Part shown: positions 1 through 64,000 of the stretch, in pieces
Layout: every line of letters starts with the position of its first letter
Position numbering within the stretch: position 1 is the stretch's first letter
Source of the DNA: Escherichia phage HP3
DNA length: 64,000 nucleotides
Reading direction: 5' to 3' (one strand)
Sequence record: NC_041919.1
The notes under the pieces: model-generated
What the model saw: only the letters and a program-made list of their open reading frames with translations
Databases searched by the model: none
What the model was told of the DNA's origin: nothing
Position numbers and translations under genes: made by a program

Positions 1-1486
<1,486 letters not shown>

Positions 1487-1527
1487 GATTTCTCCTAATC
1501 TGGGCTTTAATTAGTTTATAATATTTA

Positions 1528-3229
<1,702 letters not shown>

Positions 3230-3241
3230 TTAAAATCCTTT

Positions 3242-3257
3242 GGGGCCCTGCGGCCCC
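3242..3257 (-). terminator. GC hairpin between wac and gene 13
   Basis: ggggccctgcggcccc inverted repeat; weak T-run on minus strand. Confidence 0.3.
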
Positions 3258-3260
3258 ATG

Positions 3261-4718
3261 TTATGCTGGTGATAAAAAGGTAGAAAGTAGTACCCATTCG
3301 CCGTCTTTACGAACGTAAGCTTGGCCATCTTTTGGAGCTTCAGGAATATAACCTGCTTCTTGTAGAGCTTGAACGCTGCTCTGTAAAGAGGATATATTGT
3401 CTTTAGCTGTATTTACTTCATGCGTGACTACCGCAATGTTAGTTTCATTCGTTTTTATAGAATTAGTTAATCCTCGTTCTTCAACAGTTGATCCGTCAGG
3501 ATTATTTCCATTTATAAGTGAAGTAAGTTCAATAACTTGACCTTTAATTCCTGTTCTATTATTTCCTATTTCAACTTGTATATTTTGAACATTATTGTTT
3601 AAAACTGAAACTTCTCCTTCAAGCACTGAAACTTTATTTAATAGAGATCCAGAAGGAGACGGTTGTCCTCCGCTGGAGTCAGTTCCAACAATTTGATTTA
3701 ACCACGAAACATTCGCTCTTAAACCAGACGAAGTGTTTTCACCAACAATTCCGTTTAAAGACTCAATAGAAGTTGTGTGATTTTTAATTTTTCCTTTAAT
3801 ACTAGAAGGAATATCATCTGAACCTATAGAAGTTTCAATAGCCGTTAAGCGCTGTTTAACACCTTCACTCTGATTTAATTCATTATTAATAGCTTCAATG
3901 CTACTTTTGTTATTATTAATTTCTGTTATTATAGAAACATTTTCTGGGTATCCAATAGAAGATTTAATTTCTGCTATATCAGAAATTATTAAAGTTTGTT
4001 TATCATCTATGGTGTTTAATCTATTATAAATATTTGGCCCAAAATCTACTGGTTTATTACCAAGTTCATCACGTAATTTACCAACTTCAACAGTTAATGA
4101 TCCTACGTCAGATTCAGTAAATTTATTTTCTAATTCACTTAAACGAATGCCTTGTGAAGATAATAATGTACTATTTGTTATTATTCTGTGTTTCATTCCT
4201 GTGCTAGCATTACCAACAACAGGAAGACCGTTAATGTCTTGGCCAGAATATTGTCCTAATTCCTGTTTAATCCACAATAAATCATTTCTAATTGTTCTAT
4301 AAACAGAGTTTTCTTCATCATTAAATGGACCTATATCAGCAATAATTTTGTCAACTGTATTATTAGTTCCAGTTAATATATCAGTGTGTTCACTGGTAAG
4401 TGTCTTTAAATTCGATATGTCATTTTTATTAACACTGATCTGCGATAGTGCTTCTATATCTCCTGATACATCTAAAACTCCTTGAATTGTTTTAATATCT
4501 TTCTGTGATGTTTCAATGGCAGTTTTAAGAATTCCCACATTTTCATCAAGAACTTCGACGTTTTTAAACACGGAAACAATTGGTCTATTCATTGATCCAT
4601 CATTTCCATACTTAGTACTAGCTCCTAATATTTCTTCACCATTTTTAATCCATGAAATACGTTCCTGACCTTCGTCAGGAACGCTATCAACAAAAGGTAA
4701 CTCTTTTAATTCAATCAT
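3261..4718 (-). CDS. wac: Fibritin (whisker antigen control) with C-terminal foldon
   Basis: 485 aa; heptad-rich coiled coil; C-terminus [27 protein letters not shown] matches the T4 fibritin foldon. Confidence 0.9.
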
Positions 4719-4727
4719 TTGTAATCC

Positions 4728-6278
4728 TTAGTAATGAACTTTAATAATATAGTTTAATGATATATTCCATGGTCTAGTTTCATAACCAATTAATCCTTCA
4801 CGATTAAGTGTACCATGAGCATCTCTCGGTCCACCTAATTCAAATCCATCATTAGTGAAGTATGAAGCATTATCCCAGTCGGAATATTTTCTAGTTCCAA
4901 GATATCCTTGATAAACTGACGCGCCAAATGGGCCTTCACTTCTGTTATATTCACCCCAACCACCAGCATGTTTATGGTATGACATTTGTTGTGCCTGAAC
5001 ACCACCAACATGCATTCCGTCACATCCTACGCCCAGTCTATCCTTTCCATAGCCATCTTGTCCACGTTGATTTAAAATATGACCGCCTGTGCCGGCTCCT
5101 CTGACGAAAAGACCCCGCATATCAGGAACGCCAGGATTATTCCAATCGCCACCAAATCTTGTTCCAACTACGTTTCTATAATCAGGAAATTGGTCACCTG
5201 ACACGGTTCCACCATGACACATAATCCAACCTGGAGGTGCTGAATCACCCGCAAACATCATAATAGTTCCAACCGGAACTCGTTCGGACGCATATCTTTC
5301 AGTGGCAACAGGTTGATCGCCATTTTTCCACATTCCACCGCGTGACCAAATTCCATTTGCTGTAAGATGGTCTAAATTTAAAGAACCATTAATAGTTTGT
5401 CCACCACGAGTATTAATTACATCTGCGTTCCATGCTAATGCTCCAGAGCTATCACCTTCAGGGGCAATACCGGCTTGCGTCGTTAATTTAACTACTCCAC
5501 GCATAGAACCGGTAGCTCCTCGACCATTTAGTGTTTCACCTGTTACTGCAACACCACCCAAATTATTATTAATTTCAGTCTGCGTTCCTAGGCGTATAAC
5601 ACCCTTATATTCATGTGTTGCAACAGAATTCATAAAGGTATACGGGGAAATTGCATATCCTTCGCGGAGAGTTCCTTGACGAATTTGTGCAACAGTAGAT
5701 AATTGAACTACTCCTCTCACCGATTCTGTTGCAGTGTCTTCTGAAGGAGCTATTTGCGAAATTAATTTTATTGCAAGTTTTTGGGTTTTTAGCGGAGTCA
5801 TCGCAGTAGTATCATCAACTCCAGCCAAAGCTGCAGGTGTAGATGATATTTTAATAACCCCGTTTGATGACTCAGACGAATATCTATTTTTGAACACATC
5901 GTCAGTGTGGTATTTCAGTTTTTGTGGTGTTATTGATGAATTATTATCTGAGCCTTTTAATGTTTCTTCATTTGTTGAATAACGCGTTAAACCATATTTA
6001 GTTTCAGTAGCATTTGGATACAATAATCTTGTTGCTAATGTAGCTGGTGTAACGATTTTAGAATTATTAGTTCCATCTAAAACCTCTTGCTCTGACGCAA
6101 TCATTGCTATTCCTTTAACTTCCATAGTTGCATCAGGAATACCATTTACGCCGATATTACTTATTTTTGATAATGCAGACTGTACTGTCGTAACAGTGCC
6201 AGGAAAATTCGATCCAGTAGGATCGAATTTAACATATTTTGATTCATTTGATACGTGCTGATATGTATTGTTACTCAT
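4728..6278 (-). CDS. 12: Short tail fibre gp12
   Basis: 516 aa (T4 gp12 about 527 aa); position between gp11 and wac. Confidence 0.8.
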
Positions 6279-6952
6279 GCTACTCTCTCAAAATAATAAA
6301 ATACTGTAGGTTGTGTGTGACTATCTAGCGTAACAGTTTGCGCACCTAATAATTGCCAAGTTCCATACCCAGGTTTAGAAGGAGAAATTATTTCCTGTTT
6401 GAAAGTAATTCCTTTATCAGAGTATTGTTCTAAGATATGTTCTTGGTTATCTAAATACTTAACTTGTATTTTATTTCCTATGGTAGGATGGTCTTCAAAT
6501 GAATCAATTGCAATAAATTTTACAACCATTTCCTGTAGAGCTATTCTAACGGCACTAGTAAATTCAATTGAAGTCATTCCATTAGTAGCTTTAACTGGAA
6601 TACCAAACATGTTAACAATAACTGGGTCACCTGATTTGACTGAAGTATCAGTAACAGTTCCTTCAAATGACCAATAGTCGGTTTGTTGCACGCCAGTAGG
6701 AGATACGCCGCTTATATTAACTAATACAGCTCCAACCGGTTGCTCTGCCATATTTCTAACATCATTGATAGCAGATTCTACATTCGGGTCATAAAAACCT
6801 TTTGCTATTTGTGAAATTGTTACAGCGCCTACTGGCTGATTATTCATAACCGAAATATCATTTTTCTTAGTTCTAAAACCAAGAAAATCTGCTAAGCGGG
6901 AAATAACTCCCGCTTTATTATTAAGTAAACTCATTATGCAATCCTTATCCAA
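6275..6952 (-). CDS. 11: Baseplate wedge protein gp11
   Basis: 225 aa; synteny. Confidence 0.75.
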
Positions 6953-8739
6953 CGGTATACAGTAATAGACGGTTGAATATTACTAATATTAGTAGGAGGA
7001 GTATGTGAAGAGTTTGTTGTTGCGTAGTCTTCACGATATTTTGTATATATAGGACCAGTTTCGTCTGGGTCATATTGACAACCTCCAATAATAACTGATC
7101 CGTTTTCATCTTCAATTAAAACTTTTTCATCAGTTTTAGTCGCAGGAAGATTTGCGTTCTCAAGTGTCACCGATGTTGTTCCAACTGTTCCACCGGCAGT
7201 ATGTGAAGGATTTCCGCTAGAATCTAAATCATTATTGTTTAAAGCAAAGTTTGGATCCGTAACATCATCATTCCATCCTACTAAAACTTGTCCTTTACCA
7301 AATAATTTCCATGAACCAAATCCCATATAAGTCACCGGATTATTTGGATTTATAGCATTTTCATAAATTGAACCTACAGGATAAATGCTATCGAAAATAG
7401 ATGATATTGAATTATACGTTCTAGTATAAGAATCAACTTTTTCAACATTTGGCCAACCGATTTTATCAAAATCTGTTAAGGCTACATCACCAGTAACTTC
7501 GGTAGATGATCCTTTACTAACATAACGGTCATCCGTTAATTCAATGATGTCATCTTTTTCTAAAAGAGTTCCTAAATCATTATTGAACCACGTTATAACG
7601 ATTATATCACCTGATTCAAATTTTCTATCAAATAAAAGACTAACAGGTTTTCCATCTTCATATTCTATAGAATAATCTGTGTTAGATTCTTTCCATTCAC
7701 CACCAAGAGATATACATCCTGCTTGCGTATCTGAGTTAGCACCTTCACACAAAAACAGAGGATATCCTGCTGTTCCAGCTTGTTGTTGTAAAATTCCATT
7801 AAAACGAACTTCAAGAGAATTAGGATTAATAGGTTCTCCAGGAATTAATCCAAATGCAGAGAATGGAATTGATTTCATTGTTGATAAATCAGTAACGTAA
7901 ATACTTCCTTCTAAAGAAGTTTTTGACGTTAATTTTGAATCTAATACTTTTATTTGGCGTCTTGTATATGAACTTCTCCATTGTGATATACCATCCATAA
8001 ATGTTTCAATTTGAACAGTGTCACCAATATTACAAGGCTGTCTTAACCTAATATTAAATCCATCAAGAGGAATCAATTCTCCTTCATTTTCCCCAGGAGA
8101 GCCAAAGTCACTGTTTTCACTAAATACATCGCCGTAATATAATTCATTACCACGGTGTTTTACTCGGATGTTATTAACATTATAGCTAGTTCCGCGGAAA
8201 ACATCTAAAAAGTCTGTTTGTCCTTGAACTTCGACTAAAAATTCTTTACGTGCTACATTACTAATATCTGAACTAATAATTTTGTCAATTTGTTTGTTTT
8301 TGACATATTCCCAACGTCCTGGAGCACAATAAACGAGCTCTAAATCACTAAATTGAATATTAATTTCAACTGACGATGACGACCCTTTAATTGTATCCCC
8401 AGAAGCAGCTACTAAAGTAACTGGATTAATGTTCCATGTTGCAAATACATCCCTAGCTCTAATTACTTTATTATAATCATTAACAGTTCCTTTAGGAAGT
8501 TGTAAAGTTACTCTTCCAGAAGAGGTATTAATAGCGTATGATTTTCCCCACTTAGCTTTTAATGTTTGACCGGATGAAGCATTATAAGTTTTCCAGGCAC
8601 CGGCTGAATATGGAACATCTCCATCGCCAAGTTCATAATAAAGTTCATCAAAGTTTTCATTTATTTTTATACCACCTTTACGCAGGTAGTCACCGGTACC
8701 ATCATCAACAACATTACCGATATTAATATTTTGTTTCAT
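6934..8739 (-). CDS. 10: Baseplate wedge protein gp10
   Basis: 601 aa (T4 gp10 about 602 aa); synteny. Confidence 0.8.
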
Positions 8740-9605
8740 TATTGAGCCACCCCGATTTTCTGCGTAGCGATAACTTTAACTGCTGCTCTCATACCGACAG
8801 TTGAAGAACTTATAGTTGCCGTTACATAATTTTCTTTAATACTAAATGCAATATTAGCGATTTCGTCTTCTTCTGTTTCATTTCCAACCCGCATGACAGC
8901 ATATTCAGAAGAAATGACCGCTGAATTAACAGTATCTACAAGAATATTTATTTCTGCCGTTTTAATTTTTCTTCCATCTACTGATTGGCATGTAACTAAC
9001 AATTTAGCCATGTTATATTCAGTACGATGAAACAATGGAATGTCAACTGACCCAGATGTAGAAATATTCCATGTACCTTCGGCCGGTGATTCCTTTTGAC
9101 CAAACATACTTTCAATAGAATAATTCCAAACCGACGTAGAATTATCAGATGAAATACAACGTAAAGTAACTTTACTATATGGACTAGTTACTACTAAATT
9201 ACCTGAAACGCCTTTAATTGAATCAATAGCCTGAATCGTTAAAGGATTAGTAACTGATATTGATCCATTAGAGTTAATGAATTCAACACAATCGCCAAGT
9301 TCTCCTCTTTCAATAATAACTTTAACACCTACAGTAGAGGTATCAATATCATGTCTAGTGCCAACTTTCACTGGAGTTGCGTACTCCGCGATAGAGTGCT
9401 TTTGATAATATCCAGTAGCATGGATAATTTGACCATCTGCTCCAGTGCCATTTGCTACTGCCATTTTACGCTGATCGCCAAACGCATTATAAATTGCGTT
9501 AAAATCACTATTAATTTTATTACCACCGTCGAATAAGATATCACCAGTAGAAGCGTTACCAATTTCGCCGGTATCAATCAATTTCTTTGGTTCTTGAATG
9601 AACAT
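8739..9605 (-). CDS. 9: Baseplate wedge / long tail fibre attachment protein gp9
   Basis: 288 aa, same as T4 gp9. Confidence 0.8.
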   Translation of the reverse strand: MFIQEPKKLIDTGEIGNASTGDILFDGGNKINSDFNAIYNAFGDQRKMAVANGTGADGQIIHATGYYQKHSIAEYATPVKVGTRHDIDTSTVGVKVIIERGELGDCVEFINSNGSISVTNPLTIQAIDSIKGVSGNLVVTSPYSKVTLRCISSDNSTSVWNYSIESMFGQKESPAEGTWNISTSGSVDIPLFHRTEYNMAKLLVTCQSVDGRKIKTAEINILVDTVNSAVISSEYAVMRVGNETEEDEIANIAFSIKENYVTATISSSTVGMRAAVKVIATQKIGVAQ

Positions 9606-9629
9606 AGCGGTTTCCTTATGAGTTTATAG

Positions 9630-9637
9630 TATTTATA
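9630..9637 (-). promoter_or_regulatory. Late promoter TATAAATA upstream of gene 9
   Basis: Plus-strand tatttata at 9630-9637 is TATAAATA on the minus strand, about 25 nt upstream of the gp9 start. Confidence 0.5.
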
Positions 9638-9639
9638 AA

Positions 9640-9666
9640 GAAAAAGGGAGCCCATGGGCTCCCTTA
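9640..9666 (-). terminator. Hairpin terminator downstream of gene 8
   Basis: aagggagcccatgggctccctt perfect inverted repeat followed by a T-run on the minus strand. Confidence 0.5.
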
Positions 9667-9668
9667 AT

Positions 9669-10673
9669 TTAAAATGTAAACAGAATATTGATTTCTTCTG
9701 TCTGATCCATTGCCATGATAATAGGTGGCCTATTTTCCATATAAATCATTTCGCCCGAATGCCTCATTAAATCTTCTGGATCATAATAATCCTTTTCAGC
9801 TTTAACATTTGGGTCATTTGGATGAGCTTTAGCTTCAAGAGGATTTGTGATTATTGATATTTGTCTAAATCCTTTATTTCCTGGCAATGCAGCATCAGGA
9901 AAGTAAACTGAATCTAAATATGCTTTAAAACGGATAGTATTTGCCTTAACCCGGTAAATTAATCCAAAATCATCTTGTTGCCAAGTGAGATTATCTTCAT
10001 ACCCCCATCTAGTTGGGTCTTCTTTTAATTCCTCAGGCCAAGGAACTACGATATATTCATTTGTGCATCTATTTATAGATACATCGGGCGGAATCTCAAA
10101 AAGATATTCCCAAACATATCCGTCTCCAGGTTCGATTGTTCCTTCCGCATCTCCTCGACCTTCAGGAGGAGTCATTGACCTAACAGAAGGAGTCCATTTT
10201 CCGCCTAATTTGAGGCATTCATCCTTATTAGTTAAAGATGCTATTGAACACATTCCGGTATCAGGAACATCTAAACAACGATATACTAACCAGCCTGCGC
10301 CTGATTCAGTAGCGTTGTAAGGAGCTGAGTTACACACTACAATATCGTTAATTCTAAATGTGTATGGATCCGGATATCTAGTATCTCCCCAATCTCTGCG
10401 AGGAATAACAGCATCAAGCATTGATGGAAGAACTTTTACTGTTCCCATCATATGCGTCCACATGTCAGTTACGCCTAATACAGAATCGGTTGGATAAGGT
10501 GGGGCAAAGCCCACCTCATTTTCATTTGATGACCACGGTTCTGATCTTCCAAATGTGATAAAGATAGTGTTTTTATCCGGACCACTTCCAATTGAATTAT
10601 AAAAATTCAGCATTTTTTCTGTTCTAAATTTTGAAGTAACTATCGCACGATAGATAACACTTGAATCATTCAT
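9669..10673 (-). CDS. 8: Baseplate wedge protein gp8
   Basis: 334 aa, same as T4 gp8. Confidence 0.8.
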   Translation of the reverse strand: MNDSSVIYRAIVTSKFRTEKMLNFYNSIGSGPDKNTIFITFGRSEPWSSNENEVGFAPPYPTDSVLGVTDMWTHMMGTVKVLPSMLDAVIPRRDWGDTRYPDPYTFRINDIVVCNSAPYNATESGAGWLVYRCLDVPDTGMCSIASLTNKDECLKLGGKWTPSVRSMTPPEGRGDAEGTIEPGDGYVWEYLFEIPPDVSINRCTNEYIVVPWPEELKEDPTRWGYEDNLTWQQDDFGLIYRVKANTIRFKAYLDSVYFPDAALPGNKGFRQISIITNPLEAKAHPNDPNVKAEKDYYDPEDLMRHSGEMIYMENRPPIIMAMDQTEEINILFTF

Positions 10674-13600
10674 CTATTTTAACCTGTGTTGGATTTTCAG
10701 GGTCTCTTGGATTTCCTATATTATCTTTTAGACGTTTATTAACTAAATCCCTAAATTGCGCAAATGTTGTTCCAGAAGCATCAAATAGGGGACTCATTAA
10801 TTTACGTCGTTCAGACGGCAATTGACCTTGAAATATTGAATTATTATTTTCAGCATTATAGTCATCAGGAAGAGGATATTCTACACCAGCCATTGGGCCA
10901 GGCTCATAAATTGCTTCGCCTGTTACTGAATCATACTCAATTTCACCGGTTGGAGTTAATTTAGCTACTCTATCAGCATATTCAGTAGGCAATCCAGAAT
11001 CCCATTTATAGTTTTTGTATTTATTAATTATAGTCTCTGTATGTTTAAGAGTTAAACCAACATTAATAAACATCGTTAAAAGGGTAATTGCTATAAATCC
11101 AAATCCTACTGGATGAACAAAACGAATAACGTCAGATTTCCAGCGGGAAGAAGGTAAATTGGATTTAATTTTCATTACATAGTATGATCTACTTCTATTA
11201 ATATAGTCTATATTGTTTTGAAGCAAATCCTTTCCTTTAACTCCACGAATAATTTCGCCTTCAAAACTAGGGAGTCTTTCTGCTTTAACTTCTTGACCAG
11301 CAATTAATCTTCCCAAAAGATTATGAATAGTTACGGTCCATTGCAATTTACCATTAGAATAACTTCTTTCTATATAAGTAACATTACATCTTCCTGTGGC
11401 TGTATAAATCGTTTGTCCTACTAAATCTTCAGTCAAAGAATCAGATTGAACGATTATGTCATATTCAGTACCAGCCCCAGATTCAATTTCAATTTCAACT
11501 TCTTCATTATAAAGAACTTTAAAAAGAAATTTGTATGATGCTTCAATTCCTTTAGTAGAATAAAAATCATAACTACGTGATTCAAAAAATCTTGCAACAG
11601 CATCACGTTTGTCAGCATTTAAATAAATGTTTCTTTTATATATCTCTGACCACAAATATTCCCACGCATGCTCTTCTCGTGGATACTGATTACGAATTAA
11701 ATTTCGTAAATTATTATACTGAGTTCCGTATCCGTCAGAAAGATATTGAATATATGCTTCACAAAATGCCTCAAAATTCGAATCCTGCAACAAATAAGAA
11801 TCAGGCATCATTGTGCCAATTAATGGTCTTAAATCAGGGTCAGCTAATCCATGCTCTTCTTCTGGCGACCAAGGAGTCTCATGCTCTTGGTTTTGTAAAA
11901 ATGCTTTTAAAAATACTCCAGTCGGCTTCCAAATAATTTCTACTGTATCTCTCACACGATAGTTAAAATCATAATAAGAAATTATTTCACCAGAAGATTT
12001 ATAAAAAAGCATCCCAGACGCATATTTTTTAAATCCCGTGAATTTAACATTTGGCATTACTATCGTACAATCACCATCATCCCAGTATTCATGAACTAAT
12101 CTATCTGGTGATGTTTCCGGAATATTTTCTATAACTTTAGTGTATTTTAAATCAGCATAAACTACTACAGCTCTATTAGAGTTGTTTATCCAGCACCGTG
12201 TATTAGACTTTTTAGACCAGTTAAAGAATGGTTCTGCATAGTATTTCATTGGCTGAGGCGTAAAAGTTTCCCAATCAGACTTTTCATCTGCTATAAATGC
12301 CATCATATGATAATGCTTATCAGCTAACCATTCACGAGGAAATTCATATTTAACGGCACCGATTAACTGATATTTTGCTACAGTTTCAGGGTCATTAACA
12401 ACGTTATCATTTAAAAATTTAAAATTACTCGAAGATAGAGAAACTAATTTACCATCAGTTGACATATTCGCATACCCAGGTTGAATACGTCTTCTTTCTT
12501 CTTCAGTGTTGCCAAAAACTCTTTTCCACGTTTTTGTGTCATGATTTAAAACATATATTCCTTTATCAGCAGAATCAATTATTTTTGACGTTCTAGGATT
12601 AGCATTTAATGTTTCAACTTCACCGATAATAAGAGCAAAAACTTTATCACCAATAGAATCCATTTTATAGCATACTGCTTTAGGATTTCCAGTTATAGTC
12701 ATTGTATCAGGTTCAAATAGCCTTTCTGAATATGTTGGAGATAATGGATCAGAATCTATAGGTGCATTGCTCGTTTTTATATATCTAACTTTATCTCTGG
12801 CAACAACATAGATATAATCATCCGTACAAGTAATGGCTTCAGCTATACGATATACATTCGCTGGTAAAGTCGCATAAGTACCAAAGATTTCTACATCAAA
12901 TCCTAAATGTAACTGGTCGCCAAGTTTAGCAAATGTTATATCCTGCGAACTGAATCTGACATCATCTGCTGACCATCTAACGTCAGTCGATTTACGGCCA
13001 TAGAAAATCTTGTCGTATCCTAGAACGTATGTTGTGTTCGCAGATTGGTAATATACTGTCTTAGATAAAGGATATCCTACACGGTCATTGAAGAGCTTTA
13101 CGGCTTTCCAGGTTTGTCCTTTATCATTGGATACTTTAACTACAGGTTGATAGCGCTCAAAAAGATATAGAATTCCTTCTGATTCCATCAAATAAACTCG
13201 GTTAATATCCTTACATACTTGCTGAATAGAACCTTGTATTTCATGATACTCATTTTCACCAATAATAAAATTACTTATTGATGAAACATCAACATACGAT
13301 GGGCTGAATTGAAATGATTCATTCATCAATGCAGCCATTATAGTGTCATTATTAAAATTGACATAATTAGAATTGTTAAGAGTAAACTTTTCCTGAATGA
13401 ATTTATTGGCTAATTGCATTTCAATCATGTTTTGAAATGTGTAAGCATTCGTAGCAAAAGTTTCAAACTCTTCCGTATAAACCCAATCAGATTGCTCAAA
13501 ATCTTGTGCAGCTGTAGCTACTCTAATGATGTATGATGTTAGTGGATCAGCATCATCAAAAAAGAAACTATTGTTTGCTGTATATCCTAAATTAATCCAA

Positions 13601-13764
13601 CGATATTGATCACTCGGGAGATTTTCCCCCGAGTCTGTTTTTGTCTCAGCGATTTCTACAAAATAGTAGAAATTAGCACCAACGTCATCCCAGCGTACTT
13701 GCATCTGATTTGCGGATAACTTGGAAATTCTGAGACTAGTGACTGAAGGTGCTTTTACTGTCAT
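10666..13764 (-). CDS. 7: Baseplate wedge protein gp7
   Basis: 1032 aa, same as T4 gp7; synteny. Confidence 0.85.
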   Translation of the reverse strand: MTVKAPSVTSLRISKLSANQMQVRWDDVGANFYYFVEIAETKTDSGENLPSDQYRWINLGYTANNSFFFDDADPLTSYIIRVATAAQDFEQSDWVYTEEFETFATNAYTFQNMIEMQLANKFIQEKFTLNNSNYVNFNNDTIMAALMNESFQFSPSYVDVSSISNFIIGENEYHEIQGSIQQVCKDINRVYLMESEGILYLFERYQPVVKVSNDKGQTWKAVKLFNDRVGYPLSKTVYYQSANTTYVLGYDKIFYGRKSTDVRWSADDVRFSSQDITFAKLGDQLHLGFDVEIFGTYATLPANVYRIAEAITCTDDYIYVVARDKVRYIKTSNAPIDSDPLSPTYSERLFEPDTMTITGNPKAVCYKMDSIGDKVFALIIGEVETLNANPRTSKIIDSADKGIYVLNHDTKTWKRVFGNTEEERRRIQPGYANMSTDGKLVSLSSSNFKFLNDNVVNDPETVAKYQLIGAVKYEFPREWLADKHYHMMAFIADEKSDWETFTPQPMKYYAEPFFNWSKKSNTRCWINNSNRAVVVYADLKYTKVIENIPETSPDRLVHEYWDDGDCTIVMPNVKFTGFKKYASGMLFYKSSGEIISYYDFNYRVRDTVEIIWKPTGVFLKAFLQNQEHETPWSPEEEHGLADPDLRPLIGTMMPDSYLLQDSNFEAFCEAYIQYLSDGYGTQYNNLRNLIRNQYPREEHAWEYLWSEIYKRNIYLNADKRDAVARFFESRSYDFYSTKGIEASYKFLFKVLYNEEVEIEIESGAGTEYDIIVQSDSLTEDLVGQTIYTATGRCNVTYIERSYSNGKLQWTVTIHNLLGRLIAGQEVKAERLPSFEGEIIRGVKGKDLLQNNIDYINRSRSYYVMKIKSNLPSSRWKSDVIRFVHPVGFGFIAITLLTMFINVGLTLKHTETIINKYKNYKWDSGLPTEYADRVAKLTPTGEIEYDSVTGEAIYEPGPMAGVEYPLPDDYNAENNNSIFQGQLPSERRKLMSPLFDASGTTFAQFRDLVNKRLKDNIGNPRDPENPTQVKIDE

Positions 13765-15743
13765 TGTGATATAGGCTCCAAATCGATAGTTAAGTATTGC
13801 GGACGTAAATCATTTTCAAATACAATCAGTGAACCATCACGGGTAAAGATAACATCATCGGTTGGGTCAGAATATAATTCAATAGTCTGAACCTCAAATT
13901 TTTCAGATGTTAAATTAATTTTAGCGATATTCCAATAAATCATGTCAGCCGGATAATTTATTTCACCGATAACATAGTATTTGTCGCGTCCATCAGAATT
14001 TGCTAATTTATTAAAATCATTGCCTGTATATGGCTGAATGTTTTCATTTTCTGTAACATCGCCAGAAGCAAATGGACCAATAATAACTTTACCAATTCCT
14101 TTAGAATCTCGGTCTGTTGATACTATACGAACATCATATAATACATCTTCTTCTAAACCAGTATCAGGATTTACAACCTTTCGTCCAGAATTAAATGAAA
14201 ACGTATTAGATTCCATAGAACGATCTTTTATTTGATTATTGTATTTAATACCTGCTTCAGGTGTTTTATAGAAGTTTTGTACTTCACGAACCATTTGAAT
14301 AGTCGCTGATGAACCAATGACAGAATGATCTGCATCATCTACATAAGTTAACATCTTAGATTTAGCGAAAGACGAGTTAAAAATTTCTACATCTTCGGTA
14401 TAATAACGATCAATTTTATCAATTATTTGACCTTCGAGCCACTGTTCGGATTCTTGCAGCTTATTTAAAGCATATGTGACTTTTAAATTAGTCTTAATAA
14501 AAAGATAATTAGGAGAAATAATTGATGGCGTAATAGGAGCTAAATTATAGTCTTTGAGATAATTTTTAATATCTTCGCGCTGTACAGTAGTTAAATACAG
14601 ACCTGATTTAGGTTTAGCAGCAATAAATGCATAACCAGGTTTAGTAGAATCAGTGAAAGTCTGAACTGCTTGAATAATAGAACCAAATCTCTCTGAAACG
14701 AATGTATCATAGTCAGTCGCAGTTACGCAGCGTTGCTGGGTTTCGCGTTTAATAGTACCCAATTCGCGGATACGCTCAATATCTTCTGGATCACCGCCGC
14801 CATCTGCCCCAACAAAATCTGGGTCATCGTTTGGATTTTCATTAATATTGATGACAGTTATATTTGTTAATGTATCTGCGTATGAAAATCCGACTGCTCC
14901 GTTCGCGTCAGCACCATTAGTACTGATGTACTCAATAACAATCGTAGAGTTCTGAGTAGGTTTAAGACCTCCGATATAATTGGCAGTTAAAGCTCCTTCA
15001 GAAGCATTAACAGAAATTTCACCTTCACCAAAATAGAATTCAGTGTTTCCATCAATAGTTTCACGCATATAGTAAATCGTTGATGTTGAACCAGCATGAA
15101 CCATTGACTTTCTCGTCCAGTTAATCCATTCCGCTCCATCAACATATAATTTAACCTGGTTTCTATCAATATTTTTATCATAAATGATAATAGGTGTTAA
15201 TTTATCATAAATGATTTCAGTTCTTACTATACGTCCCTGGGCCAATTTTAAACGCGGAAAATATTGGTTATTTTTATCACGAATAGCAATAACGTCTTCG
15301 GTAGAAACGAAGTTATATGGATTAACAGAAGTATCTTTTGCATATGCTAAAAAGCGAGTTCCGCGAGGAATAGTAATGTAATTCCTATTCAATGCGTCGG
15401 TGCATGTTAACATAATTTCGGTCTGCGCAGCGGATTTTGAAGTAGGTAAATATCCGTTATCTTGTGCAGCTTGAACAACTGAACTTCGTAAGTTAGCAGT
15501 ACGCATAAAGCTTTCATACACAGCAGCATTACCAAACTGCTGAATGTACAATGTATTATAAGCCAAAAGGTCACACAGAACGTTTAATCTTGAGCCTTCA
15601 AAATCATAATCCAAAAATTCATTTTGGCCATTAAGCCATTCAATGAGGTTTTGTTTTATTTCAGCAAACGTACCCCCGACGAATATCTCGGGAATAGCAT
15701 TTGCTGTTCTTGTTAATTGATAATTTACAGGGGTATTTGCCAT
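13761..15743 (-). CDS. 6: Baseplate wedge protein gp6
   Basis: 660 aa, same as T4 gp6. Confidence 0.85.
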   Translation of the reverse strand: MANTPVNYQLTRTANAIPEIFVGGTFAEIKQNLIEWLNGQNEFLDYDFEGSRLNVLCDLLAYNTLYIQQFGNAAVYESFMRTANLRSSVVQAAQDNGYLPTSKSAAQTEIMLTCTDALNRNYITIPRGTRFLAYAKDTSVNPYNFVSTEDVIAIRDKNNQYFPRLKLAQGRIVRTEIIYDKLTPIIIYDKNIDRNQVKLYVDGAEWINWTRKSMVHAGSTSTIYYMRETIDGNTEFYFGEGEISVNASEGALTANYIGGLKPTQNSTIVIEYISTNGADANGAVGFSYADTLTNITVININENPNDDPDFVGADGGGDPEDIERIRELGTIKRETQQRCVTATDYDTFVSERFGSIIQAVQTFTDSTKPGYAFIAAKPKSGLYLTTVQREDIKNYLKDYNLAPITPSIISPNYLFIKTNLKVTYALNKLQESEQWLEGQIIDKIDRYYTEDVEIFNSSFAKSKMLTYVDDADHSVIGSSATIQMVREVQNFYKTPEAGIKYNNQIKDRSMESNTFSFNSGRKVVNPDTGLEEDVLYDVRIVSTDRDSKGIGKVIIGPFASGDVTENENIQPYTGNDFNKLANSDGRDKYYVIGEINYPADMIYWNIAKINLTSEKFEVQTIELYSDPTDDVIFTRDGSLIVFENDLRPQYLTIDLEPISQ

Positions 15744-15751
15744 TTTAAATC

Positions 15752-16045
15752 CTATTTAATGAATACTTTAGATGATGCCTGAGCCACAGTATCACCGCAT
15801 GATATTGGATCAGCCATTTGAACCGCTTTCTTTCCAGTGACATATACCTTAGAAGTTCTAGGTTGTGTCACTCCGCCATGTGTTTCATATGGCTTTTTAA
15901 TTTCTGTATGTTCTGTAATTGGATCACCTGCTACGAGAACAGCAATTCCTCCAGTGAATACTTTACTTTGTGTAGCATTCACAACTGTTGGAGGCCATGC
16001 TTCATGGCCGGCAGTAACACACTTATCATAACTTAATCCTGACAT
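15752..16045 (-). CDS. 5.4: PAAR-like spike tip protein gp5.4
   Basis: 97 aa, same length and position as T4 gp5.4, between gp5 and gp6. Confidence 0.75.
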
Positions 16046-16603
16046 CTATGACCTCTCATACACATAGCTTCTTAATTTATTAGCCCAACGACTCCAATTT
16101 CCAACTATAGTTTTAGTATAATTTTTAACGAGAGTTTTTCTTACTGGAGCAGGAGGATCTGTCGGTTCAGTAGTATCAGAAGATGACCTAGAATTACTGC
16201 CAGAACCTCCAGATTCACTTTGTTCTTGGTAGTCATATATTAATGTTACTTCGTAAGTGAATGTCTTCTGGAGGTTTTGAGGAGCTTTCCATAAATACAA
16301 CTGAGTATCAGAATCAGTAGGAAGTTCTTCCCATGAAGCAGCAGTTTTAAATTCATCGCCTAAACGATATTTCAACGCGTCATTTCCAAATCCAAACACA
16401 GATTCATATGTTCCGTATAAGCGATTTTCTTCTACTAAAACCCCAGGAGTTTCTTCGTAACTAGTTATATTTATAGATACTAACGTTTCACCTGTTTCTA
16501 ATTGAGCGGTAAAGGTGACGTCGATAGAAGAACCTTCCATGGATTCTCCTAAATCAGCGCTCATTGGAAGTATATTAGCCAATGTCAATCCTCGATCCAT
16601 CAA
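16046..16603 (-). CDS. 5.1: gp5.1-like protein
   Basis: 185 aa ORF between gp5 and gp5.4; synteny only. Confidence 0.55.
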
Positions 16604-18302
16604 TTGTGTATTGACCAGATGAAATAGAACTCATAGATGCCATTTTTTCTGTCCAATCACCACCAACGTCCCAATCAACTGTCCCAGCAACTTTCCAAGA
16701 AAGATTTCCATTTACTGTGTTAGTTTGATTTCCTTCAACTAAAGTGGTAGCATCTCCTTTAACTGTAATGTCAGCATTACCTTCAACTACAATAGTAACA
16801 TTACCTTTAACTAGGATAGTTCCATTGCCTTCAACAGTTTTCGTTTCGTCGCCACGTACAAATATTGTATTGCTTCCATCTATCTGGTGAAGACGATTAT
16901 CCATGTTGTAATAAATTTCTGATCCACCGACGTTAGTCTTTTTATCACCGGCTACCAAAAAATTACCATCAGCGTTGGTTATATCATACAAATTATCAAC
17001 AGTTTTTCTTGTTCTTCTTCCTGACGGTGATACTTCTTCATAAGTTCCAGTTGGATGAACTAATCTGTATCGTTCTTGCCCAGGGGTATCATCAAATTCC
17101 TGAATATGTCCACTTTCAGTTTCCATTGTATGCACATAAGGATATTCACCTTTATATGAAGAAACTGGTTCTTTGAATAAAATTCTCGAGTCATTTGGAA
17201 TAGGAGGGTCAGCAGGGTCAGAAGATTTAGCTACAGTAGCAGCCATTGCTGATAGAGACCTAGCTGGGGTTTTCACTTCAACGCCATATGATTCTAAATT
17301 TCCCGTAAGAATAATCATGGTAACACGGGATGCACGGCCTTTTGTTTGTTGATACCATAATGAATCACGACCGGCTTTATACGCTTTTTCCCAATCTCCT
17401 GCTAACATAGCAGTTAACATTGTGTTAAATTTAGCTACACCACCAACACCCATCTGAAATGCCATATTTTCTAACGCCATTTGACGAGAACGGTTGACAG
17501 CTTGCCAGACTGGTCCTACTTTAGAATGTGATTTAATGTCCCGTTGCATATCAGCCAAATCACGTTCAAATAAAGTCGTCGCCTCTTCCATCGTAATAGA
17601 ACCTGGGTTTCCAGTAATTTCACGACCAACTTGTTTTGATAAAACTTTATTAATTTGAGCCATATCACGAACTGGCTGCTTCATGATAAGATGACCAATA
17701 CCAATTGTCGGATATCCTTCGGTATCCCAATAAACTTTTAATCTTAATCCTTCATCACGGCGAAGCATTTCAGCCATTGACATATTTGGATTATCATCGG
17801 TTGGAATCTCTGATAGTGGTCTATCATCGGGATTTATTGCAGTGTCTAAGTTACTATCTTGGATAATGTTAGAAGACGAATCATATCCTACTTCTCCGCC
17901 TTGGTTTAATACATTAGTATCATTTCCTAAACGTCTAGGATATTGCCCAGTTGGGTCAGAAAATCCTTCAAGTCTATTCGGTTTTTCGCGAACTATTCCA
18001 CCATACGTGCCAAGGACAATTCCGTTAGTTTTCCATTTGTCTAAAAAATGACCATAAACTCTAGTTCCTTCTACCGGTCCAGTAACAGAACCTCCAATTC
18101 CAGACATTGCTGCAGAAGTTATAGGTTGAATAACTGACATCCATGGTAATTTTTCAGTTGGAATACCCATTACATCGCCTTGTGCTCTTTGAGGTGGATG
18201 CAGACCAACCACACGAACACGAACACGACCTAATTTTAATGGGTCCATTCTATCTTCAACAACACCAACAAACCAATTAAGGTTATTACTTATCATTTCC
18301 AT
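16575..18302 (-). CDS. 5: Baseplate hub / tail lysozyme gp5
   Basis: 575 aa; internal lysozyme motif EMLRRDEGLRLKVYWDTEGYPTIGIGHLI; C-terminal beta-helix repeats VEGNGTILVKGNVTIVVEGNADITVKGD. Confidence 0.9.
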   Translation of the reverse strand: MEMISNNLNWFVGVVEDRMDPLKLGRVRVRVVGLHPPQRAQGDVMGIPTEKLPWMSVIQPITSAAMSGIGGSVTGPVEGTRVYGHFLDKWKTNGIVLGTYGGIVREKPNRLEGFSDPTGQYPRRLGNDTNVLNQGGEVGYDSSSNIIQDSNLDTAINPDDRPLSEIPTDDNPNMSMAEMLRRDEGLRLKVYWDTEGYPTIGIGHLIMKQPVRDMAQINKVLSKQVGREITGNPGSITMEEATTLFERDLADMQRDIKSHSKVGPVWQAVNRSRQMALENMAFQMGVGGVAKFNTMLTAMLAGDWEKAYKAGRDSLWYQQTKGRASRVTMIILTGNLESYGVEVKTPARSLSAMAATVAKSSDPADPPIPNDSRILFKEPVSSYKGEYPYVHTMETESGHIQEFDDTPGQERYRLVHPTGTYEEVSPSGRRTRKTVDNLYDITNADGNFLVAGDKKTNVGGSEIYYNMDNRLHQIDGSNTIFVRGDETKTVEGNGTILVKGNVTIVVEGNADITVKGDATTLVEGNQTNTVNGNLSWKVAGTVDWDVGGDWTEKMASMSSISSGQYTIDGSRIDIG

Positions 18303-18876
18303 AAGATTTCTCCATTATACGTATAAGGTCGTTCATAAATGAATTAATGTCTGATTTTGCTATTATTTTTATTTGACGAAGTTTTTCATTTTCAAGAACA
18401 GCATCTTCATACGTATTAACAGCAGCAAGTGCTCCTTCATATTGAGGATATTTTCTAGCTTTATCACCTTTATCATACCAAACATATGGATTATCATCGT
18501 ATGATATTAAATTATAAAATTTTTCACCGTTCTCATTCACATGATATACTATTTGGTCTCCACCTACATTTTTGTATTTTTGTATAGATGCTTGATAAGC
18601 TGCTTCTTGTGAAGTAATCCATCCATAATACGGGTCATAATTATCATTACACATCAATAAAACCCAATACAACTGTGGATTTCCATATATAGTATTTGCT
18701 AATTCTTCCGGGCGTGGTGAACCTTTGATATAATAAGTACGTAAGCGGTATCCCGCAAGAGCGCGTTTAAAATAGTCTTTATAGTTTCTAAAAATATCTG
18801 TCATAGGAATAGTCGGCGCGTTTTTATTCACCGTTTTGGCCGCATATTCAATCGGATCAAAAAATGTAAAGAGCAT
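18286..18876 (-). CDS. 53: Baseplate wedge protein gp53
   Basis: 196 aa, same as T4 gp53; overlaps gp5 start. Confidence 0.8.
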   Translation of the reverse strand: MLFTFFDPIEYAAKTVNKNAPTIPMTDIFRNYKDYFKRALAGYRLRTYYIKGSPRPEELANTIYGNPQLYWVLLMCNDNYDPYYGWITSQEAAYQASIQKYKNVGGDQIVYHVNENGEKFYNLISYDDNPYVWYDKGDKARKYPQYEGALAAVNTYEDAVLENEKLRQIKIIAKSDINSFMNDLIRIMEKSYGNDK

Positions 18877-18889
18877 GGGCCCTCCTGTT

Positions 18890-18897
18890 TATAAATA
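18890..18897 (+). promoter_or_regulatory. Late promoter TATAAATA for gene 4
   Basis: tataaata 27 nt upstream of the gp4 ATG. Confidence 0.5.
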
Positions 18898-18904
18898 TAT
18901 TATC

Positions 18905-18912
18905 TATTTATA
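18905..18912 (-). promoter_or_regulatory. Late promoter TATAAATA for gene 53 (divergent)
   Basis: Plus-strand tatttata is TATAAATA on the minus strand, about 29 nt upstream of the gp53 start. Confidence 0.5.
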
Positions 18913-18923
18913 AGGAGAATCCA

Positions 18924-19376
18924 ATGGCATATTCTGGAAAATGGGTTCCTAAAAATATATCAAAGTATAGAGGTGACCCTAAAAAAATTACGTATAGATC
19001 AAATTGGGAAAAATTCTTTTTTGAATGGTTAGATAAAAATCCAGAAATTATTGCATGGGGTAGTGAAACAGCAGTAATTCCTTATTTTTGTAATGCAGAA
19101 GGGAAAAAACGTAGATACTTCATGGATATTTGGATGAAAGATTCTTCTGGACAAGAATTTTTTATTGAAATAAAACCTAAAAAAGAAACACAACCACCAG
19201 TTAAACCGGCACATCTAACAACTGCAGCGAAGAAAAGATTTATGAATGAAATTTATACATATTCCGTTAATACTGACAAATGGAAAGCAGCGCAATCTTT
19301 AGCTGAAAAGCGTGGAATAAAATTTAGAATTCTGACAGAAGATGGATTACGAGCTCTTGGCTTTAAGGGGGCATAA
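18924..19376 (+). CDS. 4: Head completion protein gp4
   Basis: 150 aa, same as T4 gp4; SD ggag upstream. Confidence 0.8.
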
Positions 19377-20200
19377 TGGCTATTTTTCAAATAATTAATG
19401 AAAGCACTCCCCAAGTTCCAAAGGTTAAGCAATCATTAAACGAAAAGAAATGGATTCAGATAGGTCTTGAATATAAAAAGGCCAAAGCAAAAGGAATGAC
19501 AGGAAAGCAATTTGCTGAAGAAAGAGGAATCAAATACTCTACGTTTACTTCAGCAATGTCAAAATATGCTTCAGGAATTAAAACGGCTGAAAAGATTCAA
19601 AAGCTTGAATCAAAACCAATGAATAAACTCAATAAGCAAGAAAGACAACTGCTTATGATAAATTCATTCAGACAAACATTGCGTGATAAAATTCGTAATG
19701 AAGGTGCAGCAATTAATAATAAAACCAGAAAGTGGTTTGCTGAAACTATTAAGCAAGTAAAAGGACATAAAGTTGTTCGCCCGCAGCCGGGACGAATATA
19801 TGCTTTTGCTTATGATGCTAAACACAAGGAAACTCTTCCTTACTGGGATAAATTTCCTTTAATAATTTACCTTGGTTTAGGTAAACATAATTTAATGTAC
19901 GGATTAAACTTGCACTATATTCCACCTAAAGCTCGTCAGCAATTTCTAGAAGAGCTTTTAAAGCAATATGCAAATACACCTACTATTACTAATAAAACGA
20001 AATTAAAAATTGATTGGAGTCAAGTGAAAGGATTTAGGGGTGCAGACCAAATGATTAAGGCATATATACCTGGTAATATTATGGGTAGCCTTGTTGAAAT
20101 CGCCCCGAAAGACTGGGCGAACGTTGTGTTAATGCCACTTCAGCAGTTCGTTTCAAAAGGAAAACGTTTCTCTGCAAACAAAGTCTGGTCAAATATCTAA
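19376..20200 (+). CDS. 2: DNA end protector protein gp2
   Basis: 274 aa, same as T4 gp2. Confidence 0.8.
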
Positions 20201-20306
20201 TTCTATTATCTTCCATTCTTTTCTATTGTTTGTTCTAATTGGAATTGAATGGAAGGGACTTAGACCCATTATACCACCAACATTTATAAAGCATTATGAG
20301 GAATAT

Positions 20307-20837
20307 ATGTCGCAAGCACTGCAACAAATTTTTAACCAAGCAAATACAACTAACTTTGTAGTATCAATACCACATAGTAATACTACATCTGCTTTTACTT
20401 TAAATGCTCAGTCAGTTCCTATTCCAGGAATTAGGATACCTGTTACTGATACCGTGACTGGGCCGTTTGGACTAGGCAGAGCACAACGTCCAGGAGTTAC
20501 ATTTGAATACGATCCACTCATCGTGAGATTTATAGTTGACGAAGAGCTTAAGTCGTGGATAGGAATGTATGAATGGATGCTAGGAACTAGTAACTATCTT
20601 ACAGGCGAAAATACTGCCCAAAAAACAGGTCCTGAATACATTACGCTTTACATTTTAGATAATAGTAAAACTGAAATCGTGATGTCAATAAATTTTTATA
20701 AGCCTTGGGTTTCTGACCTGTCTGAAGTAGAATTTAGCTACACGGAAGATTCAGACCCAGCTTTAGTATGCACAGCAACGATTCCTTATACGTATTTTCA
20801 AGTAGAAAAAGATGGCAAAATTATAGCAGAAGTTTAA
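20307..20837 (+). CDS. 3: Tail completion / tube terminator gp3
   Basis: 176 aa from internal ATG (MSQALQQ...), same as T4 gp3; the longer 203 aa ORF start at 20226 is less likely. Confidence 0.7.
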   Translation: MSQALQQIFNQANTTNFVVSIPHSNTTSAFTLNAQSVPIPGIRIPVTDTVTGPFGLGRAQRPGVTFEYDPLIVRFIVDEELKSWIGMYEWMLGTSNYLTGENTAQKTGPEYITLYILDNSKTEIVMSINFYKPWVSDLSEVEFSYTEDSDPALVCTATIPYTYFQVEKDGKIIAEV

Positions 20838-20886
20838 TGCTTCAGTTTCATGTGTTATAATCTTAACTAAATTTGAGGAGAAACAC

Positions 20887-21611
20887 ATGAAACTAATCTT
20901 TTTAAGTGGTGTAAAGCGTAGTGGAAAAGATACTACTGCAGATTTTATCATGAATAATTATTCTGCAGTTAAATATCAACTTGCTGGTCCTATTAAAGAT
21001 GCATTGGCTTATGCATGGGGTGTATTTGCAGCAAACACTGACTATCCTTGCTTAACTCGTAGAGAGTTTGAAGGAATTGACTATGATCGTGAGACTAATT
21101 TGAATTTGACTAAATTAGAAGTAATTATGATTATGGAACAAGCATTTTGCTATCTTAATGGTAAAAGCCCAATTAAAGGTGTGTTTGTTTTTGATGACGA
21201 AGGAAAAGAATCAGTTAATTTCGTAGCATTTAACAAAATTACTGACGTTATAAATAATATTGAAGATCAATGGTCAGTCCGTCGTCTGATGCAAGCCCTA
21301 GGTACGGATTTGATTGTTAATAACTTCGACCGCATGTACTGGGTAAAATTATTTTCTTTAGATTATCTTGATAAATTTAACTCAGGTTATGATTATTATA
21401 TCGTTCCTGATACCCGTCAAGATCATGAAATGGATGCGGCTAGGGCGATGGGTGCTACAGTAATTCATGTAGTTCGTCCTGGCCAAAAATCCAATGATAC
21501 ACATATTACAGAAGCTGGATTGCCAATTCGTGATGGCGATTTAGTAATTACAAACGATGGTTCTCTTGAAGAACTTTTTTCTAAAATTAAAAATACACTA
21601 AAGGTACTATA

Positions 21612-21612
<1 letters not shown>
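20887..21612 (+). CDS. 1: Deoxynucleoside monophosphate kinase gp1
   Basis: 241 aa; P-loop-like GVKRSGKDT; matches T4 gp1 length and position. Confidence 0.85.
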
Positions 21613-22297
<685 letters not shown>

Positions 22298-22310
22298 TTT
22301 CACAAAGTTG

Positions 22311-22339
22311 TTTACATACTGATGAGGTAGTGATACTAT
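22311..22339 (+). promoter_or_regulatory. Early promoter embedded in a stem-loop (PeSL-type)
   Basis: -35 tttaca, 17 nt spacer, -10 tactat; inverted repeat gatgaggta / tacctcatc (22321-22348) brackets the -10. Confidence 0.6.
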
Positions 22340-22370
22340 TACCTCATCAAAATTAATTAGGAAAATAAAA

Positions 22371-22628
22371 ATGAAAACTTTCAAAGAGTTTGCTACAAAA
22401 ACTACTATCACTGAATCTTCCCACGGTATGGAAGTAAAGCTTGGAATGGCTTTAGCTGAAGCTGAGCGTCTTTTCTCTCGTATTAAAGAACTTGCTGCTG
22501 CGGTCGATCCTTCATCTTTTAAAGGAGACCAAACTAAAGTTAAAGCACTTTTAGCATTATGCTCCGATGCAGGAGAAATTGCTAAAAATGGTTCTAAGAT
22601 GAAGAAACGATTAGAAGATTTAAAATAA
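22371..22628 (+). CDS. Internal protein (ipI-locus variant) with capsid-targeting sequence
   Basis: N-terminus MKTFKEFATKTTITE resembles T4 CTS MKTYQEFIAE with an L/I-x-E prohead-protease site; position after 57B as for T4 ipI. Confidence 0.55.
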   Translation: MKTFKEFATKTTITESSHGMEVKLGMALAEAERLFSRIKELAAAVDPSSFKGDQTKVKALLALCSDAGEIAKNGSKMKKRLEDLK

Positions 22629-22641
22629 TTTCACAAAGTTG

Positions 22642-22670
22642 TTTACATAGGGTTTTAGTTGTGATACTAT
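22642..22670 (+). promoter_or_regulatory. Early promoter embedded in a stem-loop (PeSL-type)
   Basis: -35 tttaca, 17 nt spacer, -10 tactat; flanking inverted repeat atagggt / accctat. Confidence 0.6.
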
Positions 22671-22704
22671 TACCCTATCAAAACAAAACCAAATGGAAAT
22701 CAAA

Positions 22705-22938
22705 ATGAAAACTTACCAAGAATTTATTGCTGAAACTGCTGATGTAAAAGTTGAGTTTATTTACATTGGCAAGAAAGATAAAATGGGTGAAATGCCTCAT
22801 GGAGTTCTTCGTGATGCATTAGATAATTTCGGTCAACTCGCCGCAGAAGATTACGGTGATAAAATTGTTGTTACTGGTCCTGCTGCAGTTATTGAAAAAT
22901 GGGCAGCAGAAAATAAATCAATTTTTCGTAAAAAATAA
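22705..22938 (+). CDS. Internal protein with canonical capsid-targeting sequence
   Basis: Starts MKTYQEFIAE (identical to the T4 CTS consensus); alternative ATG at 22693 adds MEIK. Confidence 0.55.
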   Translation: MKTYQEFIAETADVKVEFIYIGKKDKMGEMPHGVLRDALDNFGQLAAEDYGDKIVVTGPAAVIEKWAAENKSIFRKK

Positions 22939-22939
22939 G

Positions 22940-22968
22940 TTTACTTTTAGATAGGGTAGTGATACTAT
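22940..22968 (+). promoter_or_regulatory. Early promoter embedded in a stem-loop (PeSL-type)
   Basis: -35 tttact, 17 nt spacer, -10 tactat; inverted repeat agatagggta / taccctatct. Confidence 0.6.
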
Positions 22969-22996
22969 TACCCTATCTACTACTGAGGAGAATAAA

Positions 22997-23182
22997 ATGA
23001 AACGTTGTGAATTAATTCGAAATGTTGCTATTGCAATTTCTGCTTCCGCTTTTAGTTTTTCAATGTTTGTTGGATTTATATGTGGATTATTGACTACAGC
23101 AGAAAATGTGTTTTCACTTGTAGTAGCATTTTTAATTGGTTTAATTGCTATTGTTATGGATAAAATTTCTAAAGGTGAATAA
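22997..23182 (+). CDS. Small hydrophobic membrane protein
   Basis: 61 aa, mostly hydrophobic (VAIAISASAFSFSMFVGFICGLL...); SD gaggag upstream. Confidence 0.4.
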   Translation: MKRCELIRNVAIAISASAFSFSMFVGFICGLLTTAENVFSLVVAFLIGLIAIVMDKISKGE

Positions 23183-23580
23183 TGAACGTTGAATATTATG
23201 TATATGCGGATTACGAAAATAATCCGTCTAAAGATGAAGATAATCGTTTAGGTGTAGATGCTTTCGATTCCCCTGCGGCGGCATGGCAATGGGTTGAAAG
23301 AACCGATATTCCTTACCGTTATATTGAAGTGGTTGACCACGCAGGAAACAAGTATCCTAAGGAAGCATATGTTGCTTCCGGGAAGGTAAATTTCCTTTTG
23401 TTTGCAGGTGATAATTATTATCCCCGTGGTGGGTATACCGATTTAATTGCTAAAGCATTCTCTGAAGATGAACTCCGTGACATTATCAAAGAAAATGAAA
23501 ACAAACCGATGGATTCTAATCGCTTTGATTGGTGGCAAATCGTAAATGCTAATACTCACACTATTGTTGATGAAGGCTGA
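23182..23580 (+). CDS. Hypothetical protein
   Basis: 132 aa ORF, overlapping start/stop (taATGa) with the upstream gene. Confidence 0.45.
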   Translation: MNVEYYVYADYENNPSKDEDNRLGVDAFDSPAAAWQWVERTDIPYRYIEVVDHAGNKYPKEAYVASGKVNFLLFAGDNYYPRGGYTDLIAKAFSEDELRDIIKENENKPMDSNRFDWWQIVNANTHTIVDEG

Positions 23581-23582
23581 TA

Positions 23583-23870
23583 ATGATTCTTTATGCGAAA
23601 GTATCATCCATTGAAAATGGATATAAATATGATCAAGACGCGGCTAAAGCTTTGATTGATGATTATGGCATTTTAACATGTTTTGAAGTTGAAAAGGTTT
23701 ACATTGACCGTTCATCTTCTCAAGTTAAATTAGTGAAGGAAGAACGTAAATTTAATACAGTAAATTTTGATTTCTTTATTGAAACAGAAAAAGGTCCTCT
23801 TGAATATGATATTTTCAAGAATCCTTTGGGTCTTGAATGCATCGTAAATATGTATTATTATAAATGGTAA
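23583..23870 (+). CDS. Hypothetical protein
   Basis: 95 aa ORF, overlapping stop-start with the upstream gene. Confidence 0.45.
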   Translation: MILYAKVSSIENGYKYDQDAAKALIDDYGILTCFEVEKVYIDRSSSQVKLVKEERKFNTVNFDFFIETEKGPLEYDIFKNPLGLECIVNMYYYKW

Positions 23871-23967
23871 ATATGCTTTAAGAATTATTTGTTATTATTA
23901 ACTCATATCGCACTGATTAATACCCTCTATCATCAAGGGTTCTTGCTTAAGAGCCTTTGTTAATAAT

Positions 23968-24040
23968 TGGGAATTAGCCAAGTTGGTAAGGCACTGGATT
24001 TTGATTCCAGGATGCAAAGGTTCGAGTCCTTTATTCCCAG
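23968..24040 (+). tRNA. tRNA-Gln (anticodon UUG)
   Basis: Manual fold: acceptor tgggaat/attccca, anticodon stem ctgga/tccag, loop ttttgat, T-loop ttcgagt. Confidence 0.8.
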
Positions 24041-24041
24041 C

Positions 24042-24128
24042 GCGAGAATGGCCAAATTGGTAAAGGCACAGCACTTAAAATGCTGCGGAATGATTTCCTT
24101 GTGGGTTCGAGTCCCACTTCTCGCACCA
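24042..24128 (+). tRNA. tRNA-Leu (anticodon UAA), long variable arm, CCA encoded
   Basis: Acceptor gcgagaa/ttctcgc, anticodon loop cttaaaa, T-arm gtgggttcgagtcccac. Confidence 0.8.
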
Positions 24129-24133
24129 AATTT

Positions 24134-24207
<74 letters not shown>

Positions 24208-24217
24208 ATTTAATTTA

Positions 24218-24291
24218 CTCCGTGTAGCTCAGTTTGGTAGAGCGTCTGCTTTGGGAGCAGAATGTCGTAGGTTCAAATCCTGCCACGGAGA
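24218..24291 (+). tRNA. tRNA-Pro (anticodon UGG)
   Basis: Acceptor ctccgtg/cacggag, anticodon stem tctgc/gcaga, loop tttggga. Confidence 0.8.
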
Positions 24292-24293
24292 CT

Positions 24294-24383
24294 GGAGGCG
24301 TGGCAGAGTGGTTTAATGCACCGGTCTTGAAAACCGGCAGTCGCTCCGGCGACTCATAGGTTCAAATCCTATCGCCTCCGCCA
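24294..24383 (+). tRNA. tRNA-Ser (anticodon UGA), long variable arm, CCA encoded
   Basis: Acceptor ggaggcg/cgcctcc, anticodon stem ccggt/accgg, loop cttgaaa. Confidence 0.8.
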
Positions 24384-24388
24384 GTTTT

Positions 24389-24464
24389 GCTGATTTAGCT
24401 CAGTAGGTAGAGCAACTCACTTGTAATGAGAAGGTCGGCGGTTCGATTCCGTCAATCAGCACCA
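24389..24464 (+). tRNA. tRNA-Thr (anticodon UGU), CCA encoded
   Basis: Acceptor gctgatt/aatcagc, anticodon stem actca/tgaga, loop cttgtaa. Confidence 0.8.
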
Positions 24465-24465
24465 A

Positions 24466-24540
24466 GGCCCTGTAGCTGGAAGGTTCAAGCAAGCGACTCA
24501 TAATCGCCAGATGGTGGTTCAATTCCACCCAGGGCCACCA
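24466..24540 (+). tRNA. tRNA-Ile/Met (anticodon CAU; T4 reads this as Ile after modification), CCA encoded
   Basis: Acceptor ggccctg/cagggcc, anticodon loop ctcataa, T-arm ggtggttcaattccacc. Confidence 0.75.
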
Positions 24541-24549
24541 AATTAATTT

Positions 24550-24636
24550 GGGGAGTTATCCCGTAGAGGTAGCGGTGTGGACTGTAAATTCATTGTCATT
24601 GCGACTCGGGTGGTTCGACTCCACCACTCCCCACCA
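24550..24636 (+). tRNA. tRNA-Tyr (anticodon GUA), long variable arm, CCA encoded
   Basis: Acceptor ggggagt/actcccc, anticodon loop ctgtaaa, T-arm ggtggttcgactccacc; not one of the eight T4 tRNAs. Confidence 0.6.
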
Positions 24637-24640
24637 ATTT

Positions 24641-24715
24641 GGATGTGTAGCTCAATGGCAGAGCGATCGCCTGTTAAGCGATTGGTTATAGGTTCGAATC
24701 CTATCACGTCCGCCA
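24641..24715 (+). tRNA. tRNA-Asn (anticodon GUU), CCA encoded
   Basis: Acceptor ggatgtg/cacgtcc, anticodon stem atcgc/gcgat, loop ctgttaa. Confidence 0.7.
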
Positions 24716-24829
24716 AATTTGTGACAACTGTCACATTAATATCTACTTGACGCGATTATAGGGGTTGAACTGATCACTCTTCTCTTAATTTCGTGTGAAG
24801 ACATCTTGATTGTTGGAGTAGGTATTAAT

Positions 24830-24905
24830 GTGGCCGTAGTTCAGTTGGTAGAACTCGAGATTGTGATTCTCGTAGTCATGGGTTCGACTCCCATCGGTCA
24901 CCCCA
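24830..24905 (+). tRNA. tRNA-His (anticodon GUG) with extra 5-prime G, CCA encoded
   Basis: Acceptor gtggccg/cggtcac, anticodon stem cgaga/tctcg, loop ttgtgat. Confidence 0.7.
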
Positions 24906-24909
24906 ATTA

Positions 24910-24985
24910 CGGGGCATAGCTCAGAAGGAAGAGCAAGGACCTTCTAAGTCCTAGGTCGTAGGTTCGATCCCTACTGCCTCGACCA
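24910..24985 (+). tRNA. tRNA-Arg (anticodon UCU), CCA encoded
   Basis: Acceptor cggggca/tgcctcg, anticodon stem aggac/gtcct, loop cttctaa. Confidence 0.75.
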
Positions 24986-25003
24986 ATTATAAGTGAGGAA
25001 AAT

Positions 25004-25354
25004 ATGAAAGGTAATGTTTATTTAGTAGTTCATGATTTAACATTCTATTTTAATCATAATGATACTGTTATTTCTGAACGTGTAATTAATTTGCTTTATC
25101 AGCATGCAGATTATGTTTATGTCGAAAACGAATATGGTCATTGGCAATTTCTCAAAAATCGTTCATTTGGTTTAGATGGTTACAAATATTTTGATCGTAA
25201 AGACCTTTTAGATACAATTCCGTTATCTACACAATATCAAAATCATAAGTCTTTACATAAATGCCGGCTAATTCGAAATGCTGAATCCGCGTATGAAGCA
25301 ATTGATTTGTGGCGTAAACGCCGTGAATATATTGATTCTTTAAAAGAATATTAA
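25004..25354 (+). CDS. Hypothetical protein
   Basis: 116 aa ORF immediately after the tRNA cluster; SD gaggaaaat upstream. Confidence 0.5.
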   Translation: MKGNVYLVVHDLTFYFNHNDTVISERVINLLYQHADYVYVENEYGHWQFLKNRSFGLDGYKYFDRKDLLDTIPLSTQYQNHKSLHKCRLIRNAESAYEAIDLWRKRREYIDSLKEY

Positions 25355-25658
25355 GAAACCGGGTCGCTACCGGTAAGTCGTCGGACTGATGTTCCCTGGA
25401 GTATAGTTTCCTCCCACAGTTTTACTGTGTTCTGGCTCTTTACTATCACAGCAGAAACGGCGCACCGAATTATCGATTCGAGGAAATATCTTTGCCGTAA
25501 GCCGAGTAGCGTTTTTGACGGAACGTTCGGATATGGTCGAGATATGGCCTTTTAAAAATATTGAGTAGCGTCAACTACTTAATAACCGGGTTCGAATCCC
25601 GGCGTTTCGTACAAACACTTGCCTTAGCAGGTGGAACCCCGACAAGGTTGCCGCAAGG
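25355..25658 (+). ncRNA. Candidate structured stable RNA(s) with tRNA-like T-arm
   Basis: About 300 nt non-coding, GC-rich relative to surroundings; ccgggttcgaatcccgg is a canonical T-arm; repeated gagtagcgt; T4 encodes small stable RNAs next to its tRNAs. Confidence 0.35.
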
Positions 25659-25689
25659 CTTAGCCCCGACCGAAAGGTTGGGGCTTTTT
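25659..25689 (+). terminator. Intrinsic terminator hairpin, repeat copy 1
   Basis: cttagccccgaccgaaaggttggggcttttt: 10 bp stem, GAAA loop, T-run; identical copy at 26216-26246. Confidence 0.65.
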
Positions 25690-25691
25690 GG

Positions 25692-25699
25692 TATAAATA
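25692..25699 (+). promoter_or_regulatory. Late promoter TATAAATA upstream of the internal-protein-like gene
   Basis: tataaata about 38 nt upstream of the ATG at 25738. Confidence 0.45.
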
Positions 25700-25737
25700 T
25701 TAGTATATTAAATCTACAAATTAAAATAGGAAATAAG

Positions 25738-26211
25738 ATGAAATCATATACTCAATTTTTAAATGAAGCGGTGTTAAATGAAGCATCTAGCACCGAAATT
25801 CAAGCTGTTGCAAAAGCTGCCATTGCCGCGGGTAAATATTCCTATAAAGATGCTTCTGATGAATCGCGATTCCAGTTTGCACGCGACATGAAAGCGGAAG
25901 GATTTACGGGAAATGCAGTTAGTATGGCCTGGAAAAGTTTAGTTGCTACTGGCGCTGCTTTTGCAAAGGCTTCGGGTAAACCTGCTCCTAAAGCAGATCC
26001 TAAAGCGGCACAAGAAAAAAATATCGTTAAAGGAATTATCGCTAAATATGAAGCTATCCTTAAAGAGCTTTTAGTAATCAAAACCGAAGGCCAAAAGTTA
26101 GCCCGTGCTTATAGTTTCAAAGATAATCCACATGTTCACTCTCTTGAGTATGTTGAAGACATCCAAAAAATTATTAAAGACCGCATTTGGTCTGCTAAAC
26201 AAATCAAATGA
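25738..26211 (+). CDS. Internal-protein-like protein with CTS-like N-terminus
   Basis: 157 aa from ATG with SD aggaaataag; N-terminus MKSYTQFLNEA resembles the T4 CTS; the ORF-track start at 25561 lies in the structured RNA region. Confidence 0.5.
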   Translation: MKSYTQFLNEAVLNEASSTEIQAVAKAAIAAGKYSYKDASDESRFQFARDMKAEGFTGNAVSMAWKSLVATGAAFAKASGKPAPKADPKAAQEKNIVKGIIAKYEAILKELLVIKTEGQKLARAYSFKDNPHVHSLEYVEDIQKIIKDRIWSAKQIK

Positions 26212-26215
26212 CATT

Positions 26216-26246
26216 CTTAGCCCCGACCGAAAGGTTGGGGCTTTTT
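26216..26246 (+). terminator. Intrinsic terminator hairpin, repeat copy 2
   Basis: Identical 31 nt to 25659-25689, followed by a T-run. Confidence 0.65.
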
Positions 26247-26336
26247 AGTTTGAATCACTCGGATAACGCTGTTACGGATAGTAACAAAGTAATAAATAAT
26301 TAATAACCAACCGATAAATTATTTCAAGGATTTTAA

Positions 26337-26900
26337 ATGAAAACCTATGCCGAATTTTTAACCGAAGCAGCAAAATTACCATCTGAAGCAGATCTTACTA
26401 AAGTATTCTTCCAATTGGACCCAAAAGACCGCGGCGATTTTCTTAAGTGGAAAGCTAAAGCTATTGAAATGTACAACATCGATAATAGTTCTTTTACAAT
26501 GAGTCAAGAAAATAAATTCAATAAAGCATTTTTCAAAATTTCTAAGAAATTGGCATCTGGCGCTCAGGTTCCTAAATCTGTGTTAGCTACTCCTGAACGC
26601 GCACCTGTTAAAATTTCTAAGAATATGTTCGACACTAAAAAATACGTTAATGCTTTGAATAAAGCTCTTGATGCATTGGATGATGCAAAGAAGGCAGCCC
26701 GCGATCTTCAAGACGTGTACACCGATTTTGACCGCAAAACTAAAGGTTCTATTTCAAATAGCGAACGCAATAGTGTAAGTGTTTATTCTGATAGCCTTGA
26801 TGTTCTTGGCGATGCGTATACTGAAATTAAAAATCGTATTAACACTGCATCTAAGCTAAAAGCTGCTGCAGAAGCTATAATAAGTAAACTAGGTAAATAA
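26337..26900 (+). CDS. Internal-protein-like protein with CTS-like N-terminus
   Basis: 187 aa; N-terminus MKTYAEFLTEA; SD aaggatt upstream. Confidence 0.5.
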   Translation: MKTYAEFLTEAAKLPSEADLTKVFFQLDPKDRGDFLKWKAKAIEMYNIDNSSFTMSQENKFNKAFFKISKKLASGAQVPKSVLATPERAPVKISKNMFDTKKYVNALNKALDALDDAKKAARDLQDVYTDFDRKTKGSISNSERNSVSVYSDSLDVLGDAYTEIKNRINTASKLKAAAEAIISKLGK

Positions 26901-26906
26901 TTTTAA

Positions 26907-26933
26907 ATCCCTATCTAAATGATAGGGCTTTTT
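26907..26933 (+). terminator. Intrinsic terminator
   Basis: ccctatc / gataggg stem followed by cttttt. Confidence 0.55.
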
Positions 26934-27057
26934 GGTATCTAGGCCTTTCTGGACCTCTCTAGGCATCATTTAGTTTATACCCTTTATAATATATTATCCT
27001 ATCCTTTAATTGCCCATCCCTGCCCTAGAATTCCCTAAAAATTTTTTCACAAAACTG

Positions 27058-27086
27058 TTTACATCTCTGTTCTTCCATGGTACTAT
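27058..27086 (+). promoter_or_regulatory. Early sigma70-type promoter
   Basis: ttcacaaaactgtttaca upstream element, -35 tttaca, 17 nt spacer, -10 tactat, conserved leader acaactatcaact. Confidence 0.55.
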
Positions 27087-27129
27087 ACAACTATCAACTA
27101 CTGATACAGAAAACAACTTGGAGAATGAA

Positions 27130-27393
27130 ATGGATAATTACGGCGAACTGTTCAACTTCTTTATGAAATGCGTTTCAGAAGATTTCGGTCGTACAGTGAA
27201 TGATATTAAAGTTATCGGTCCTGATCATCCGATGTTTGAAACTTACGCAGTAATGGGTAATGAAGACGGTCAGTGGTATACTGTAAAAGTTGTGATTAAT
27301 ATGTTCACAGCAGAAGGTTATGTTAAACTGTCTTCTAAAGTTTACCATGATAACGACGAAATCGCAGAAGAATATTTCAATAATATGAAATAA
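27130..27393 (+). CDS. Hypothetical protein
   Basis: 87 aa from in-frame ATG after SD ggaga; the longer ORF start at 27010 overlaps the promoter. Confidence 0.5.
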   Translation: MDNYGELFNFFMKCVSEDFGRTVNDIKVIGPDHPMFETYAVMGNEDGQWYTVKVVINMFTAEGYVKLSSKVYHDNDEIAEEYFNNMK

Positions 27394-27494
27394 GTTTACG
27401 CAGGCTCATGATTGAGATATTATGAGCCTATAATTTGACGATAGAGTATTATACTCCTACGGATTTTAAATCTCAATTAACCTAAGGAAATACT

Positions 27495-28088
27495 ATGAAC
27501 ACACTGAAGAAAATTGTTGAGTTTATTCGCACTAAACTTGGTTCTGCTATGGCTAAAAATCTATCTGTCGAAGAACAGTATACTGCTGCAGCAGCAAAAC
27601 TACTTGATAAAATTAAAGATCTAAAAACTGCTTCTGTTAAATCTATTAACGAAGAAAAACGTATTCGTGAACTTGTTATCGAAAAGAATCGACAGGCCGA
27701 ATCAAAAGAGCGTGAAATTCGTAAACTTCTTTCCGAAGGCCAAGATGTAACAATGCATGCTAAACTCGGTTTACTATATCGTCGAACAGCTGAGCAGTTG
27801 ACTACTAAGGCTGACGGTTATGCTGAAATGCGAATTGAAATCGCCAAGAAAGTAGTTGAGTTAGATGATGCTCGTCAAGAACTTGCGGTTAAATTGGAAT
27901 ATATCCGTGAAACTCGTGCAGCGAATGCCCTTGGAATTAGTACTGCTGATGATGTAGTTGAAATTGCAGCACTGACTAAGGTTGATATTGAAGATACTCT
28001 TGCTCGAGTTGAAACCTTTAATGGTAATATTTCTGGGGTTGAAACTACCTCTGCCGATGTTCAGGAATATATTAATTCTCTGAAATAA
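27495..28088 (+). CDS. Coiled-coil protein (PspA/IM30-like composition, tentative)
   Basis: 197 aa, N-terminal amphipathic helix, long E/K/R-rich helical segments. Confidence 0.45.
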
Positions 28089-28093
28089 TGATA

Positions 28094-28116
28094 AGGGGCT
28101 TCGGGCCCCTATTACT
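28094..28116 (+). terminator. GC hairpin after the coiled-coil gene
   Basis: aggggcttcgggcccct hairpin; poor T-run. Confidence 0.35.
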
Positions 28117-28130
28117 TGGAGTAAATAGGA

Positions 28131-28739
28131 ATGAAAATGCAAAGTGATTTCAATTCAATGTTTGAAGAGTTTCAAAGACAGGTTGATGTTCCAGACCAAT
28201 TACTAAATGCTCTTAAACGCATGGCAGAAGGACGTAATTACTATTGGGGGTCTTCATATGAAACTGATGAAAGCCTTTCCGGAAGATTTTCTAGAGGTAA
28301 AAAGTCTTTAATACGTCCTGGAATACTCATTAACAGTATTGAATCAATTCATTCATTGACGTGTGATTTTGATGTTGAATTTACTGATTTCATTTCTCCT
28401 GAATGGACGGTTTGTTATTTAAACGACGATTTTGATTATCTCGGTGTTTATAGTTTAAGTGACGCATGGTTTAAACGTAATTTACAAAAGTCAAATTTAT
28501 TTTATATTGATACTACTGTAAAATTTCAGGGCAAGAAATATTTCTTTACTCTTATAGTTGATTCTGAAACGAAGCATGAAAATAAACGTATTCTTAGTAA
28601 AAAGAATATCTTAACTATTGTTGATGATCTTTTTGATAAATTTGTAGAAAATCCCAATTTTGAAAGTGATTTATTACTAGAAAAATTTGTTAAGGAATGT
28701 AGAGAATATGTCAAAGCCATCACTATACCTTCCAAGTAA
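28131..28739 (+). CDS. Hypothetical protein, first member of the junction-motif series
   Basis: 202 aa; C-terminal region contains EKFVKECREY; overlaps the next gene start. Confidence 0.5.
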   Translation: MKMQSDFNSMFEEFQRQVDVPDQLLNALKRMAEGRNYYWGSSYETDESLSGRFSRGKKSLIRPGILINSIESIHSLTCDFDVEFTDFISPEWTVCYLNDDFDYLGVYSLSDAWFKRNLQKSNLFYIDTTVKFQGKKYFFTLIVDSETKHENKRILSKKNILTIVDDLFDKFVENPNFESDLLLEKFVKECREYVKAITIPSK

Positions 28740-29100
28740 ACCGTTGAAGTATGAATTAAAGCGTCAGATAATTTCTACTGATGTGTTAATAGGTCCTGTT
28801 ATACTCATATCATTTGTAATTCTATTGATTATTGGAGGTGTTTTAGATGTTATGACTGATATTGATTCTGGCGAAATACTTGTGTTAATGCTAATTCTTC
28901 CATTAATAGTTCCACTTTTATTAGTACCCGTAAATTGGGTAGGATACTGGTATCAAGGAAGGCATTATCGTAAACGCGTACGTGATTGGAAAGCACAGTG
29001 TAAAAAGATTAAAAAGGAACATCAGCTTAAACTTGCTGCGTATGAATTTGATGAAATTATGAAATTTGTTAAGGAATCACGATGCAAAAGCCAAAACTAA
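28708..29100 (+). CDS. Membrane protein with C-terminal FVKESRCK motif
   Basis: 130 aa; two hydrophobic segments; start from ATG with SD aggaa. Confidence 0.5.
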   Translation: MSKPSLYLPSKPLKYELKRQIISTDVLIGPVILISFVILLIIGGVLDVMTDIDSGEILVLMLILPLIVPLLLVPVNWVGYWYQGRHYRKRVRDWKAQCKKIKKEHQLKLAAYEFDEIMKFVKESRCKSQN

Positions 29101-29444
29101 ATAAAGTCAAATATTCGTTTTCTGAGTCATTTTTAATTTTTGCTGTGGCGTTGGCTGCAGCTCTTGCAGGTAGTCTTTTTGGATTGTTAATTGACTGTCT
29201 TATTTTAAACATCGACGGCACAGTAAATATAACAGAAGTTTGGAGTGAGCTTTGTTATACTAAAATTATTTCATTGTTTTCATTCTTTGGTATCATTTTA
29301 TATTTTCATTATGATAATTTTAAAATAAATTGGCAAAGAAAAAAAGATTACAAAATACAATTAAAAGAATATAATAGCTACATGTCTTATATTGAAAATG
29401 AGTCAATGAAAGAGTTTGTGAGTGATTGTAGGAAAATTAAATGA
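29082..29444 (+). CDS. Membrane protein with C-terminal FVSDCRKIK motif
   Basis: 120 aa; two hydrophobic helices; start embedded in the upstream gene end. Confidence 0.5.
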   Translation: MQKPKLNKVKYSFSESFLIFAVALAAALAGSLFGLLIDCLILNIDGTVNITEVWSELCYTKIISLFSFFGIILYFHYDNFKINWQRKKDYKIQLKEYNSYMSYIENESMKEFVSDCRKIK

Positions 29445-29929
29445 TTTTAAAAACTCGCTGGTATGATTTAGATGATGGGGATGATGGCATTTCAGTTGAT
29501 AGAGTTGACTGGAATGGTTGTTCCGAAGATATGAAAAATTTGTTGATTAGGGAGTTTAGAATGGGATATCAAGCAGCTAAGCCATTTACTGTAACAGATG
29601 ATAAGTTCGTATGTATTCAAAACGGTCGCGCTAAGTTAACGAATGCTGATTGGTTCACAGATAAGAAGGTTCTTCTGTGGTATATCATTAGTCTTCCTAT
29701 ATCATCGTTCGTATTTTACTTTTTTATAAAAAATCCAATGGACAGAATAGGAGATTGGGTTCTTTTAACTATACTTGTTAATATTTTTACAGCAGCAGTA
29801 TTATCAGGAATATGGCGTATGTTCATTGAAATGCCATGGCGTTTACGCAGACAACAAAAGATTTTTGATGAAAAGAAATATGCTCAAAATTTAAATAACT
29901 TTATCACTGAATGCAGGAAATTAAAATGA
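29441..29929 (+). CDS. Membrane protein with C-terminal FITECRKLK motif
   Basis: 162 aa; two hydrophobic helices in the C-terminal half. Confidence 0.5.
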   Translation: MILKTRWYDLDDGDDGISVDRVDWNGCSEDMKNLLIREFRMGYQAAKPFTVTDDKFVCIQNGRAKLTNADWFTDKKVLLWYIISLPISSFVFYFFIKNPMDRIGDWVLLTILVNIFTAAVLSGIWRMFIEMPWRLRRQQKIFDEKKYAQNLNNFITECRKLK

Positions 29930-30366
29930 AAACATTATCAGCTGGTATTATCTTCATGACAGAAGATAAAGATTTATTTATGGGTCGGGTTACTGGTTCT
30001 CGTAAGCCTGGAATGATGGCACATCGCTGGGATATTCCAAAGGGACGTGTAGAAAGTTCTGATTTGAATGCACTGGAAGCTGCAAAAAGAGAATGCTTAG
30101 AAGAGACCGGTTTTAGCAATTATAATCCAGACCTTCTAGAAGACCTAGGTGTATTTAAATATTCTAGTAATAAAGACTTACAGTTATTTTATTATACGAT
30201 TCCAGTAGAGCATGAGATGTTTAGAAATTGCCATTGCGAGTCTTATTTTGAAAATAAAGATGGCGTTATGATTCCAGAGATGGATGCTTTTGCTCTTATT
30301 CCTCGTACTCAGTGGCAATATGTGATGGGTCCTTCACTTTACCGAATAATGAACAGCCTCTTTTAA
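29926..30366 (+). CDS. nudE: Nudix hydrolase NudE
   Basis: Nudix box GRVESSDLNALEAAKRECLEETGF; start at 29926 preferred because of SD aggaaa; the ATG at 29911 would give 151 aa. Confidence 0.75.
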   Translation: MKTLSAGIIFMTEDKDLFMGRVTGSRKPGMMAHRWDIPKGRVESSDLNALEAAKRECLEETGFSNYNPDLLEDLGVFKYSSNKDLQLFYYTIPVEHEMFRNCHCESYFENKDGVMIPEMDAFALIPRTQWQYVMGPSLYRIMNSLF

Positions 30367-30897
<531 letters not shown>

Positions 30898-30902
30898 AGT
30901 TG

Positions 30903-30931
30903 TTTACTTTCTCCTAGAATTGTGATAGTAT
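30903..30931 (+). promoter_or_regulatory. Early promoter with stem-loop over the -10
   Basis: -35 tttact, 17 nt spacer, -10 tagtat; inverted repeat tgtga / tcaca. Confidence 0.5.
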
Positions 30932-30956
30932 ATTCACAGTTACTTGGAGGGATAAA

Positions 30957-31373
30957 ATGACTCGTATTAATTTGACTTTAGTATCTGAACTTGCTGATCA
31001 ACATTTAATCGCAGAATACCGTGAATTGCCGCGTGTTTTTGGTATAGTTCGTAAGCATGTGGCAAACGGTAAGCGCGTTAAAGATTTTAAAATATCTTCT
31101 AAATTTATTTTAGGTTCTGGTCATGTTACTTTCTTTTACGATAAGTTAGAATTTTTGCGAAAGCGTCAATCGGACATTATAACGGAATGCTTAAAACGCG
31201 GGTTCAGTATAAAAGATACTGAAGTTCCTGACATCAGCGATATTCCAGTAGAATGGAAAAATGATTATAATCCATGCAAATCAGCTATTAAGTTGAGTCA
31301 ACAACGACTCGATGAAAAAATTTTAATGAAGCCACACTGGTATAAGTATTACGGCAAAAATATTTACATTTAA
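30957..31373 (+). CDS. denV: Endonuclease V (pyrimidine dimer DNA glycosylase)
   Basis: 138 aa; [17 protein letters not shown]...[11 protein letters not shown] matches recalled T4 DenV. Confidence 0.95.
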
Positions 31374-31518
31374 ATAACATGGGAATAACCTGGACCTCAT
31401 GATTCTGTGAGGGATTCCCGCCAACCTGTAATAAGGTCGAGCCCAAGTGCGGTAATGGGTAAATACAGAAATGGACAATTCATGCGCCATGGAATGGCCC
31501 AAACCTAGAGAGAACAAA

Positions 31519-32058
31519 ATGAGAACATTTTTAACTGGTCCTTATCTATCCCTGATGAATGCTTTTACACACCATTCTGATGCTAGAGTAGAAGAAATTT
31601 GTAAAAACGAATATATCCCGCCATTTGAAGACTTACTTAAACAGTATTGTACACTTCGACTAGATGGTGGGCGTCAATCTGGTAAATCAACTGCAGTAAC
31701 TAATTTTGCCGCTAATTGGTTGTATGACGGTGGAACAGTTATTGTTCTTTCTAATACTTCAGCTTACGCTAAAATTTCCGCAGATAATATTAAAAAGGAA
31801 TTTTCGCGTTATTCTAATGATGATATACGTTTTCGTTTATTTACTGATTCTGTGCGCAGTTTTATTGGTAATAAAGGAAGCAAGTTCAGAGGTTTATCGC
31901 TTTCGCGAATTTTGTATATAATTGATGAGCCTGTCAAATCTCCTGATATGGATAAGATTTATAGTGTCCATATTGACACTGTACACTGCTGCTGTAATAT
32001 TAAATGTTGCATTGGTGGTATTACTCGTCCACAGTTTTTCGTAATCGGAATGCAATGA
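31519..32058 (+). CDS. P-loop NTPase-like hypothetical protein
   Basis: 179 aa from ATG after SD agaga; Walker A-like GGRQSGKST; Cys-rich C-terminus. Confidence 0.5.
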   Translation: MRTFLTGPYLSLMNAFTHHSDARVEEICKNEYIPPFEDLLKQYCTLRLDGGRQSGKSTAVTNFAANWLYDGGTVIVLSNTSAYAKISADNIKKEFSRYSNDDIRFRLFTDSVRSFIGNKGSKFRGLSLSRILYIIDEPVKSPDMDKIYSVHIDTVHCCCNIKCCIGGITRPQFFVIGMQ

Positions 32059-32384
32059 TGACAGACACTCAGCTTTTCGAATATCTTTATTTTTCGCCAA
32101 AAACTATTAAAAATAAATTGGTGAATCATTTTGAAATTTTGGCAAATAACAACGTCTTGAGCGAATTTTATCCTAAGCAATACAAATTACAAAAAGGTGT
32201 ATTCAAAGGATGCAGAGTTTTGTGTACTGCTCCTAATGCAAGATTAATGAATAAAATTCCATATTTTACCATGGAATTTATTGATGGACCTTTTAAAGGA
32301 CTAATCACCCAAAGTTTAATGGCATATGATTCTGAGCCATTTTTAATTAAAGAACAGTCTTGGATAAATTTATTTTCTAATTGA
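32055..32384 (+). CDS. Hypothetical protein
   Basis: 109 aa; ATGA overlap with the upstream gene. Confidence 0.45.
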   Translation: MMTDTQLFEYLYFSPKTIKNKLVNHFEILANNNVLSEFYPKQYKLQKGVFKGCRVLCTAPNARLMNKIPYFTMEFIDGPFKGLITQSLMAYDSEPFLIKEQSWINLFSN

Positions 32385-32390
32385 GGTTAT

Positions 32391-32753
32391 ATGAAAGCAT
32401 ATCAAATTCTTGAAGGCACGCATAAAGGTACTATTTATTTTGAAGATGGTATTCAAGCACGAATTATTGTTTCTAAAACCTTTAAAGAGGACTCTTTTGT
32501 AGACCCAGAAATTTTCTACGGTTTGCATGCCCGTGAAATTGAAATTGAGCCACAGCCTACAGTTAAAATTGAAGGTGGTCAACACCTGAACGTTAACGTT
32601 CTGCGTCGTGAAACTCTGGAAGATGCAGTTAAGCATCCGGAAAAATATCCGCAGCTGACCATCCGTGTATCCGGTTATGCAGTTCGCTTTAACTCTCTGA
32701 CTCCGGAACAGCAGCGCGACGTTATCGCTCGTACCTTTACTGAGAGCTTGTAA
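32391..32753 (+). CDS. GrcA/YfiD-like autonomous glycyl radical cofactor
   Basis: 120 aa; glycyl radical motif [25 protein letters not shown]; C-terminal about 60 aa match recalled E. coli GrcA; host-like codon usage. Confidence 0.85.
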
Positions 32754-32974
32754 TGGCAAAGATAATTATTGAAGGTTCTAAAGATGTGTTAAATGCTTTC
32801 GCAGAATGGTTTAGTAATTCAGGCGAACAGCAATTTAATGAAGCGTGGAATATGGGTGATATTAGTGGAATTTATCCTACGACAGAAATTTCTGTTCAGG
32901 GATATGGCATTCATGAACCTATTCGTTTAGTTGAATACGATTTATGTACTGGTGAGGAAGTCAAATATGATTGA
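32753..32974 (+). CDS. Hypothetical protein
   Basis: 73 aa; stop-start overlap with the GrcA-like gene. Confidence 0.4.
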   Translation: MAKIIIEGSKDVLNAFAEWFSNSGEQQFNEAWNMGDISGIYPTTEISVQGYGIHEPIRLVEYDLCTGEEVKYD

Positions 32975-33233
32975 AGATATTAAAGGTTATAAGCCACATA
33001 CCGACGAAAAAATCGGTAAAGTAAATGCTATTAAAGACGCTGAAGTTCGTTTAGGACTTATCTTTGATGCTTTATATGATGAATTCTGGGAAGCACTAGA
33101 TAATTGCGAAGACTTTGAACTCGCGAAGAATTATGCTGAAAGCCTCGATCAGTTAGCTATTGCTAAAACGAAACTCAAAGAAGCCAGTATGTGGGCTTGT
33201 CGTGCTGTGTTCCAACCAGAGGAAAAATACTAA
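32967..33233 (+). CDS. Hypothetical helical protein (vs.4 position)
   Basis: 88 aa from ATG after SD gaggaag; positional only. Confidence 0.4.
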
Positions 33234-33511
33234 TGGCTCAATTAAGCGCAGGGTTTGGTTATGAGTATTATACTGCCCCTCGTCGTGTGTCTGCTGCTCC
33301 TAAGAAAATTCAAAGTCTTGATGACTTCCAGGAAGTAGTCCGTAACGCTTTCCAGGACTATGCACGGTATCTTAAAGAAGATTCACAGGACTGTCTCGAA
33401 GAAGATGAAATTGCTTACTATACGCAGCGTCTTGAACAGCTCAAAAATCTACATGAGGTTCGTGCCGAAGTTTCAAAGTCTATGAATAAATTGATTAGAT
33501 TTAAAGAATAA
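33233..33511 (+). CDS. Hypothetical protein
   Basis: 92 aa; ATG overlapping the upstream stop. Confidence 0.45.
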
Positions 33512-33514
33512 CTG

Positions 33515-33543
33515 TTTACTTTTCCTCTTGACTGTGGTATAAT
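33515..33543 (+). promoter_or_regulatory. Early promoter upstream of regB
   Basis: -35 tttact, 17 nt spacer, extended -10 tggtataat. Confidence 0.6.
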
Positions 33544-33570
33544 TTTTCTATCAGTTAAGAGGAGAATAAC

Positions 33571-34032
33571 ATGACTATCAACACAGAAGTTTTTATCCGT
33601 CGAAATAAGCTTCGTCGTCACTTTGAGTCGGAGTTTCGTCAAATTAACAATGAGATTCGTGAGGCATCAAAAGCAGCAGGGGTCTCATCGTTTCATCTAA
33701 AATATTCTCAGCATCTTCTTGATCGTGCAATTCAACGGGAGATTGATGAGACATATGTTTTTGAATTATTCCACAAAATAAAAGACCATGTTTTAGAAGT
33801 TAATGAATTCCTGAGTATGCCTCCGCGTCCTGACATTGATGAGGATTTTATTGATGGGGTTGAATACCGTCCTGGACGTTTAGAAATCACAGATGGAAAT
33901 CTTTGGCTTGGATTTACAGTTTGTAAACCTAATGCGAAGTTCAAAGACCCGTCGCTTCAATGCAGGATGGCAATTATCAATAGTCGTCGTTTACCAGGAA
34001 AGGCTTCTAAAGCAGTAATTAAAACTCAATGA
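33571..34032 (+). CDS. regB: Sequence-specific endoribonuclease RegB
   Basis: 153 aa; MTINTEVFIRRNKLRRHFESEF... matches recalled T4 RegB. Confidence 0.85.
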   Translation: MTINTEVFIRRNKLRRHFESEFRQINNEIREASKAAGVSSFHLKYSQHLLDRAIQREIDETYVFELFHKIKDHVLEVNEFLSMPPRPDIDEDFIDGVEYRPGRLEITDGNLWLGFTVCKPNAKFKDPSLQCRMAIINSRRLPGKASKAVIKTQ

Positions 34033-34039
34033 GGTAAGC

Positions 34040-34585
34040 ATGAGAAAAGCACTACTCGCTGGTCTATTGGCCATTTCAATGATGGCACATAGCTCCGAGC
34101 ATACTTTCAGTAATGTCCAACTCGATAACATGCGTTACGCGTATCAATTCGGGGAACAATTTTCTAAGGATGGAAAATATAAAACACACAAAAATATCCA
34201 CAAGAGCGGATTAGGTCATATAATGGCTGCTATTTTATGGCAAGAAAGCTCTGGCGGAGTTAATTTAAAATCTAAACCAAAGCATCATGCCTATGGAATG
34301 TTCCAAAATTATTTGCCTACTATGCGAGCGAGAGTCAAGGAACTTGGTTATAATATGACCGATGCTGAAATAAAAAGAATGTTGAATAAACGGTCCAATT
34401 CAGCTTCCTGGGCGTACATTGAACTTTCTTATTGGTTAAATATACATAAGGGCGATATAAGAAAAGCAATATCCTCTTATAATTCGGGATGGAATGTTAA
34501 AGCTGGTTCTAAATATGCTTCTGAAGTCCTAGAAAAGGCTAATTACCTTAAAAATAATAAACTTTTGGAAATAGTAAATGACTAA
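34040..34585 (+). CDS. Secreted lytic-transglycosylase-like protein (vs.1 position)
   Basis: 181 aa; signal peptide MRKALLAGLLAISMMAHS; LWQESSGG resembles an SLT catalytic motif. Confidence 0.5.
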   Translation: MRKALLAGLLAISMMAHSSEHTFSNVQLDNMRYAYQFGEQFSKDGKYKTHKNIHKSGLGHIMAAILWQESSGGVNLKSKPKHHAYGMFQNYLPTMRARVKELGYNMTDAEIKRMLNKRSNSASWAYIELSYWLNIHKGDIRKAISSYNSGWNVKAGSKYASEVLEKANYLKNNKLLEIVND

Positions 34586-34919
34586 AATTTTGGTTTTATG
34601 TATAGGATTAATTTCATTTTCTGCGTTAGCAGATACATCATATACTGAAATTAGAGAGTATGTAAACCGTACTGCCGCGGATTATTGTGGGAAAAATAAA
34701 GCATGCCAAGCTGAATTTGCGCAGAAATTAATATATGCATATAAAGACGGAGAAAGAGATAAATCAAGCAGATACAAAAACGATACATTATTAAAACGAT
34801 ATGCTAAAAAGTGGAATACCTTAGAATGTTCAGTTGCGGAGGAGAAAGATAAAGCCGCTTGTCATTCAATGGTTGACCGTTTGGTAGATTCTTATAATCG
34901 AGGATTGAGTACTAGATGA
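34578..34919 (+). CDS. Secreted/periplasmic small protein (vs position)
   Basis: 113 aa; signal peptide MTKILVLCIGLISFSALA; four Cys. Confidence 0.45.
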   Translation: MTKILVLCIGLISFSALADTSYTEIREYVNRTAADYCGKNKACQAEFAQKLIYAYKDGERDKSSRYKNDTLLKRYAKKWNTLECSVAEEKDKAACHSMVDRLVDSYNRGLSTR

Positions 34920-35383
34920 TTGTAAAATATATCAAGGGCGATATTGTCGCCCTTTTCGCTGAAGGTAAAAATATTGCGCATGGATGCAATTGTTTTCATA
35001 CTATGGGTTCAGGCGTAGCGGGTCAATTAACCAAAGCTTTCCCTAAAATTTTGGAAGCTGATAAATTACAGACTGAATGGGGTGATGTAACTAAACTCGG
35101 TTCTTACTCAGTCTATGAAAAATACTTTAGGACTCATAAAGCGTATTGCTTCAACCTTTATACTCAATTTCAACCAGGGCCAAATTTTGAGTATTCCGCT
35201 TTAATGAATTGTATGTTAGAATTAAATGAGTTTGGTGAAAATAAACTGATTAAACCTACAATCTATATGCCTAGGATTGGTGCAGGCATAGGTAAAGGGA
35301 ACTGGGATATTATTGAGGGGATTTTAGATACATATTCCTCTAAATTAGAAATTGTGATTGTTGATTGGGAACCGTTATTATGA
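34916..35383 (+). CDS. Macro-domain protein (ADP-ribose binding/processing)
   Basis: 155 aa; GDIVALFAEGKNIAHGCNCFHTMGSGVAGQL and C-terminal IGAGIGKGNW resemble macro-domain GDIT...NAAN...GGGV and glycine-rich loop motifs. Confidence 0.6.
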   Translation: MIVKYIKGDIVALFAEGKNIAHGCNCFHTMGSGVAGQLTKAFPKILEADKLQTEWGDVTKLGSYSVYEKYFRTHKAYCFNLYTQFQPGPNFEYSALMNCMLELNEFGENKLIKPTIYMPRIGAGIGKGNWDIIEGILDTYSSKLEIVIVDWEPLL

Positions 35384-35592
35384 ATATACATTATCCACAT
35401 CCATATGACCCAAAGAATAAGGCAGTAATTATTCGTCAATGGGAACGCATTTGCCGTACTAAATGTCCAATTAATAGTCCGCATGATGTAGATAAAGACT
35501 ACATTGGAACATTCGTTGAATATACCTTTATTGATAAGAAAGGTCGTAAACAGCATGTAGAAGAATACTGCTTAAAGGTTACATGGTTATGA
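35380..35592 (+). CDS. Hypothetical protein
   Basis: 70 aa; start overlaps the macro gene end. Confidence 0.4.
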   Translation: MNIHYPHPYDPKNKAVIIRQWERICRTKCPINSPHDVDKDYIGTFVEYTFIDKKGRKQHVEEYCLKVTWL

Positions 35593-35795
35593 GCCAAACT
35601 AGTATTCTTAAAAATGCCCATTGTGAAAAGTGTAAATGGCCAGTTGTTTTTGCTTTATGCAACGATGAAATGGCTTGTGATTTCGATTATTGGTGCTATT
35701 GTTCTAATAAAGGATGCATCAATCATAAAGGTGAAGGATTTTATTCGGGATTTTATCCTTATCCAGATTTCGTTAAAGAAGGTAAACCGAAATGA
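35583..35795 (+). CDS. Cys/His-rich small protein (zinc-binding candidate)
   Basis: 70 aa with HCEKCKW...CNDEMACDFDYWCYCSNKGCINH. Confidence 0.4.
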   Translation: MVMSQTSILKNAHCEKCKWPVVFALCNDEMACDFDYWCYCSNKGCINHKGEGFYSGFYPYPDFVKEGKPK

Positions 35796-35964
35796 ATAGT
35801 TTTGAGTTACAGTATGAAGTGTTACGTGAGCTTGATAATTTAATTGAACTCGCTGTCAATAAAGGTTTTGCCATTGGAATCGGTCAAAAAGATACTGGTC
35901 ATTTAACTATGGAAATATTTAAGCAAAAGCGAATTATTTTAAAACTCCTGGAAATTAATATATG
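35792..35964 (+). CDS. Hypothetical small protein
   Basis: 57 aa ORF (MNSFELQYEVLRELDNL...) with stop-start overlaps on both sides. Confidence 0.3.
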
Positions 35965-36147
35965 AGTCTGAGTAAAGAACAAAAAGATAAATTGTTTGAG
36001 CTTATCCATGAACTTCTAGATGAGCATACAGAAGCAAACACCTTTTATGATGAATACGGCCCGCTATCTCCCGAACAGCAAGAAGAATTTGCTGATCGGT
36101 TTGATAAGAAAGAAAACGAATTAATAGCTTATGTGAATATGCTTTAA
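35962..36147 (+). CDS. Hypothetical acidic small protein
   Basis: 61 aa. Confidence 0.4.
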   Translation: MSLSKEQKDKLFELIHELLDEHTEANTFYDEYGPLSPEQQEEFADRFDKKENELIAYVNML

Positions 36148-36156
36148 GAAGGTGAT

Positions 36157-36738
36157 ATGGCGAGTTTAATTTTTACTTACGCAGCAATGAATGCTGGAAA
36201 ATCTGCTTCTCTTTTGACTGCTGCACATAATTATAAAGAACGCGGAATGGGTGTATTAGTTCTTAAGCCTGCTATTGATACTCGCGATTCTGTCTGTGAA
36301 GTCGTTTCTCGCATTGGAATTAAGCAGGAAGCGAATATTATTACGGATGATATGGATATTTTTGAGTTCTATAAATGGGCTGAAGCACAAAAAGATATTC
36401 ATTGTGTATTTGTAGATGAAGCTCAGTTTTTAAAAACTGAACAGGTGCATCAATTAAGTCGAATTGTTGATACATATAATGTTCCTGTTATGGCTTATGG
36501 GCTAAGGACTGATTTCGCTGGAAAATTATTTGAAGGTTCTAAAGAACTTTTGGCGATTGCAGATAAACTTATTGAACTAAAGGCAGTTTGTCATTGTGGT
36601 AAAAAAGCTATTATGACAGCTCGATTAATGGAAGATGGAACACCAGTTAAAGAAGGTAATCAAATCTGTATTGGTGATGAAATTTATGTTTCTTTGTGTA
36701 GAAAACATTGGAATGAATTAACTAAAAAGCTCGGTTAG
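36157..36738 (+). CDS. tk: Thymidine kinase
   Basis: 193 aa; P-loop AAMNAGKSASL; C-terminal CHCGKKA...C zinc ribbon typical of TK1 family. Confidence 0.9.
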   Translation: MASLIFTYAAMNAGKSASLLTAAHNYKERGMGVLVLKPAIDTRDSVCEVVSRIGIKQEANIITDDMDIFEFYKWAEAQKDIHCVFVDEAQFLKTEQVHQLSRIVDTYNVPVMAYGLRTDFAGKLFEGSKELLAIADKLIELKAVCHCGKKAIMTARLMEDGTPVKEGNQICIGDEIYVSLCRKHWNELTKKLG

Positions 36739-36780
36739 TGCAAAAGTTATAAATAGGTTTATCTAACTAAAGGGGTATAT

Positions 36781-36993
36781 ATGCTACAATTAACTGAAAA
36801 GCAACTTCGCAATCTTACTGTTCTTCAATTAGATGAAATTCGTAGGGAAGTTGGAAATATCATTTCAGCTTTGCGTCGAGAAGTATCACTCAACCAATCT
36901 CCGGCAGACTATACTAGATTGCGAAATTTTGAAAAATACCTTGATAAAGTTAAGGCCGTGCATCGGCATAAAGTAAATACAGGACAAAAATGA
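36781..36993 (+). CDS. Hypothetical protein
   Basis: 70 aa between tk and rI. Confidence 0.45.
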
Positions 36994-37005
36994 TAGGAGG
37001 CCTTT

Positions 37006-37299
37006 ATGGCCTTAAAAGCAACGGCACTATTTGCCATGCTAGGATTAGCGTTTGCTTTATCTCCACCAATTGAAGCGAATGTCGATCCTCATTTTGATAA
37101 ATTTATGGAATCTGGTATTAGGCACGTTTATATGCTTTTTGAAAATAAAAGCGTAGAATCGTCTGAACAATTCTATAGTTTTATGAGAACGACCTATAAA
37201 AATGACCCGTGCTCTTCTGATTTTGAATGTATAGAGCGAGGCGCGGAGATGGCACAATCATACGCTAGAATTATGAACATTAAATTGGAGACTGAATGA
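37006..37299 (+). CDS. rI: Lysis inhibition regulator rI
   Basis: 97 aa; MALKATALFAMLGLAFALSPPIEA signal-anchor; matches recalled T4 RI. Confidence 0.85.
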   Translation: MALKATALFAMLGLAFALSPPIEANVDPHFDKFMESGIRHVYMLFENKSVESSEQFYSFMRTTYKNDPCSSDFECIERGAEMAQSYARIMNIKLETE

Positions 37300-37682
37300 A
37301 ATTCAGCGACTTTTCACAAAGTGGAAAACCTTCAAAGGCAGATGAATACTTAGGTTTATTAATGGCTGCACAAGCTTATTTTCATTCTGCGCATTTTGAA
37401 ACTAAAAGTTATGCTAGACACAAAGCATACGATTTTATTTTCTCTGAGTTGCCAGATTTGATTGATAAATTTGGTGAGCAATATTTGGGGTATTCTGGTA
37501 GAAAATACACGCCTTCTATTCCAGATGCCAGTAAACTTCCTACCGACACAATTAAAATGATTGATCGCATACTAGACCAATCTAACAGCATTTATAAAGA
37601 AATGCCTCCAGCCATTCAAAGCACGATAGATGATATTACTGGGATGTTTTACCAGAGTAAATATCTTCTTTCCCTCGAATAA
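37296..37682 (+). CDS. Hypothetical protein
   Basis: 128 aa; ATGA overlap with rI. Confidence 0.5.
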
Positions 37683-37686
37683 CATT

Positions 37687-37710
37687 AGTCTCCTTCGGGA
37701 GACTTTTTTC
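37687..37710 (+). terminator. Intrinsic terminator
   Basis: agtctccttcgggagact hairpin followed by tttttt. Confidence 0.6.
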
Positions 37711-37720
37711 ATTTTACCGG

Positions 37721-37749
37721 TTTACTTTCCATTTGAGCTGTGATACTAT
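37721..37749 (+). promoter_or_regulatory. Early promoter
   Basis: -35 tttact, 17 nt spacer, -10 tactat, conserved leader acaactatc. Confidence 0.55.
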
Positions 37750-37777
37750 ACAACTATCGGATAAAGAGGAGAACATC

Positions 37778-37966
37778 ATGAAAATTGAAGCACTTAATCA
37801 AGAAGGAAATATCTACGTCATCATTAATGGTGATTTTTTCGTCGACATGGATGAAGTTACTAGTGAAGAACTTGTAGAACTTCTTAAGAAACGTTATGAT
37901 ATGTGTGATGAAGCTGCAACTCATATGGCGTGTGCAATATTCTCTCTTTCATATGTGGTGGAATAA
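37778..37966 (+). CDS. Hypothetical small acidic protein
   Basis: 62 aa from ATG after SD aagaggag. Confidence 0.4.
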
Positions 37967-38169
37967 TGACTAGAATTGAACAAGCAGATAAAATTAAAGA
38001 ATTGGTAGCTTTAATTCGCAAAGCAGATGAGGAACTTAGTGACTTTGCTTGGTTTTCGGCAGGCATTGCAAATAAAGGTATTGAAAAATTTGAAGCTAAA
38101 GTTGATAATGCTTTAGAAGCGTTAGATATGTTTCTTGATGAAATTATCGATCATAATACGAGAGTTTAA
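37966..38169 (+). CDS. Hypothetical small helical protein
   Basis: 67 aa; ATGA overlap. Confidence 0.4.
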   Translation: MTRIEQADKIKELVALIRKADEELSDFAWFSAGIANKGIEKFEAKVDNALEALDMFLDEIIDHNTRV

Positions 38170-38171
38170 TT

Positions 38172-38366
38172 ATGCTAACACGTGAACAGTTTGAAAAAAT
38201 CATTAAATTAGCACGTGATATTGAAATAGATTCATACCAATTAGCAGTTGAGCATTGTGAAGGATATTCATACGACGGTATAGAAGCAGCTAAAAAGGAT
38301 TTGGATAAATCCAAAGCTAAGTTAGTTCAATATCTTGAAATGATTAGGTGGAATAATGAAAACTGA
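38172..38366 (+). CDS. Hypothetical small helical protein
   Basis: 64 aa. Confidence 0.4.
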   Translation: MLTREQFEKIIKLARDIEIDSYQLAVEHCEGYSYDGIEAAKKDLDKSKAKLVQYLEMIRWNNEN

Positions 38367-38529
38367 AAAGCAGATGTTTTTAATGAAGCTAATTGAAGAA
38401 TATGCTAATGCAGTTTCTGACTATGAGTATTCTGCTCGGGAAAGAGGTACAGCTTTCGCAAAGGAAGAAATGAAAATCATGGTTGATGCTCACACAAAGC
38501 TTCAGAATTTTATTGAAAACGTCATTTAA
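38353..38529 (+). CDS. Hypothetical small protein
   Basis: 58 aa (MKTEKQMFLMKLIEEYANAV...). Confidence 0.35.
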   Translation: MMKTEKQMFLMKLIEEYANAVSDYEYSARERGTAFAKEEMKIMVDAHTKLQNFIENVI

Positions 38530-38532
38530 TGG

Positions 38533-38561
38533 TTTACAAGTTGACAAGATTATGATATAGT
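38533..38561 (+). promoter_or_regulatory. Early promoter inside a 13 bp-stem hairpin (PeSL-type)
   Basis: -35 tttaca, 17 nt spacer, -10 tatagt; perfect inverted repeat gttgacaagatta / taatcttgtcaac across 38541-38574. Confidence 0.6.
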
Positions 38562-38589
38562 AATCTTGTCAACTGCCAAGGAGAAGAGA

Positions 38590-38694
38590 ATGAAAGTTTT
38601 GTTTGTTGTGTATGTGATGATTCAATATAATTATCCAATGTTTACTTATAATCTGGTGAACAACATTATTGATATTATTCAAAGGAGTATGTAA
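38590..38694 (+). CDS. Possible 34 aa hydrophobic leader peptide
   Basis: MKVLFVVYVMIQYNYPMF... preceded by SD aaggagaag. Confidence 0.25.
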   Translation: MKVLFVVYVMIQYNYPMFTYNLVNNIIDIIQRSM

Positions 38695-38696
38695 TT

Positions 38697-39254
38697 GTGG
38701 GTGAGTCGAAGAGAATCAATATGAAACGATTAGTATTAGAAGTTAGTCCGCTTTTTGGTGAATTAGCTATAGAAAAAGTAAATAATATGTATCGTTTGAC
38801 ACAAGAAGACGATATGCTATATTTTACGCCTAGTGAAATCATTCATTTAACCCAAATTGAATATCCTTATACTGATAAAATAGTAAGCATCAATGATGAG
38901 CACAAAATTCATTTTTATTCTTCATGCCCAGGATTTAATATTAAAAGTGAGTCAATGTGTTTATCAGTTATCCATTGGGATAGCTTTATAGCTAAGATTA
39001 AATATTTTTATTATTCTAATGAAAGAAAACATAGTTTAAAATGGCTCAAAAATTGCAATGCTATTATTACTAACGCTTGCAATCAGAATGATGAAACTGT
39101 TTTAAACGTATCAAAATGCTATGAAGATGGTGATGTCTTAACTATTCGTCAAATTGATGATTTTCGATCGTATATTGTCACATTTACCAAAGACGAAGCT
39201 ATTGCGCTAAAGACTTATCTCGATTCTGTCATTCCAACTATGATTTCAAAGTGA
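38697..39254 (+). CDS. Hypothetical protein, paralog 1 of a pair
   Basis: 185 aa, GTG start after SD aaggag (alternative ATG at 38721); C-terminus KDEAIALKTYLDSVIPTMISK resembles the next ORF. Confidence 0.45.
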   Translation: MGESKRINMKRLVLEVSPLFGELAIEKVNNMYRLTQEDDMLYFTPSEIIHLTQIEYPYTDKIVSINDEHKIHFYSSCPGFNIKSESMCLSVIHWDSFIAKIKYFYYSNERKHSLKWLKNCNAIITNACNQNDETVLNVSKCYEDGDVLTIRQIDDFRSYIVTFTKDEAIALKTYLDSVIPTMISK

Positions 39255-39260
39255 GGAAAT

Positions 39261-39782
39261 ATGTTTATTTCAAGTGGAAGTGGTTTAATTCGTGTTGAAT
39301 TTAAAAATGACATCTTCCTTATTCAAGGAGATGATATTATTAAAATGAGTTATGATGAAATTAAGAAAATTTGTAATGCTCTTGAAAGTCATGGAAAAGT
39401 GAACGCTGTTATTGATATTGGTGATTTATGGGTGACACTTTATGAAGTATCCGAAGGATTTAATATTGAAGATGAAAACAACATCTTAGCTATTGATAAA
39501 AGAAGCGATTTGTTTGATGTGTTAAAAGTTTATGAACAGTCAAACGGTGGAAGAAAAGCTGTATTGATTTATCAAAAACCACATTCATGTGGAACTGCTT
39601 CAATCATTTCAGATATTGAAGATGAAACTGATACTTATATGTGTGTTTTAAAAGCTGGTGGTGACCGTCATCCGGATTTTATTTCTATTCGTCAAAACAA
39701 TGAAGAAATTTCATTATCAAAATCAGAAGCTGAAGCTATGATTAAGTATTTAACAACTGTTACACCTTCAATGAAAGGATAA
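39261..39782 (+). CDS. Hypothetical protein, paralog 2 of a pair
   Basis: 173 aa; C-terminus SKSEAEAMIKYLTTVTPSMKG; shared IRQ segment with the upstream ORF. Confidence 0.45.
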   Translation: MFISSGSGLIRVEFKNDIFLIQGDDIIKMSYDEIKKICNALESHGKVNAVIDIGDLWVTLYEVSEGFNIEDENNILAIDKRSDLFDVLKVYEQSNGGRKAVLIYQKPHSCGTASIISDIEDETDTYMCVLKAGGDRHPDFISIRQNNEEISLSKSEAEAMIKYLTTVTPSMKG

Positions 39783-39784
39783 TT

Positions 39785-40246
39785 ATGATTATTAATGAAA
39801 ACTCTTGGCACTATAAATTATTCAAATTGTTTAACGATGAATGGCAACGACCTAAGACGCTGTGCGCATACTTTTGGTCTATTGTTATCCCTACATTTTT
39901 CGTTTCTTTTTTCGGATGTACTATACTCGTAGGTCTAACTATCATCTGCGCAGAAATCATACAGAAATGGCTTATTTTTGGTAGTTTATGGACTCTTATT
40001 CCATCAGCATTTATACTTGCCATTTTGCTTGTTTTACTTATTGTCGGTTCATTTGTTATTCCTGCACAACTGCGTGAAAAATATAAAGATTATAAATGGA
40101 AAAAGGATTATGCTTTACACGTAGAAAATATTGATAGGGCGTATAAAGGTTTACCTCCTATTCAACCCAAGAAATCGATTATCGTTGAATTTTTAAAAGC
40201 TCGTAAAGCTAAAGTATGTCCTGTTATTGAATATAAGGCTGAATGA
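39785..40246 (+). CDS. Membrane protein
   Basis: 153 aa; two long hydrophobic segments then a basic tail. Confidence 0.45.
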   Translation: MIINENSWHYKLFKLFNDEWQRPKTLCAYFWSIVIPTFFVSFFGCTILVGLTIICAEIIQKWLIFGSLWTLIPSAFILAILLVLLIVGSFVIPAQLREKYKDYKWKKDYALHVENIDRAYKGLPPIQPKKSIIVEFLKARKAKVCPVIEYKAE

Positions 40247-41256
40247 TGAAAACAGTAATGAAAAGCTATTTTGGTAGTCATCTTTATGGAACTTCTACCC
40301 CAGAATCTGATGTAGATTTTAAAGAAATCTTTGTTCCTCCTGCTCGTGATATTCTTATCGGAAATGTTAAAGAGCACATGAGTAAAAACACTAACAACAC
40401 ATCATCTAAAAACACTAAAGATGATATTGACCATGAACTATACAGTCTTAAATATTTCTTTAAATTAGCAGCAGATGGTGAAACTGTAGCGTTAGATATG
40501 CTTCACACTCCACCTGAACTAGTGGTTAAATCTGATTTGCCTGATGTGTGGAAGTTTATTCAAGACAACCGTTCTCGTTTTTATACGACTAACATGAAAT
40601 CCTATTTAGGATATGTCCGTAAGCAAGCTTCTAAATACGGCGTTAAGGGTTCTCGTTTGGCTGCATTACGTGATGTATTGAAAGTAGTTAATCAAATCCC
40701 TGAGCAATGGGTTGATTACCAAGAAGATGGTTCTATTAAGCAGCGTCGTACTAAAGTTGAAGATATTAAGCATCGTCTTCCAGAAAACGAATTCTGTGAA
40801 TGGGTGTTCCATAATCATGAGAAAACAGGCCCACAGACGTTCTACACAGTGTTGGGTCGTAAATATCAGACAACGCTTTCTCTTATTGAGCTTAAGCAGT
40901 CACTGAACAAATTAGATGCTGAATACGGTGAACGTGCTCGTAAGGCCGAAGCCAATGAAGGTATTGACTGGAAAGCTATGAGTCATGCTTGCCGTGGTGG
41001 ACTCCAACTATTGGAAATTTACAAAACTGGTGACTTGGTTTATCCACTCCAAGATGCTCCATTTATTCTCGACGTGAAGTTGGGTAAACATCCATTTAAA
41101 ACGGTTCAAGAGTTTTTGGAAGATGTGGTCGATCAAGTAGAAGCAGCATCTACTGAAGCTTCTAAGAACGGTATGCAGCAAAAAGTAGACATGGGTTTTT
41201 GGGATGACTTCCTTGAGAGGGTTTATCTTGAAAACCACCGAAGTTATTATAAATGA
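40243..41256 (+). CDS. Pol-beta-superfamily nucleotidyltransferase-like protein
   Basis: 337 aa; N-terminal YFGSHLYGTSTPESDVDF fits the GS-x(9-13)-D-x-D nucleotidyltransferase signature. Confidence 0.5.
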   Translation: MMKTVMKSYFGSHLYGTSTPESDVDFKEIFVPPARDILIGNVKEHMSKNTNNTSSKNTKDDIDHELYSLKYFFKLAADGETVALDMLHTPPELVVKSDLPDVWKFIQDNRSRFYTTNMKSYLGYVRKQASKYGVKGSRLAALRDVLKVVNQIPEQWVDYQEDGSIKQRRTKVEDIKHRLPENEFCEWVFHNHEKTGPQTFYTVLGRKYQTTLSLIELKQSLNKLDAEYGERARKAEANEGIDWKAMSHACRGGLQLLEIYKTGDLVYPLQDAPFILDVKLGKHPFKTVQEFLEDVVDQVEAASTEASKNGMQQKVDMGFWDDFLERVYLENHRSYYK

Positions 41257-41258
41257 TA

Positions 41259-41285
41259 GGGAGCCTTCGGGCTCCCTTTTTTTAT
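41259..41285 (+). terminator. Intrinsic terminator
   Basis: gggagccttcgggctccc hairpin followed by a 9 nt T-run. Confidence 0.65.
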
Positions 41286-41308
41286 TTCAAAAATTTTTCA
41301 CAAAATTG

Positions 41309-41337
41309 TTTACAAGCATAAAGCTTTATGGTACTAT
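41309..41337 (+). promoter_or_regulatory. Early promoter
   Basis: ttcacaaaattgtttaca, -35 tttaca, 17 nt spacer, -10 tactat, leader acaactatcaact. Confidence 0.55.
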
Positions 41338-41370
41338 ACAACTATCAACTGATACGGATTTGGAGAATAA

Positions 41371-42340
41371 AATGAAAACTGTAACTATCAATAAGGGTAT
41401 CTACTTCGGTAAAGAAATCTCTGGAACTTTTGAGCTCTTAGGTGAATGGTTCCCAGATAATGCTCCGGTAGATGCACAAGGAGATGGTAAAGTTTTTGTT
41501 GAAATTGACGGTAAGCGTCGCGGTGTTTGGGTTTACAAATCAGACATTTCATATGATGGTGTAAAAGTTGAAGAAGTTAAAGAATCGTATGAAGATATGA
41601 AAACCCGCATTAATAAAAGATTTAATGTTATGGGAATGATGACGAATGGTATTATTAACGGAAACATTCGTTCATTAATTATCTCTGGTGCGGCGGGTAT
41701 TGGTAAAACGTATTCTTTAGATAAAGCTTTAAATAAAGCAAATGATATTGGATACATTGAATATAAAAGCATTAATGGTAAAATCTCTGGTATTGGTCTT
41801 TATGAGCAGCTTTGGAATAATCGTGAAGAGAATTCTGTACTTTTGATTGATGATGTGGATGTTTTCTCTGATATGGACATTCTTAATCTTCTGAAAGCTG
41901 CTCTGGACACCGGAGAGACCCGCAAAGTCTGCTGGAGCACTGCATCTTCTTACTTAGAAGAAAAAGGCATTGAGCGTGAGTTTGAATTTAAAGGAACGAT
42001 TGTTTTTATCACAAACGTTGACATTGACCGCGAATTAGACCGTGGTACTAAACTTGCTCCACATTTACAAGCATTAGTTTCCCGCTCGGTTTATTTAGAT
42101 TTGGGTGTTCACACTAATGAAGAAATTATGGTCAGGGTTGAAGATGTTATTCTTTCAACTGACATGATGCAAAAACGCGGTCTTTCTGATGAAGAAACTT
42201 ATAAAGCATTATCATGGATGAAAGTCAATGTTAATCGTTTACGCAATGTTTCACTGCGTACTGCACTTTATCTTGCTGACTTTATTATGACCGACAAAAA
42301 CGGTTGGGAAGAAATCGCTGAGGTTACTCTTCTGAAATAA
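41371..42340 (+). CDS. AAA+/P-loop ATPase
   Basis: 323 aa from ATG after SD ggagaa; Walker A GAAGIGKT, Walker B LLIDDVD, sensor-like FITN. Confidence 0.55.
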
Positions 42341-42441
42341 TTCATAAGAGGCCTTCTATGACAAAAAGGCAGTTCAGAAATAGATTATATGGACTGCCAT
42401 CAAAAAGATGATTAGAATTAAACTGGTAAATGGAGGTAGTG

Positions 42442-42744
42442 ATGTTATACTCAAAGGCTCGTGAAATTTACGAAACTAAAATTAAAGACGCGGTTCATCA
42501 GTTCGCAACGACAATGCGTTGGACAAATGACTGGGAATACTCCAAGAATCATAAGAAGCCCTTGGTGACAAGAAAGGCTCATATGTTAGTGTTAATAGAC
42601 CGTGAGCAGATTAAAGCCCGAGAAGCCCTCCAGAATCATAAAAAGGCTGCCTTTGAATGGTTTATGGATAACACTGCTCCTGAGACTAAGAAAGCGGTAA
42701 GCGCATGGTTCAGTGGAAAAAATTGTGAAAGAAGTTTCTTTTAG
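42442..42744 (+). CDS. Hypothetical protein
   Basis: 100 aa from ATG after SD ggagg; alternative upstream ATG at 42430. Confidence 0.4.
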   Translation: MLYSKAREIYETKIKDAVHQFATTMRWTNDWEYSKNHKKPLVTRKAHMLVLIDREQIKAREALQNHKKAAFEWFMDNTAPETKKAVSAWFSGKNCERSFF

Positions 42745-42747
42745 TGG

Positions 42748-42776
42748 TTTACAAGACTGTTCCTCTGTGGTACTAT
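42748..42776 (+). promoter_or_regulatory. Early promoter
   Basis: -35 tttaca, 17 nt spacer, -10 tactat, leader acaactatcaact. Confidence 0.55.
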
Positions 42777-42804
42777 ACAACTATCAACTACGGAGGAACA
42801 CAAA

Positions 42805-43332
42805 ATGAACGCTAAAGATATTTTCAACCTGGTAAATTACAACGATGGTAAATTTAAATCTGAAGCACAAAGCAAGTTCTTTAATGACATCTCAATCGGA
42901 GGTGAAATCACGGTTGACGGAGGACAAATTTACAAATCTCGTTGGAATTGGATCGTTATTATCGATGAGATTGGTATTGTAGAAATTTACAAGAATACGA
43001 ATAAAAATCGTACATTACACTGGTCTCGTGATACTAACGAACAGTACAAAAAGGATAAAGCATCTAAATTATCTCGTGTAACTCAAGAAGATATTGAGTT
43101 CATCAAGAAAGATATTTTGATGTATGATAACTTAATTGCTGAAGAGCAAGCTGTTATTGATAAATTTGATGAGATTAAAGCTTCTCGTGAAATTCCTGAT
43201 TTTATGAAAGAATCAGTAAATGAACGATACACTCTCATTTCAGAGCGTATTGAAACTTACAAAAAGCAAAGAGCTGAACGCCAAAATACTCTTCGGAAGT
43301 TTGAAGAACGGTTAAAGACGGTACTCGCATAA
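42805..43332 (+). CDS. Hypothetical protein with C-terminal coiled coil
   Basis: 175 aa. Confidence 0.45.
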   Translation: MNAKDIFNLVNYNDGKFKSEAQSKFFNDISIGGEITVDGGQIYKSRWNWIVIIDEIGIVEIYKNTNKNRTLHWSRDTNEQYKKDKASKLSRVTQEDIEFIKKDILMYDNLIAEEQAVIDKFDEIKASREIPDFMKESVNERYTLISERIETYKKQRAERQNTLRKFEERLKTVLA

Positions 43333-43387
43333 CCGCTTTATACCAAGGATGGTATAATGGTTCTAAGCCCTTTTAATTGAGATTATT

Positions 43388-43795
43388 ATGAAACAGTTGA
43401 TAATTAAAAGATTGAATTTATTGATATGTTGTTTATGTGTAGTAGTTGCATATGGTTATTACGCAATTAATGATTATATGCATTATAAAGATTATGATGT
43501 TACTGTAGTTAATACCTTTACAGGAACTCAAGGAAAGGGGTCTAGTTTATCGTTTATTGCTGTATATGAACTCAAAGACGGTTATAGATTTAGCGAATAT
43601 ATTTCACCAGAGATGTATTCATCAATAGAAAAAGGCGATAATATTACTGTAAGTTTACGTCCTTTCGACGTAAAACAGACATTGTTTGATAATATTGTTT
43701 GGTTCTTTGGAATGGTATTAGTTCAATCTGTGTGTGGTGCTTATATAGTCTGTTCCATCTTATTCTGTATATTTAGTAAAATTGAAATTGAGTGA
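43388..43795 (+). CDS. Membrane protein
   Basis: 135 aa; N-terminal and C-terminal hydrophobic helices. Confidence 0.45.
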   Translation: MKQLIIKRLNLLICCLCVVVAYGYYAINDYMHYKDYDVTVVNTFTGTQGKGSSLSFIAVYELKDGYRFSEYISPEMYSSIEKGDNITVSLRPFDVKQTLFDNIVWFFGMVLVQSVCGAYIVCSILFCIFSKIEIE

Positions 43796-43802
43796 GGAAA
43801 AT

Positions 43803-44690
43803 ATGTCAGTAGTAATTAATAATGTCAATGCAGTAATTAAATCTTTAGTTAATAAAAAATTGAATGAATGGACTGTACTTCGTCGTGGAGAGCCAGATAA
43901 ATTTTTTCATAGATTTAACCCAACTTTGGATTTGAATGTTATTGACAGAGATGTTCATGCTGAAATTTTAGATAAATTTAAAGTTGATATTGGGTTTGGA
44001 TTAGATAAACATTTACAACGAACAAACGGGTCTGGAATGGGTTTATCTAATCGCATCATGAAAGCCCTTAATAAAATTGGAGCGTTGTCTCGTATTAATG
44101 CGAGTGAAATCCTTCGCAATTATAATAAAGGATATGACCTTTATGGTCGATTAATGCCGAAATTATCATTTGACCAAATGATCGCAGATTTGTGGGAAAA
44201 TCAACGACGATTATTAGCATTAGGCGCTCGATTAGCTAAAGGTCTAGATAAACAAATGATTTTTAAGACCAATAATACAGAAGACCTTAAATGCTTTAAA
44301 TTTAGTATTCGTGGCGATGATTATTATATCAGAGCTCACTCTACAGATTATGTTAATATGGGGCATCATCTCTGTTTAGCTTTTGAAGTTTTAAAAGAAG
44401 CCGGAACATTAGAATATTCATCTGGTGCAAAATGCCCTATTGGTTCAAGTTGTATTTTAATTTATCGCCCGGATGAATCCAGTTCAACTAAATTGCCTAC
44501 AAAACCTGTACCAGTTCGTAGTAATGAAAAACATTCTGAGCAAATTGATTATTTTAATAAGCAAATTGAAGAGCTGAATATTTCTATTCAACAATATGAT
44601 GATGAAATTTTCAGACTATCTGGACTGAGTAGTAAAGCTAAATCTGAGCGTGAAAAGTTAATTAAAATTATCGATTTACTTAAATCTTAA
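43803..44690 (+). CDS. Paralog family member A (coiled-coil C-terminus)
   Basis: 295 aa from ATG after SD gaggaaaat; central RRLLALGARLAKG motif and C-terminal heptad-rich tail, shared with the next three ORFs. Confidence 0.5.
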   Translation: MSVVINNVNAVIKSLVNKKLNEWTVLRRGEPDKFFHRFNPTLDLNVIDRDVHAEILDKFKVDIGFGLDKHLQRTNGSGMGLSNRIMKALNKIGALSRINASEILRNYNKGYDLYGRLMPKLSFDQMIADLWENQRRLLALGARLAKGLDKQMIFKTNNTEDLKCFKFSIRGDDYYIRAHSTDYVNMGHHLCLAFEVLKEAGTLEYSSGAKCPIGSSCILIYRPDESSSTKLPTKPVPVRSNEKHSEQIDYFNKQIEELNISIQQYDDEIFRLSGLSSKAKSEREKLIKIIDLLKS

Positions 44691-44698
44691 GGAACACC

Positions 44699-45721
44699 AT
44701 GAAAACTCGTTCTCAAATTGAAGATATGGTTCGTAATGCCAGCTATACTCGTGATGCTATGACATTTTTGTGCGAAAATAATTTAGACCTTGGTAAAGTT
44801 AATTGTTCCATTCACGCCTTTAAACATCTGAACAGCAGTGAATGGGTGCGTAATTTTAATGAAGCTGGGTATATTACTCAAATGACTGCTCGTGAACAGC
44901 TCACCGATTTCTGTAAAACTATTGATTATAAAAATCCTCTATTTGTTCAAGGTGTTGGTCAGAGTAAGGTCGATTTATCATCTGGATTTTTCAATCCAAA
45001 TCATTATCGTATTGAATGGAGATTTATTGCTCTATTCCGTAAACAATTAAAGCAAATTTTGTCTACTGCTAGTCGATTAAAAGGTTCTGATATTAACTTA
45101 AAGAATCTGAAATTTGATGGTTATACTCTTCAGATGGAAGTAAGACCATTAAAAGAAAATAACAGAACTGCACGAATTAGCTTTAAACCTAATACAAAAA
45201 ATTCTCTTTCAATTTGTGAATGCCTTAAATCACAGTTGACAGAAGCATTTAAGTATATGGATGTAGTTGCCGCGGTTCAGTCTAAGATTTTACCTCATTT
45301 TGAGCGAAATTGGGAACATACAACAACGTATGAACTTGATATGATCGTTTCATTTAAATACGATTTTTTGAGAAAGGACGAAGTCCCGCAAGAGAAAAAG
45401 CAGGAAGTGCAAGATATCTTAAATTTATCCAATTACTCATCAAACGATCCTAAATTTTGGATGTATAGTTCAGGTAATAAAGATACATGGAAATTCAATA
45501 AAGTGAATTTTCTTCCTGTTGAAAATCCGAGTCTTAAACCTGTTGAAAAATGGCACGCGGATGCGATTGAGAAGTCTATCAAGGCAGTAGATGATGAACT
45601 CGTTAAAGCAACTAATGAAGTGTTAGAAGCTGAAAAGATGCTAGAAAAAGCTCAAGAAAAAGTCAAAAATCTTACGAAGCAACGTTCTAAACTGAACAAC
45701 GCACTAAATGCACTAAACTAG
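44699..45721 (+). CDS. Paralog family member B
   Basis: 340 aa; FRKQLKQILSTASRLKG and KYMDVVAAV motifs; C-terminal coiled coil. Confidence 0.5.
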   Translation: MKTRSQIEDMVRNASYTRDAMTFLCENNLDLGKVNCSIHAFKHLNSSEWVRNFNEAGYITQMTAREQLTDFCKTIDYKNPLFVQGVGQSKVDLSSGFFNPNHYRIEWRFIALFRKQLKQILSTASRLKGSDINLKNLKFDGYTLQMEVRPLKENNRTARISFKPNTKNSLSICECLKSQLTEAFKYMDVVAAVQSKILPHFERNWEHTTTYELDMIVSFKYDFLRKDEVPQEKKQEVQDILNLSNYSSNDPKFWMYSSGNKDTWKFNKVNFLPVENPSLKPVEKWHADAIEKSIKAVDDELVKATNEVLEAEKMLEKAQEKVKNLTKQRSKLNNALNALN

Positions 45722-45750
45722 TTTACTTTGCCACAAGGATGTGGTATAAT
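45722..45750 (+). promoter_or_regulatory. Early promoter
   Basis: -35 tttact, 17 nt spacer, extended -10 tggtataat. Confidence 0.55.
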
Positions 45751-45778
45751 GTTCTTACTTTCTACTGAGGAGATTAAT

Positions 45779-46780
45779 ATGACTCGTAACGAATATATCA
45801 AATCATTCAATAGCGTTATTGATGATAAAGTTAAACCTGTGTTTAGTCAGAATAGTGTTATTTCCATTATCAATCAATGGCTCAATAATATTGATGCAAG
45901 TATTGTTTCTTCAAGCAAATTTATTCATGAAGTTCATAAAATTTCTAGTCGCGAATATAAAGATGATATTAAGGAAACTTTTAAAGGTTCTCGTCTTCTT
46001 TCATATTTAGTTAATCAAGATATTCTTGGTAAATTTGGGAAAGAAATTAAACGAACTAAAGATGTAGTAGGATACAGTTGGTTCGGTGATGTTAATTCTT
46101 ATCATCTTAATAATAAAGAAGACCCTGAGAATATTTTTACTCGTCGTTGGATTAGTAATTTTAGACTTTTCAAGAAGCAAATTCTAAAATCAGCTTCTAA
46201 ATTATGCTATGGTGATTATCGTCAAATCCATCCTTGGGCTTCTGATATGATTATCATAAAAGAATATGAGCTTGATAAAAATAAAGCAGCTATTTTTGTG
46301 AATTATGAATTTTTTACACCAGAAGCTAATCAAAAGAACATTAATAAATTTTTCTCAATTGCTAGCGATATAACTCGTCAGTTAGAGACCGCATTACTTT
46401 GTATGGAAACAGTAGAAAATATTCATACTTATCCTTTTAAGAATATATGCGGTTGGGAAGGATATAAAATTGTAGTTAGTCTCCGTGAAGTAAAGTGTGC
46501 GTACTCACCGACTGATAAAGAAATTTACCAACAAAAATGTGATGAAATTGTGAATACTCCTAAAGAAGAAACTACCCTTGAGGAACTAATGGAATGTCTT
46601 GACGATTCGCCTGAACCAGTAGAAATTCGTCCAGAAGTTATTGCACTAGAAAAAGCTTATAAAGAAGTTCTAGAAATTTCTAATAAAGCGCAGAAAGAAT
46701 ATGAGCAGGCTAAAAAGATTTGGGAAGAATCCGTTAATCGTCTTGATCGTCTTGAACAAGCTTTACAGTTAATTAAGTAA
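45779..46780 (+). CDS. Paralog family member C
   Basis: 333 aa from ATG after SD gaggag; FKKQILKSASKL motif; C-terminal coiled coil. Confidence 0.5.
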   Translation: MTRNEYIKSFNSVIDDKVKPVFSQNSVISIINQWLNNIDASIVSSSKFIHEVHKISSREYKDDIKETFKGSRLLSYLVNQDILGKFGKEIKRTKDVVGYSWFGDVNSYHLNNKEDPENIFTRRWISNFRLFKKQILKSASKLCYGDYRQIHPWASDMIIIKEYELDKNKAAIFVNYEFFTPEANQKNINKFFSIASDITRQLETALLCMETVENIHTYPFKNICGWEGYKIVVSLREVKCAYSPTDKEIYQQKCDEIVNTPKEETTLEELMECLDDSPEPVEIRPEVIALEKAYKEVLEISNKAQKEYEQAKKIWEESVNRLDRLEQALQLIK

Positions 46781-46832
46781 TTTAAAGCCAAGGATGGCTC
46801 GGAGTATAAACCATTAACCAAGTGAGAAGAAT

Positions 46833-47762
46833 ATGAAAACTCGTAAACATTATATTGATTATTTTGACAGTCTTATTACTAAACACCGTAATTATCAGAT
46901 CGGGCACAGAGCAGTAATCAATAATATTCTTCGTGATTTCCTTCAATATGTTGGTCAGGAAAATCATATCTGTAAAGATACTCAAAACGCTTATTCTCAT
47001 TCGTTAGGCAATTTGCTTGAATGGTTTAAACGTTCTCGTATGTTATCTTCTACTGTAGCTCATGAGAACATTAAAAACTTTATGAAGCCGAGCTTCATTA
47101 AATCTGAGACATCTATAACCGATTTGGTTGAATTTACTATTGTTAATGATGTTAAAAAGACTCATTTGGCTGATTGGTTTTCTACCATTCCTGAAACTAA
47201 ATTTGCTGATAAATTTGCTTGTCAATTCAATGACCAAGTGAATATGCTTTTTAAGCATGCTCGCAAACTATTTACCGCGGGCGATGACCGTACAAATACA
47301 GTTCATGTTAAGGACTGGGTTATTGCTGATGAAGTAACACACAAGCCAGGTGGTTCATCAGTATTAATTAATATCCAGGTTCCTTATTATTACTCACGTA
47401 ATCTTGGCACCATGACAGCTAAAGAAATTAATAAGCACAACAAAACTATTCGTTCGTTGTCTTATAAACTCCGCATGATGTTAAAAATTATGGACGTAGT
47501 GGAAATGTATGACGAAACCGAAGATAATGGTTCAATGTTATACAGTTCACGCATTCTAATTAAACTGAAGAACCCTAATACATATAAGACAGTTGTAAAA
47601 GAGCCTAAAGTAGAAAAGGTTGATAATCTGAGTGAAGAACGTGAATATCTCAATGCCCGTTTGATTGAAGTTGAAGCCCAAATTGCAGAACACACCAAAT
47701 TGTTAAAAGCTCTTAATGCAAAAGCAAATGGTTTACGTAATGCTATTGAGGTATTGAAATGA
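46833..47762 (+). CDS. Paralog family member D
   Basis: 309 aa; LFKHARKLF and KIMDVVEMY motifs; C-terminal coiled coil. Confidence 0.5.
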   Translation: MKTRKHYIDYFDSLITKHRNYQIGHRAVINNILRDFLQYVGQENHICKDTQNAYSHSLGNLLEWFKRSRMLSSTVAHENIKNFMKPSFIKSETSITDLVEFTIVNDVKKTHLADWFSTIPETKFADKFACQFNDQVNMLFKHARKLFTAGDDRTNTVHVKDWVIADEVTHKPGGSSVLINIQVPYYYSRNLGTMTAKEINKHNKTIRSLSYKLRMMLKIMDVVEMYDETEDNGSMLYSSRILIKLKNPNTYKTVVKEPKVEKVDNLSEEREYLNARLIEVEAQIAEHTKLLKALNAKANGLRNAIEVLK

Positions 47763-48148
47763 AAAAGCGTTTATTAGAAGACATTGCAGCTTCAAGTAAT
47801 TCCAGTTTAATTAAAATTATTATGGCTGGTGAGGAAGATGATATGGAAATGCGTGGAAAGATTCACGGCTGCGACGATTTAGATTTTAAACCTCCAGCAT
47901 GGGATGCTATTATGGCTATGGTTGAACGACGTGAAAGAGCTTCTAAAAACGTTCCTAATTGCCCTGAATGCGGTACTGAACAAGTTCAGTTGATTAACTG
48001 GCGTAAACCAGAGCTTGAATATAAATGCCGTCAATGTAAACATAAATTCAGTAAGCATGCTCCGGAAATGGTTAAATTGCCTGACTCTACTGAGTTCTTT
48101 AAAGAACTTGTGAGTGTTCAACCAATGCCTAATAATATTTTGGATTAA
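47759..48148 (+). CDS. Zinc-ribbon protein
   Basis: 129 aa; CPECG...17 aa...CRQC four-Cys ribbon. Confidence 0.45.
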
Positions 48149-48150
48149 AA

Positions 48151-48393
48151 ATGACCAAGCGTAAAGAATATATGGAGGCTGCTGAAAAGGCAGTCCGTGA
48201 ATTAGCAATAGCTTATTATAATGAACACGGTAAATTTCCTGATAGATACAGCGTGCTTAAATCTGCTTTAACTCGTTCATATAAAAATATGCTATCAGAA
48301 GTAAGTGATATTATATACAAACATAAAGAACAAACGGGCCAAAGTCTTGATTACGACGAGACTTTTAAACAAGTACTAGGAATTAAGGAATAA
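48151..48393 (+). CDS. Hypothetical protein
   Basis: 80 aa. Confidence 0.4.
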
Positions 48394-48394
48394 T

Positions 48395-48658
48395 ATGTTT
48401 AAAGTATATGGTTATGATAGCAACATTCATAAATGCGTGTATTGCGATAATGCAAAACGTCTTTTGACTGTGAAGAAACAGCCGTTTGAATTTATCAACA
48501 TTATGCCGGAAAAAGGTGTTTTTGATGATGAGAAAATCGCTGAGCTTCTGACTAAACTAGGTCGTGATACTCAAATCGGCTTGACAATGCCTCAGGTATT
48601 TGCTCCTGATGGAAGTCATATTGGTGGATTTGACCAACTGCGAGAATATTTTAAATGA
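48395..48658 (+). CDS. nrdC: Thioredoxin/glutaredoxin NrdC
   Basis: 87 aa; CVYC active site; MFKVYGYDSNIHKCVYCDNAKRLL matches recalled T4 thioredoxin. Confidence 0.9.
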   Translation: MFKVYGYDSNIHKCVYCDNAKRLLTVKKQPFEFINIMPEKGVFDDEKIAELLTKLGRDTQIGLTMPQVFAPDGSHIGGFDQLREYFK

Positions 48659-48870
48659 TGCTCGAAGGAACTGACTATATTCATGATTACCGCGGAAGCG
48701 CGGTATATGTAGGTGATGAAGTTGCAGTTTATTATGGGTATGGAACTTTGATGACAGCCAAGGTTATTCAAATTAAAAATAATCGTGCTAAACTCGAAGT
48801 TTATTATTCTAATGGCGAAAAGTCTATTTCTAAGTGGAAATACGGCGATTGCATGGTCAAACTGGGGTAA
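48655..48870 (+). CDS. Hypothetical protein
   Basis: 71 aa; ATGA overlap with nrdC. Confidence 0.4.
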   Translation: MMLEGTDYIHDYRGSAVYVGDEVAVYYGYGTLMTAKVIQIKNNRAKLEVYYSNGEKSISKWKYGDCMVKLG

Positions 48871-48872
48871 AT

Positions 48873-49043
48873 ATGATTTACGATATTAATGTATCACGAG
48901 CTCCGTCAATGGTTACTATTCCAGCCGAAGAACTAGATCGTCTTCAGAAAATTGAAGAACTTCTTTGGGAAATTGAATGTGACCTGCCATCAGGACTAGA
49001 ATCTTGGATTGATTATGAAGAACTTAATAAGCTTCGGGGTTAA
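48873..49043 (+). CDS. Hypothetical small acidic protein
   Basis: 56 aa from ATG (MIYDINVSRAPSMVT...). Confidence 0.35.
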   Translation: MIYDINVSRAPSMVTIPAEELDRLQKIEELLWEIECDLPSGLESWIDYEELNKLRG

Positions 49044-49165
49044 ACCTTGGTGGGCGGCTAGATGGGAAACTGTAGAGCCAGAGCCGGAAGAACCGGTTTA
49101 CACTGATGAAGAAACAATATATAATGAACCAACGATAAATGACTTAATTGATATGGAGATGGGAC

Positions 49166-49651
49166 ATGATTACAGTAGATAAGTGGTTTAGAATTAATCG
49201 TGCTGATACAGGGCTGTGTAATTACTGGCCGGAACTTAGTGCAGGTACTGTCTTTAAAGTTCGTGAACTTGCAAAAGAATGTGAAGATGATATAGAGCCT
49301 GATACTGGAATTATTGAAATTGAACTTTCCGACGGAAAGATTATTAACATCTACGATAAGCCAATTACGTATTGGTGCTTGTGGAATACTGAATCCATTG
49401 AAAATGGCGAAATTGAAGAAGTTGTAGAGCGAACTAATCAAGTTGTTCAGAAGCCTAAAGCCGATTTTCAAGGTGAACGTATTTCATACGCATTAGCTAA
49501 ATTAGCTGCACAAGAAAATAACGATGGCTATGAAGGAAATTTGATGCAAGCTGCGGCAGAATATATTGAATGGCTTGAAACCCAAATTTCTTTTTCTGAC
49601 CAAAAGATTCGGCAATATAAGCGATTGAATCAAATGTTTTACAATACTTGA
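49166..49651 (+). CDS. Pin-like protein (host Lon protease inhibitor position)
   Basis: 161 aa from ATG after SD ggagatggga; length and position match T4 pin; sequence not verified. Confidence 0.4.
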   Translation: MITVDKWFRINRADTGLCNYWPELSAGTVFKVRELAKECEDDIEPDTGIIEIELSDGKIINIYDKPITYWCLWNTESIENGEIEEVVERTNQVVQKPKADFQGERISYALAKLAAQENNDGYEGNLMQAAAEYIEWLETQISFSDQKIRQYKRLNQMFYNT

Positions 49652-49692
49652 AAATAATAAATACCCTTATCTATTTAAGGTAAGGGTTTATT

Positions 49693-50166
49693 ATGTTATT
49701 GACTGGCAAATTATACAAAGAAGAAAAACAGAAATTTTATAATGCACAAAACGGTAAATGCTTAATTTGCCAACGAGAACTAAATCCTGATGTTCAAGCT
49801 AATCACCTTGACCATGATCATGAATTAAATGGACCAAAAGCAGGAAAGGTACGTGGATTGCTTTGTAATCTCTGCAATGCCGCAGAAGGTCAAATGAAGC
49901 ATAAATTTAATCGTTCTGGCTTAAAGGGACAAGGTGTTGATTATCTTGAATGGTTAGAAAATTTACTTACTTATTTAAAATCCGATTACACCCAAAATAA
50001 TATTCACCCTAACTTTATTGGAGATAAATCAAAGGAATTTTCTCGTTTAGGAAAAGAGGAAATGATGGCTGAGATGCTTCAAAGAGGATTTGAATATAAT
50101 GAATCTGACACTAAAACACAGTTAATAGCTTCATTTAAGAAGCAGCTTAGAAAGAGTTTAAAATGA
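49693..50166 (+). CDS. 49: Endonuclease VII (Holliday junction resolvase)
   Basis: 157 aa; MLLTGKLYKEEKQKFYNAQNGKCLICQREL...HLDHDHE matches recalled T4 gp49. Confidence 0.9.
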   Translation: MLLTGKLYKEEKQKFYNAQNGKCLICQRELNPDVQANHLDHDHELNGPKAGKVRGLLCNLCNAAEGQMKHKFNRSGLKGQGVDYLEWLENLLTYLKSDYTQNNIHPNFIGDKSKEFSRLGKEEMMAEMLQRGFEYNESDTKTQLIASFKKQLRKSLK

Positions 50167-51980
50167 CAATTGAAAAAGAAATTGAAGGATTGATTCATAA
50201 AACTAATAAAGACCTTTTGAACGAGAATGCTAATAAAGATTCTCGTGTTTTTCCAACTCAACGGGACCTTATGGCTGGTATTGTGTCTAAACACATTGCC
50301 AAAAATATGGTCCCGTCTTTTATTATGAAAGCGCATGAAAGCGGAATTATTCATTTCCATGATATTGATTATTCCCCTGCTCTTCCATTTACTAATTGTT
50401 GTTTAGTAGATTTAAAAGGAATGCTTGAGAACGGATTTAAGCTTGGTAATGCGCAGATTGAAACTCCTAAATCAATCGGTGTTGCTACTGCAATTATGGC
50501 ACAAATTACTGCACAGGTTGCTTCCCATCAATATGGCGGAACGACTTTTGCGAATGTAGATAAAGTACTTTCTCCTTATGTTAAACGCACATATGCAAAA
50601 CATATTGAGGATGCAGAAAAATGGCAAATCGCTGATGCGTTGAATTATGCTCAATCTAAAACAGAAAAAGACGTATACGATGCATTCCAAGCTTATGAAT
50701 ATGAAGTAAATACTCTCTTTAGTTCAAACGGACAAACACCTTTTGTAACAATTACATTTGGTACGGGAACTGACTGGACTGAACGAATGATTCAGAAAGC
50801 AATTCTGAAAAATCGTATTAAAGGTCTTGGTCGTGATGGGATAACTCCTATTTTCCCTAAGCTTGTTATGTTTGTTGAAGAAGGTGTTAATCTTTATAAA
50901 GACGATCCGAACTATGATATTAAGCAGCTTGCTCTAGAGTGTGCAAGCAAAAGGATGTATCCTGATATTATTTCAGCTAAGAACAATAAAGCTATCACTG
51001 GTTCATCTGTTCCTGTTTCTCCAATGGGTTGCCGTAGTTTCTTGAGCGTATGGAAAGATTCGACTGGTAATGAAATTCTTGATGGACGTAATAATCTTGG
51101 TGTTGTAACACTGAATCTTCCTCGTATTGCGTTGGATTCTTATATTGGAACACAGTTCAATGAACAGAAATTTGTTAAATTATTCAATGAGCGAATGGAT
51201 TTATGTTTTGAAGCTTTGATGTGTAGAATTAGTTCCTTAAAAGGAGTTAAAGCGACTGTTGCTCCTATTCTTTACCAAGAAGGTGCATTCGGGGTTCGTC
51301 TTAAACCTGATGACGATATAATTGAGTTATTTAAAAATGGTAGAAGTTCAGTGTCTTTAGGATACATTGGTATTCACGAATTGAATATTCTTGTCGGTCG
51401 TGATATTGGACAGGAAATTTTAACTAAAATGAATGCTCGTCTTAAACAGTGGACTGAAAGAACTGGGTTTGCTTTTAGCTTGTATTCTACTCCTGCTGAA
51501 AACCTTTGCTATCGCTTCTGTAAACTTGATACAGAAAAATATGGAAGTGTAAAGGATGTTACTGATAAAGGCTGGTACACTAACAGTTTCCATGTTTCAG
51601 TAGAAGAAAATATTACTCCGTTTGAAAAGATTTCTCGCGAAGCCCCGTATCATTTCATTGCAACAGGTGGTCACATTTCTTATGTTGAACTTCCTGATAT
51701 GAAAAATAACTTAAAAGGTCTTGAGGCTGTATGGGATTATGCTGCACAACATTTAGATTATTTTGGTGTTAATATGCCAGTAGATAAATGTTTTACGTGT
51801 GGAAGTACCCATGAAATGACTCCTACTGAAAACGGGTTTGTTTGTTCTATTTGTGGAGAAACTGATCCTAAAAAGATGAACACAATAAGAAGAACATGCG
51901 GTTATTTGGGAAACCCGAACGAACGCGGATTTAATCTCGGTAAAAATAAAGAAATCATGCATAGGGTTAAACACCAATGA
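50163..51980 (+). CDS. nrdD: Anaerobic ribonucleotide reductase large subunit NrdD (intronless)
   Basis: 605 aa continuous ORF; C-terminal glycyl radical motif RRTCGYLGNP; Cys-rich zinc site CFTCGS...CSICG. Confidence 0.9.
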   Translation: MTIEKEIEGLIHKTNKDLLNENANKDSRVFPTQRDLMAGIVSKHIAKNMVPSFIMKAHESGIIHFHDIDYSPALPFTNCCLVDLKGMLENGFKLGNAQIETPKSIGVATAIMAQITAQVASHQYGGTTFANVDKVLSPYVKRTYAKHIEDAEKWQIADALNYAQSKTEKDVYDAFQAYEYEVNTLFSSNGQTPFVTITFGTGTDWTERMIQKAILKNRIKGLGRDGITPIFPKLVMFVEEGVNLYKDDPNYDIKQLALECASKRMYPDIISAKNNKAITGSSVPVSPMGCRSFLSVWKDSTGNEILDGRNNLGVVTLNLPRIALDSYIGTQFNEQKFVKLFNERMDLCFEALMCRISSLKGVKATVAPILYQEGAFGVRLKPDDDIIELFKNGRSSVSLGYIGIHELNILVGRDIGQEILTKMNARLKQWTERTGFAFSLYSTPAENLCYRFCKLDTEKYGSVKDVTDKGWYTNSFHVSVEENITPFEKISREAPYHFIATGGHISYVELPDMKNNLKGLEAVWDYAAQHLDYFGVNMPVDKCFTCGSTHEMTPTENGFVCSICGETDPKKMNTIRRTCGYLGNPNERGFNLGKNKEIMHRVKHQ

Positions 51981-52609
51981 ATTATGACAGAATCTATTCA
52001 AATCTAGTTAATTCTGCTGAACACCCATCTAAGCCCCGTCAAACTAAAGCCGGGTATGAACTTCATCATATAATTCCAAGAAGTATGGGTGGTTCAGATG
52101 ATTTAGACAACTTAGTATTTTTAACTTATAAGGCCCACTATACTGCTCACCATTTATTGGCTAAAATATATGGTGGAAAGATGTATGATGCATATTGGAT
52201 AATGAGTAATAGTAAGCATAGAAAAGTTACTTCTTCACAATACGCGTATGCAAAAGCTAAGAAATTTGAAAATCAGCGTGGCGCAAAAAGAAGCGATAAA
52301 ACTAAGAAGCTAATGAGCATAGCTAGGTCTAAAGTAACTCTTCCTGATGATTTTGGAAAAAGGATATCTGATGGGCTAACAGGAAGAACTTTGTCTACTA
52401 GTCATAAAGAGCATATCAAAAATAGTTCTAGAAATCGCTTTAACACCAAAACGGTTATTGGCTATTCACCAGACGGAAATACAATAGAACTAACTGGAGC
52501 AACTGAAATAAGAAATGCAGGATTTTTTCATTCTGCTGTTTATAAATGTTGCAAAGGAATTCAATCTATTCATAAGGGATATACTTGGAAATATAAAGAT
52601 GAATTATGA
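51977..52609 (+). CDS. Free-standing HNH homing-endonuclease-like protein
   Basis: 210 aa; HNH motif ELHHIIPRSMGGSDDLDNLVFLTYKAHYTAHH; first 20 nt nearly identical to the nrdG start. Confidence 0.75.
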   Translation: MNYDRIYSNLVNSAEHPSKPRQTKAGYELHHIIPRSMGGSDDLDNLVFLTYKAHYTAHHLLAKIYGGKMYDAYWIMSNSKHRKVTSSQYAYAKAKKFENQRGAKRSDKTKKLMSIARSKVTLPDDFGKRISDGLTGRTLSTSHKEHIKNSSRNRFNTKTVIGYSPDGNTIELTGATEIRNAGFFHSAVYKCCKGIQSIHKGYTWKYKDEL

Positions 52610-53069
52610 TAGAATTTATCCATGCGATTTCGTTAACGGCCCTGGATGTAGGGTCGTTCTCTTCGTCACTGGATGTTTGCATAAATGCGAAGGTTGTTAT
52701 AATCGTAGTACTTGGAATGCTCGTAACGGACAGTTATTCACTATGAATACCGTTAAAGAACTTGCGTCCCATTTAAGCAAATCGTATATCCAAGGCCTTA
52801 CCTTAACCGGTGGTGACCCACTTTATCCACAGAACCGAGAAGAGATTTCAAATTTAGTTTCTTGGGTTAAAGCAAGATTTCCTGAGAAAGACATTTGGTT
52901 GTGGACAGGATATAAGTTTGAAGATATTAAACAACTAGAAATGCTTAAATATGTTGATGTTATTATTGATGGGAAGTATGAGAAAAATCTTCCGACCAAA
53001 AAGCTGTGGCGAGGATCAGATAATCAGCGACTTTGGTCAAATACCGATGGGGTGTGGACACATGATTAA
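52599..53069 (+). CDS. nrdG: Anaerobic RNR activating enzyme NrdG (radical SAM)
   Basis: 156 aa from the internal ATG (MNYDRIYPCDF...); CLHKCEGCYN cluster; same length as T4 NrdG. Confidence 0.85.
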   Translation: MNYDRIYPCDFVNGPGCRVVLFVTGCLHKCEGCYNRSTWNARNGQLFTMNTVKELASHLSKSYIQGLTLTGGDPLYPQNREEISNLVSWVKARFPEKDIWLWTGYKFEDIKQLEMLKYVDVIIDGKYEKNLPTKKLWRGSDNQRLWSNTDGVWTHD

Positions 53070-53184
53070 ATTGAATTACATTATGGATACTATAAATGAT
53101 ATGATTTTTCATTTTGGTCCAGAATTTTATTCGCAGTATAGTTTAGTGCTTATCAATGCTTGGTTAATCAATTAAGGGTAAAAT

Positions 53185-53400
53185 ATGTATAAATTTCGTA
53201 AAGGTTTAGCTGATTTTCTTACAACTGTAACGTTCTTTCTGTTTATGGCAGTTGGAGCTATTTTCCTTATTCCTTTTATTGCTATATTTTTCGTGATTAG
53301 TTTGATTTCTCCAGAAAAGAGTTTATCTTCTAGCGAGTTCAATGAGCGTCTGGATAAAATTACTAACAAGCTGAATTCTGTTCTTGATAAAAAGGCTTAA
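53185..53400 (+). CDS. Small membrane protein
   Basis: 71 aa; hydrophobic core TVTFFLFMAVGAIFLIPFIAIFFVISLI. Confidence 0.4.
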   Translation: MYKFRKGLADFLTTVTFFLFMAVGAIFLIPFIAIFFVISLISPEKSLSSSEFNERLDKITNKLNSVLDKKA

Positions 53401-53402
53401 TT

Positions 53403-53714
53403 ATGATTAGTTTTGAGCGGTATGTGGTAGAGAGTTGGAAGGGTTTTGATATGTTCGGTAATGACTATTATTTTTACGAATGTAGTCTAAATCCTAGTTT
53501 TTGGGCTGGACGTGAACGAGATCTCGAAGAAATTAATGCTCGTGCCGAATTGTTAGGTGAACTGCCTACGGTTTATTTTACCTTTGATGCATCTGGATTT
53601 GTTATCCAGGTTTATTTTCCTGAAGAAAACTCTGGTGAGGATTCTGTTAACCCGCCATACTGGGCTTATCAAGGAATTATTTCTCGTGGAACAAAACTCG
53701 AACTTAAAGAATAA
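53403..53714 (+). CDS. Hypothetical protein
   Basis: 103 aa. Confidence 0.4.
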   Translation: MISFERYVVESWKGFDMFGNDYYFYECSLNPSFWAGRERDLEEINARAELLGELPTVYFTFDASGFVIQVYFPEENSGEDSVNPPYWAYQGIISRGTKLELKE

Positions 53715-54009
53715 GATTGAAATCTATGGCATCCCCGAAGAAGTAGGTCGTTGTCCTGGATGTCAATCAGTTACAAAACTTCTAAAGGAGCTCAATGCTC
53801 CTTTTACTTTCTATAAAGTTCTTACAAATAATGGTAAGATTGAGTATGATCGTCCACTGATTGTATCTCTTGCTAAACGTGCTGGATTCACATCTCTTAA
53901 CATTCGTTATCCAGTCATTTTCATTAATGATTCTAGACAAAAGAACATTAAACACTTCAAAGAAACTCTCATTTCACTTGGATATGATAGAGATATCATA
54001 GAAGATTAA
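53686..54009 (+). CDS. Thioredoxin-fold redoxin (NrdH/glutaredoxin-like) with probable GTG start
   Basis: CPGC motif in KIEIYGIPEEVGRCPGCQ; no in-frame ATG near the N-terminus; GTG at 53686 with SD aagga 10 nt upstream. Confidence 0.4.
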   Translation: MEQNSNLKNKIEIYGIPEEVGRCPGCQSVTKLLKELNAPFTFYKVLTNNGKIEYDRPLIVSLAKRAGFTSLNIRYPVIFINDSRQKNIKHFKETLISLGYDRDIIED

Positions 54010-54012
54010 GAC

Positions 54013-54035
54013 GGGCCCTCTGGGCCTTTCTTTCT
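54013..54035 (+). terminator. Intrinsic terminator
   Basis: gggccctctgggcc hairpin followed by tttctttct. Confidence 0.55.
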
Positions 54036-54108
54036 CACATTCTGTATATTACCATTCTAAGTTATCGTTCCCTTCTTATCATTCCCTAAAATATTTTTCA
54101 CAAAGTTG

Positions 54109-54137
54109 TTTACAACAAGTTCAAACCGTGGTATTAT
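54109..54137 (+). promoter_or_regulatory. Early promoter
   Basis: ttcacaaagttgtttaca, -35 tttaca, 17 nt spacer, -10 tattat. Confidence 0.5.
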
Positions 54138-54167
54138 TAACATATGAATTGCCTTTGAGGAATTGAT

Positions 54168-54345
54168 ATGGTTGATAAAGAGATTAAAAGAGATCAGTAT
54201 TATCGTGTTAATGGACATATCGTTATTGTTACAGCAGTAGATGATTTTGAGGTTCACTATACTTTACTTAAATGGAATAAACGCTTGATTTGCGATCGTG
54301 CTGCATTTAGTTCAGTTGCTAAGGAAATTAAACTCCATGGGTAAA
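54168..54345 (+). CDS. Hypothetical small protein
   Basis: 58 aa (MVDKEIKRDQYYRVNGHIV...) after SD gaggaa. Confidence 0.3.
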
Positions 54346-54630
54346 ACGTATCGTCGTAAAGACTTGAAAGTTCGTGATTATGACTATTTCGGAAAGCGTA
54401 AAGCTCCTGATGGTGTAAGTCATAAAGATATGGTTGAAAACATTTTTCGCTCAGATAAATGGCGTAGAATGAAAGGTATTGATTCAGAAGTTAAAGATGA
54501 GTTAAATCGTCAATTACGCGGTGAAGTAAGAAAGTTGAAAAAATCAGTTTACATTGACGATGATTTTGATTATAATACTTCTCAACGAGTTGCTAAACGT
54601 AAATCAAACGAGTGTTATCGTTATAGCTGA
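54337..54630 (+). CDS. Hypothetical basic protein
   Basis: 97 aa from ATG (MGKTYRRKDLKVRDYDYFGKRK...), Lys/Arg-rich. Confidence 0.4.
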   Translation: MGKTYRRKDLKVRDYDYFGKRKAPDGVSHKDMVENIFRSDKWRRMKGIDSEVKDELNRQLRGEVRKLKKSVYIDDDFDYNTSQRVAKRKSNECYRYS

Positions 54631-54637
54631 GGAAAAT

Positions 54638-54769
54638 ATGAATATCAAACGAATGCTTTTTAAGCAGGGGTTATATACTTTAAATGTTACTCCAAAAGGC
54701 GATACAACTAAGTGGTCAGTAAATGACTGGATTAAATTTATTGATGAAAATGGCAATTGGGAAATTTAA
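54638..54769 (+). CDS. Hypothetical small protein
   Basis: 43 aa from ATG after SD gaggaaaat; the longer track ORF start is in the overlap. Confidence 0.3.
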   Translation: MNIKRMLFKQGLYTLNVTPKGDTTKWSVNDWIKFIDENGNWEI

Positions 54770-54970
54770 ATGAATCCTGAATCTAAATTATCGCAGCGAA
54801 TTGCTGAAGAACGCGCCAAATTTTTCCAGAACATGAAACACAATGGTATTGAGGATGAAGTTTTTCTAAATTGGTTCTGGAATAATAAGTACACAGCATG
54901 TGAAGGAGCTTTGTCATTGTCAGTCGCAATGATGTACGAAGGCTGGAAGGGTGCCAAAAAGTTTAGCTAA
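54770..54970 (+). CDS. Hypothetical small protein
   Basis: 66 aa. Confidence 0.4.
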   Translation: MNPESKLSQRIAEERAKFFQNMKHNGIEDEVFLNWFWNNKYTACEGALSLSVAMMYEGWKGAKKFS

Positions 54971-54988
54971 GGGCTTCGGCCCTTTTTT
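54969..54988 (+). terminator. Intrinsic terminator
   Basis: aagggcttcggccctt hairpin followed by tttttt. Confidence 0.65.
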
Positions 54989-55023
54989 GGATAATAAAAT
55001 TTTAACGTAATTGAGGATAATGT

Positions 55024-55350
55024 ATGACTATTCAAATTAAAAACGCCATCAATTCTTACGCATATGATAAAGTAGTTTCTTTGCTAGAAAAAGGCGATAT
55101 TGTAACTCCTCAAATTTTGGATAAATGGGAAAAAGAGCTTCATCAGACGATGAAACAGAATGATCAGAAGATTGGACGCAATACTGTCCGTGAATTGTTG
55201 GTTCAATATATCTTGTCAGAATTTGATGTTAAAGCTTTTGGTGTAGAATCTAAAGCTTATCAAAAGCATGAAATTTCCGATAAAACTATTCGTCGCATGA
55301 AAAATCAACGCAAGAAAAAATTTGCTGACCTGAAAATTACTAAGGCATAA
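55024..55350 (+). CDS. Hypothetical protein
   Basis: 108 aa after SD gaggataat. Confidence 0.45.
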   Translation: MTIQIKNAINSYAYDKVVSLLEKGDIVTPQILDKWEKELHQTMKQNDQKIGRNTVRELLVQYILSEFDVKAFGVESKAYQKHEISDKTIRRMKNQRKKKFADLKITKA

Positions 55351-55352
55351 TT

Positions 55353-55568
55353 ATGAATGAAGCTCTTATTAACGATTTACGTCTTGCTGGGTATGAAGTA
55401 AATACAAACGGCAGTGGTTTAACTCAAATTGAAGGAAATGGATTCATTCTTGAGTATGAATTTAGCCAATGGTGGTTATATGCCAATTACGGCGAATTGA
55501 TTGAATATGTTGACCAATTTGATTCACTAGATGCAGCTCTTGAAGCGGCTAAGTTGATGAATGTATGA
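55353..55568 (+). CDS. Hypothetical small acidic protein
   Basis: 71 aa. Confidence 0.4.
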   Translation: MNEALINDLRLAGYEVNTNGSGLTQIEGNGFILEYEFSQWWLYANYGELIEYVDQFDSLDAALEAAKLMNV

Positions 55569-55834
55569 AATTTATTAATATTTCTATTACTATTGAAAAT
55601 TATGGCATTTTCTATGTTGACCAATACATGAAAATTTCATTTTTCCCAAATAAGACTGGTGTTGGATATTGGGAAAGCCATGTTTCTGAATTAAATGAAA
55701 GTGAATATGTTAGTACACATGAAAAGTTTTTAGACTTTTTATATCATGCTGATCTAACTAGTCATTATATAGATATTCATGAATTTAAAAAGATGATGGA
55801 GAAAGTATTCCAAGCATACTGCTTACTTAGATAA
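55565..55834 (+). CDS. Hypothetical protein
   Basis: 89 aa; ATGA overlap. Confidence 0.4.
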   Translation: MKFINISITIENYGIFYVDQYMKISFFPNKTGVGYWESHVSELNESEYVSTHEKFLDFLYHADLTSHYIDIHEFKKMMEKVFQAYCLLR

Positions 55835-55845
55835 CTGATATCCTC

Positions 55846-55875
55846 TATGCTTTAAGATAGATCTTCAAATATTAT
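55846..55875 (+). promoter_or_regulatory. Candidate MotA-dependent middle promoter for gene 55
   Basis: MotA-box-like tatgcttta followed about 15 nt later by tattat; spacing slightly off consensus. Confidence 0.3.
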
Positions 55876-55912
55876 GATATAATAGATCTATGAATTGAGC
55901 TAAGAGGTGAAA

Positions 55913-56470
55913 ATGTCAGAAACTAAGCCTAAATATAATTACGTAAACAATAAAGAGCTTTTACAAGCTATTATTGATTGGAAAACAGAATTAGCAAATA
56001 ATAAAGACCCAAATAAAGTAGTTCGTCAGAATGATACTATCGGATTAGCCATTATGCTTATTGCAGAAGGCTTATCTAAACGTTTCAACTTTTCAGGATA
56101 CACCCAGTCTTGGAAACAAGAAATGATTGCAGATGGTATAGAAGCTTCTATTAAGGGGCTTCACAATTTTGATGAAACGAAATATAAAAACCCGCATGCA
56201 TATATAACTCAAGCTTGTTTTAATGCATTCGTCCAACGTATTAAAAAAGAACGTAAGGAAGTTGCAAAGAAATACAGTTACTTCGTTCACAATGTCTATG
56301 ACAGTCGTGACGACGATATGGTTGCGTTAGTAGATGAAACTTTTATTCAAGACATCTACGATAAAATGACGCATTACGAAGAATCAACCTATAGAACACC
56401 GGGGGCTGAAAAGAAAAGTGTTGTAGACGATTCTCCTAGTTTGGATTTTTTATATGAGGCTAACGATTAA
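55913..56470 (+). CDS. 55: Late transcription sigma factor gp55
   Basis: 185 aa from [24 protein letters not shown], matching recalled T4 gp55 start and length. Confidence 0.85.
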
Positions 56471-56672
56471 CCTCTCCGGATTCTTGGAAGAAATACCTGA
56501 AGTTGAAGCTATTCCCTATTTACTTAAAATGTATCTCAGGGAAGTTTTAGCTCTTGACATTGATATTGATCCAGAAAATCCGTATGATACCGCTTTTAAA
56601 TCTAATGGTGTAGAATTAAACTATCGGTATCATTTAACAGATGATGATTTTTATTTTATATTAGAGAAATAA
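56454..56672 (+). CDS. Hypothetical small protein
   Basis: 72 aa ORF overlapping the gp55 end; start uncertain. Confidence 0.35.
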
Positions 56673-56673
56673 T

Positions 56674-56991
56674 ATGACTGATAAACCCGAAATTAATGAT
56701 GAAGTGAAAAAGCTTATTTCTTCTATTGAAGAAAAGAACCGTCTTGAAGCAGAAAGAAAAGCAAATAAGTTATTGTCTAAAAATAAACGCGAACTGAATC
56801 GTCTTTATAAGCACGCTCAGATCGCAGCTGAAAATAATAATTTTGCTCAATACGAATATGCTATCAAGAAAAGTCGGGATATTCTAAAACAGCCATATAA
56901 CGATGAACTCATCAGTATTCTTTGGAAGACTACTAGATCGCAGATTGAGGATATGATTGATGCTTACACACGTAAAATTCAAGCGTCTTAA
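56674..56991 (+). CDS. Hypothetical protein
   Basis: 105 aa. Confidence 0.45.
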   Translation: MTDKPEINDEVKKLISSIEEKNRLEAERKANKLLSKNKRELNRLYKHAQIAAENNNFAQYEYAIKKSRDILKQPYNDELISILWKTTRSQIEDMIDAYTRKIQAS

Positions 56992-57163
56992 AATTAATGC
57001 AGGATTTACTGAATCTTTGAATGGTCATCTTTGTGTGAAAATTTCTGAAAAAGAATACCATGATAGTTCAATTAAAGAAGTTAATCCTCCTATTGTAAGA
57101 GCAGACCCTAATATGAAAGTGTGGGTTGATTCTTATCAAGTCAAAAAATGGTGGCAGTTATGA
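56957..57163 (+). CDS. Hypothetical small protein
   Basis: 68 aa; overlaps the upstream ORF end. Confidence 0.3.
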   Translation: MMLTHVKFKRLKINAGFTESLNGHLCVKISEKEYHDSSIKEVNPPIVRADPNMKVWVDSYQVKKWWQL

Positions 57164-57336
57164 AAGATGAACACCCAGACTTCTGAAATAGATTATAATA
57201 AAATTCGTTCCTCTAAAGTAGAAATGATGAGACGCTTTAAAGAGTCTTACGATAAAGCTAAAGCAGAAGGAACTATAACATATAGGCGCAGAAAATTTAG
57301 AAGCTCTAATGAGCCTTTGTATGGCGTATTATGTGG

Positions 57337-57356
57337 ATAGGAGCTTCGGCTCCTAT
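57337..57356 (+). terminator. Hairpin upstream of a-gt
   Basis: ataggagcttcggctcctat hairpin; weak T-run. Confidence 0.35.
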
Positions 57357-57406
57357 ATTGCTTTATAAATTTTTGGTAAAATAAACCAAAACAAAGAGGA
57401 TATTAA

Positions 57407-58609
57407 ATGAAAGTATGTATTTTTATGGCTCGAGGTCTTGAAGGTTGTGGTGTAACAAAATTCTCACTCGAGCAACGTGATTGGTTTATTAAGAATGGTC
57501 ATGAAGTAACTTTGGTTTATGCTAAAGATAAATCATTTACTCGTACAAGTTCTCATGACCACAAATCATTTTCAATTCCAGTTATTTTAGCTAAAGAATA
57601 CGATAAAGCACTTAAGCTGGTAAATGATTGTGATATTCTAATTATTAATTCTGTTCCTGCTACTTCCGTTCAAGAAGCCACGATTAATAACTATAAAAAA
57701 CTTTTAGATAATATTAAACCTTCTATTCGTGTTGTAGTTTATCAGCATGATCATTCTGTTCTTTCTTTGCGTCGAAATTTGGGATTAGAAGAAACTGTTC
57801 GTCGAGCTGATGTTATTTTTAGTCATTCTGATAATGGCGATTTTAATAAAGTTCTGATGAAAGAATGGTATCCAGAAACTGTTTCTCTGTTTGATGATAT
57901 TGAAGAAGCACCAACAGTATATAATTTTCAGCCTCCTATGGATATTGCGAAAGTTCGATCAACCTACTGGAAAGATGTTTCTGAAATTAACATGAATATC
58001 AATCGTTGGATTGGTCGTACGACTACATGGAAAGGTTTTTACCAGATGTTTGATTTTCACGAAAAATTCTTAAAACCTGCTGGTAAATCCACTGTAATGG
58101 AAGGTCTTGAACGTTCCCCTGCTTTTATTGCAATTAAGGAAAAAGGTATTCCGTATGAATATTACGGTAATCGTGAGATCGATAAAATGAATCTCACGCC
58201 GAATCAACCGGCACAAATCCTAGATTGTTATATTAATAGTGAAATGCTTGAACGAATGAGTAAATCTGGCTTTGGATATCAGTTGAGTAAACTTAACCAG
58301 AAATACTTACAACGCTCACTAGAATATACTCATCTTGAATTAGGTGCTTGCGGTACAATTCCTGTTTTCTGGAAATCTACTGGCGAAAATTTAAAATTCC
58401 GTGTTGATAATACTCCTTTGACCTCGCATGATAGCGGTATCATTTGGTTTGATGAAAATGACATGGAATCAACATTCGAGCGTATTAAAGAACTGTCATC
58501 TGACCGAGCTCTTTATGACCGTGAGCGAGAAAAAGCATATGAATTTTTGTATCAGCATCAAGATTCAAGCTTCTGCTTTAAAGAACAGTTTGACATTATT
58601 ACAAAATAA
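57407..58609 (+). CDS. a-gt: DNA alpha-glucosyltransferase
   Basis: 400 aa, same as T4 AGT; position between 55 and 47. Confidence 0.85.
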   Translation: MKVCIFMARGLEGCGVTKFSLEQRDWFIKNGHEVTLVYAKDKSFTRTSSHDHKSFSIPVILAKEYDKALKLVNDCDILIINSVPATSVQEATINNYKKLLDNIKPSIRVVVYQHDHSVLSLRRNLGLEETVRRADVIFSHSDNGDFNKVLMKEWYPETVSLFDDIEEAPTVYNFQPPMDIAKVRSTYWKDVSEINMNINRWIGRTTTWKGFYQMFDFHEKFLKPAGKSTVMEGLERSPAFIAIKEKGIPYEYYGNREIDKMNLTPNQPAQILDCYINSEMLERMSKSGFGYQLSKLNQKYLQRSLEYTHLELGACGTIPVFWKSTGENLKFRVDNTPLTSHDSGIIWFDENDMESTFERIKELSSDRALYDREREKAYEFLYQHQDSSFCFKEQFDIITK

Positions 58610-58626
58610 AGGGCTTCGGCCCTTTA
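58608..58626 (+). terminator. Hairpin after a-gt
   Basis: aaagggcttcggcccttt; short T-run. Confidence 0.45.
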
Positions 58627-58648
58627 GCTTTATACGGAGTTTGATATA

Positions 58649-58789
58649 ATGATATTTCTTGGATATGTGATACTTTTTCTCGCGTTTTATCTATTCACTA
58701 GAGCATGTTGGATTGGGTTCTTTAGCACTCCAGATGGATTTATTTCAATAATTTTATTTTGCATTTCAATGACGGTTCTTGATATATGA
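58649..58789 (+). CDS. Small hydrophobic peptide (47.1 position)
   Basis: 46 aa (MIFLGYVILFLAFYLF...), overlaps the gp47 start. Confidence 0.3.
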   Translation: MIFLGYVILFLAFYLFTRACWIGFFSTPDGFISIILFCISMTVLDI

Positions 58790-59805
58790 AAATTTTAAAT
58801 TTAGGTGATTGGCATTTAGGTGTTAAAGCTGATGATGAATGGATTCGCGGTATTCAAATTGATGGAATTAAGCAAGCGATAGAATATTCTAAGAAAAATG
58901 GAATTACTGTATGGATTCAATACGGTGATATTTTTGATGTACGAAAAGCGATCACGCATAAAACTATGGAGTTTGCCCGTGAAATAGTTCAAATGCTTGA
59001 TGACGCTGGAATCACATTACATACTATTGTAGGAAATCACGATCTCCACTACAAAAATGTAATGCATCCAAATGCCTCTACTGAGCTTTTGGCTAAATAT
59101 CCTAATGTTAAAGTATATGATAAGCCTACTACAGTAGATTTTGACGGATGTTTAATTGATTTAATTCCTTGGATGTGTGAAGAAAATACTGGTGAAATTC
59201 TTGAGCACATCAAAACTTCATCTGCTTCTTTTTGTGTTGGTCACTGGGAACTGAATGGATTTTATTTTTATAAAGGAATGAAATCTCATGGTCTTGAACC
59301 TGATTTCCTTAAGACTTATAAAGAAGTGTGGTCTGGTCACTTCCATACTATCTCTGAGGCTGCTAACGTCAGATATATTGGGACACCATGGACACTAACT
59401 GCAGGTGACGAGAATGACCCTCGCGGGTTCTGGATGTTTGATACAGAAACAGAACGAATGGAATTTATTCCAAACAATACTACCTGGCATCGTAGAATTC
59501 ATTATCCATTTAAAGGAAAAATTGACTATAAAGATTTTACAAATCTATCAGTACGTGTTATAGTAACTGAAGTAGACAAAAATCTAACGAAGTTCGAATC
59601 TGAACTAGAAAAAGTTGTGCATTCATTACGAGTTGTGTCAAAGATTGATAACTCTGTCGAGTCAGATGACAGTGAAGAAGTTGAAGTCCAATCGCTTCAG
59701 ACATTAATGGAAGAGTATATTAATGCAATTCCAGACATCACTGATTCTGACCGTGAAGCACTTATTCAATATGCAAATCAGCTATATGTAGAGGCAACAC
59801 AATGA
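58786..59805 (+). CDS. 47: Recombination endonuclease subunit gp47 (Mre11-like)
   Basis: 339 aa; phosphoesterase motifs GDWHLG, GDIFD, GNHD; same length as T4 gp47. Confidence 0.9.
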   Translation: MKILNLGDWHLGVKADDEWIRGIQIDGIKQAIEYSKKNGITVWIQYGDIFDVRKAITHKTMEFAREIVQMLDDAGITLHTIVGNHDLHYKNVMHPNASTELLAKYPNVKVYDKPTTVDFDGCLIDLIPWMCEENTGEILEHIKTSSASFCVGHWELNGFYFYKGMKSHGLEPDFLKTYKEVWSGHFHTISEAANVRYIGTPWTLTAGDENDPRGFWMFDTETERMEFIPNNTTWHRRIHYPFKGKIDYKDFTNLSVRVIVTEVDKNLTKFESELEKVVHSLRVVSKIDNSVESDDSEEVEVQSLQTLMEEYINAIPDITDSDREALIQYANQLYVEATQ

Positions 59806-60065
59806 CTTTTGATGAATTTAAAAATGTTATGATGAGTCAGCATTTTGAATGCGAAGTAAAAGATGATATTGGGCATAAAGAAATTATTGAATATTGGTTT
59901 GAACCGTTAGAGGTTGAAGATAATTGTATTAAAAAGGTTACAGTCTGCACTGACTGGGCTGTATCTTTTAACTTCAACATTTTAGATAATGACACACCTA
60001 AATCATTACGAGATATGGCCGTATCTTGTATTAAGGATGCATACTGTGAAGTTTTCGACATTTGA
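59802..60065 (+). CDS. Hypothetical protein between 47 and 46
   Basis: 87 aa; ATGA overlap with gp47. Confidence 0.45.
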   Translation: MTFDEFKNVMMSQHFECEVKDDIGHKEIIEYWFEPLEVEDNCIKKVTVCTDWAVSFNFNILDNDTPKSLRDMAVSCIKDAYCEVFDI

Positions 60066-60252
60066 CATTAATGATGAATTCATAGCAAACATTGATTATA
60101 CCGAAGAAGATTCTAGATATGTTGGAATAATTTATATTACATCGAAAACAGCACAAGGCGTTGTTTGCATGGCTGAATTTGATGAATACTTTTTAGATTA
60201 TGATGATATGATAGAATGGTCTAAAAGATACATTAAAAGGAATCTTTTGTGA
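60046..60252 (+). CDS. Hypothetical small protein with probable GTG start
   Basis: 68 aa from GTG after SD aagga; the in-frame ATG at 59989 would overlap the upstream gene by 77 nt. Confidence 0.3.
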   Translation: MKFSTFDINDEFIANIDYTEEDSRYVGIIYITSKTAQGVVCMAEFDEYFLDYDDMIEWSKRYIKRNLL

Positions 60253-61931
60253 AGAATTTTAAACTAAACCGAGTTAGGTATCAAAATATAATGTCAGTAG
60301 GTGGAAATCCTATTGACATTCAACTAGATAAGGTTCAAAAAACTCTTATTACTGGACGAAATGGCGGTGGTAAGTCTACTATGTTAGAAGCCATCACATT
60401 TGGGCTTTTTGGCAAGCCATTTCGTGATGTAAAGAAAGGTCAATTAATAAACAGCACAAATAAGAAAGAACTTTTAGTTGAACTGTGGATGGAATATGAT
60501 GAGAAAAAGTACTATATCAAAAGAGGACAAAAACCAAACGTTTTCGAAATCACCGTTAACGGTACACGTCTTAATGAATCTGCCAGCAGTAAAGATTTCC
60601 AAGCAGAATTTGAACAGCTTATCGGAATGTCATATGCCAGTTTCAAGCAGATTGTTGTCCTTGGTACAGCAGGGTATACCCCTTTCATGGGTTTGTCGAC
60701 CCCTGCGCGAAGAAAGCTTGTGGAAGACCTGCTTGAGGTAGGAACATTAGCTGAAATGGATAAGCTTAATAAAGCACTAATACGTGAATTAAATTCACAA
60801 AACCAAGTGCTTGATGTTAAAAAAGATAGTATTATCCAACAAATTAAAATATATAATGATAACGTTGAACGCCAGAAAAAATTAACGGGTGACAACCTTA
60901 CTCGTCTACAAAATATGTATGATGATTTGGCAAAAGAAGCTAGAACGCTAAAATCGGAAATAGAAGAAGCTAATGAAAGATTAGTTAATATTGTTTTAGA
61001 TGAAGACCCGACTGATGCATTTAATAAAATCGGTCAAGAAGCAGTTTTAATTAAATCAAAAATTGACTCGTATAATAAAGTCATTAATATGTATCACGAA
61101 GGTGGATTATGTCCAACCTGTTTGTCACAATTAAGTTCCGGTGATAAAGTTGTTTCTAAAATTAAAGATAAAGTTTCTGAATGTACGCATTCGTTTGAAC
61201 AGCTTTCAACGCACCGTGATAATTTAAAAGTTCTTGTTGATGAATACCGAGATAATATTAAAACCCAGCAGTCGTTGGCAAATGATATTCGCAATAAAAA
61301 GCAATCTCTAATCACGACAGTAGATAAAGCTAAAAAAGTTAAAGCAGCTATAGAAAAAGCATCATCCGAGTTTATTGACCATGCTGATGAAATAGCACTG
61401 CTTCAAGAAGAACTTGATAAAATTGTTAAGACAAAAACTAATTTAGTAATGGAAAAATACCACCGAGGAATTTTGACTGATATGCTCAAAGATTCTGGTA
61501 TTAAAGGTGCTATTATTAAAAAGTACATTCCATTATTTAATAAGCAGATTAACCATTATCTTAAAATAATGGAAGCGGATTATGTGTTTACATTAGATGA
61601 AGAATTTAATGAGACAATTAAATCCCGTGGTCGTGAAGATTTTAGTTATGCTTCATTTAGTGAAGGTGAAAAGGCACGAATTGATATTGCTCTTTTATTT
61701 ACTTGGCGTGATATTGCTTCTATCGTATCTGGTGTTAGTATTAGTACATTAATTCTTGATGAAGTGTTTGATGGGTCATTTGATGCCGAAGGTATTAAAG
61801 GTGTAGCTAATATTATAAATTCAATGAAAAACACTAATGTTTTTATAATTTCGCATAAAGACCATGACCCGCAAGAATATGGTCAGCATCTTCAAATGAA
61901 GAAAGTTGGTCGATTTACTGTAATGGTTTAA
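60249..61931 (+). CDS. 46: Recombination endonuclease subunit gp46 (Rad50/SbcC-like ATPase)
   Basis: 560 aa; Walker A GRNGGGKST; central coiled coil with CPTC zinc hook; C-terminal LILDEVFDGSFD; starts with GTG. Confidence 0.9.
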   Translation: MKNFKLNRVRYQNIMSVGGNPIDIQLDKVQKTLITGRNGGGKSTMLEAITFGLFGKPFRDVKKGQLINSTNKKELLVELWMEYDEKKYYIKRGQKPNVFEITVNGTRLNESASSKDFQAEFEQLIGMSYASFKQIVVLGTAGYTPFMGLSTPARRKLVEDLLEVGTLAEMDKLNKALIRELNSQNQVLDVKKDSIIQQIKIYNDNVERQKKLTGDNLTRLQNMYDDLAKEARTLKSEIEEANERLVNIVLDEDPTDAFNKIGQEAVLIKSKIDSYNKVINMYHEGGLCPTCLSQLSSGDKVVSKIKDKVSECTHSFEQLSTHRDNLKVLVDEYRDNIKTQQSLANDIRNKKQSLITTVDKAKKVKAAIEKASSEFIDHADEIALLQEELDKIVKTKTNLVMEKYHRGILTDMLKDSGIKGAIIKKYIPLFNKQINHYLKIMEADYVFTLDEEFNETIKSRGREDFSYASFSEGEKARIDIALLFTWRDIASIVSGVSISTLILDEVFDGSFDAEGIKGVANIINSMKNTNVFIISHKDHDPQEYGQHLQMKKVGRFTVMV

Positions 61932-61986
61932 TTTATAAGAGATTATGCTTTAATTTATTAGAGTATAATCTCTATGGAGGAAAAAC

Positions 61987-62175
61987 ATGGAATATTCAAC
62001 TGGACAGCATTTATTAACTTTTCCTGAAATAAAACGATATATTCTGAGAAATAATTTTTCTAATGAAGAGCATATAGTTACTGAATCTATGCTTAGGAAT
62101 GCATTTAAAGCAGAATATACAAAAATAATGTCCAATAGAAATGAAGCTTGGACTGTTACTGATTATTATGACTAA
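61987..62175 (+). CDS. Hypothetical small protein (45.2 position)
   Basis: 62 aa after SD ggagg. Confidence 0.45.
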   Translation: MEYSTGQHLLTFPEIKRYILRNNFSNEEHIVTESMLRNAFKAEYTKIMSNRNEAWTVTDYYD

Positions 62176-62184
62176 AGGTGTATT

Positions 62185-62574
62185 ATGACTAAAATTACTG
62201 TGAATTATACTGTTGATGTAAAAGATATTCAGCCAAAACACGTGCGTTCTGAATCAAATCCACAAAACCAAAATAAAATTCGTCGAGCATGGGTTTTGTC
62301 TCTTTCTGATAACGCAATGGAAGTTATTCAGAACAAAATTAAATCTGCACCTGCTCGTCATGCGTATTATGAAGCTATCGATCGTGAAGTAAGTAATAAA
62401 TGGATTGAACTAATGCGCAAACATACTACAGAATCCCTAAACGCCGGTGCTAAATTTATTATGACTTCATGTGGTGAACGCCTTGAAGATGATTATTGTG
62501 GTAATGCAGATGAACGTCTGATTGTTGCTGCACAAATTGTTGCCGAAACAATCGCAACTGATTTTAATCGTTAA
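62185..62574 (+). CDS. rpbA: RNA polymerase binding protein RpbA
   Basis: 129 aa, same length and position as T4 RpbA, immediately upstream of gene 45. Confidence 0.65.
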
Positions 62575-62629
62575 TTGCTTTATTAAATTAGTTATAAAAT
62601 TAAATCTCATTTGAATTGAAGGAAATTAC

Positions 62630-63316
62630 ATGAAACTGTCTAAAGATACACTGAATATTTTGAAAAATTTCGCTACTATTAACTCTGGCATTATGCTTAA
62701 ATCCGGTCAATTTATTATGACTCGCGCAGTTAATGGTACAACTTACGCGGAAGCAAATATTTCTGACGTTATTGATTTTGATGTAGCAATTTACGATTTG
62801 AACGGTTTTCTCGGTATTCTGTCGCTAGTTAATGATGATGCAGAAATTTCCCAGTCAGAAGATGGAAATATTAAAATTGCTGATGCTCGTTCAACAATTT
62901 TTTGGCCAGCAGCCGATCCGAGTACAGTAGTTGCTCCTAATAAACCAATTCCATTTCCGGTAGCATCTGTTGTTACTGAAATTAAAGCTGAAGACCTTCA
63001 ACAACTGTTGCGTGTATCTCGTGGTCTGCAAATTGATACAATTGCTATCACGGTAAAAGAAGGTAAAATCGTAATTAACGGTTTTAATAAAGTAGAAGAT
63101 TCTGCTCTGACCCGTGTTAAATATTCTTTGACTCTTGGTGATTATGATGGTGAAAATACATTTAATTTCATTATCAATATGGCAAATATGAAAATGCAAC
63201 CAGGAAATTATAAACTTCTGCTCTGGGCAAAAGGTAAACAAGGTGCTGCTAAATTTGAAGGTGAACACGCGAATTATGTGGTAGCTCTTGAAGCTGATTC
63301 TACCCACGATTTTTAA
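62630..63316 (+). CDS. 45: DNA polymerase sliding clamp gp45
   Basis: 228 aa, same as T4 gp45; MKLSKDTLNILKNFATINSGIMLKSGQ. Confidence 0.9.
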   Translation: MKLSKDTLNILKNFATINSGIMLKSGQFIMTRAVNGTTYAEANISDVIDFDVAIYDLNGFLGILSLVNDDAEISQSEDGNIKIADARSTIFWPAADPSTVVAPNKPIPFPVASVVTEIKAEDLQQLLRVSRGLQIDTIAITVKEGKIVINGFNKVEDSALTRVKYSLTLGDYDGENTFNFIINMANMKMQPGNYKLLLWAKGKQGAAKFEGEHANYVVALEADSTHDF

Positions 63317-63317
63317 T

Positions 63318-63337
63318 AAAGGGCTTCGGCCCTTTAT
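63318..63337 (+). terminator. Hairpin between 45 and 44
   Basis: aaagggcttcggcccttt; short T-run. Confidence 0.45.
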
Positions 63338-63367
63338 AATTTACACTAAAACTTGAATGAGGAAATT

Positions 63368-64000
63368 ATGATTACCGTAAATGAAAAAGAACACATTCTT
63401 GAACAGAAATATCGTCCATCTACTATCGATGAATGTATTCTTCCCGCCTTTGATAAAGAAACCTTTAAATCTATTACAAGTAAAGGTAAGATTCCACATA
63501 TTATTCTTCATTCTCCTTCTCCAGGAACAGGTAAAACAACTGTAGCAAAAGCATTGTGTCATGATGTAAATGCTGATATGATGTTTGTGAATGGATCAGA
63601 TTGTAAAATTGATTTCGTTCGCGGTCCTTTGACTAATTTTGCCAGCGCCGCTTCATTTGATGGTCGTCAAAAAGTAATCGTTATTGATGAATTTGACCGC
63701 TCAGGATTAGCAGAGTCTCAGCGACATCTTCGTTCCTTTATGGAAGCTTATAGTTCAAACTGTAGTATTATTATTACTGCTAACAATATTGATGGTATTA
63801 TTAAACCACTTCAGTCACGCTGCCGAGTTATTACGTTCGGTCAACCGACCGATGAAGATAAAATTGAAATGATGAAGCAGATGATTCGTCGATTGACTGA
63901 AATCTGTAAGCATGAAGGAATTGCTATAGCTGATATGAAAGTTGTAGCAGCTTTGGTTAAAAAGAATTTTCCTGATTTTCGTAAAACTATTGGCGAGCTC
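63368..64000 (+). CDS. 44: Clamp loader large subunit gp44, N-terminal part (continues beyond window end)
   Basis: Walker A SPSPGTGKTT, Walker B VIVIDEFD, sensor SRC; ORF still open at 64000. Confidence 0.9.
   Translation, partial: MITVNEKEHILEQKYRPSTIDECILPAFDKETFKSITSKGKIPHIILHSPSPGTGKTTVAKALCHDVNADMMFVNGSDCKIDFVRGPLTNFASAASFDGRQKVIVIDEFDRSGLAESQRHLRSFMEAYSSNCSIIITANNIDGIIKPLQSRCRVITFGQPTDEDKIEMMKQMIRRLTEICKHEGIAIADMKVVAALVKKNFPDFRKTIGEL

Follow-up and report, generated by a model that had tools for sequence, protein, structure and literature searches.

Between gene 57B and the tRNA cluster of Escherichia phage HP3, three T4-type early promoter-like sites (22311, 22642 and 22940, preceding ip5, ip6 and trna.4, respectively) each coincide with a hairpin, and the three elements belong to the described class of PeSL-like linkers and occupy the locus at which such elements were originally seen. 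They are already known as such: the outline dates from 1994, the formal definition as PeSLs from 2010 and 2014, and the type of element is not new. Each combines the promoter consensus with an overlapping stem-loop, an intergenic site and a location in a hyperplastic region where genes are replaced. The sequence-only reading of this DNA (the window, 64,000 nucleotides of record NC_041919.1) had taken such promoter-containing hairpins for sites at which small early genes are shuffled, and that interpretation is supported, at the level of sequence, by cassette variation among relatives, the breakpoints of homology, the mosaic composition of individual elements and the published PeSL class. Probably, the linkers of T-even phages join a strong sigma-70 early promoter to a sense-RNA hairpin that would insulate the cassettes, and exchange of the cassettes would be driven by homology.

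The window is that of a Tequatrovirus; positions 21600-24000 match Escherichia phage HP3.1 with 100% identity and the other Tequatrovirus genomes among the top matches listed with at least 99.7%. The gene order is gene 1 (dNMP kinase), 57A, 57B, two small genes for proteins with a capsid-targeting sequence (CTS), three small open reading frames and the tRNA cluster, and it is colinear with 1-57A-57B-ipI-trna.4 of T4. All genes and linkers described here are on the + strand. On its left side, the cassette array is flanked by the conserved gene 57B (21839..22297), which encodes an Acb1 anti-CBASS phosphodiesterase (Pfam PF23474 Acb1, E = 2.7e-60) and of which the last three codons and the stop (GAT TTA AAA TAA) lie within a 33-nt repeat common to the end of ip5. 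The two cassettes encode an ip5-type internal head protein of 85 aa (22371..22628; PHROG 3499, E = 1.2e-49; annotated as ip5/IpV in relatives) with the N-terminal capsid-targeting sequence MKTFKEFATKTTITE, and an ip6-type internal protein of 77 aa (22705..22938; PHROG 8111, E = 2.7e-52; annotated as ip6/IpVI in relatives) with the capsid-targeting sequence MKTYQEFIAE. The conserved right flank (trna.4-trna.3-trna.2-tRNA cluster) opens with trna.4 (22997..23182; PHROG 1692, E = 6e-35), a 61-aa open reading frame whose product is a predicted membrane protein according to the T4 annotation. The elements had been described as bracketing single small genes, two for CTS-tagged proteins and one for a membrane protein; the identities of the genes stand, but element 3 heads the three-gene unit trna.4-trna.3-trna.2 and not a single gene. 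Neither ip5 nor ip6 has its own copy of the late promoter motif TATAAATA, the closest + strand copy lying within gene 1 at 21249. The GenBank records of T4 annotate no promoter or terminator features at the 57B-trna.4 locus. In the record of phage SA21RB, the homologous elements carry annotations of both an early promoter and a rho-independent terminator, as a software prediction only.

From promoter motif and RNA folding, PeSL-like linkers were assigned to 22286..22370 (linker 1, with a stem), 22617..22704 (linker 2, with an interrupted hairpin) and 22939..22996 (linker 3, with a stem). The stop codons before the elements end at 22297, 22628 and 22938 and the next start codons are at 22371, 22705 and 22997, and in all three cases, as in PeSLs, an AT-rich stretch with a stop codon upstream is followed on its 3' side by a Shine-Dalgarno sequence and a start codon. 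In element 1, the -35 hexamer TTTACA (22311-22316; GTTTAC at 22310-22315), a 17-nt spacer, TGn (22331-22333) and the -10 hexamer TACTAT (22334-22339) are combined with a perfect 10-bp inverted repeat (22320-22329 / 22340-22349) that leaves a 10-nt loop; transcription is predicted to start near A22346, within the right arm, and the leader ends in AGGAAA. Element 2 has its -35 at 22642-22647, its -10 at 22665-22670 and a stem of 7 perfect bp (22647-22653 / 22672-22678), or 11 pairs if an internal loop is allowed; its RNA folds into an interrupted hairpin of 17 pairs at 22639-22686 (22639-22644 / 22681-22686, 22647-22653 / 22672-22678 and 22656-22659 / 22666-22669). Element 3 has the -35 TTTACT (22940-22945), the -10 at 22963-22968 and a perfect 11-bp repeat (22948-22958 / 22969-22979), and its Shine-Dalgarno region GGAGAATAAAA (22987-22997) fits the consensus GGAGRAYARAA for cleavage by RegB (PMC3014915). 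The promoters had been placed inside inverted repeats of 9-10 bp; the three sites are real, with stems of 10, 7 and 11 bp and slightly corrected coordinates. In the resulting geometry, the -35 is outside the hairpin, the left arm lies within the spacer, TGn and the -10 are in the loop, and from about -6 to +4 the right arm overlaps the expected transcription start site.

All three sites match TTTACW-N17-TAYWAT with no mismatches, and the -10 is TACTAT in each. TGn was flagged by the promoter scan in elements 1 and 2, and an identical TGA precedes the -10 of element 3. With their A/T-rich upstream sequence, -35, TGn and -10, the elements have the features of T4 early promoters, which are of the UP/-35/TGn/-10 class (PMC2988021). 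Given the consensus, and given that element 1 is 100% identical to its T4 counterpart ahead of ipI, the elements are probably active as promoters. The literature search found no usable paper on T4 transcription-start mapping.

Upstream of the promoters, the 18-nt motif TTCACAAAGTTGTTTACA (22299-22316 in linker 1) is exact at 22299, 22630 and 54097, with one mismatch at 41297 and two mismatches at 27046, which makes five matches with up to two mismatches in the window versus 0.19 expected. Its recurrence, previously placed at 27043, 41297 and 54096, is real, the copies at 27046, 41297 and 54097 preceding three other early promoters; of the three elements, only elements 1 and 2 have it, and it is absent before element 3. 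There is no hairpin around the -10 of the early promoters at 27046, 41297 and 54097. The cassettes themselves are bounded by longer repeats: an exact 33-nt repeat (22286-22318 = 22617-22649) for ip5 and the exact 19-nt direct repeat GTGATACTATTACCCTATC (22661-22679 = 22959-22977) for ip6. These two repeats could support the formation of mini-circles. A scan of viral contigs with the 18-nt upstream motif yielded 26 T4-like stretches that were used only for enlarging the catalogue of stems; a scan with TTTAC-N14-GTGATAYTAT added little, most of the matches listed being unrelated single ones.

The association of promoter and hairpin is real and not a product of chance. Of the 17 sites in the window that resemble early promoters, four (22311, 22940, 27395 with 8 bp and 38533 with 14 bp) enclose the -10 in a perfect stem of 8 bp or more, whereas 0.15 are expected and the maximum in 2000 shuffles is two. 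The early promoters at 27058, 37721, 41309, 42748, 45722 and 54109 in the window are without such a repeat. Folding energies of the RNA are -17.4, -18.1 and -18.5 kcal/mol for elements 1, 2 and 3 (z = -5.1, -4.0 and -3.0), and those of the DNA hairpins are only about -8 to -9.5 kcal/mol. Across phages, at least eight unrelated stem sequences (TGATGAGGTA, TAGATAGGGTA, TGATGGAGA, TTGATAGAACTA, TAGGACTA, AGGATGAT, AGGCTCAT and AGTTGACAAGATTA) occupy one register, from +8 to +39 relative to the start of the -35 hexamer, which argues for selection on structure; no part of the linker is less conserved than the hairpin arms. In a sample of 35 unique elements, chimeras included, 72.9% of cells pair, compared with 32-39% if the partner is shifted by one or two columns and 56-66% if it is shifted by three, where some element types use a second register. 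Seven of the 14 pairs in this sample are altered on both sides, and the covariation score of 0.162 (0.118 in shuffles) is reached by none of 500 shuffles.

These statistics bear on the reading in which the hairpins have no function and are palindromic remnants inherited with duplicated promoter cassettes. Elements 1-3 have a common core and could be duplicates, and many natural linkers have arms that are not complementary in phages that are nevertheless viable; against it stand at least eight unrelated stems in one position with changes on both sides of the pairs, four stems where 0.15 are expected, and equal architecture at the unrelated promoters at 27395 and 38533, and this reading is very improbable.

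In credible T4-like stems, deviations from Watson-Crick pairing take the form of G.T on the sense strand (for example gatGgggta / taccctatc, gaggta / taTctc and caagGtta / taatcttg), with essentially no A.C, an asymmetry of about seven non-independent cases by which RNA and a single DNA strand look alike. The presence of G.T and near absence of A.C point to folding of one strand, and suggest that this strand is, most simply, the sense RNA. The same asymmetry counts against the proposal that the inverted repeat tunes the promoter as DNA, by assisting the opening of the -10 under supercoiling or as a symmetric shut-off operator, with RNA hairpin and recombination as by-products, since in a double-stranded cruciform both strands must pair and tolerance of G.T but not of A.C is unexpected. 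Such tuning would suit a repeat that is centred on the -10 and TGn in a fixed register, and in T4 early promoters additional positions with no assigned role are conserved (PMC2988021). However, the majority of strong early promoters in the window do without such a repeat, and tuning of the promoter by the repeat is accordingly rated as quite improbable. A sequence-specific palindromic operator was rejected, as the arm sequences are wholly different and unrelated between elements.

Two further roles were tried and rejected. A canonical intrinsic terminator is ruled out by the lack of a U-tract after any of the three stems (the sequences that follow are AAAATT, AAAACA and CTACTG) and by a terminator scan that found no terminator-like site on either strand of 21600-24000. 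Sequestration of the Shine-Dalgarno sequence or ribosome-binding site is ruled out because the stems end 5-21 nt upstream of it (predicted stem ends at 22349, 22686 and 22979; Shine-Dalgarno starts at approximately 22361, 22695 and 22984).

The preferred reading, a promoter joined to a sense-RNA hairpin, distinguishes two kinds of transcript. Each linker would place a strong sigma-70 early promoter (AT-rich upstream sequence, TTTACW, TGn and TACTAT) directly after the preceding stop codon, with a spacer complementary to the first transcribed bases. A transcript started locally would begin inside the right arm and would not form the hairpin, while read-through RNA would carry a hairpin of about -17 to -18 kcal/mol just past the upstream coding sequence. 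The hairpin may then act on the sense-strand RNA, either by attenuating transcription or by forming a barrier that shields or sets the 3' end, and thereby insulate one-gene cassettes; that it is an RNA attenuator or 3'-end barrier is proposed with moderate confidence. Attenuation by AT-rich stems that lack a U-tract is a prediction. Internal proteins are components of the head and are needed late. Because ip5 and ip6 each lack a dedicated late promoter, late transcripts from the TATAAATA copy inside gene 1 probably read through linkers 1 and 2, and if so, the hairpin would be only a partial block and no full terminator.

The comparative alignment across T-even phages that the sequence-only reading had proposed as a check was run, and it finds that the cassettes vary and that homology breaks at the elements. 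The homologous locus was compared in 17 phages: T4, RB14, PST, wV7, teqhad, pSs-1, ESh34, SA21RB, phiD1, VIPECOOM02, ECO07P3, IME340, 310Ecol104PP, three Mosigvirus and one Klebsiella Jiaodavirus. In these relatives, the interval from 57B to trna.4 holds one to three CTS-bearing cassettes of differing identity, or none in Klebsiella KpV477. It contains ipI in T4 and SA21RB; ip5 in wV7, pSs-1 and ESh34; ip6 in teqhad; ip5 and ipI in RB14; ip5 and ip6 in PST and VIPECOOM02, as in the window; a different 94-aa CTS protein in phiD1; two other CTS proteins in ECO07P3, IME340 and the three Mosigvirus; and three other CTS proteins in 310Ecol104PP. Thus, the ip5 cassette is missing from teqhad and has ipI in its place in T4, and the ip6 cassette is missing from pSs-1, wV7 and ESh34. 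Yersinia phage PST has an identical 57B-IpV-IpVI-tRNA.4 layout with three corresponding elements.

In pairwise blastn alignments, colinear homology to the window stops at 22300-22405 or 22681, or at 22726 in the case of RB14, and restarts at 22613, at 22938-22959 or at 22987; the breakpoints of the ip6 cassette are 22681 and 22956-22959. These breakpoints are in or adjoining the linkers, or within the first 35 nt or so of the downstream gene, its capsid-targeting codons, as exemplified by the breakpoint of RB14 in those of ip6. The compared phages are related, so the breakpoints do not count as independent events. Other breakpoints at the locus, where homology is interrupted from 23182 to 23383, 23401 or 23573 and from 23839 to 23862, have no such elements, and the linkers are therefore not the sole route to variation.

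The linkers are themselves mosaics whose modules are, in order, the tail of the preceding gene, the spacer with the left arm, the -10 core with TGn, the right arm, the leader and the start of the coding sequence. Left-arm types A and B occur with right-arm types a' and b in all four combinations (for example in SA21RB #1, RB14 #2, T4 #2 and 310Ecol104PP #1), and leaders L2 and L4 occur with trna.4 and a gene for a 90-aa protein in all four combinations (for example in T4, phiD1, 310Ecol104PP #1 and IME340 #1). By the four-gamete test, which is positive for left versus right arm and for leader versus gene, these combinations indicate past crossovers in the 10-14-nt core between the arms and in the Shine-Dalgarno/ATG region. 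Crossovers within the core would leave arms that do not match, and in the sample roughly every second natural linker does have non-complementary arms (for example RB14 #2, all four of 310Ecol104PP and PST #3); linkers with mismatched arms are so frequent that the hairpin appears to be dispensable, at least in the short term. The module of right arm and leader TACCCTATC-AAAACAAATGTGAGATTGGAGAATAAA is also present 18 kb away in phage G9062, where a hairpin element bounds a two-gene cassette of 494 bp that is absent from the window at 41348-41360, and its presence at this distant locus indicates that modules are dispersed in the genome.

The best reading of this pattern is that recombination would be driven by the conserved flanks and not by the stem. 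The recombining linker is about 120 bp long and runs from the final codons of the gene before it, through promoter and leader, to the first ten or so capsid-targeting codons; crossovers are inferred in all of its conserved blocks, among them the -10 core that separates the two hairpin arms. Since the linker is repeated between cassettes and common to different phages, homologous recombination by T4 functions would suffice to insert, delete and swap cassettes of internal-protein (anti-restriction) genes; T4 recombines at very short homologies without special sites (PMC9391042). It is improbable that the hairpin, folded during replication or transcription as a cruciform or in single-stranded DNA, is instead a recombination signal for a structure-specific enzyme that cuts or binds it, such as T4 endonuclease VII or some novel recombinase, with site-specific exchange like that at the attC sites of integrons. 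A signal recognised by structure would have a stem conserved in position and not in sequence, as is the case here, and the preference for G.T over A.C would fit a fold formed by one strand only, as in attC; a stem-loop-binding protein was also the subject of speculation by Arbiol et al. (PMC2839356), and mini-circles have been demonstrated in RB49/phi1. A site-specific enzyme is, however, difficult to reconcile with inferred crossovers in all conserved blocks (including those upstream of the -35 and in the Shine-Dalgarno/ATG/capsid-targeting codons) at no fixed position relative to the stem, with the commonness of chimeric elements that have no hairpin, or with the weakness of a 10-bp AT-rich stem and 10-nt loop as DNA (approximately -8 kcal/mol), and no recombinase is known at the 57B-trna.4 locus.

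A broader form of this idea, in which the hairpins are strand-specific attC-like signals read by a dedicated factor of phage or host and the interval from 57B to trna.4 is an integron-like capture array, without an integrase, for genes of injected anti-defence proteins, possibly using mini-circles, owes what chance it has to the conservation of register but not of sequence and to the tolerance of G.T but not of A.C; it is best regarded as a long shot. The candidate roles of the hairpin are RNA attenuator, RNA 3'-end barrier, DNA signal or nothing, and the handles on the question are its conserved register with compensatory changes, the bias for G.T over A.C and the frequent natural chimeras without a hairpin. 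Internal proteins are injected together with the phage DNA; Ip1, Ip2 and Ip3 inhibit GmrSD-family restriction enzymes, which are of type IV (PMC12373910), and 57B/Acb1 degrades CBASS signals. The locus is accordingly a compact anti-defence array of which the content shapes host range. The linkers would explain how such an array can be reassorted rapidly in T-even phages while neighbouring genes are undisturbed.

Among known systems, integron cassettes resemble those of the window in that single accessory genes are exchanged as units of an array with imperfect inverted repeats at their boundaries, and the morons of lambdoid phages resemble them in that single accessory genes with their own promoter and terminator are the units of exchange. 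The array between 57B and trna.4 differs from both in having no integrase, a promoter for each cassette, exchange that is apparently driven by homology, and cassettes oriented in the same direction as their neighbours. The T4 genes e, soc, 49 and I-TevI (PMC3014915) also have a promoter in the region of the 5' arm of a hairpin, such that the read-through RNA is structured and the local transcript is not, but their hairpin masks the Shine-Dalgarno sequence or AUG and their internal promoter is late or middle, whereas in the window an early promoter is involved and 5-21 nt separate the end of the 3' arm from the Shine-Dalgarno sequence. The PeSLs of RB49/phi1 (Arbiol 2010, PMC2839356) combine a strong promoter with a stem-loop and lie between the small genes of hyperplastic regions, with the stem often between -35 and -10 or over the -10 (one of five subclasses overlaps the -10), and were proposed as linkers for modular shuffling. 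They have near-consensus TTGACA/TATAAT promoters and G/C-rich stems, unlike the T4 early consensus and the weaker AT-rich stems without a U-tract in the window; one tested stem-loop (PeSL211/210) had terminator-like activity and mini-circles were detected. Arbiol et al. call the elements of the IP locus analogues, not homologues, of the RB49/phi1 PeSLs (PMC2839356), and describe them as based on T4 early promoters with weaker, AT-rich stems. The class was extended by Comeau, Arbiol and Krisch in 2014 to PST/T4 with the consensus TTTACW-N17-TAYWAT, and that paper again points out the IP locus (PMC4122927). As described there, the PST/T4 PeSLs are like the elements of the window in promoter consensus, intergenic position, AT-rich upstream sequence, Shine-Dalgarno sequence and start codon on the 3' side, and adjoining indels or replacements, and they differ in that the legend puts the PST stem-loops just upstream of the promoter (PMC4122927), whereas the stems of the window enclose the -10. 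Both papers credit Repoila et al. 1994 with having seen PeSL-like sequences at the T-even IP loci, of which Arbiol et al. count two (PMC2839356, PMC4122927), and the polymorphism of T-even internal-protein genes that was reported then (Repoila, Tetart, Bouet and Krisch, EMBO J 13:4181) is the same phenomenon at the same locus.

Klebsiella Jiaodavirus phages carry a promoter-hairpin element directly between 57B and the homologue of trna.4, without the internal protein (IP) cassette. The element shares with the window an island of 71-73 bp (22956-23028; 2501-2571 in L017, the record of one such phage) that spans the -10 core, right arm and leader as well as the opening codons of trna.4, and that is 93% identical, whereas the adjoining 57B is only ~75% identical. 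A 494-bp two-gene cassette of phage G9062 (39210-39704 in its record, L002), which is absent from the window at 41348-41360, is bounded by the early promoter at 41309 and by a hairpin-type element that has the same right-arm-plus-leader module as the IP loci of teqhad, phiD1 and IME340. Both trna.4 (22987-22997) and the gene at 41374 (41362-41372) have GGAGAATAAAA as their Shine-Dalgarno region, a sequence that matches the strong RegB cleavage consensus GGAGRAYARAA (PMC3014915) exactly; GGAG is absent from the leaders of ip5 and ip6.

The homologue of trna.3 forms a variable segment (23182-23580, 23839-23870), and no promoter or stem-loop element is associated with its breakpoints. IME340 is missing trna.3 altogether, and SA21RB, VIPECOOM02, teqhad, phiD1, LF82-7 and Mizar have an extra ORF of 516 nt between trna.2 and the tRNA genes. 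Relative to G9062, the window has an insertion of ~635 bp inside the tRNA region (24718-25353), with an ORF of 116 aa (MKGNVYLVVHDL..., 25004-25354) to which no function is assigned. On the 3' side of the tRNA cluster is a second internal-protein locus, with linkers of a different type from the promoter-hairpin linkers of the IP locus. There, a gene with a capsid-targeting sequence (CTS; MKSYTQFLNE...) and a late-promoter motif (TATAAATA, 25692-25699) is flanked on both sides by an exact 31-nt repeat (25659-25689 and 26216-26246) that contains the canonical G+C-rich terminator CTTAGCCCCGACCGAAAGGTTGGGGCTTTTT, and the next CTS gene (MKTYAEFLTEA..., 187 aa, 26337-26900) is closed by a terminator-like hairpin near 26908-26935.

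Outside the IP locus, the -10 box is also enclosed by a stem in the early promoters at 27395-27430 (AGGCTCAT/ATGAGCCT, 8 bp, -15.9 kcal/mol) and 38533-38575 (AGTTGACAAGATTA/TAATCTTGTCAACT, 14 bp, -22.8 kcal/mol, z = -6.8); in G9062, the counterpart of this second element has a G.T pair. At 63312-63345, a promoter-like site (TTTAAT-N17-TATAAT) has a G+C-rich terminator-like hairpin (AAAGGGCTTCGGCCCTTT) within its spacer; terminator and promoter are joined here in another way than in the other elements. In two further early promoters the spacer is complementary to the Shine-Dalgarno region of the gene that follows, at 33515-33565 (ttcctcttgactg...cagttaagaggag, -19.0 kcal/mol) and at 42748-42798 (gttcctctgtgg...ctacggaggaac, -14.5 kcal/mol). 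Because of this complementarity, the ribosome-binding sites of both genes might be hidden in read-through transcripts and open in locally initiated ones, which resembles the control described in the T4 genes e, soc and 49, where the ribosome-binding site is hidden in read-through RNA only (PMC3014915).

Follow-up and report, generated by a model that had tools for sequence, protein, structure and literature searches.

Which internal proteins (Ips) does Escherichia phage HP3 send into its host, where do their genes lie, and what would the proteins do on arrival? We addressed these questions in a 64-kb window (the whole stretch of DNA analysed, 64,000 nucleotides), which belongs to a Tequatrovirus and is 100% identical to phage HP3.1 across the Ip region. 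Quite probably, four of its open reading frames are T4-type Ip genes: a first pair (ipA and ipB) encoding Ip5 and Ip6, and a second (ipC and ipD) comprising two paralogues of a separate family, PHROG 2280, at a third locus. An N-terminal capsid-targeting sequence (CTS) of 10-15 residues would bind the assembling scaffold core so that the protein becomes enclosed in the prohead, where the gp21 prohead protease would cut after the Glu of (L/I)-x-E to leave a small, mostly basic mature protein that would stay with the packaged DNA and then be ejected into the next host cell. We infer packaging and cleavage of the four HP3 proteins, and likewise their ejection, the first two because we found in the literature no virion proteome or N-terminal sequence of these proteins for HP3 or its close relatives. 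Sequences, homologies, synteny, repeats and motifs are established here, while CTS function, the targets of IpI-III, the phenotype of the Ip6 orthologue and the transposon counts come from published work.

Identification of four leader-tagged genes

The leader criterion was a T4-type CTS with an (L/I)-x-E cleavage site, and the first-pass annotation was right to credit four reading frames with one: a six-frame scan of the 64 kb for MK[ST][FY]x[EQK]F gave four matches, all on the + strand (22371, 22705, 25738 and 26337), where 0.015 were expected by chance and 200 dinucleotide-preserving shuffles produced at most one. A looser leader pattern followed by [LIV]xE and then A/S/G/T returned the identical four frames and none beyond them in the window. 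According to Mullaney and Black, targeting by the IpIII CTS depends critically on an aromatic residue in position 4 and a Phe in position 7, and processing is governed by positions 8 and 10 (PMC9026906). All four leaders carry the aromatic and the Phe, and ipB, ipC and ipD also have I/L at position 8 and E at position 10. Applied to T4 IpI, the same (L/I)-x-E rule cuts between the Glu of ITE at residue 19 and the following Ala to leave 76 residues, and the rule is supported because mature IPI* is reported to be just that long (PMC3012670). The predicted cuts give mature cargos of 67-177 aa for the four proteins, correcting an earlier range of 75-177 aa.

Two mechanically called starts were rejected. 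For ipB, the start at 22693 (MEIKM...) was discarded because the GGAAA Shine-Dalgarno belongs to the ATG at 22705, the annotated start in all related records. For ipC, the TTG at 25561 gave way to 25738 as the true start because the upstream part of that frame is covered by an alignment to T4 rnaD/rnaC (25352-25660) and then by an intrinsic terminator (25662-25685).

Ip5 and Ip6 in the ipI locus

Ip5 was reportedly described by Repoila et al. in 1994, with RB15 Ip5 deposited as Z35082, and the product of ipA (22371..22628, + strand; 85 aa) is 100% identical to that protein and to Bas37_0261. It matches phrog_3499, 'internal head protein', at 1e-49, and its leader, MKTFKEFATKTTITE, is cut before S to give a predicted mature protein of 70 aa and pI 9.2. 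The second gene, ipB (22705..22938, + strand; 77 aa), has the leader MKTYQEFIAE, cut before T (predicted mature 67 aa), matches phrog_8111 at 3e-52, and has a homologue annotated as ip6 or ipVI in the records of fHoEco02, VR7 and GiZh. Ip6 is not basic (pI 6.5), which we counted against an Ip-type reading.

The surroundings are those of a classical Ip locus. ipA and T4 ipI are preceded by the same 120 nt of sequence, and an early-promoter and stem-loop cassette (direct-repeat family D2, + strand) occurs three times: upstream of ipA (22282..22352), in the ipA/ipB interval (22613..22683), and ahead of the trna.4 homologue, where it closes the Ip1 locus (22911..22981), with identities to the reference copy of 86% and 63%. 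The first copy holds a promoter-like site with a -35-like TTTACA at 22311 and a TG-extended -10 element, TACTAT, ending at 22339. Pair 1 (22371-22628 and 22705-22938) is already known: it consists of Ip5 and Ip6 and fills the ipI locus, the variable content of which has been established since 1994 (PMC3012670, PMC2839356). This hyperplastic locus lies between 57B and trna.4. Both genes are headed by their own repeated cassette, and cargo genes would be swapped by recombination between these cassettes.

A host-directed activity is best indicated for Ip6. In phage KarlGJung (HIDEN-SEQ preprint, 2025), Bas37_0260 sits at the corresponding locus, among the same neighbouring genes, and is identical to ipB at 76 of 77 residues, the single difference being Ile (HP3) versus Thr at residue 21; among 244 records, the Ile21 form occurs in HP3.1 and HP3.2 only. 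Bas37_0260 is needed to escape McrBC of E. coli K-12, and its knockout is McrBC-sensitive (preprint 10.1101/2025.11.20.689424); Ip6 would likewise neutralise this type IV restriction enzyme. The earlier suggestion that all four cargos are candidate anti-defence effectors is therefore upheld for Ip6 through its orthologue, and such a function is conjecture for Ip5, ipC and ipD. When ip4-10 were set against 15 GmrSD groups in published work, no hit was reproducible (PMC12373910).

A second pair from one conserved family

The second pair consists of ipC (25738..26211, + strand; 157 aa), with the leader MKSYTQFLNE, a cut, AVLNE and a further cut before A (predicted mature ~142 aa, pI 9.6), and ipD (26337..26900, + strand; 187 aa), with the leader MKTYAEFLTE cut before A (predicted mature 177 aa, pI 9.5). 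At ~9.5, the pI of both mature proteins resembles that of IpII* and IpIII*. Both match phrog_2280 over their full length (ipC 2e-60, ipD 2e-53), as do a 205-aa protein of JS98 and a 177-aa protein of Klebsiella phage KP01, the whole set spanning ~1e-53 to 1e-60. Against a JS98-type profile, hhalign gave probabilities of 96.6% for ipD and 97.1% for ipC, or 84.5% and 90.7% with the leaders removed, and a direct ipC-ipD profile comparison without leaders found no match. Bridging sequences lead to ipD (P0046, 32% identity over the full length, E 1e-13) and to ipC (P0051, E 4e-37). On the basis of such intermediates and shallow alignments (Neff 1-2), ipC and ipD appear to be diverged paralogues in one CTS-tagged family, the unit having been, we suggest, duplicated in HP3. 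That the cargos are mutually unrelated, as first proposed, stands for Ip5, Ip6 and pair 2 relative to one another and falls for ipC relative to ipD.

Members of the family are built alike: the leader is followed by a small helical domain, which a Pro/Ala/Lys linker joins to a helical hairpin; in ipC these appear as a helical N-domain, the linker PAPKADPKAAQEK and the hairpin. AlphaFold2 (AF2) models leave the leader disordered in both proteins (pLDDT 75 for ipC; 59, a poor model, for ipD). The leader and an [LI]xE junction followed by A/S, with its aromatic and Phe positions, are kept among genera at 33-50% identity, with E15-A16 invariant directly before the conserved domain, and selection probably maintains the leader of pair 2. 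This bears on the idea that the leaders are scars of recombination or transferable modules for starting translation, and that the proteins work in the cell that makes them without ever being packaged. Genes with nothing else in common do share leader DNA (repeat families D7 and D8); the conservation of leader and junction, placed exactly at the domain edge, nevertheless makes the idea very improbable, as do a late promoter suited to a virion protein and the capacity of ten T4 CTS residues to package foreign proteins (PMC9026906).

Relative to T4, pair 2 forms a 1,244-bp cassette flanked by a 14-bp direct repeat, GGGCTTTTTGGTAT; T4 lacks it, and the T2 site is empty too. On the + strand, homologues of T4 rnaD/rnaC, identified by alignment (25352..25694), end in the rnaC terminator and the left repeat copy (25681-25694, from a repeat search); a second rnaC-type terminator follows ipC (26219..26242; repeat family D4, 93% identity, also in the terminator scan), and the right end of the cassette, 26909..26938, combines a terminator after ipD with the right repeat copy (26925-26938). 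The block would be gained or lost by recombination across this repeated terminator junction.

The literature that we found confines Ip genes to two loci, and pair 2 lies outside both.

Beyond HP3, all 10 of the 10 IMG/VR loci have a gene of the family between the tRNA/rnaC block and e.8/e.6, as do Kosakonia phage 305, Marfa, PG7 and Pet-CM3-4; the position between the tRNA/rnaC block and e.8 is fixed in at least five phage genera. A T4-type late-promoter motif, TATAAATA, lies 46 nt upstream of the ipC start codon (25692..25699, + strand) and a late-promoter-like AATAAATA as far upstream of that of ipD (26291..26298, + strand), the latter motif recurring at equal distance at another locus (L010). 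In every one of the 15 loci examined, the third-locus gene is preceded at 33-46 nt by an xATAAATA motif, which is absent upstream of ipA, ipB and T4 ipI-III. Unlike classical Ip genes, pair 2 is not flanked by early-promoter/stem-loop cassettes, and this, like its position outside the two loci, counts against an Ip-type reading. Gene content and position suggest that pair 2 is a third Ip locus, unrecognised in the literature found, whose family is conserved and has never been named; the first-pass annotation undersold it in this respect. Homologues of ipC occur in 510 phage records, hypothetical or unannotated in all those listed, and of ipD in 163, hypothetical among those listed. No functional label is attached to PHROG 2280. 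The features described for it here, namely a CTS leader, a fixed locus and a late promoter, were not found in the literature consulted.

Possible roles of ipC and ipD

Does the second pair act on the host, or in building the head? As basic, CTS-loaded proteins, ipC and ipD might help to organise scaffold or DNA, as T4 IpIII partly does, with ipD having become needed for head formation in phages that lack IpII and IpIII, HP3 among them. Position and architecture in the family are conserved over at least five genera rather than hypervariable, ipD is at least 95% identical in 162 of 163 records, a late promoter is the only one present, as for structural genes, and mature ipD (177 aa, pI 9.54, net +9) comes close to IpIII* (183 aa, pI 9.65, net +10), a protein whose loss in T4 mutants halves the rate of head assembly, cuts the burst to ~40% of normal and lets polyheads accumulate (PMC9026906). 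In a published transposon screen the ipD orthologue Bas37_0243 was hit at 1 of 48 TA sites, all its neighbours being insertion-tolerant, and T4 ipI, ipII and ipIII were non-essential in the same assay. T4 and T2, however, are fully viable without the family, and hits at 29 of 34 sites show that the ipC orthologue can be dispensed with. In ECML-134 an IpIII-length gene coexists with ipC and ipD, so the one does not occur only where the other is missing. Phage G29 is a viable isolate with a frameshifted ipD (1-nt deletion at nt 151), and insertion intolerance is no proof of essentiality because the screen also scores T4 hoc and inh, both classically dispensable, as 'Essential'. On balance, a head-core role is possible though somewhat unlikely.

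Alternatively, ipD could be an injected counter-defence protein against a K-12-intrinsic barrier still present in the restriction-deleted library host, in which case that barrier would explain why it scores as essential in the screen yet is dispensable on other hosts. Insertion intolerance was measured on K-12 derivatives only, the G29 frameshift allele shows that some setting allows the loss of ipD, and all characterised Ips (IpI, IpII, IpIII and Ip6) inhibit type IV restriction. Against this, ipD has no known target, T4 and T2 grow on K-12 without the family, and strong conservation of ipD is not the diversification usual for arms-race effectors; the G29 deletion, moreover, might reflect a fault in the assembly, or translation might restart further downstream and preserve a functional fragment. 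We regard this specific proposal as unlikely.

For pair 2 as Ip genes of a third locus, then, action on the host after injection and a contribution to core and head assembly, like that of IpIII, seem about equally likely. Cross-genus conservation, the late promoter and the insertion intolerance seen for the ipD orthologue are roughly as compatible with a head-core function as with an effector function. For ipD itself we lean slightly towards a host-dependent (conditionally essential) function.

Comparison with T4 and other T-even phages

The gene order differs from that of T4, as had been claimed. T4 has ipIII and ipII between e and denV and nothing between rnaC and e.8; in HP3, no gene separates lysozyme e (30403-30897) from denV (30957-31373), which comes next, and ipC and ipD come after rnaC, with late-promoter motifs in place of early-promoter/stem-loop cassettes. 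The HP3 window has neither ipII nor ipIII, and the spacer that marks their empty slot (30898..30956, + strand) retains a single early-promoter and stem-loop cassette resembling the sequence upstream of T4 ipIII. The T4 ipI slot is filled in HP3 by ipA and ipB, behind the same upstream sequence. What is shared with the T4 proteins is the (L/I)-x-E motif and a small product, mostly basic when mature; the ipB CTS is identical to that of IpII/IpIII and the ipA leader, with its longer propeptide, belongs to the IpI type, whereas beyond the leader the HP3 cargos have no similarity to IpI, IpII or IpIII.

Among the Ip5-Ip13 variants of the T-even hyperplastic loci, which are modular with one cassette per gene, ipA is Ip5 (100%) and ipB the annotated Ip6; ipC and ipD are absent from the named variants among the records listed. 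The sets differ between these phages: Ip5, Ip9, Ip7 and Ip8 in RB15 (Z35082), Ip5 and a 102-aa internal head protein in T2, and Ip5 and Ip6 in HP3.

Capsid-targeted genes either side of the tRNA cluster

T-even genomes have been described as holding their internal protein (Ip) genes at two loci, with none elsewhere (PMC2839356, PMC12373910). The useful new point to emerge from Escherichia phage HP3 is what appears to be a third locus, predicted to be transcribed late, occupied by a conserved family and including one gene, ipD, with an essential-like signal in existing transposon data. A six-frame scan of the 64 kb finds the pattern MK[ST][FY]x[EQK]F exactly four times, at 22371, 22705, 25738 and 26337, against a chance expectation of 0.015 (the mean of 200 dinucleotide-preserving shuffles), and a looser leader pattern followed by [LIV]xE and a small residue recovers the identical four ORFs and no others in the window. 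All four begin with a capsid-targeting sequence (CTS, or leader) resembling MKTYQEFIAE, with an aromatic residue at position 4 and Phe at position 7, the residues critical for targeting (PMC9026906). Each propeptide ends, at the level of sequence, in (L/I)-x-E before a small residue, placing predicted sites for the prohead protease gp21 between ITE15 and S in ipA (22371-22628, + strand), IAE10 and T in ipB (22705-22938, +), LNE10 and A as well as LNE15 and A in ipC (25738-26211, +), and LTE10 and A in ipD (26337-26900, +). As a control, T4 IpI is cut after ITE19 to leave 76 residues, the published size of its mature form, IPI* (PMC3012670). The start of ipB was set to 22705 rather than the mechanical ORF start at 22693, and that of ipC to 25738, since homology to rnaD/rnaC covers 25352-25660 and the terminator of that homologue follows; the mechanical TTG ORF (25561-26211) crosses rnaC, and its part upstream of 25738 is spurious. 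A literature search for virion proteomes of carriers (HP3, Bas36/37, fPS-65, fD1 and others) found none. From their leaders and cleavage sites, all four proteins would be packaged, processed by gp21 and ejected.

Across 22300-27000 the sequence matches Escherichia phage HP3.1 (OK275722) with 100% identity and ~20 further Tequatrovirus isolates, Paracelsus (Bas36) and KarlGJung (Bas37) of the BASEL set among them, with 99.7% or more. Genes run in the order gp2, gp3, gp1, 57A, 57B, two CTS ORFs (ipA and ipB, pair 1), homologues of trna.4,.3 and.2 and eleven tRNAs, then a 116-aa ORF, rnaD/rnaC, two further CTS ORFs (ipC and ipD, pair 2), e.8, e.6-e.2, nudE, e and, after a spacer of 59 nt, denV. 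On the T4 map, ipI follows 57B, ipIII and ipII lie between e and denV, and the rnaC-e.8 interval is empty. The first-pass annotation had reported four CTS-tagged ORFs with (L/I)-x-E sites, arranged differently from T4; checked against chance and against the T4 map, that observation is confirmed.

Several neighbouring features deserve mention in their own right. The e.6 homologue (27495-28088) is labelled 'host specificity protein' in HP3.1, and insertions in its Bas37 orthologue, bas37_0240, fell ~90-fold in CFT073 relative to K-12 (log2FC -6.49, adjusted p <1e-5) in a supplementary table of the HIDEN-SEQ transposon-screen preprint (10.1101/2025.11.20.689424), the main text of which is silent on this depletion. 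The 116-aa ORF (25004-25354; PHROG 3355), between tRNA-Arg and the rnaD homologue, is absent from T4 and also present in T2, Bas36, Bas37 and DalCa. At 25352-25690, rnaD and rnaC, two stable RNAs of T4, have homologues that come with a terminator and match no Rfam model. The tRNA cluster (23968-24985) holds 11 genes against 8 in T4; the tRNA at 24466-24540, anticodon CAT, is called Met by ARAGORN and tRNA-Ile in the BASEL records, and T4 tRNA-Ile likewise adjoins tRNA-Thr.

Pair 1: Ip5 and Ip6

To our knowledge, no phage proteins other than the internal proteins are in the cell when the DNA arrives, and all internal proteins characterised so far disarm a type IV restriction enzyme. Those of T-even phages form a diverse set with the CTS as its sole common part (PMC3012670), and number more than 30 variants (PMC2839356); IpI, IpII and IpIII each inhibit a different GmrSD enzyme, and ip4-10 yielded no reproducible target (Silas et al. 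2025, PMC12373910). Pair 1 belongs to this known set, half of the finding dating from 1994. The product of ipA (85 aa) matches RB15 Ip5 (Z35082) with 100% identity, in a record that also holds Ip9, Ip7 and Ip8 and was deposited by the authors of the 1994 T-even polymorphism study, and that of ipB (77 aa) has been labelled ip6 or ipVI by several depositors, so that neither can be presented as new; the PHROGs of both carry the labels internal head or internal virion protein. By BLASTP the four HP3 proteins have the leader alone in common with IpI*, IpII and IpIII, Pfam and NCBIfam give zero above-threshold matches for them, and a PDB sequence search found no relatives.

The protein at the ipB position in Bas37, Bas37_0260, is identical to ipB at 76 of 77 residues and is required on mcrBC+ K-12, its knockout rendering the phage McrBC-sensitive (HIDEN-SEQ preprint); type IV inhibition by Ip6 of HP3 is thus supported by proxy. 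The differing residue is Ile21 (codon at 22765-22767), where nearly all other records, including the tested Bas37_0260, have Thr21; among 244 records only HP3.1 and HP3.2 match exactly. A product of the directed evolution of HP3.1 is ruled out, and Ile21 is a lineage trait, because HP3.1 differs from HP3 by two tail-fibre changes only. Bas37_0261 is 100% identical to ipA, and insertions in it were depleted 4-fold in the uropathogen CFT073 relative to K-12 (log2FC -2.09, adjusted p <1e-5), with the neighbouring 57B homologue at -1.56 in the same comparison (HIDEN-SEQ preprint, supplementary tables). The authors do not discuss this depletion, which is possibly the first phenotype for Ip5.

Pair 1 occupies the recognised Ip locus between 57B and trna.4, flanked by early-promoter/stem-loop cassettes. 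A 71-nt element, in which TTTCACAAAGTTGTTTACA is combined with a stem-loop and a TG-extended TACTAT, occurs in three copies, one on each side of the ipA-ipB pair and one between the two genes. Over the preceding 120 nt and the first seven codons, ipA and T4 ipI share the same sequence. The spacer left between e and denV (30898-30956) retains one early-promoter/stem-loop element, near-identical to that preceding T4 ipIII, a state that excision of ip modules from between two elements of this kind would have produced. Both the repeats and this solitary element agree with the elements credited by Arbiol et al. (PMC2839356) with Ip gene shuffling. This second Ip locus varies further: ECML-134 has two Ip genes after e (denV is not annotated in the stretch viewed), and in pSs-1 a gene for a 157-aa 'internal virion protein' comes downstream of e and denV. 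Beside the lysozyme gene of some relatives (at 7280 and 8102 in comparison loci L009 and L007) stands an Ip5-like paralogue (~47% identical) with a leader in the style of the third locus (MKTYSEFLSESILNE, then A), indicating that leaders and cargos recombine between loci.

A putative third locus between rnaC and e.8

Pair 2 lies outside both recognised Ip loci (57B-trna.4 and e-denV), and its genes are preceded by junctions of a terminator and a late promoter. The T4 late-promoter consensus, TATAAATA, stands 46 nt upstream of ipC, directly 3' of the rnaC terminator, and AATAAATA stands 46 nt upstream of ipD. In 15 of 15 loci from several genera the gene at the third locus is preceded, at 33-46 nt, by the motif xATAAATA, which is not found upstream of ipA, ipB or T4 ipI, ipII and ipIII. 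A second copy of the rnaC terminator, 93% identical, stands after ipC, and ipD has a third terminator behind it. The match between T4 and the window runs to GGGGCTTTTTGGTAT at the rnaC terminator, beyond which T4 continues with the sequence that follows the ipD terminator in the window; HP3 therefore carries an insertion relative to T4 of 1,244 bp (25695-26938), flanked by the 14-bp direct repeat GGGCTTTTTGGTAT. The site is empty in T2 too, and the two-locus picture plausibly arose because the model phages lack the third locus. The placement of Ip genes at two loci, flanked by early-promoter/stem-loop cassettes, is a feature of how those loci were described, not of mechanism.

The occupants of this site are widespread. 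The phage records number 510 for ipC (157 aa), 163 for ipD (187 aa) and 139 for a 205-aa type of JS98-like phages, so that hundreds of sequenced Tevenvirinae carry a member of this leader-bearing family at the third site, with hosts of the 205-aa type including Escherichia, Enterobacter, Klebsiella, Serratia, Kosakonia and Cronobacter. Among the matches listed, ipC and ipD are named in none, being 'hypothetical protein', otherwise generically labelled or unannotated. An IMG/VR survey anchored on e.8 shows a leader-bearing ORF directly upstream in 10 of 10 loci, of the ipC type, ipD or the 205-aa type, and in Kosakonia 305, Marfa, PG7 and Pet-CM3-4 the 205-aa type again follows tRNA genes and precedes e.8/e.6 homologues. 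Aligned at 33-50% identity, proteins of this type retain the leader (x-F-x-E-F-I/L) and, abutting a conserved domain, an E-A junction that does not vary.

The first-pass annotation described the cargos as unrelated, and compared directly ipC and ipD indeed show no homology by BLASTP or hhalign; their kinship appears only through the wider JS98-type profile and bridging sequences. The 205-aa-type profile matches ipD at 96.6% and ipC at 97.1% probability (hhalign), falling to 84.5% and 90.7% with leaders removed. Both proteins match PHROG 2280 over their full length, as do the JS98 and Klebsiella forms, and two members of that family form the bridge: P0046 is 32% identical to ipD over its full length (E 1e-13), and P0051 matches ipC at 42% identity (E 4e-37) and has the HNLDTPDLY motif seen in the JS98 type. 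An exhaustive HMM search of 1.84 billion proteins returned 14 representatives only, P0046 and P0051 among them. AF2 models share a layout of disordered leader, N-domain of 3-4 helices, disordered Pro/Ala/Lys linker and long helical hairpin, with a pLDDT of 75 for ipC and 59 for ipD. Foldseek comparison of the ipC model with BFVD and PDB gave its own orthologues and non-specific helical matches only; sequence searches, and structure searches with the ipC model (that of ipD being low-confidence), found no relatives of known function for pair 2. That ipC and ipD are diverged paralogues is well supported by these alignments, if not beyond doubt given their shallowness. What survives of the first-pass interpretation, which holds in part, is that these are Ip genes, one with a demonstrated anti-restriction orthologue; the idea of unrelated cargos in pair 2 does not survive.

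Insertion intolerance of ipD

In the HIDEN-SEQ essentiality table for Bas37, bas37_0243, which is orthologous to ipD, was hit at 1 of 48 TA sites and called Essential, compared with 29/34 for the ipC orthologue, 15/15 for Ip6 and 18/18 for Ip5; T4 ipI, ipII and ipIII were non-essential in the same assay, and the preprint does not comment on the ipD orthologue. A polar effect is unlikely, as all seven genes downstream accept insertions and are non-essential. An artefact of Cas13a selection is ruled out, the crRNA targeting the major capsid transcript. The T4 genes hoc and inh are classically dispensable. The same assay calls both Essential, and the call for ipD is therefore not proof. In G29 (MK327940; 301-863 of the locus compared) ipD is the window's copy save for a 1-nt deletion at nt 151, outside a homopolymer, and is annotated as two CDSs, which counts against absolute essentiality. 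A tblastn alignment of ipD to OE5505 is also broken in two, with two annotated CDSs beneath it, and G4500 may be similarly split.

The suggestion that these genes encode injected anti-defence effectors is supported by proxy for Ip6, whose orthologue has a demonstrated anti-restriction role, and for pair 2 could fall either way, its products being candidates for an injected effector or a core component. We put forward tentatively, as the less probable case, that rnaC-e.8 is a third Ip locus, overlooked because the site is empty in T4 and T2, with a conserved family whose proteins are loaded into the capsid, and that the essentiality of at least one member, ipD, is conditional, the phage needing it on E. 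coli K-12 but able to lose it elsewhere.

Implications

Pair 1 adds nothing new, and allows a likely McrBC inhibitor to be entered in the annotation of HP3, which was developed as a therapeutic phage. Pair 2 outweighs it, since it would leave the accepted two-locus picture incomplete. As a class, internal proteins have an obvious use as a natural protein-delivery tag and bear on the host range of therapeutic phages. Strict replacement of IpIII by ipD is ruled out, as a gene of IpIII length coexists with ipC and ipD in ECML-134. Were ipD conditionally essential, it would act in one of two ways: as an injected factor that counters some uncharacterised barrier in K-12, or as the first protein of the Ip class that head assembly requires. 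In T4, IpIII, whose mature form IpIII* is like mature ipD in size and charge, plays an accessory part in that assembly (PMC9026906).

Follow-up and report, generated by a model that had tools for sequence, protein, structure and literature searches.

Structural and comparative analysis of the rnaD/rnaC locus downstream of the tRNA genes of Escherichia phage HP3

Gene order and composition of the locus

We analyzed the region from 25351 to 25690 of a 64,000-nucleotide stretch of DNA from Escherichia phage HP3 (NC_041919.1), here referred to as the window. The region very probably constitutes the 3'-terminal part of a T4-like (Tequatrovirus) tRNA operon, in which homologues of rnaD and rnaC are followed by a trailer and the operon terminator. 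The element is not new, since as judged by alignment this stretch encodes the counterparts of the T4 species 2 (rnaD) and species 1 (rnaC) RNAs. Both have been known in T4 from the 1970s onwards. The locus comprised the following elements:

25351–25466, + strand: rnaD homologue (T4 species 2 RNA), 116 nt, aligned to nt 4–119 of T4 rnaD
25467–25472, + strand: spacer GAAUUA of 6 nt between rnaD and rnaC; the T4 equivalent between its two annotated RNAs is AAAUUA
25473–25611, + strand: rnaC homologue (T4 species 1 RNA), 139 nt, 138/139 identity to NC_000866 70908–71046
25612–25661, + strand: 3' trailer with two small hairpins (25616–25633, and 25650–25659 with a GCAA loop), conserved with T4
25662–25689, + strand: intrinsic terminator ending the tRNA/rnaD/rnaC transcription unit; 10-bp stem, seven of its pairs G-C, and a downstream T run

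The original prediction had suggested that equivalents of the two small stable RNAs of T4 may be encoded here. This leading guess was right because the locus is the known rnaD/rnaC locus: it aligned base for base with T4 rnaD and rnaC, which are annotated at the aligned positions in the T4 reference record. The rnaC genes of T4 and the window differed by a single substitution (C here for U at 25538). By blastn 807 phage records were matched, 678 of them with at least 80% query coverage, and those of the T4 family label the match as rnaC. This label is found in the records of T4, RB5, RB68, GiZh, Kha5h and ATK47. The covariance model R1 had only one match in the window, from 25472 to 25611 with 153 bits, which is rnaC.

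The neighbourhood of rnaC was the same as in T4, with rnaD on its 5' side, the conserved trailer and terminator on its 3' side and all of them on the strand of the tRNA genes, at the distal end of the cluster. Upstream, 11 tRNAs including Met(CAU), Tyr, Asn and His were called by ARAGORN, compared with 8 tRNAs in T4, and segB was absent here. T4 rnaD begins 1 nt past tRNA-Arg, whereas in the window a 116-aa ORF (phrog_3355; 25004–25354) separates tRNA-Arg (end at 24985) from rnaD, which consequently does not follow directly on a tRNA. The TAA stop of this ORF (25352–25354) overlaps the 5' end of rnaD. The trailer of 50 nt was retained in phages without rnaC, where it is fused straight to rnaD. 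The terminator is labelled as such in GiZh and G9062, and an identical copy of it was present at 26219–26246.

The region from 25351 to 25690 was non-coding and moderately GC-rich, and its 3' two-thirds were strongly structured. As had been noted earlier, it lacked a convincing ORF: those within 25355–25658 did not exceed 42 aa, and a 216-aa ORF with a TTG start at 25561 is the upstream extension of a gene whose real start is the ATG at 25738. The locally raised GC content was likewise confirmed (0.43–0.48 vs 0.27–0.39 in the flanking ORFs) and equalled the level of the tRNA cluster. The folding check proposed with the original prediction showed the whole region to be far more stable than shuffled sequences (z −4.2). 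For rnaC alone z was −4.6 on the + strand and −1.3 on the − strand, i.e. the fold is strand-specific. The trailer together with the terminator reached −4.0, and the folding energy of rnaD alone was not below that of its shuffles (z −0.2).

Predicted folds of rnaC and rnaD

The rnaC alignment, evaluated with RNAalifold and pair counts, held 25 distinct sequences and covered ten or more genera or lineages. In the resulting fold 91.8% of the cells were paired, compared with 35–46% in slid controls. The covariation check across related phages supported a stable structure, with 18 pairs changed on both sides. The alignment showed a predicted architecture in which the 5' and 3' ends form an acceptor-like stem of 7 bp stacked on a canonical T arm, and in which a long arm with interruptions and a hairpin of 10 bp make up the interior:

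25474–25480, + strand: 5' strand CGAUUCG of the acceptor stem; partner CGUUUCG at 25603–25609, with five Watson-Crick pairs and two U.U mismatches
25481–25550, + strand: long arm, with a base of 3 bp (AGG, 25481–25483, with CCU, 25548–25550) around an interrupted hairpin
25515–25520, + strand: loop 1, UUGACG, exact complement of loop 2 (25569–25574)
25559–25584, + strand: 10-bp hairpin with the 6-nt loop CGUCAA (25569–25574); two-sided changes at 8 of 10 pairs
25586–25602, + strand: T arm, CCGGG UUCGAAU CCCGG; 100% of cells paired
25610–25613, + strand: tail U-ACA, in the place of discriminator and CCA in the neighbouring tRNA genes

Only 73% of the acceptor-stem cells were standard pairs because two U.U mismatches are conserved. 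The stem is contiguous with the T stem, and covariation was found at its third pair (A-U vs G-C, 6 against 19 sequences) and additionally at pairs 4–5 in phage TG1, in which both mismatches become U-A and C-G. The minimum free energy fold of mature rnaC closes with the same pairing of the ends.

The canonical T-stem-loop ccgggttcgaatcccgg that had been reported for this region corresponds to the T arm at 25586–25602. Its 5-bp stem and 7-nt loop UUCGAAU agree with the tRNA pattern (UUCRANY), and the stem covaries, with the variants CCGGG/CCCGG, CCUGG/CCAGG, CCAGG/CCUGG and CUUGG/CCAAG. With at most one mismatch, GGTTCGAATCC occurred 9 times in the window, where about 0.56 copies are expected by chance; 8 copies were located in tRNA genes and the remaining one was the rnaC copy. 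In phage VR7 both the T stem and the 10-bp hairpin carried mismatches without compensation. Most phages have the tail UACA, whereas Marfavirus reads UCCA and TG1 UUCA. According to the T4 annotation mature rnaC stops after UA (25611).

For the long arm two sequence types, here named A and B, were found which share one architecture. Its top helix covaries (C-G/A-U 18:7; U-A/A-U/G-C 15:6:4). The complementarity of loop 1 and loop 2 was complete (6/6 pairs) in 25/25 distinct sequences, and compensation arose twice independently, with UUGGCG/CGCCAA in Marfavirus and UUGAUG/CAUCAA in TG1. This indicates a putative kissing interaction between UUGACG and CGUCAA, and a contact between two molecules would be equally possible. 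Loops of the UUGGCG/CGCCAA type were also seen in further Marfavirus-type contigs.

A duplicated gagtagcgt had been pointed out as well. Both copies were present (25504–25512 and 25563–25571) and no other copy occurred in the 64 kb; the chance that some 9-mer recurs within 300 nt is roughly 0.17 by our own estimate. We rejected an internal duplication, as the repeat is limited to close T4 relatives and its copies are structurally different, one providing a stem strand only and the other a stem strand together with half of a loop.

Among 19 variants of rnaD, the 5' 45 nt and the 3' 30 nt hardly varied, whereas the centre was replaced. The comparison showed a predicted fold consisting of a 5' hairpin and a rod with conserved closing helices, the apex of which is swapped among T4 relatives. 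The elements were as follows:

25358–25374, + strand: 5' hairpin, ACCGG [GUCGCUA] CCGGU; 100% paired by RNAalifold and pair counts, two pairs with two-sided change
25377–25383, + strand: 5' strand GUCGUCG of the closing helix; partner CGGCG.CAC at 25458–25465
25390–25393, + strand: inner helix UGUU; partner AGCA at 25450–25453
25399–25446, + strand: rod and apical hairpin (variable module), including CACAG UUUUA CUGUG at 25415–25429

Two alignments gave 96.5% and 88.3% of paired cells, with compensatory changes in three helices. The sequence at the 5' hairpin of rnaD was wholly different in W70, Karamvirus, CC31 and CR9 and still formed a hairpin. The closing helix was invariant in the T4-like set, with one compensatory change from G-C to C-G in Certrevirus CR9; in Karamvirus the outer two pairs were missing and 5 bp were left. 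Within the inner helix U-A was replaced by A-U in 6/15 sequences, with one exception, and across genera the helix took the forms UUUAAU/AUUAAA, UUGUU/AACAA or GGU/ACC (96.9% of cells paired). T4 rnaD (119 nt) shares its ends with the window, whereas the central ~50 nt here form an unrelated hairpin. At least three unrelated apex sequences were found among T4-like phages on a nearly identical scaffold. A fourth version, which is short and conserved, was present in Karam-, Moon- and Vequinta-type phages.

Relation of rnaC to tRNA and other tRNA-like RNAs

The original prediction had proposed cggaacg and cgtttcg as a possible acceptor pairing. The complementarity itself was confirmed (25519–25525 with 25603–25609, 7/7 pairs including one G.U), but an acceptor role was not, since no compensatory change was found. 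The covariation rather supported a pairing of cgtttcg with the 5' end of rnaC (CGAUUCG), and cggaacg would lie in an internal hairpin as the 3' strand of the long-arm top helix. An alanine-identity pair G3.U70 arose solely from the pairing first proposed; it was not conserved and we rejected it.

It is very improbable that the stretch from about 25518 to 25611 is a degenerate or unusual tRNA, or a pseudo-tRNA, closed by cggaacg/cgtttcg. Such a tRNA would fit the complete pairing in the window and the 90.5% of standard pairs in the type-A alignment cells, the tRNA-Sec model of Rfam aligned in a matching fashion, and the stretch is labelled tRNA-OTHER in G9062 and tRNA-Lys in two other records. 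However, not a single pair showed a two-sided change, and the only variable position broke the pairing in 8/15 type-A sequences, in which a U to C change in the 3' strand was accompanied by G to A in the partner and the pair was lost. The changes in TG1 disrupted cggaacg/cgtttcg and yet completed the pairing with the 5' end. Homologues of type B retained the 3' strand without having the cggaacg strand, which in the window is locked in the covarying local helix, and an anticodon arm is absent. The prediction programs were equally negative: ARAGORN called 11 tRNAs in the window, none of them at rnaC or rnaD, and no tmRNA, and a separate RF00005 match was not obtained in 25250–25750 even at E up to 10. 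The only match of the tRNA clan was tRNA-Sec with 17 bits, far from its threshold of 47. In the whole window at gathering thresholds and in 25250–25750 at E up to 10, Rfam yielded chance-level matches only (sau-63, tRNA-Sec, isrK and anti-hemB).

That the region encodes small proteins, as implied by the hypothetical protein CDSs annotated over the match in many phage records of GenBank, can be practically dismissed. ORFs of 32–42 aa do exist. However, near-identical rnaC copies (G9062, L022) differ by 1-nt indels, the substitutions follow base-pairing logic and not codon logic, and the ORFs in the rnaD part are not kept between T4 and the window. Moreover, the T4 counterparts have been defined as RNAs (T4 annotation; PMC3014915, PMC9697503).

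Compared with canonical tRNA (RF00005), rnaC shares the T arm with its UUCGAAU loop and conserved G-C closing pair, a 7-position acceptor stem abutting the T stem, N-C-A at the position of CCA and a gene within tRNA arrays at tRNA-like spacing. In contrast, it has neither a D arm nor an anticodon arm of 5 bp and 7 nt. The arm-equivalent positions are taken by the 70-nt interrupted arm, which stands in the place of the D arm, and by the 10-bp hairpin with its 6-nt loop, and the loops of the two are mutually complementary. Its score did not reach the threshold of any tRNA detector used.

In the tRNA-like domain of tmRNA, the ends of a longer RNA likewise form an acceptor stem on a canonical T arm with a non-tRNA interior. 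However, rnaC was matched neither by the tmRNA models of Rfam nor by ARAGORN. It lacks G3.U70, its third pair being A-U or G-C, as well as a pseudoknot ring and presumably a tag reading frame, is only 139 nt long and according to the T4 annotation ends with UA instead of CCA. A T arm with an acceptor mimic is also carried by the non-coding, Y-RNA-like YrlA of bacteria. In YrlA the Ro-binding stem is built from the RNA ends, with the tRNA mimic in the interior, whereas in rnaC the ends make up the acceptor stem. YrlA and Y-RNA-like families of Rfam had no match in 25250–25750 at E up to 10.

Distribution, processing and possible functions

Our analysis extends the distribution of both RNAs, with rnaC occurring across many T4-like genera and rnaD also in Vequintavirinae, directly after a tRNA. 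At least ten genera or lineages of T4-like phages had an rnaC homologue within a tRNA array. In other genera the gene lies a few nt past tRNA-Trp and 7–8 nt before tRNA-Gly; in arrays the next tRNA begins 7–8 nt after the acceptor stem. Identity of rnaC within Tequatrovirus was at least 97%. Some T4-like phages had no rnaC, and Marfavirus contigs carried it with at most one tRNA nearby. The start of rnaD was located 1–5 nt past a tRNA 3' end in T4, GiZh, W70, Karamvirus and CC31. In CR9 the rnaD match was found between tRNA-Lys (about 87 nt upstream) and tRNA-Asn (8 nt downstream).

A scan of viral contigs with the 5' motif gave mostly false matches and one new homologue (L032). The combined pattern of 5' motif and T arm retrieved from metagenomes only ordinary tRNAs with a chance TCGAGGA upstream. 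Among 185,579 bacterial genomes the pattern of T arm and acceptor stem found only tRNAs and two coincidences in coding sequences, with R1 not exceeding 15 bits. By blastn neither rnaC nor rnaD had a match in 5,426 E. coli genomes. Since Rfam contains no family for either RNA and many GenBank records mislabel the locus (hypothetical proteins, tRNA-Lys, tRNA-OTHER), the alignments obtained here could seed proper models of rnaC and rnaD.

The roles of RNase P, RNase E and other nucleases in T4 RNA processing were described in the 1970s and 80s. Host tRNA-processing enzymes would cut both RNAs from the polycistronic tRNA transcript. RNase P would act at the acceptor stem of rnaC and at the next tRNA, and the 5' end of rnaD may be freed by 3' processing of the upstream tRNA. 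The tRNA-like minihelix and the compact fold would give rnaC its stability. Docking of its two loops would leave no free anticodon-like loop on display.

In T4, RNAC and RNAD have been listed as late RNAs whose function is unknown, and Northern blots have confirmed them (PMC9697503; PMC3014915); rnaC is a discrete, stable species of about 140 nt in infected cells (PMC9697503). When the T4-like phage BW-1 was adapted to E. coli strain ECOR34, three lines had a single mutation in common, a T-to-C change in the rnaD region (PMC12685909). By our arithmetic this change, at 164264, would fall in the apex, around nt 73. Our literature search found no functional study of rnaC or rnaD; reviews and omics papers call their function unknown. 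Their function is a small, fifty-year-old question in T4 biology, to which we add a comparative fold model, comprising the true acceptor pairing and the covarying loop-loop contact of rnaC and the scaffold with variable apex of rnaD. This structure points to precise mutants.

As a tentative reading, both may be dispensable host-interaction RNAs. Here rnaC would be a tRNA mimic for a factor recognising acceptor stem and T arm, and rnaD a scaffold with a fast-changing apical hairpin of importance in certain hosts. We infer that they arose as by-products of the tRNA operon which were retained for this purpose.

An origin of the stable RNAs as mere by-products without function in trans, the locus itself being a set of spacers and nuclease-guiding structures that serve processing and termination of the tRNA operon in cis, appears unlikely. 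It would agree with the position of the locus, always within or at the end of tRNA arrays, with the clearly cis-acting trailer and terminator, with the absence of rnaC from some phages and with the lack of target complementarity in the window or E. coli. However, the Marfavirus contigs retain rnaC close to one tRNA at most, and its conservation in Tequatrovirus exceeds that of usual spacers. Interior loops without a role in processing of the ends either do not vary or covary, and the rnaD region has acquired an adaptive mutation (PMC12685909). We consider it quite improbable, too, that rnaC and/or rnaD are regulatory sRNAs pairing with host or phage mRNAs via conserved single-stranded segments, e.g. 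UUUUAAAAAU (25550–25559) or the rnaD apex. The designation as small regulatory RNAs (PMC9697503) speaks in favour of this, and a variable apex on a constant scaffold recalls exchangeable seed regions. In contrast, no complementarity of at least 13 nt was found elsewhere in the window, with three 12-mers at chance level, and the E. coli genomes gave no blastn match. The best-conserved loops of rnaC are complementary to each other and hence not free, and judging from the T4 annotation the mature RNAs lack a terminator hairpin and U tail of the Hfq type.

The reading as host-interaction RNAs might be taken one step further, although this is rather doubtful. Both RNAs could act as host-range or counter-defence factors at the RNA level. 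In this case rnaC would act as decoy or adaptor in the shape of a tRNA, its end formed by acceptor stem and T arm would engage a host factor that works on tRNA ends, with the kissing arms hiding any anticodon-like loop, and the apex of rnaD would be sensed by, or would block, a strain-specific host system. According to the older T4 literature both RNAs are dispensable in laboratory hosts, which such a role would explain. If true, it would also account for the movement of both RNAs with tRNA arrays across unrelated phage families and for the one mutation in the rnaD region that the ECOR34-adapted lines have in common (PMC12685909).

The rnaD-rnaC locus and its surroundings

The region from 25351 to 25689 is an rnaD-rnaC locus of the Tequatrovirus type, since it aligns with T4 rnaD and rnaC and is closed by a conserved trailer and terminator. 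In the T4 reference record tRNA-Arg is followed, after 1 base, by rnaD ('species 2 RNA', 119 nt), a 6-nt spacer and rnaC ('species 1 RNA', 139 nt). The element is already known, and the original prediction of equivalents of the two small stable RNAs of T4 was correct, with one structural detail amended below. A tRNA gene cluster is located at 23968-24985 on the + strand (11 genes by ARAGORN, 10 above threshold by Rfam). The following features were found (+ strand coordinates):

25004-25354: ORF of 116 aa between tRNA-Arg and rnaD (phrog_3355, function not assigned by PHROG)
25351-25466: rnaD homologue by pairwise alignment to T4; ends conserved, central 50 nt unrelated
25473-25611: rnaC homologue by pairwise alignment, 138/139 identical to T4
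Between rnaC and terminator: conserved trailer of 50 nt
25662-25689: intrinsic terminator, 3' of the trailer
25738-26211: ORF of 157 aa (phrog_2280, function not assigned by PHROG)

Searching 50,697 phage records by blastn, 25340-25700 matched 807, nearly all of them T4-like phages of Escherichia, Shigella and Yersinia with 85-100% identity; several carried the label rnaC on the matching stretch. As had been noted from the sequence, the region holds no convincing ORF (at most 42 aa), has a raised GC content (0.43-0.48 versus 0.27-0.39 in neighbouring ORFs) and contains two copies of gagtagcgt, starting at 25504 and 25563. It is also structured as expected, the folding energy of the whole stretch being well under that of shuffled controls (z -4.2). 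The same was seen for rnaC (z -4.6 on the + strand, -1.3 on the - strand) and for trailer plus terminator (z -4.0); rnaD alone was not below its shuffled controls (z -0.2). The search of Rfam gave no family match in the region, and neither rnaC nor rnaD has a family there. In many GenBank phage records the locus appears as 'hypothetical protein' CDSs, 'tRNA-Lys' or 'tRNA-OTHER', with the rnaC label only in a handful.

Whereas a single base separates tRNA-Arg and rnaD in T4, the window carries the 116-aa ORF at this position. The ORF reaches into the start of rnaD with its stop codon and had no Pfam match; phrog_3355 is also annotated just 3' of tRNA-Met in Karamvirus UMC02 (2329-2703 of contig L005). 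An identical terminator hairpin stands on either side of the 157-aa ORF (25662-25689 and 26219-26246), and a T4 late-promoter-like TATAAATA is present upstream at 25692. This cassette (25660-26247) is shared with GiZh and G9062 but not with T4. The 114-nt spacer between tRNA-Asn and tRNA-His (24716-24829) carries AAATTTGTGACAACTGTCACATTAAT at 24720-24735, a perfect TGTGA-N6-TCACA palindrome of the CRP-site type and the sole one in 64 kb (0.10 expected by chance).

Distribution and fold of rnaC

Within Tequatrovirus rnaC was at least 97% identical and therefore too similar for covariation analysis. Distant copies, gathered by blastn and pattern scans, came from Karamvirus, Kagamiyamavirus, Moonvirus, Tegunavirus, Gelderlandvirus, Kanagawavirus and Marfavirus as well as from Edwardsiella phage PEi20, Citrobacter phage Ursula and Erwinia phage COW86c. 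In most of these rnaC lies within the tRNA array, a few nt 3' of tRNA-Trp and 7-8 nt 5' of tRNA-Gly; Marfavirus retains rnaC with no more than one tRNA in the vicinity.

A covariance model of rnaC (R1), built from 25 distinct sequences, found a single copy in the window, at 153 bits, and none in bacterial genomes among the pattern-scan matches from 185,579 genomes. Nor did it find rnaC at the loci of several T4-like contigs of roughly 170 kb in which rnaD abuts the trailer directly. This junction (…GCGCACCGA followed by ACACTTGCC…) is seen in the T4-like viral contigs L058 and L062-L065, of about 155-172 kb; rnaC is thus missing without remnant, like a separate module of some 146 nt that can be inserted as a unit. 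An unusual tRNA-like element of contigs L011, L017, L019 and L021, with the T arm CGGGTTCGAATCCCG, acceptor strands gcaaccg/cggttgc and a second T-arm-like hairpin closely 5' of it, is unrelated to rnaC (0 matches to R1).

RNAalifold gave the same architecture for the set with type A of the long arm, the type-B set alone and the mixed set:

25474-25480 with 25603-25609: closing stem CGAUUCG with CGUUUCG, the RNA's own 5' and 3' ends
25481-25550: long interrupted arm in the interior
25559-25584: 10-bp hairpin in the interior, 8/10 pairs changed on both sides
25586-25602: canonical T arm adjoining the closing stem; its own stem covaries

The T arm is the one originally predicted. The acceptor pairing proposed with it was not upheld: both strands are present (cggaacg at 25519-25525, cgtttcg at 25603-25609), but the pairing showed 0 compensatory changes, was disrupted at the sole variable position in 8 of 15 sequences and is impossible in type B. 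Instead of being an acceptor strand, cggaacg forms the 3' strand of a small helix topping the long arm. The 'tRNA-OTHER' of phage G9062 begins at this same strand and 'tRNA-Lys' annotations in two other records overlie rnaC, probably through the same misreading.

The third pair of the closing stem is A-U in the T4 relatives (6 sequences) and G-C elsewhere (19). Its two central U.U mismatches are conserved with the exception of Yersinia phage TG1, which has U-A and C-G. The long arm exists in two unrelated versions, A and B, both found within Karamvirus, which share the terminal small helix and loop. Phage VR7 is a counter-example, with one uncompensated mismatch each in the T stem and the 10-bp hairpin.

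The long-arm loop UUGACG (25515-25520) and the 10-bp hairpin loop CGUCAA (25569-25574) are perfectly complementary to each other, and all 6 pairs are possible in 25/25 distinct sequences. Both loops have changed jointly in Marfavirus and further Marfavirus-type contigs (UUGGCG with CGCCAA) and in TG1 (UUGAUG with CAUCAA). With the loop-loop helix included, 91.8% of cells (base-pair positions times sequences) were paired versus 35-46% with slid partners; 18 pairs in rnaC had double changes, and none of 500 shuffles reached the observed values. These two independent events are good, though not overwhelming, comparative evidence for a kissing interaction, which could in principle also be intermolecular.

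The last acceptor pair is followed by UACA in the majority of phages; Marfavirus has UCCA here and TG1 has UUCA. The tail coincides with the discriminator and CCA position of the neighbouring tRNA genes; in the T4 annotation mature rnaC ends after UA.

Variation of rnaD

For rnaD 19 variants were compared, from T4-like phages and the Vequintavirinae phage W70 (L066), and with the short W70 version as query rnaD proved to be far more widely distributed. It is also present in Moonvirus KM16, Certrevirus CR9 and other Vequintavirinae, and lies 3' of tRNA-Asn and 5' of tRNA-Asp in Karamvirus and relatives. The W70 copy comes after a tRNA-Met(CAU) (L066, about 1410-1492) that differs from that of the window (24466-24540) at only 3/75 positions, an indication that unrelated phage families have exchanged tRNA-plus-rnaD modules. 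The parts of rnaD are:

5' hairpin: five different sequences, a hairpin in every one
Closing helix: GUCGUCG paired to CGGCG.CAC; CR9 shows one compensatory change, and Karamvirus has no more than 5 bp
Inner helix: UGUU paired to AGCA, covarying within and between genera
Rod: base covaries

The apex is short and conserved outside the Tequatrovirus-like phages (GAGUUCCCUCAACGAUAAC); the T4 relatives have at least three unrelated longer hairpins instead, one of them in the window. Between the end of rnaD and tRNA-Asp, Karamvirus and relatives carry a conserved non-coding stretch of about 140-150 nt (L005 526-667, also L086, L087 and L088) with the hairpin GAAAGUUUACUUUC, which may be a further small RNA of the tRNA array.

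Processing and possible roles

These comparisons are useful for structure and distribution and do not solve function, which reviews and a 2022 omics study describe as unknown for both late T4 RNAs (PMC3014915, PMC9697503). From the context and established tRNA biology, the host tRNA-processing machinery would cut both RNAs out of the polycistronic tRNA transcript. RNase P and 3' trimming enzymes act on substrates of the kind that rnaC would offer in its acceptor/T-arm minihelix, and the 5' end of rnaD would arise through maturation of the preceding tRNA. An ORF is inserted before rnaD in the window, so that some other cut would be needed there.

The main alternative to the host-interaction role described below is that both are stable but functionless by-products of operon processing. 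Neither RNA showed complementarity to the rest of the 64-kb window or to 5,426 E. coli genomes (blastn). A role as accessory host-interaction factors, rnaC as a tRNA mimic without an exposed anticodon-like loop and rnaD as a scaffold with an exchangeable apex, is the favoured reading, though held with low confidence. The sole functional hint found for either RNA comes from BW-1, a T4-like phage of which three independent lines, after adaptation to E. coli ECOR34, had a single mutation in common, T to C at position 164264 in the rnaC-rnaD region (PMC12685909). By the published coordinates this position would correspond to about nt 73 of rnaD, within the apex.

What the first reader, a model, noticed from the sequence alone, without database searches (positions are those of the whole stretch)
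25659..26246. Internal-protein-like gene flanked by two identical 31 nt terminator hairpins (cassette-like)
The sequence cttagccccgaccgaaaggttggggcttttt occurs identically at 25659-25689 and 26216-26246, directly upstream and downstream of the 157 aa CTS-tagged ORF. Each copy folds into a 10 bp GC-rich stem with a GAAA loop and T-run. Identical flanking repeats around a single variable gene are the signature expected for cassette exchange by homologous recombination between related phages.
Basis: seen in the sequence. Interest (0 to 1): 0.55.

Follow-up and report, generated by a model that had tools for sequence, protein, structure and literature searches.

The report
Terminator repeats bracket injected-protein gene cassette
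In this T4-like phage, the transcription terminator that ends the tRNA operon is repeated exactly after a small gene for a probable capsid-packaged protein, and related phages gain, lose or swap genes precisely at these repeats; this kind of gene shuffling is already known in T-even phages, so the locus is a tidy example rather than a surprise.

Summary
The 31-mer CTTAGCCCCGACCGAAAGGTTGGGGCTTTTT occurs exactly twice, at 25659-25689 and 26216-26246. It brackets a 157-aa ORF (25738-26211) that starts with a T4-type capsid-targeting leader.

Copy 1 is the conserved predicted terminator behind the tRNA/rnaD/rnaC operon. T4 has the identical hairpin there, but no internal-protein (IP) gene after it. 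Copy 2 ends the inserted gene, here called IP-A. A second cassette, IP-B (26337-26900), follows with a different terminator.

I read 27 related loci and ran junction probes against about 600 phage records. The rnaC-e.8 slot is empty, holds A, holds B, or holds A+B, and every breakpoint lies at the hairpin/T-run. Diverged IP-A alleles sit between hairpin copies. So do a very distant paralog (TB004) and a two-gene insert (WG01). The two copies share genus-specific substitutions.

The cassette reading is therefore supported by comparison, not by experiment. The principle is old (Repoila 1994; PeSLs, Arbiol 2010), and the RB51 GenBank record already notes the flanking direct repeat. What seems undescribed is the locus itself: a third IP slot beside the tRNA operon, filled by phrog_2280 proteins that are annotated only as hypothetical. 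I rate it a new member of a known kind, of modest interest.

The parts
25354..25466 (+). rnaD (species 2 RNA) homolog
   Evidence: Local alignment to T4 rnaD gives 97 identical positions over about 116 aligned.
25473..25611 (+). rnaC (species 1 RNA) homolog, the last gene of the tRNA/stable-RNA operon
   Evidence: 138 of 139 positions are identical to T4 rnaC. No Rfam family matches it.
25659..25689 (+). Hairpin copy 1 (stem 25662-25685, then the T-run): predicted intrinsic terminator of the tRNA/rnaD/rnaC operon
   Evidence: The identical hairpin follows rnaC in T4. The exact 31-mer is present in 418 phage records. ARNold-predicted terminators are annotated at both copies in phage D5505.
25692..25699 (+). 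TATAAATA, the T4 late-promoter consensus, directly after the T-run and 38 nt before the IP-A ATG (inferred promoter)
   Evidence: The motif keeps this position in Tequatrovirus loci, TB004 and WG01. On its own the motif is not enriched in the window (12 found, 10.6 expected).
25738..26211 (+). IP-A: a 157-aa ORF with a capsid-targeting-type leader (MKSYTQFLNE|A), family phrog_2280
   Evidence: It has no Pfam or PDB match. All database entries sampled call it 'hypothetical protein'.
26216..26246 (+). Hairpin copy 2 (stem 26219-26242, then the T-run): predicted terminator of IP-A, and the right boundary of the 557-bp repeat unit
   Evidence: Homology of CAM-21, PM123 and ESh30 to the window stops at exactly 26246.
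26247..26336 (+). Leader of the IP-B cassette ('beta' junction, AGTTTGAATC...)
   Evidence: In IME340, RB14 and RB69 this sequence follows the single rnaC hairpin directly.
26337..26900 (+). IP-B: a 187-aa ORF with a capsid-targeting-type leader (MKTYAEFLTE|A), also phrog_2280
   Evidence: It is 97% identical in amino acids to the copy in the Mosigvirus PhAPEC2, although the flanks are only 87-88% identical in nucleotides.
26909..26933 (+). Third, different terminator (CCCTATC-TAAAT-GATAGGG plus CTTTTT). Its 3' end, GGGCTTTTT, is shared with the hairpin copies
   Evidence: It aligns in register with the two hairpin copies as repeat family D1.
26934..27129 (+). 'Gamma' region (GGTATCTAGG...) carrying an early-type promoter (TTTACA-17-TACTAT, 27058-27086) for e.8
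   Evidence: In T4, T2, T6 and PST this sequence follows the rnaC hairpin directly.
27130..27393 (+). e.8 homolog, the conserved right anchor of the slot

Best explanation
The 31-nt repeat is a predicted intrinsic (rho-independent) transcription terminator present in two copies.

**What each copy does.** Copy 1 is the resident terminator of the tRNA/rnaD/rnaC operon, conserved across T-even phages. Copy 2 ends a one-gene unit made of a late promoter, IP-A and a terminator. IP-A is a probable capsid-packaged, injected internal protein of family phrog_2280. A second unit, IP-B, sits behind copy 2 and has a terminator of its own. Each hairpin probably insulates neighbouring units with different timing: tRNA operon, then the late IP gene, then the early e.8 block.

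**How the repeats shape the locus.** As direct repeats, the hairpins and their T-runs are the joints at which cassettes are added, lost or replaced in the rnaC-e.8 slot. An unequal exchange or slippage between copy 1 and copy 2 removes exactly one 557-bp unit, which gives the IME340/RB14 layout. An exchange between copy 2 of an A-only phage and the single hairpin of a B-only phage gives the A+B layout of this window, and its reciprocal gives the empty T4 layout.

**Shown versus inferred.** Shown here: the repeat, its fold, its identity with the T4 rnaC-distal hairpin, the four layouts, and the position of the breakpoints. Inferred: termination in vivo, late-promoter use, packaging of IP-A and IP-B, and the enzymology of the exchange.
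For: 1. The repeat is exact and has no chance expectation. It has a strong hairpin followed by a T-run.
2. T4 has the same hairpin after rnaC, followed directly by the e.8 upstream region. In the window that region lies after the third terminator.
3. In 27 loci read base by base, the sequence after a hairpin is one of three kinds: alpha (leading to IP-A), beta (leading to IP-B) or gamma (leading to e.8). All four presence/absence combinations of A and B occur, in Tequatrovirus and again in Mosigvirus.
4. BLAST homology of other phages to the window ends at 26246, or just after 25689.
5. Junction probes give about 124 records with A|hairpin|beta, about 278 with A|hairpin|gamma and 384 with rnaC|hairpin|alpha. 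The rnaC|hairpin|beta probe matches 138, roughly 14 more than the A+B count.
6. Both alpha variants (G or A after the T-run) occur with and without IP-B, so a four-gamete test is positive.
7. The two hairpin copies share genus-specific changes: GA in Tequatrovirus, TT in Mosigvirus, GGCCC..GGGCC in Dhakavirus. This indicates homogenisation, or repeated re-creation of the duplication.
8. The hairpin is 100% conserved among Tequatrovirus loci whose left flank is 88-99% identical and whose IP-A is 80-97% identical. The IP-B cassette is 92-97% identical to the one in the Mosigvirus PhAPEC2, against 87-88% for the flanks, which suggests transfer at cassette level.
9. TB004 carries a different phrog_2280 paralog between two hairpin copies. 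WG01 carries IP-A plus an unrelated ORF.
10. The leaders MKSYTQFLNEA and MKTYAEFLTEA match the T4 IPII/IPIII leader.
Against: - There is no experimental evidence here for termination, for promoter use, or for packaging of IP-A and IP-B.
- 31-36 bp is short for efficient T4 homologous recombination (from memory: Singer et al. 1982 put efficient recombination at about 50 bp). Such events would therefore be rare, and slippage could equally explain the deletions.
- Between co-infecting phages, the long flanking homology (rnaC on one side, e.8 on the other) can move the whole interval without using the hairpin at all.
- The IP-B cassette shares only about 9 nt (GGGCTTTTT) at its right joint, so not every joint is a long repeat.
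- TATAAATA is not enriched in the window, and Mosigvirus loci have a non-consensus motif at that position.
- The census numbers are approximate, because the search tool joins pieces up to about 560 bp apart.
Confidence: 0.75

Rival explanations
1. Insertion scar only. The duplicate arose once, when IP-A was inserted at the rnaC terminator. Both copies are now kept purely as terminators. Later variation among phages comes from ordinary recombination in the long flanking homology, and the repeat itself plays no part.
For: Both copies are good predicted terminators. Flanking homology in rnaC and e.8 is long and 88-99% identical. The repeat is confined to this locus, with at most 2 copies per genome in the 60 records listed.
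Against: An A-only and a B-only genome share no sequence between A and B except the hairpin, yet all four A/B combinations exist in two genera. The copies share genus-specific substitutions, which independent drift after a single old duplication would not produce. The IME340/RB14 layout equals the window minus exactly one repeat unit.
Confidence: 0.15
2. Direct-repeat deletion by replication slippage (copy-choice), not homologous recombination. Under this reading A+B is the ancestral layout. A-only, B-only and empty layouts are successive deletions between the hairpin copies or between their GGGCTTTTT ends, helped by the hairpin stalling replication.
For: All derived layouts can be reached from A+B by deletions between direct repeats of 31 nt (copy 1 against copy 2) or about 9 nt (copy 2 against the third terminator). 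ES26 has an exact inversion of the hairpin interior, which is a template-switch signature and shows that the hairpin forms in DNA. From memory, T4 deletions between short direct repeats are well documented (Singer and Westlye 1988).
Against: Deletion alone does not explain how different paralogs or alleles come to lie between hairpins (TB004, WG01, alleles A1-A3). It does not explain why the IP-B cassette is more similar across genera than its flanks, or why the copies co-vary by genus.
Confidence: 0.3
3. The repeat is a PeSL (promoter-early stem-loop), the dispersed mobile regulatory cassette of T4-type phages. It would move ORFs through excised mini-circles.
For: The outcome is the same: a regulatory stem-loop on both sides of a variable ORF, with one element left at the empty site. 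Excision would give a 557-bp circle carrying one hybrid hairpin, as described for PeSL192 and PeSL210. A middle-promoter variant (PmSL) is also known.
Against: The repeat contains no sigma-70-type early promoter, and none lies next to either copy. The stem-loop lies upstream of a late-promoter motif, not between or over the -35 and -10 boxes. The stem sequence differs from the T4/PST PeSL consensus AGNA-loop-TCNT. There are only 2 copies per genome, not a dispersed family.
Confidence: 0.1
4. Two independent terminators that became identical by chance or by convergent selection for an optimal GNRA-loop hairpin.
For: Unrelated phage contigs in IMG/VR carry nearly the same CCCCGACCGAAAGGTTGGGG plus T-run terminator, in several copies (L006 and L007).
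Against: The identity extends beyond the stem to the unpaired CTTA leader. In A-only phages it also extends into GGTAT after the T-run, giving 36 nt. The G-U wobble position is shared, and the copies co-vary by genus. No shuffle produced even one copy.
Confidence: 0.02

Closest known systems
Polymorphic internal-protein loci of T-even phages (Repoila, Tetart, Bouet and Krisch, EMBO J 1994). The paper is not held in the library. Its content is taken from citing papers and from memory.
   Same: Small non-essential ORFs start with the conserved capsid-targeting leader. Their number and identity vary between phages. Repeated regulatory sequence lies 5' and 3' of the ORFs and was proposed to mediate recombinational shuffling.
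   Different: The location is new: between rnaC and e.8, not 57B-trna.4 or e-denV. This phage has nothing between e and denV. The repeat is a 31-36 nt intrinsic terminator, not the roughly 70-bp early promoter with an overlapping inverted repeat that flanks T4 ipIII and ipII. The proteins are phrog_2280, not the IPI, IPII or IPIII families.
PeSLs, promoter-early stem-loop cassettes of T4-type phages (Arbiol et al. 2010, PMC2839356; Comeau et al. 2014, PMC4122927)
   Same: A stem-loop terminator sits at both ends of a variable ORF, with a single element at the empty site. Recombination between the elements is proposed to insert, delete or replace the ORF.
   Different: The repeat has no early promoter. 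The stem-loop precedes a late-promoter motif. There are two local copies rather than dozens of dispersed ones. One copy doubles as the terminator of the tRNA operon.
Morons of lambdoid phages (Juhala/Hendrix 2000; from memory, and as discussed)
   Same: A single accessory gene with its own promoter and terminator lies between conserved backbone genes, present in some relatives and absent in others.
   Different: Morons are not bounded by conserved repeats, and their insertion is thought to be illegitimate. Here the boundaries are repeated and reused.
Terminator of the T4 tRNA/species 1 RNA operon (T4 NC_000866, about 60 nt 3' of rnaC; Broida and Abelson 1985, from memory)
   Same: Copy 1 is this element. 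The 22-nt stem-loop and the T-run are identical to T4.
   Different: In T4 it is single and followed directly by the e.8 upstream region. Here it is duplicated around an inserted gene.
T4 internal proteins IPI, IPII and IPIII, injected inhibitors of GmrSD-type restriction enzymes (PMC12373910)
   Same: The N-terminal leader with an L/I-x-E cleavage motif is shared. The proteins are small, non-essential and highly variable.
   Different: There is no sequence similarity beyond the leader. No function, packaging or target is known for IP-A or IP-B, and all sampled database entries call them 'hypothetical protein'.

Membership tests
Intrinsic (rho-independent) terminator | G+C-rich stem-loop followed directly by a U-run on the transcribed strand | tested here: met
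   The stem has 10 pairs (7 G-C) with a GAAA loop, followed by TTTTT. The z-scores are -3.9 and -4.7. The reverse strand has no T-run after the stem.
Intrinsic (rho-independent) terminator | Lies at the 3' end of a transcription unit, in the same orientation | tested here: met
   Copy 1 lies 47 nt after the rnaC homolog. Copy 2 starts 4 nt after the IP-A stop codon.
Intrinsic (rho-independent) terminator | Transcripts end there in vivo or in vitro | not testable with these tools
   This needs 3'-end mapping. The only related records are ARNold predictions in GenBank entries.
PeSL (promoter-early stem-loop) | The conserved element contains a sigma-70-type early promoter (TTTACW-N17-TAYWAT in the T4/PST group) | tested here: not met
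   No promoter-like site lies in or next to either copy. The nearest + strand hits are at 25191 and 27058.
PeSL (promoter-early stem-loop) | The stem-loop lies between the -35 and -10 boxes or overlaps them | tested here: not met
   The stem-loop lies upstream of a TATAAATA late-promoter motif. The PeSL layout is described.
PeSL (promoter-early stem-loop) | Many dispersed copies in the hyperplastic regions of a genome | tested here: not met
   There are 2 copies in the 64 kb window. In the 60 records listed, each has 1 or 2 places; overall there are 512 places in 418 records.
PeSL (promoter-early stem-loop) | Flanks ORFs that are inserted, deleted or replaced between close relatives | tested here: met
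T-even internal-protein locus cassette (Repoila 1994) | The ORF begins with the conserved leader of about 11 aa (capsid-targeting sequence) | tested here: met
   The leaders are MKSYTQFLNEA and MKTYAEFLTEA, against MKTYQEFIAEA in T4.
T-even internal-protein locus cassette (Repoila 1994) | Flanked 5' and 3' by a repeat of about 70 bp holding an early promoter and an overlapping inverted repeat | tested here: not met
   The repeat here is a 31-36 nt terminator without a promoter. The T4 ipIII/ipII flanks of the classical type are shown.
T-even internal-protein locus cassette (Repoila 1994) | Lies in one of the two known IP loci (57B-trna.4 or e-denV) | tested here: not met
   It lies between rnaC and e.8. 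The e-denV interval of this phage is empty.
T-even internal-protein locus cassette (Repoila 1994) | The number and identity of ORFs in the locus vary among T-even phages | tested here: met
   The slot is empty or holds A, B, A+B, C, or A plus an unrelated ORF.
T4-type internal (injected) protein | Packaged into the prohead, cleaved by the gp21 protease after the leader, and injected with the DNA | not testable with these tools
   Only the leader and its L-x-E motifs (FLNE, VLNE; FLTE) can be seen in the sequence.
T4-type internal (injected) protein | Homology of the mature part to IPI, IPII or IPIII | tested here: not met
   BLASTP matches the leader only. The PHROG families differ: 2280, against 4363, 7857 and 5341.

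The most novel reading that the evidence does not exclude
The rnaC-e.8 interval may be a third, so far unnamed internal-protein locus of T-even phages. Under this reading the tRNA-operon terminator acts as a reusable docking joint behind which cassettes of one fast-diverging family (phrog_2280: IP-A, IP-B, IP-C) are stacked, swapped and lost. These proteins would be injected counter-defence factors, for example inhibitors of further GmrSD-type or other restriction systems. They would take over, in phages like this one, the role that the absent ipII and ipIII play in T4.
Probability: 0.35. Interest if true: 0.5.

Novelty: new member of a known kind. Interest (0 to 1): 0.3.

Why it matters
Internal proteins of T-even phages are injected with the DNA. 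The three that have been studied each disarm a different GmrSD-type restriction enzyme (PMC12373910). A slot that holds 0, 1 or 2 members of an uncharacterised leader-bearing family in hundreds of therapeutic-type coliphages is therefore a likely host-range determinant. These genes are annotated only as 'hypothetical protein' in the records sampled.

The locus also gives an unusually clean natural series for studying how short regulatory repeats mediate gene gain and loss in T4-type genomes. All four layouts exist, the joints can be mapped to the base, and the same series appears in two genera. For annotation, the practical message is that a run of late promoter, leader-bearing ORF and terminator next to the tRNA genes should be flagged as a candidate internal protein.

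Tried and rejected
- **Rfam scan of 23000-27500 at E<=1.** It found only the tRNAs and chance hits. No family covers the hairpin or the rnaC/rnaD homologs.
- **Exact-pattern scan of IMG/VR for the 22-nt stem-loop.** It gave only 6 contigs. Four are T4-like and agree with the layouts found elsewhere. Two (L006, L007) are unrelated phages with look-alike terminators, so they were not used as evidence.
- **Pfam and PDB sequence searches with IP-A and IP-B.** Nothing reached significance.
- **AlphaFold2 on IP-A without an alignment.** The model is all-helical but poor (pLDDT 67.7, pTM 0.39), so I ran no fold search.
- **Large protein-database searches.** I did not run them, because the function of the ORF does not decide the question about the repeat.
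- **Literature searches for the GenBank ORF names (RB32ORF132c and others).** No paper was found. Repoila 1994 and Miller 2003 are not held in the library.
- **Global alignment of the T4 locus to the window.** It misplaced the short T4 interval (last line), so for T4 I relied on the anchor-based read-out instead.
- **Chimeric junction probes.** The tool joins pieces up to about 560 bp apart, so these overcount. The counts for the empty and B-only layouts are therefore only rough.
- **Apparent 'minus-strand' hairpin copies.** The one in EP02SG is just a loop variant of a near-palindromic stem. Only the ES26 case is a true inversion.
Full report

Yes. The 31-mer CTTAGCCCCGACCGAAAGGTTGGGGCTTTTT occurs at 25659-25689 and 26216-26246 on the + strand. 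It occurs nowhere else in the window, even with three mismatches allowed. None of 100 dinucleotide-preserving shuffles contained a copy, and a degenerate stem pattern finds the same two sites.

Each copy folds into a 10-pair stem (seven G-C, two A-U, one G-U) with a GAAA loop, followed by five T. The folded stretches of 46 and 66 nt contain the hairpin plus a small extra helix. Their energies are -24.9 and -23.2 kcal/mol, and their z-scores are -3.9 and -4.7. The terminator scan lists both.

The ORF between them runs 25738-26211 and encodes 157 aa. Copy 1 ends 48 nt before its ATG, and copy 2 begins 4 nt after its stop codon. The start-to-start spacing is 557 nt.

**2. Where are we?**

The window is a Tequatrovirus, a close relative of T4. 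Window 24900-27500 is 100% identical to Escherichia phage HP3.1 and 99.9% identical to many others.

The gene order around the finding is as follows:

- a cluster of 11 tRNA genes (23968-24985)
- a 116-aa ORF (25004-25354)
- homologs of the T4 stable RNAs rnaD (25354-25466) and rnaC (25473-25611, 138 of 139 identical to T4)
- hairpin copy 1
- the 157-aa ORF, here called IP-A
- hairpin copy 2
- a 187-aa ORF, here called IP-B (26337-26900)
- a third, different terminator (26909-26933)
- e.8 (27130-27393), e.6 and e.5

In T4 the same stem-loop and T-run lie about 60 nt after rnaC, but they are followed directly by GGTATCTAAGCC... and e.8. In the window that sequence, GGTATCTAGGCC..., comes only after the third terminator. 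Copy 1 is therefore the resident predicted terminator of the tRNA/rnaD/rnaC operon. Relative to T4, this phage carries two extra genes behind it.

**3. What are the genes?**

IP-A starts with MKSYTQFLNEA and IP-B with MKTYAEFLTEA. T4 IPII and IPIII both start with MKTYQEFIAEA. This is the capsid-targeting leader, with its L/I-x-E protease motif.

Beyond the leader, neither protein resembles IPIII, and they barely resemble each other. Even so, both hit one remote-homology family, phrog_2280 ('unknown function'), with E-values of 1e-60 and 1e-53. T4 IPI, IPII and IPIII belong to other PHROGs. There is no Pfam or PDB match. Every database entry sampled calls the two proteins 'hypothetical protein' (one JGI name looks spurious), while the two leader-bearing ORFs of the ipI locus in this window are named Ip5 and internal head protein.

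This phage has nothing between e and denV, where T4 keeps ipIII and ipII.

**4. The comparative test**

*Survey by BLAST.* Window 25400-27250 finds 733 phage records, and they fall into classes:

- about 126 cover the whole query
- a large class lacks one of the two genes
- in CAM-21, PM123 and ESh30 homology stops at query position 847, which is window 26246, the last base of copy 2
- in several others it stops within a few bases of 25689
- T4, T2, PST and RB7 lack both genes

*Loci read base by base.* I fetched 27 loci and read them from a fixed rnaC anchor. After a hairpin there are only three kinds of sequence: alpha (GGTATAAAT..., leading to IP-A), beta (AGTTTGAAT..., leading to IP-B) and gamma (GGTATCTAG..., leading to e.8). 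'HP' stands for a hairpin copy, and 't3' for the third terminator, in the table below.

| Layout | Phages |
|---|---|
| HP-gamma (empty) | T4, T2, T6, PST |
| HP-alpha-A-HP-gamma (A only) | slur02, RB51, CAM-21, PM123, ES26, two IMG/VR contigs |
| HP-beta-B-t3-gamma (B only) | IME340, RB14 |
| HP-alpha-A-HP-beta-B-t3-gamma (A+B) | the window, D5505, EcNP1, two IMG/VR contigs |

The same four states recur in Mosigvirus, with that genus's own hairpin variant: LF82-4 (empty), AV111 and EP02SG (A), RB69 (B) and PhAPEC2 (A+B).

*Census by junction probes.* The counts are approximate, because the tool joins pieces up to about 560 bp apart.

| Probe | Records with at least 80% coverage |
|---|---|
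| rnaC\|HP\|alpha | 384 |
| A\|HP\|beta | 124 |
| A\|HP\|gamma | 278 |
| rnaC\|HP\|beta | 138 |

The last figure implies roughly 14 B-only records beyond the A+B genomes. The even sampling suggests that some tens of records up to about 100 have the empty layout.

The exact 31-mer is present in 418 records at 512 places, so about 94 records have two exact copies.

**5. Evidence that the joints are used, not merely inherited**

- An A-only and a B-only genome share nothing between A and B except the hairpin. Yet all four combinations exist, in two genera.
- Both alpha variants (G or A right after the T-run) occur with and without IP-B.
- The IME340/RB14 layout equals the window minus exactly one repeat unit.
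- The two copies in a genome share lineage-specific changes: GCCCCGACC...GGTTGGGGC in Tequatrovirus, GCCCCTTCC... in Mosigvirus and GGCCCTTCC...GGGCC in the Dhakavirus WG01. Independent drift after one ancient duplication would not give this pattern. Homogenisation, or repeated re-creation of the duplication, would.
- Among Tequatrovirus loci the hairpin is 100% conserved, while the left flank is 88-99% identical and IP-A 80-97%. Between the window and the Mosigvirus PhAPEC2, the beta leader, IP-B and the third terminator are 92-97% identical. The flanks are 87-88% identical and IP-A is 75%. This fits transfer of the IP-B cassette as a unit.
- Different contents lie between hairpin copies:
  - IP-A alleles that are 75-79% identical in amino acids
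  - in TB004, a phrog_2280 paralog only 20-24% identical to IP-A
  - in WG01, IP-A plus an unrelated 184-aa ORF of phrog_2143

**6. How it most likely works**

*Shown:* two copies of a strong predicted terminator; copy 1 is the element that follows rnaC in T4; cassette boundaries coincide with the hairpin/T-run.

*Inferred:*

- Both copies terminate transcription.
- TATAAATA at 25692-25699, directly after the T-run and 38 nt before the ATG, serves as the late promoter for IP-A. The motif keeps this position in Tequatrovirus, TB004 and WG01. It also precedes the late gene e at 30369 and 30382. Its overall frequency in the window is no higher than chance.
- The terminators insulate units with different timing. 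The e.8 block has its own early-type promoter at 27058-27086.
- Unequal homologous exchange or slippage between the direct repeats adds, removes or replaces cassettes.

The right joint of the IP-B cassette shares only GGGCTTTTT with the hairpins. Microhomology at the ends of terminators, and not only the full 31-mer, is therefore involved.

The data cannot separate homologous recombination from copy-choice slippage. The exact inversion of the hairpin interior in ES26 does show that template switching happens at this hairpin.

**7. Comparison with what is known**

The principle is established. According to the papers that cite it and to my memory of its abstract, Repoila et al. 1994 described two highly polymorphic IP loci. 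Their leader-bearing ORFs are flanked by a repeated promoter with an inverted repeat, proposed to mediate shuffling. Arbiol et al. 2010 and Comeau et al. 2014 generalised this to PeSLs. The RB51 GenBank record even notes that this very ORF is 'flanked by 34 bp imperfect direct repeat'.

The present element is nevertheless not a PeSL in the strict sense, nor a classical IP-locus repeat:

- it has no early promoter
- the stem-loop lies upstream of a late-promoter motif
- there are only two local copies
- one copy is the operon terminator itself
- the locus is neither of the two known IP loci

It works like those systems without meeting their definitions. Each cassette also has the promoter-gene-terminator build of a moron, but with reused, repeated boundaries.

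**8. Verdict**

The phenomenon is a further member of a known kind, so the surprise for a specialist is small.

The part that seems undescribed is that the rnaC-e.8 interval is a third internal-protein slot. It is populated by one fast-diverging, unannotated family. In view of the recent finding that Ip1-3 each block a distinct GmrSD enzyme, these proteins are reasonable candidates for injected counter-defence factors. That reading is untested here.

Noticed in passing
L010 (phage ES26) 3320-3341, at the position of hairpin copy 2: The second hairpin reads GCCCCAACCTTTTGGTCGGGGC. This is an exact inversion of the 20-nt interior of the AAAA-loop variant seen in CAM-21 and PM123: the loop changes from AAAA to TTTT, and the G-T wobble becomes an A-C mismatch. 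It is a hairpin 'flip', as expected from intrastrand template switching.
   Followed up: partly
window 30403-31373: Lysozyme gene e (30403-30897) is followed directly by denV (30957-31373). The ipIII/ipII locus that T4 has between these two genes is empty in this phage.
   Followed up: partly
window 22371-22938: The ipI locus, between 57B and trna.4, holds two leader-bearing ORFs. One is an Ip5-type protein of 85 aa (22371-22628). The other is a 77-aa internal protein (22705-22938, MKTYQEFIAE...).
   Followed up: partly
window 25004-25354: A 116-aa ORF (phrog_3355, unknown function) sits between tRNA-Arg and rnaD. It is absent from T4, T6 and PST, which instead carry the homing endonuclease gene segB upstream of tRNA-Arg. 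This is another indel in the tRNA region.
   Followed up: no
window 25354-25611: The rnaC homolog is 138 of 139 identical to T4. The rnaD homolog is much more diverged (97 of about 116 positions). Neither stable RNA has an Rfam family, although rnaC carries a tRNA-like GGTTCGAATCC arm.
   Followed up: no
window 25634-25656 (rnaC trailer): ACCCCGACAAGGTTGCCGC resembles a degenerate, shortened extra copy of the hairpin just upstream of copy 1. It is also present in T4.
   Followed up: no
L006 1920-8628 (IMG/VR contig of 251 kb, an unrelated phage): Five near-identical terminators (CCCCGACCGAAAGGTTGGGG plus a T-run, with variants) follow successive small genes. Repeated-terminator families may be common outside T4-like phages.
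   Followed up: no
L026 (EcNP1), L020 (AV111), L028 (RB69), L016 (TB004): The cassettes often look decayed. IP-A is disrupted in EcNP1 and truncated to 99 aa in AV111. IP-B is split into ORF149c and ORF148c in RB69. The TB004 paralog has a frameshift in an A-run. Sequencing errors cannot be excluded.
   Followed up: no
window 25728-25769 and 26327-26368: The ribosome-binding site and leader-coding regions of IP-A and IP-B form a second direct repeat of 42 nt at 74% identity. Each cassette therefore has a conserved 5' landmark as well as the 3' terminator.
   Followed up: no
window 23968-24985: The tRNA cluster has 11 genes (Gln, Leu, Gly, Pro, Ser, Thr, Met/Ile-CAU, Tyr, Asn, His, Arg), against 8 in T4. 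It contains no segB.
   Followed up: no
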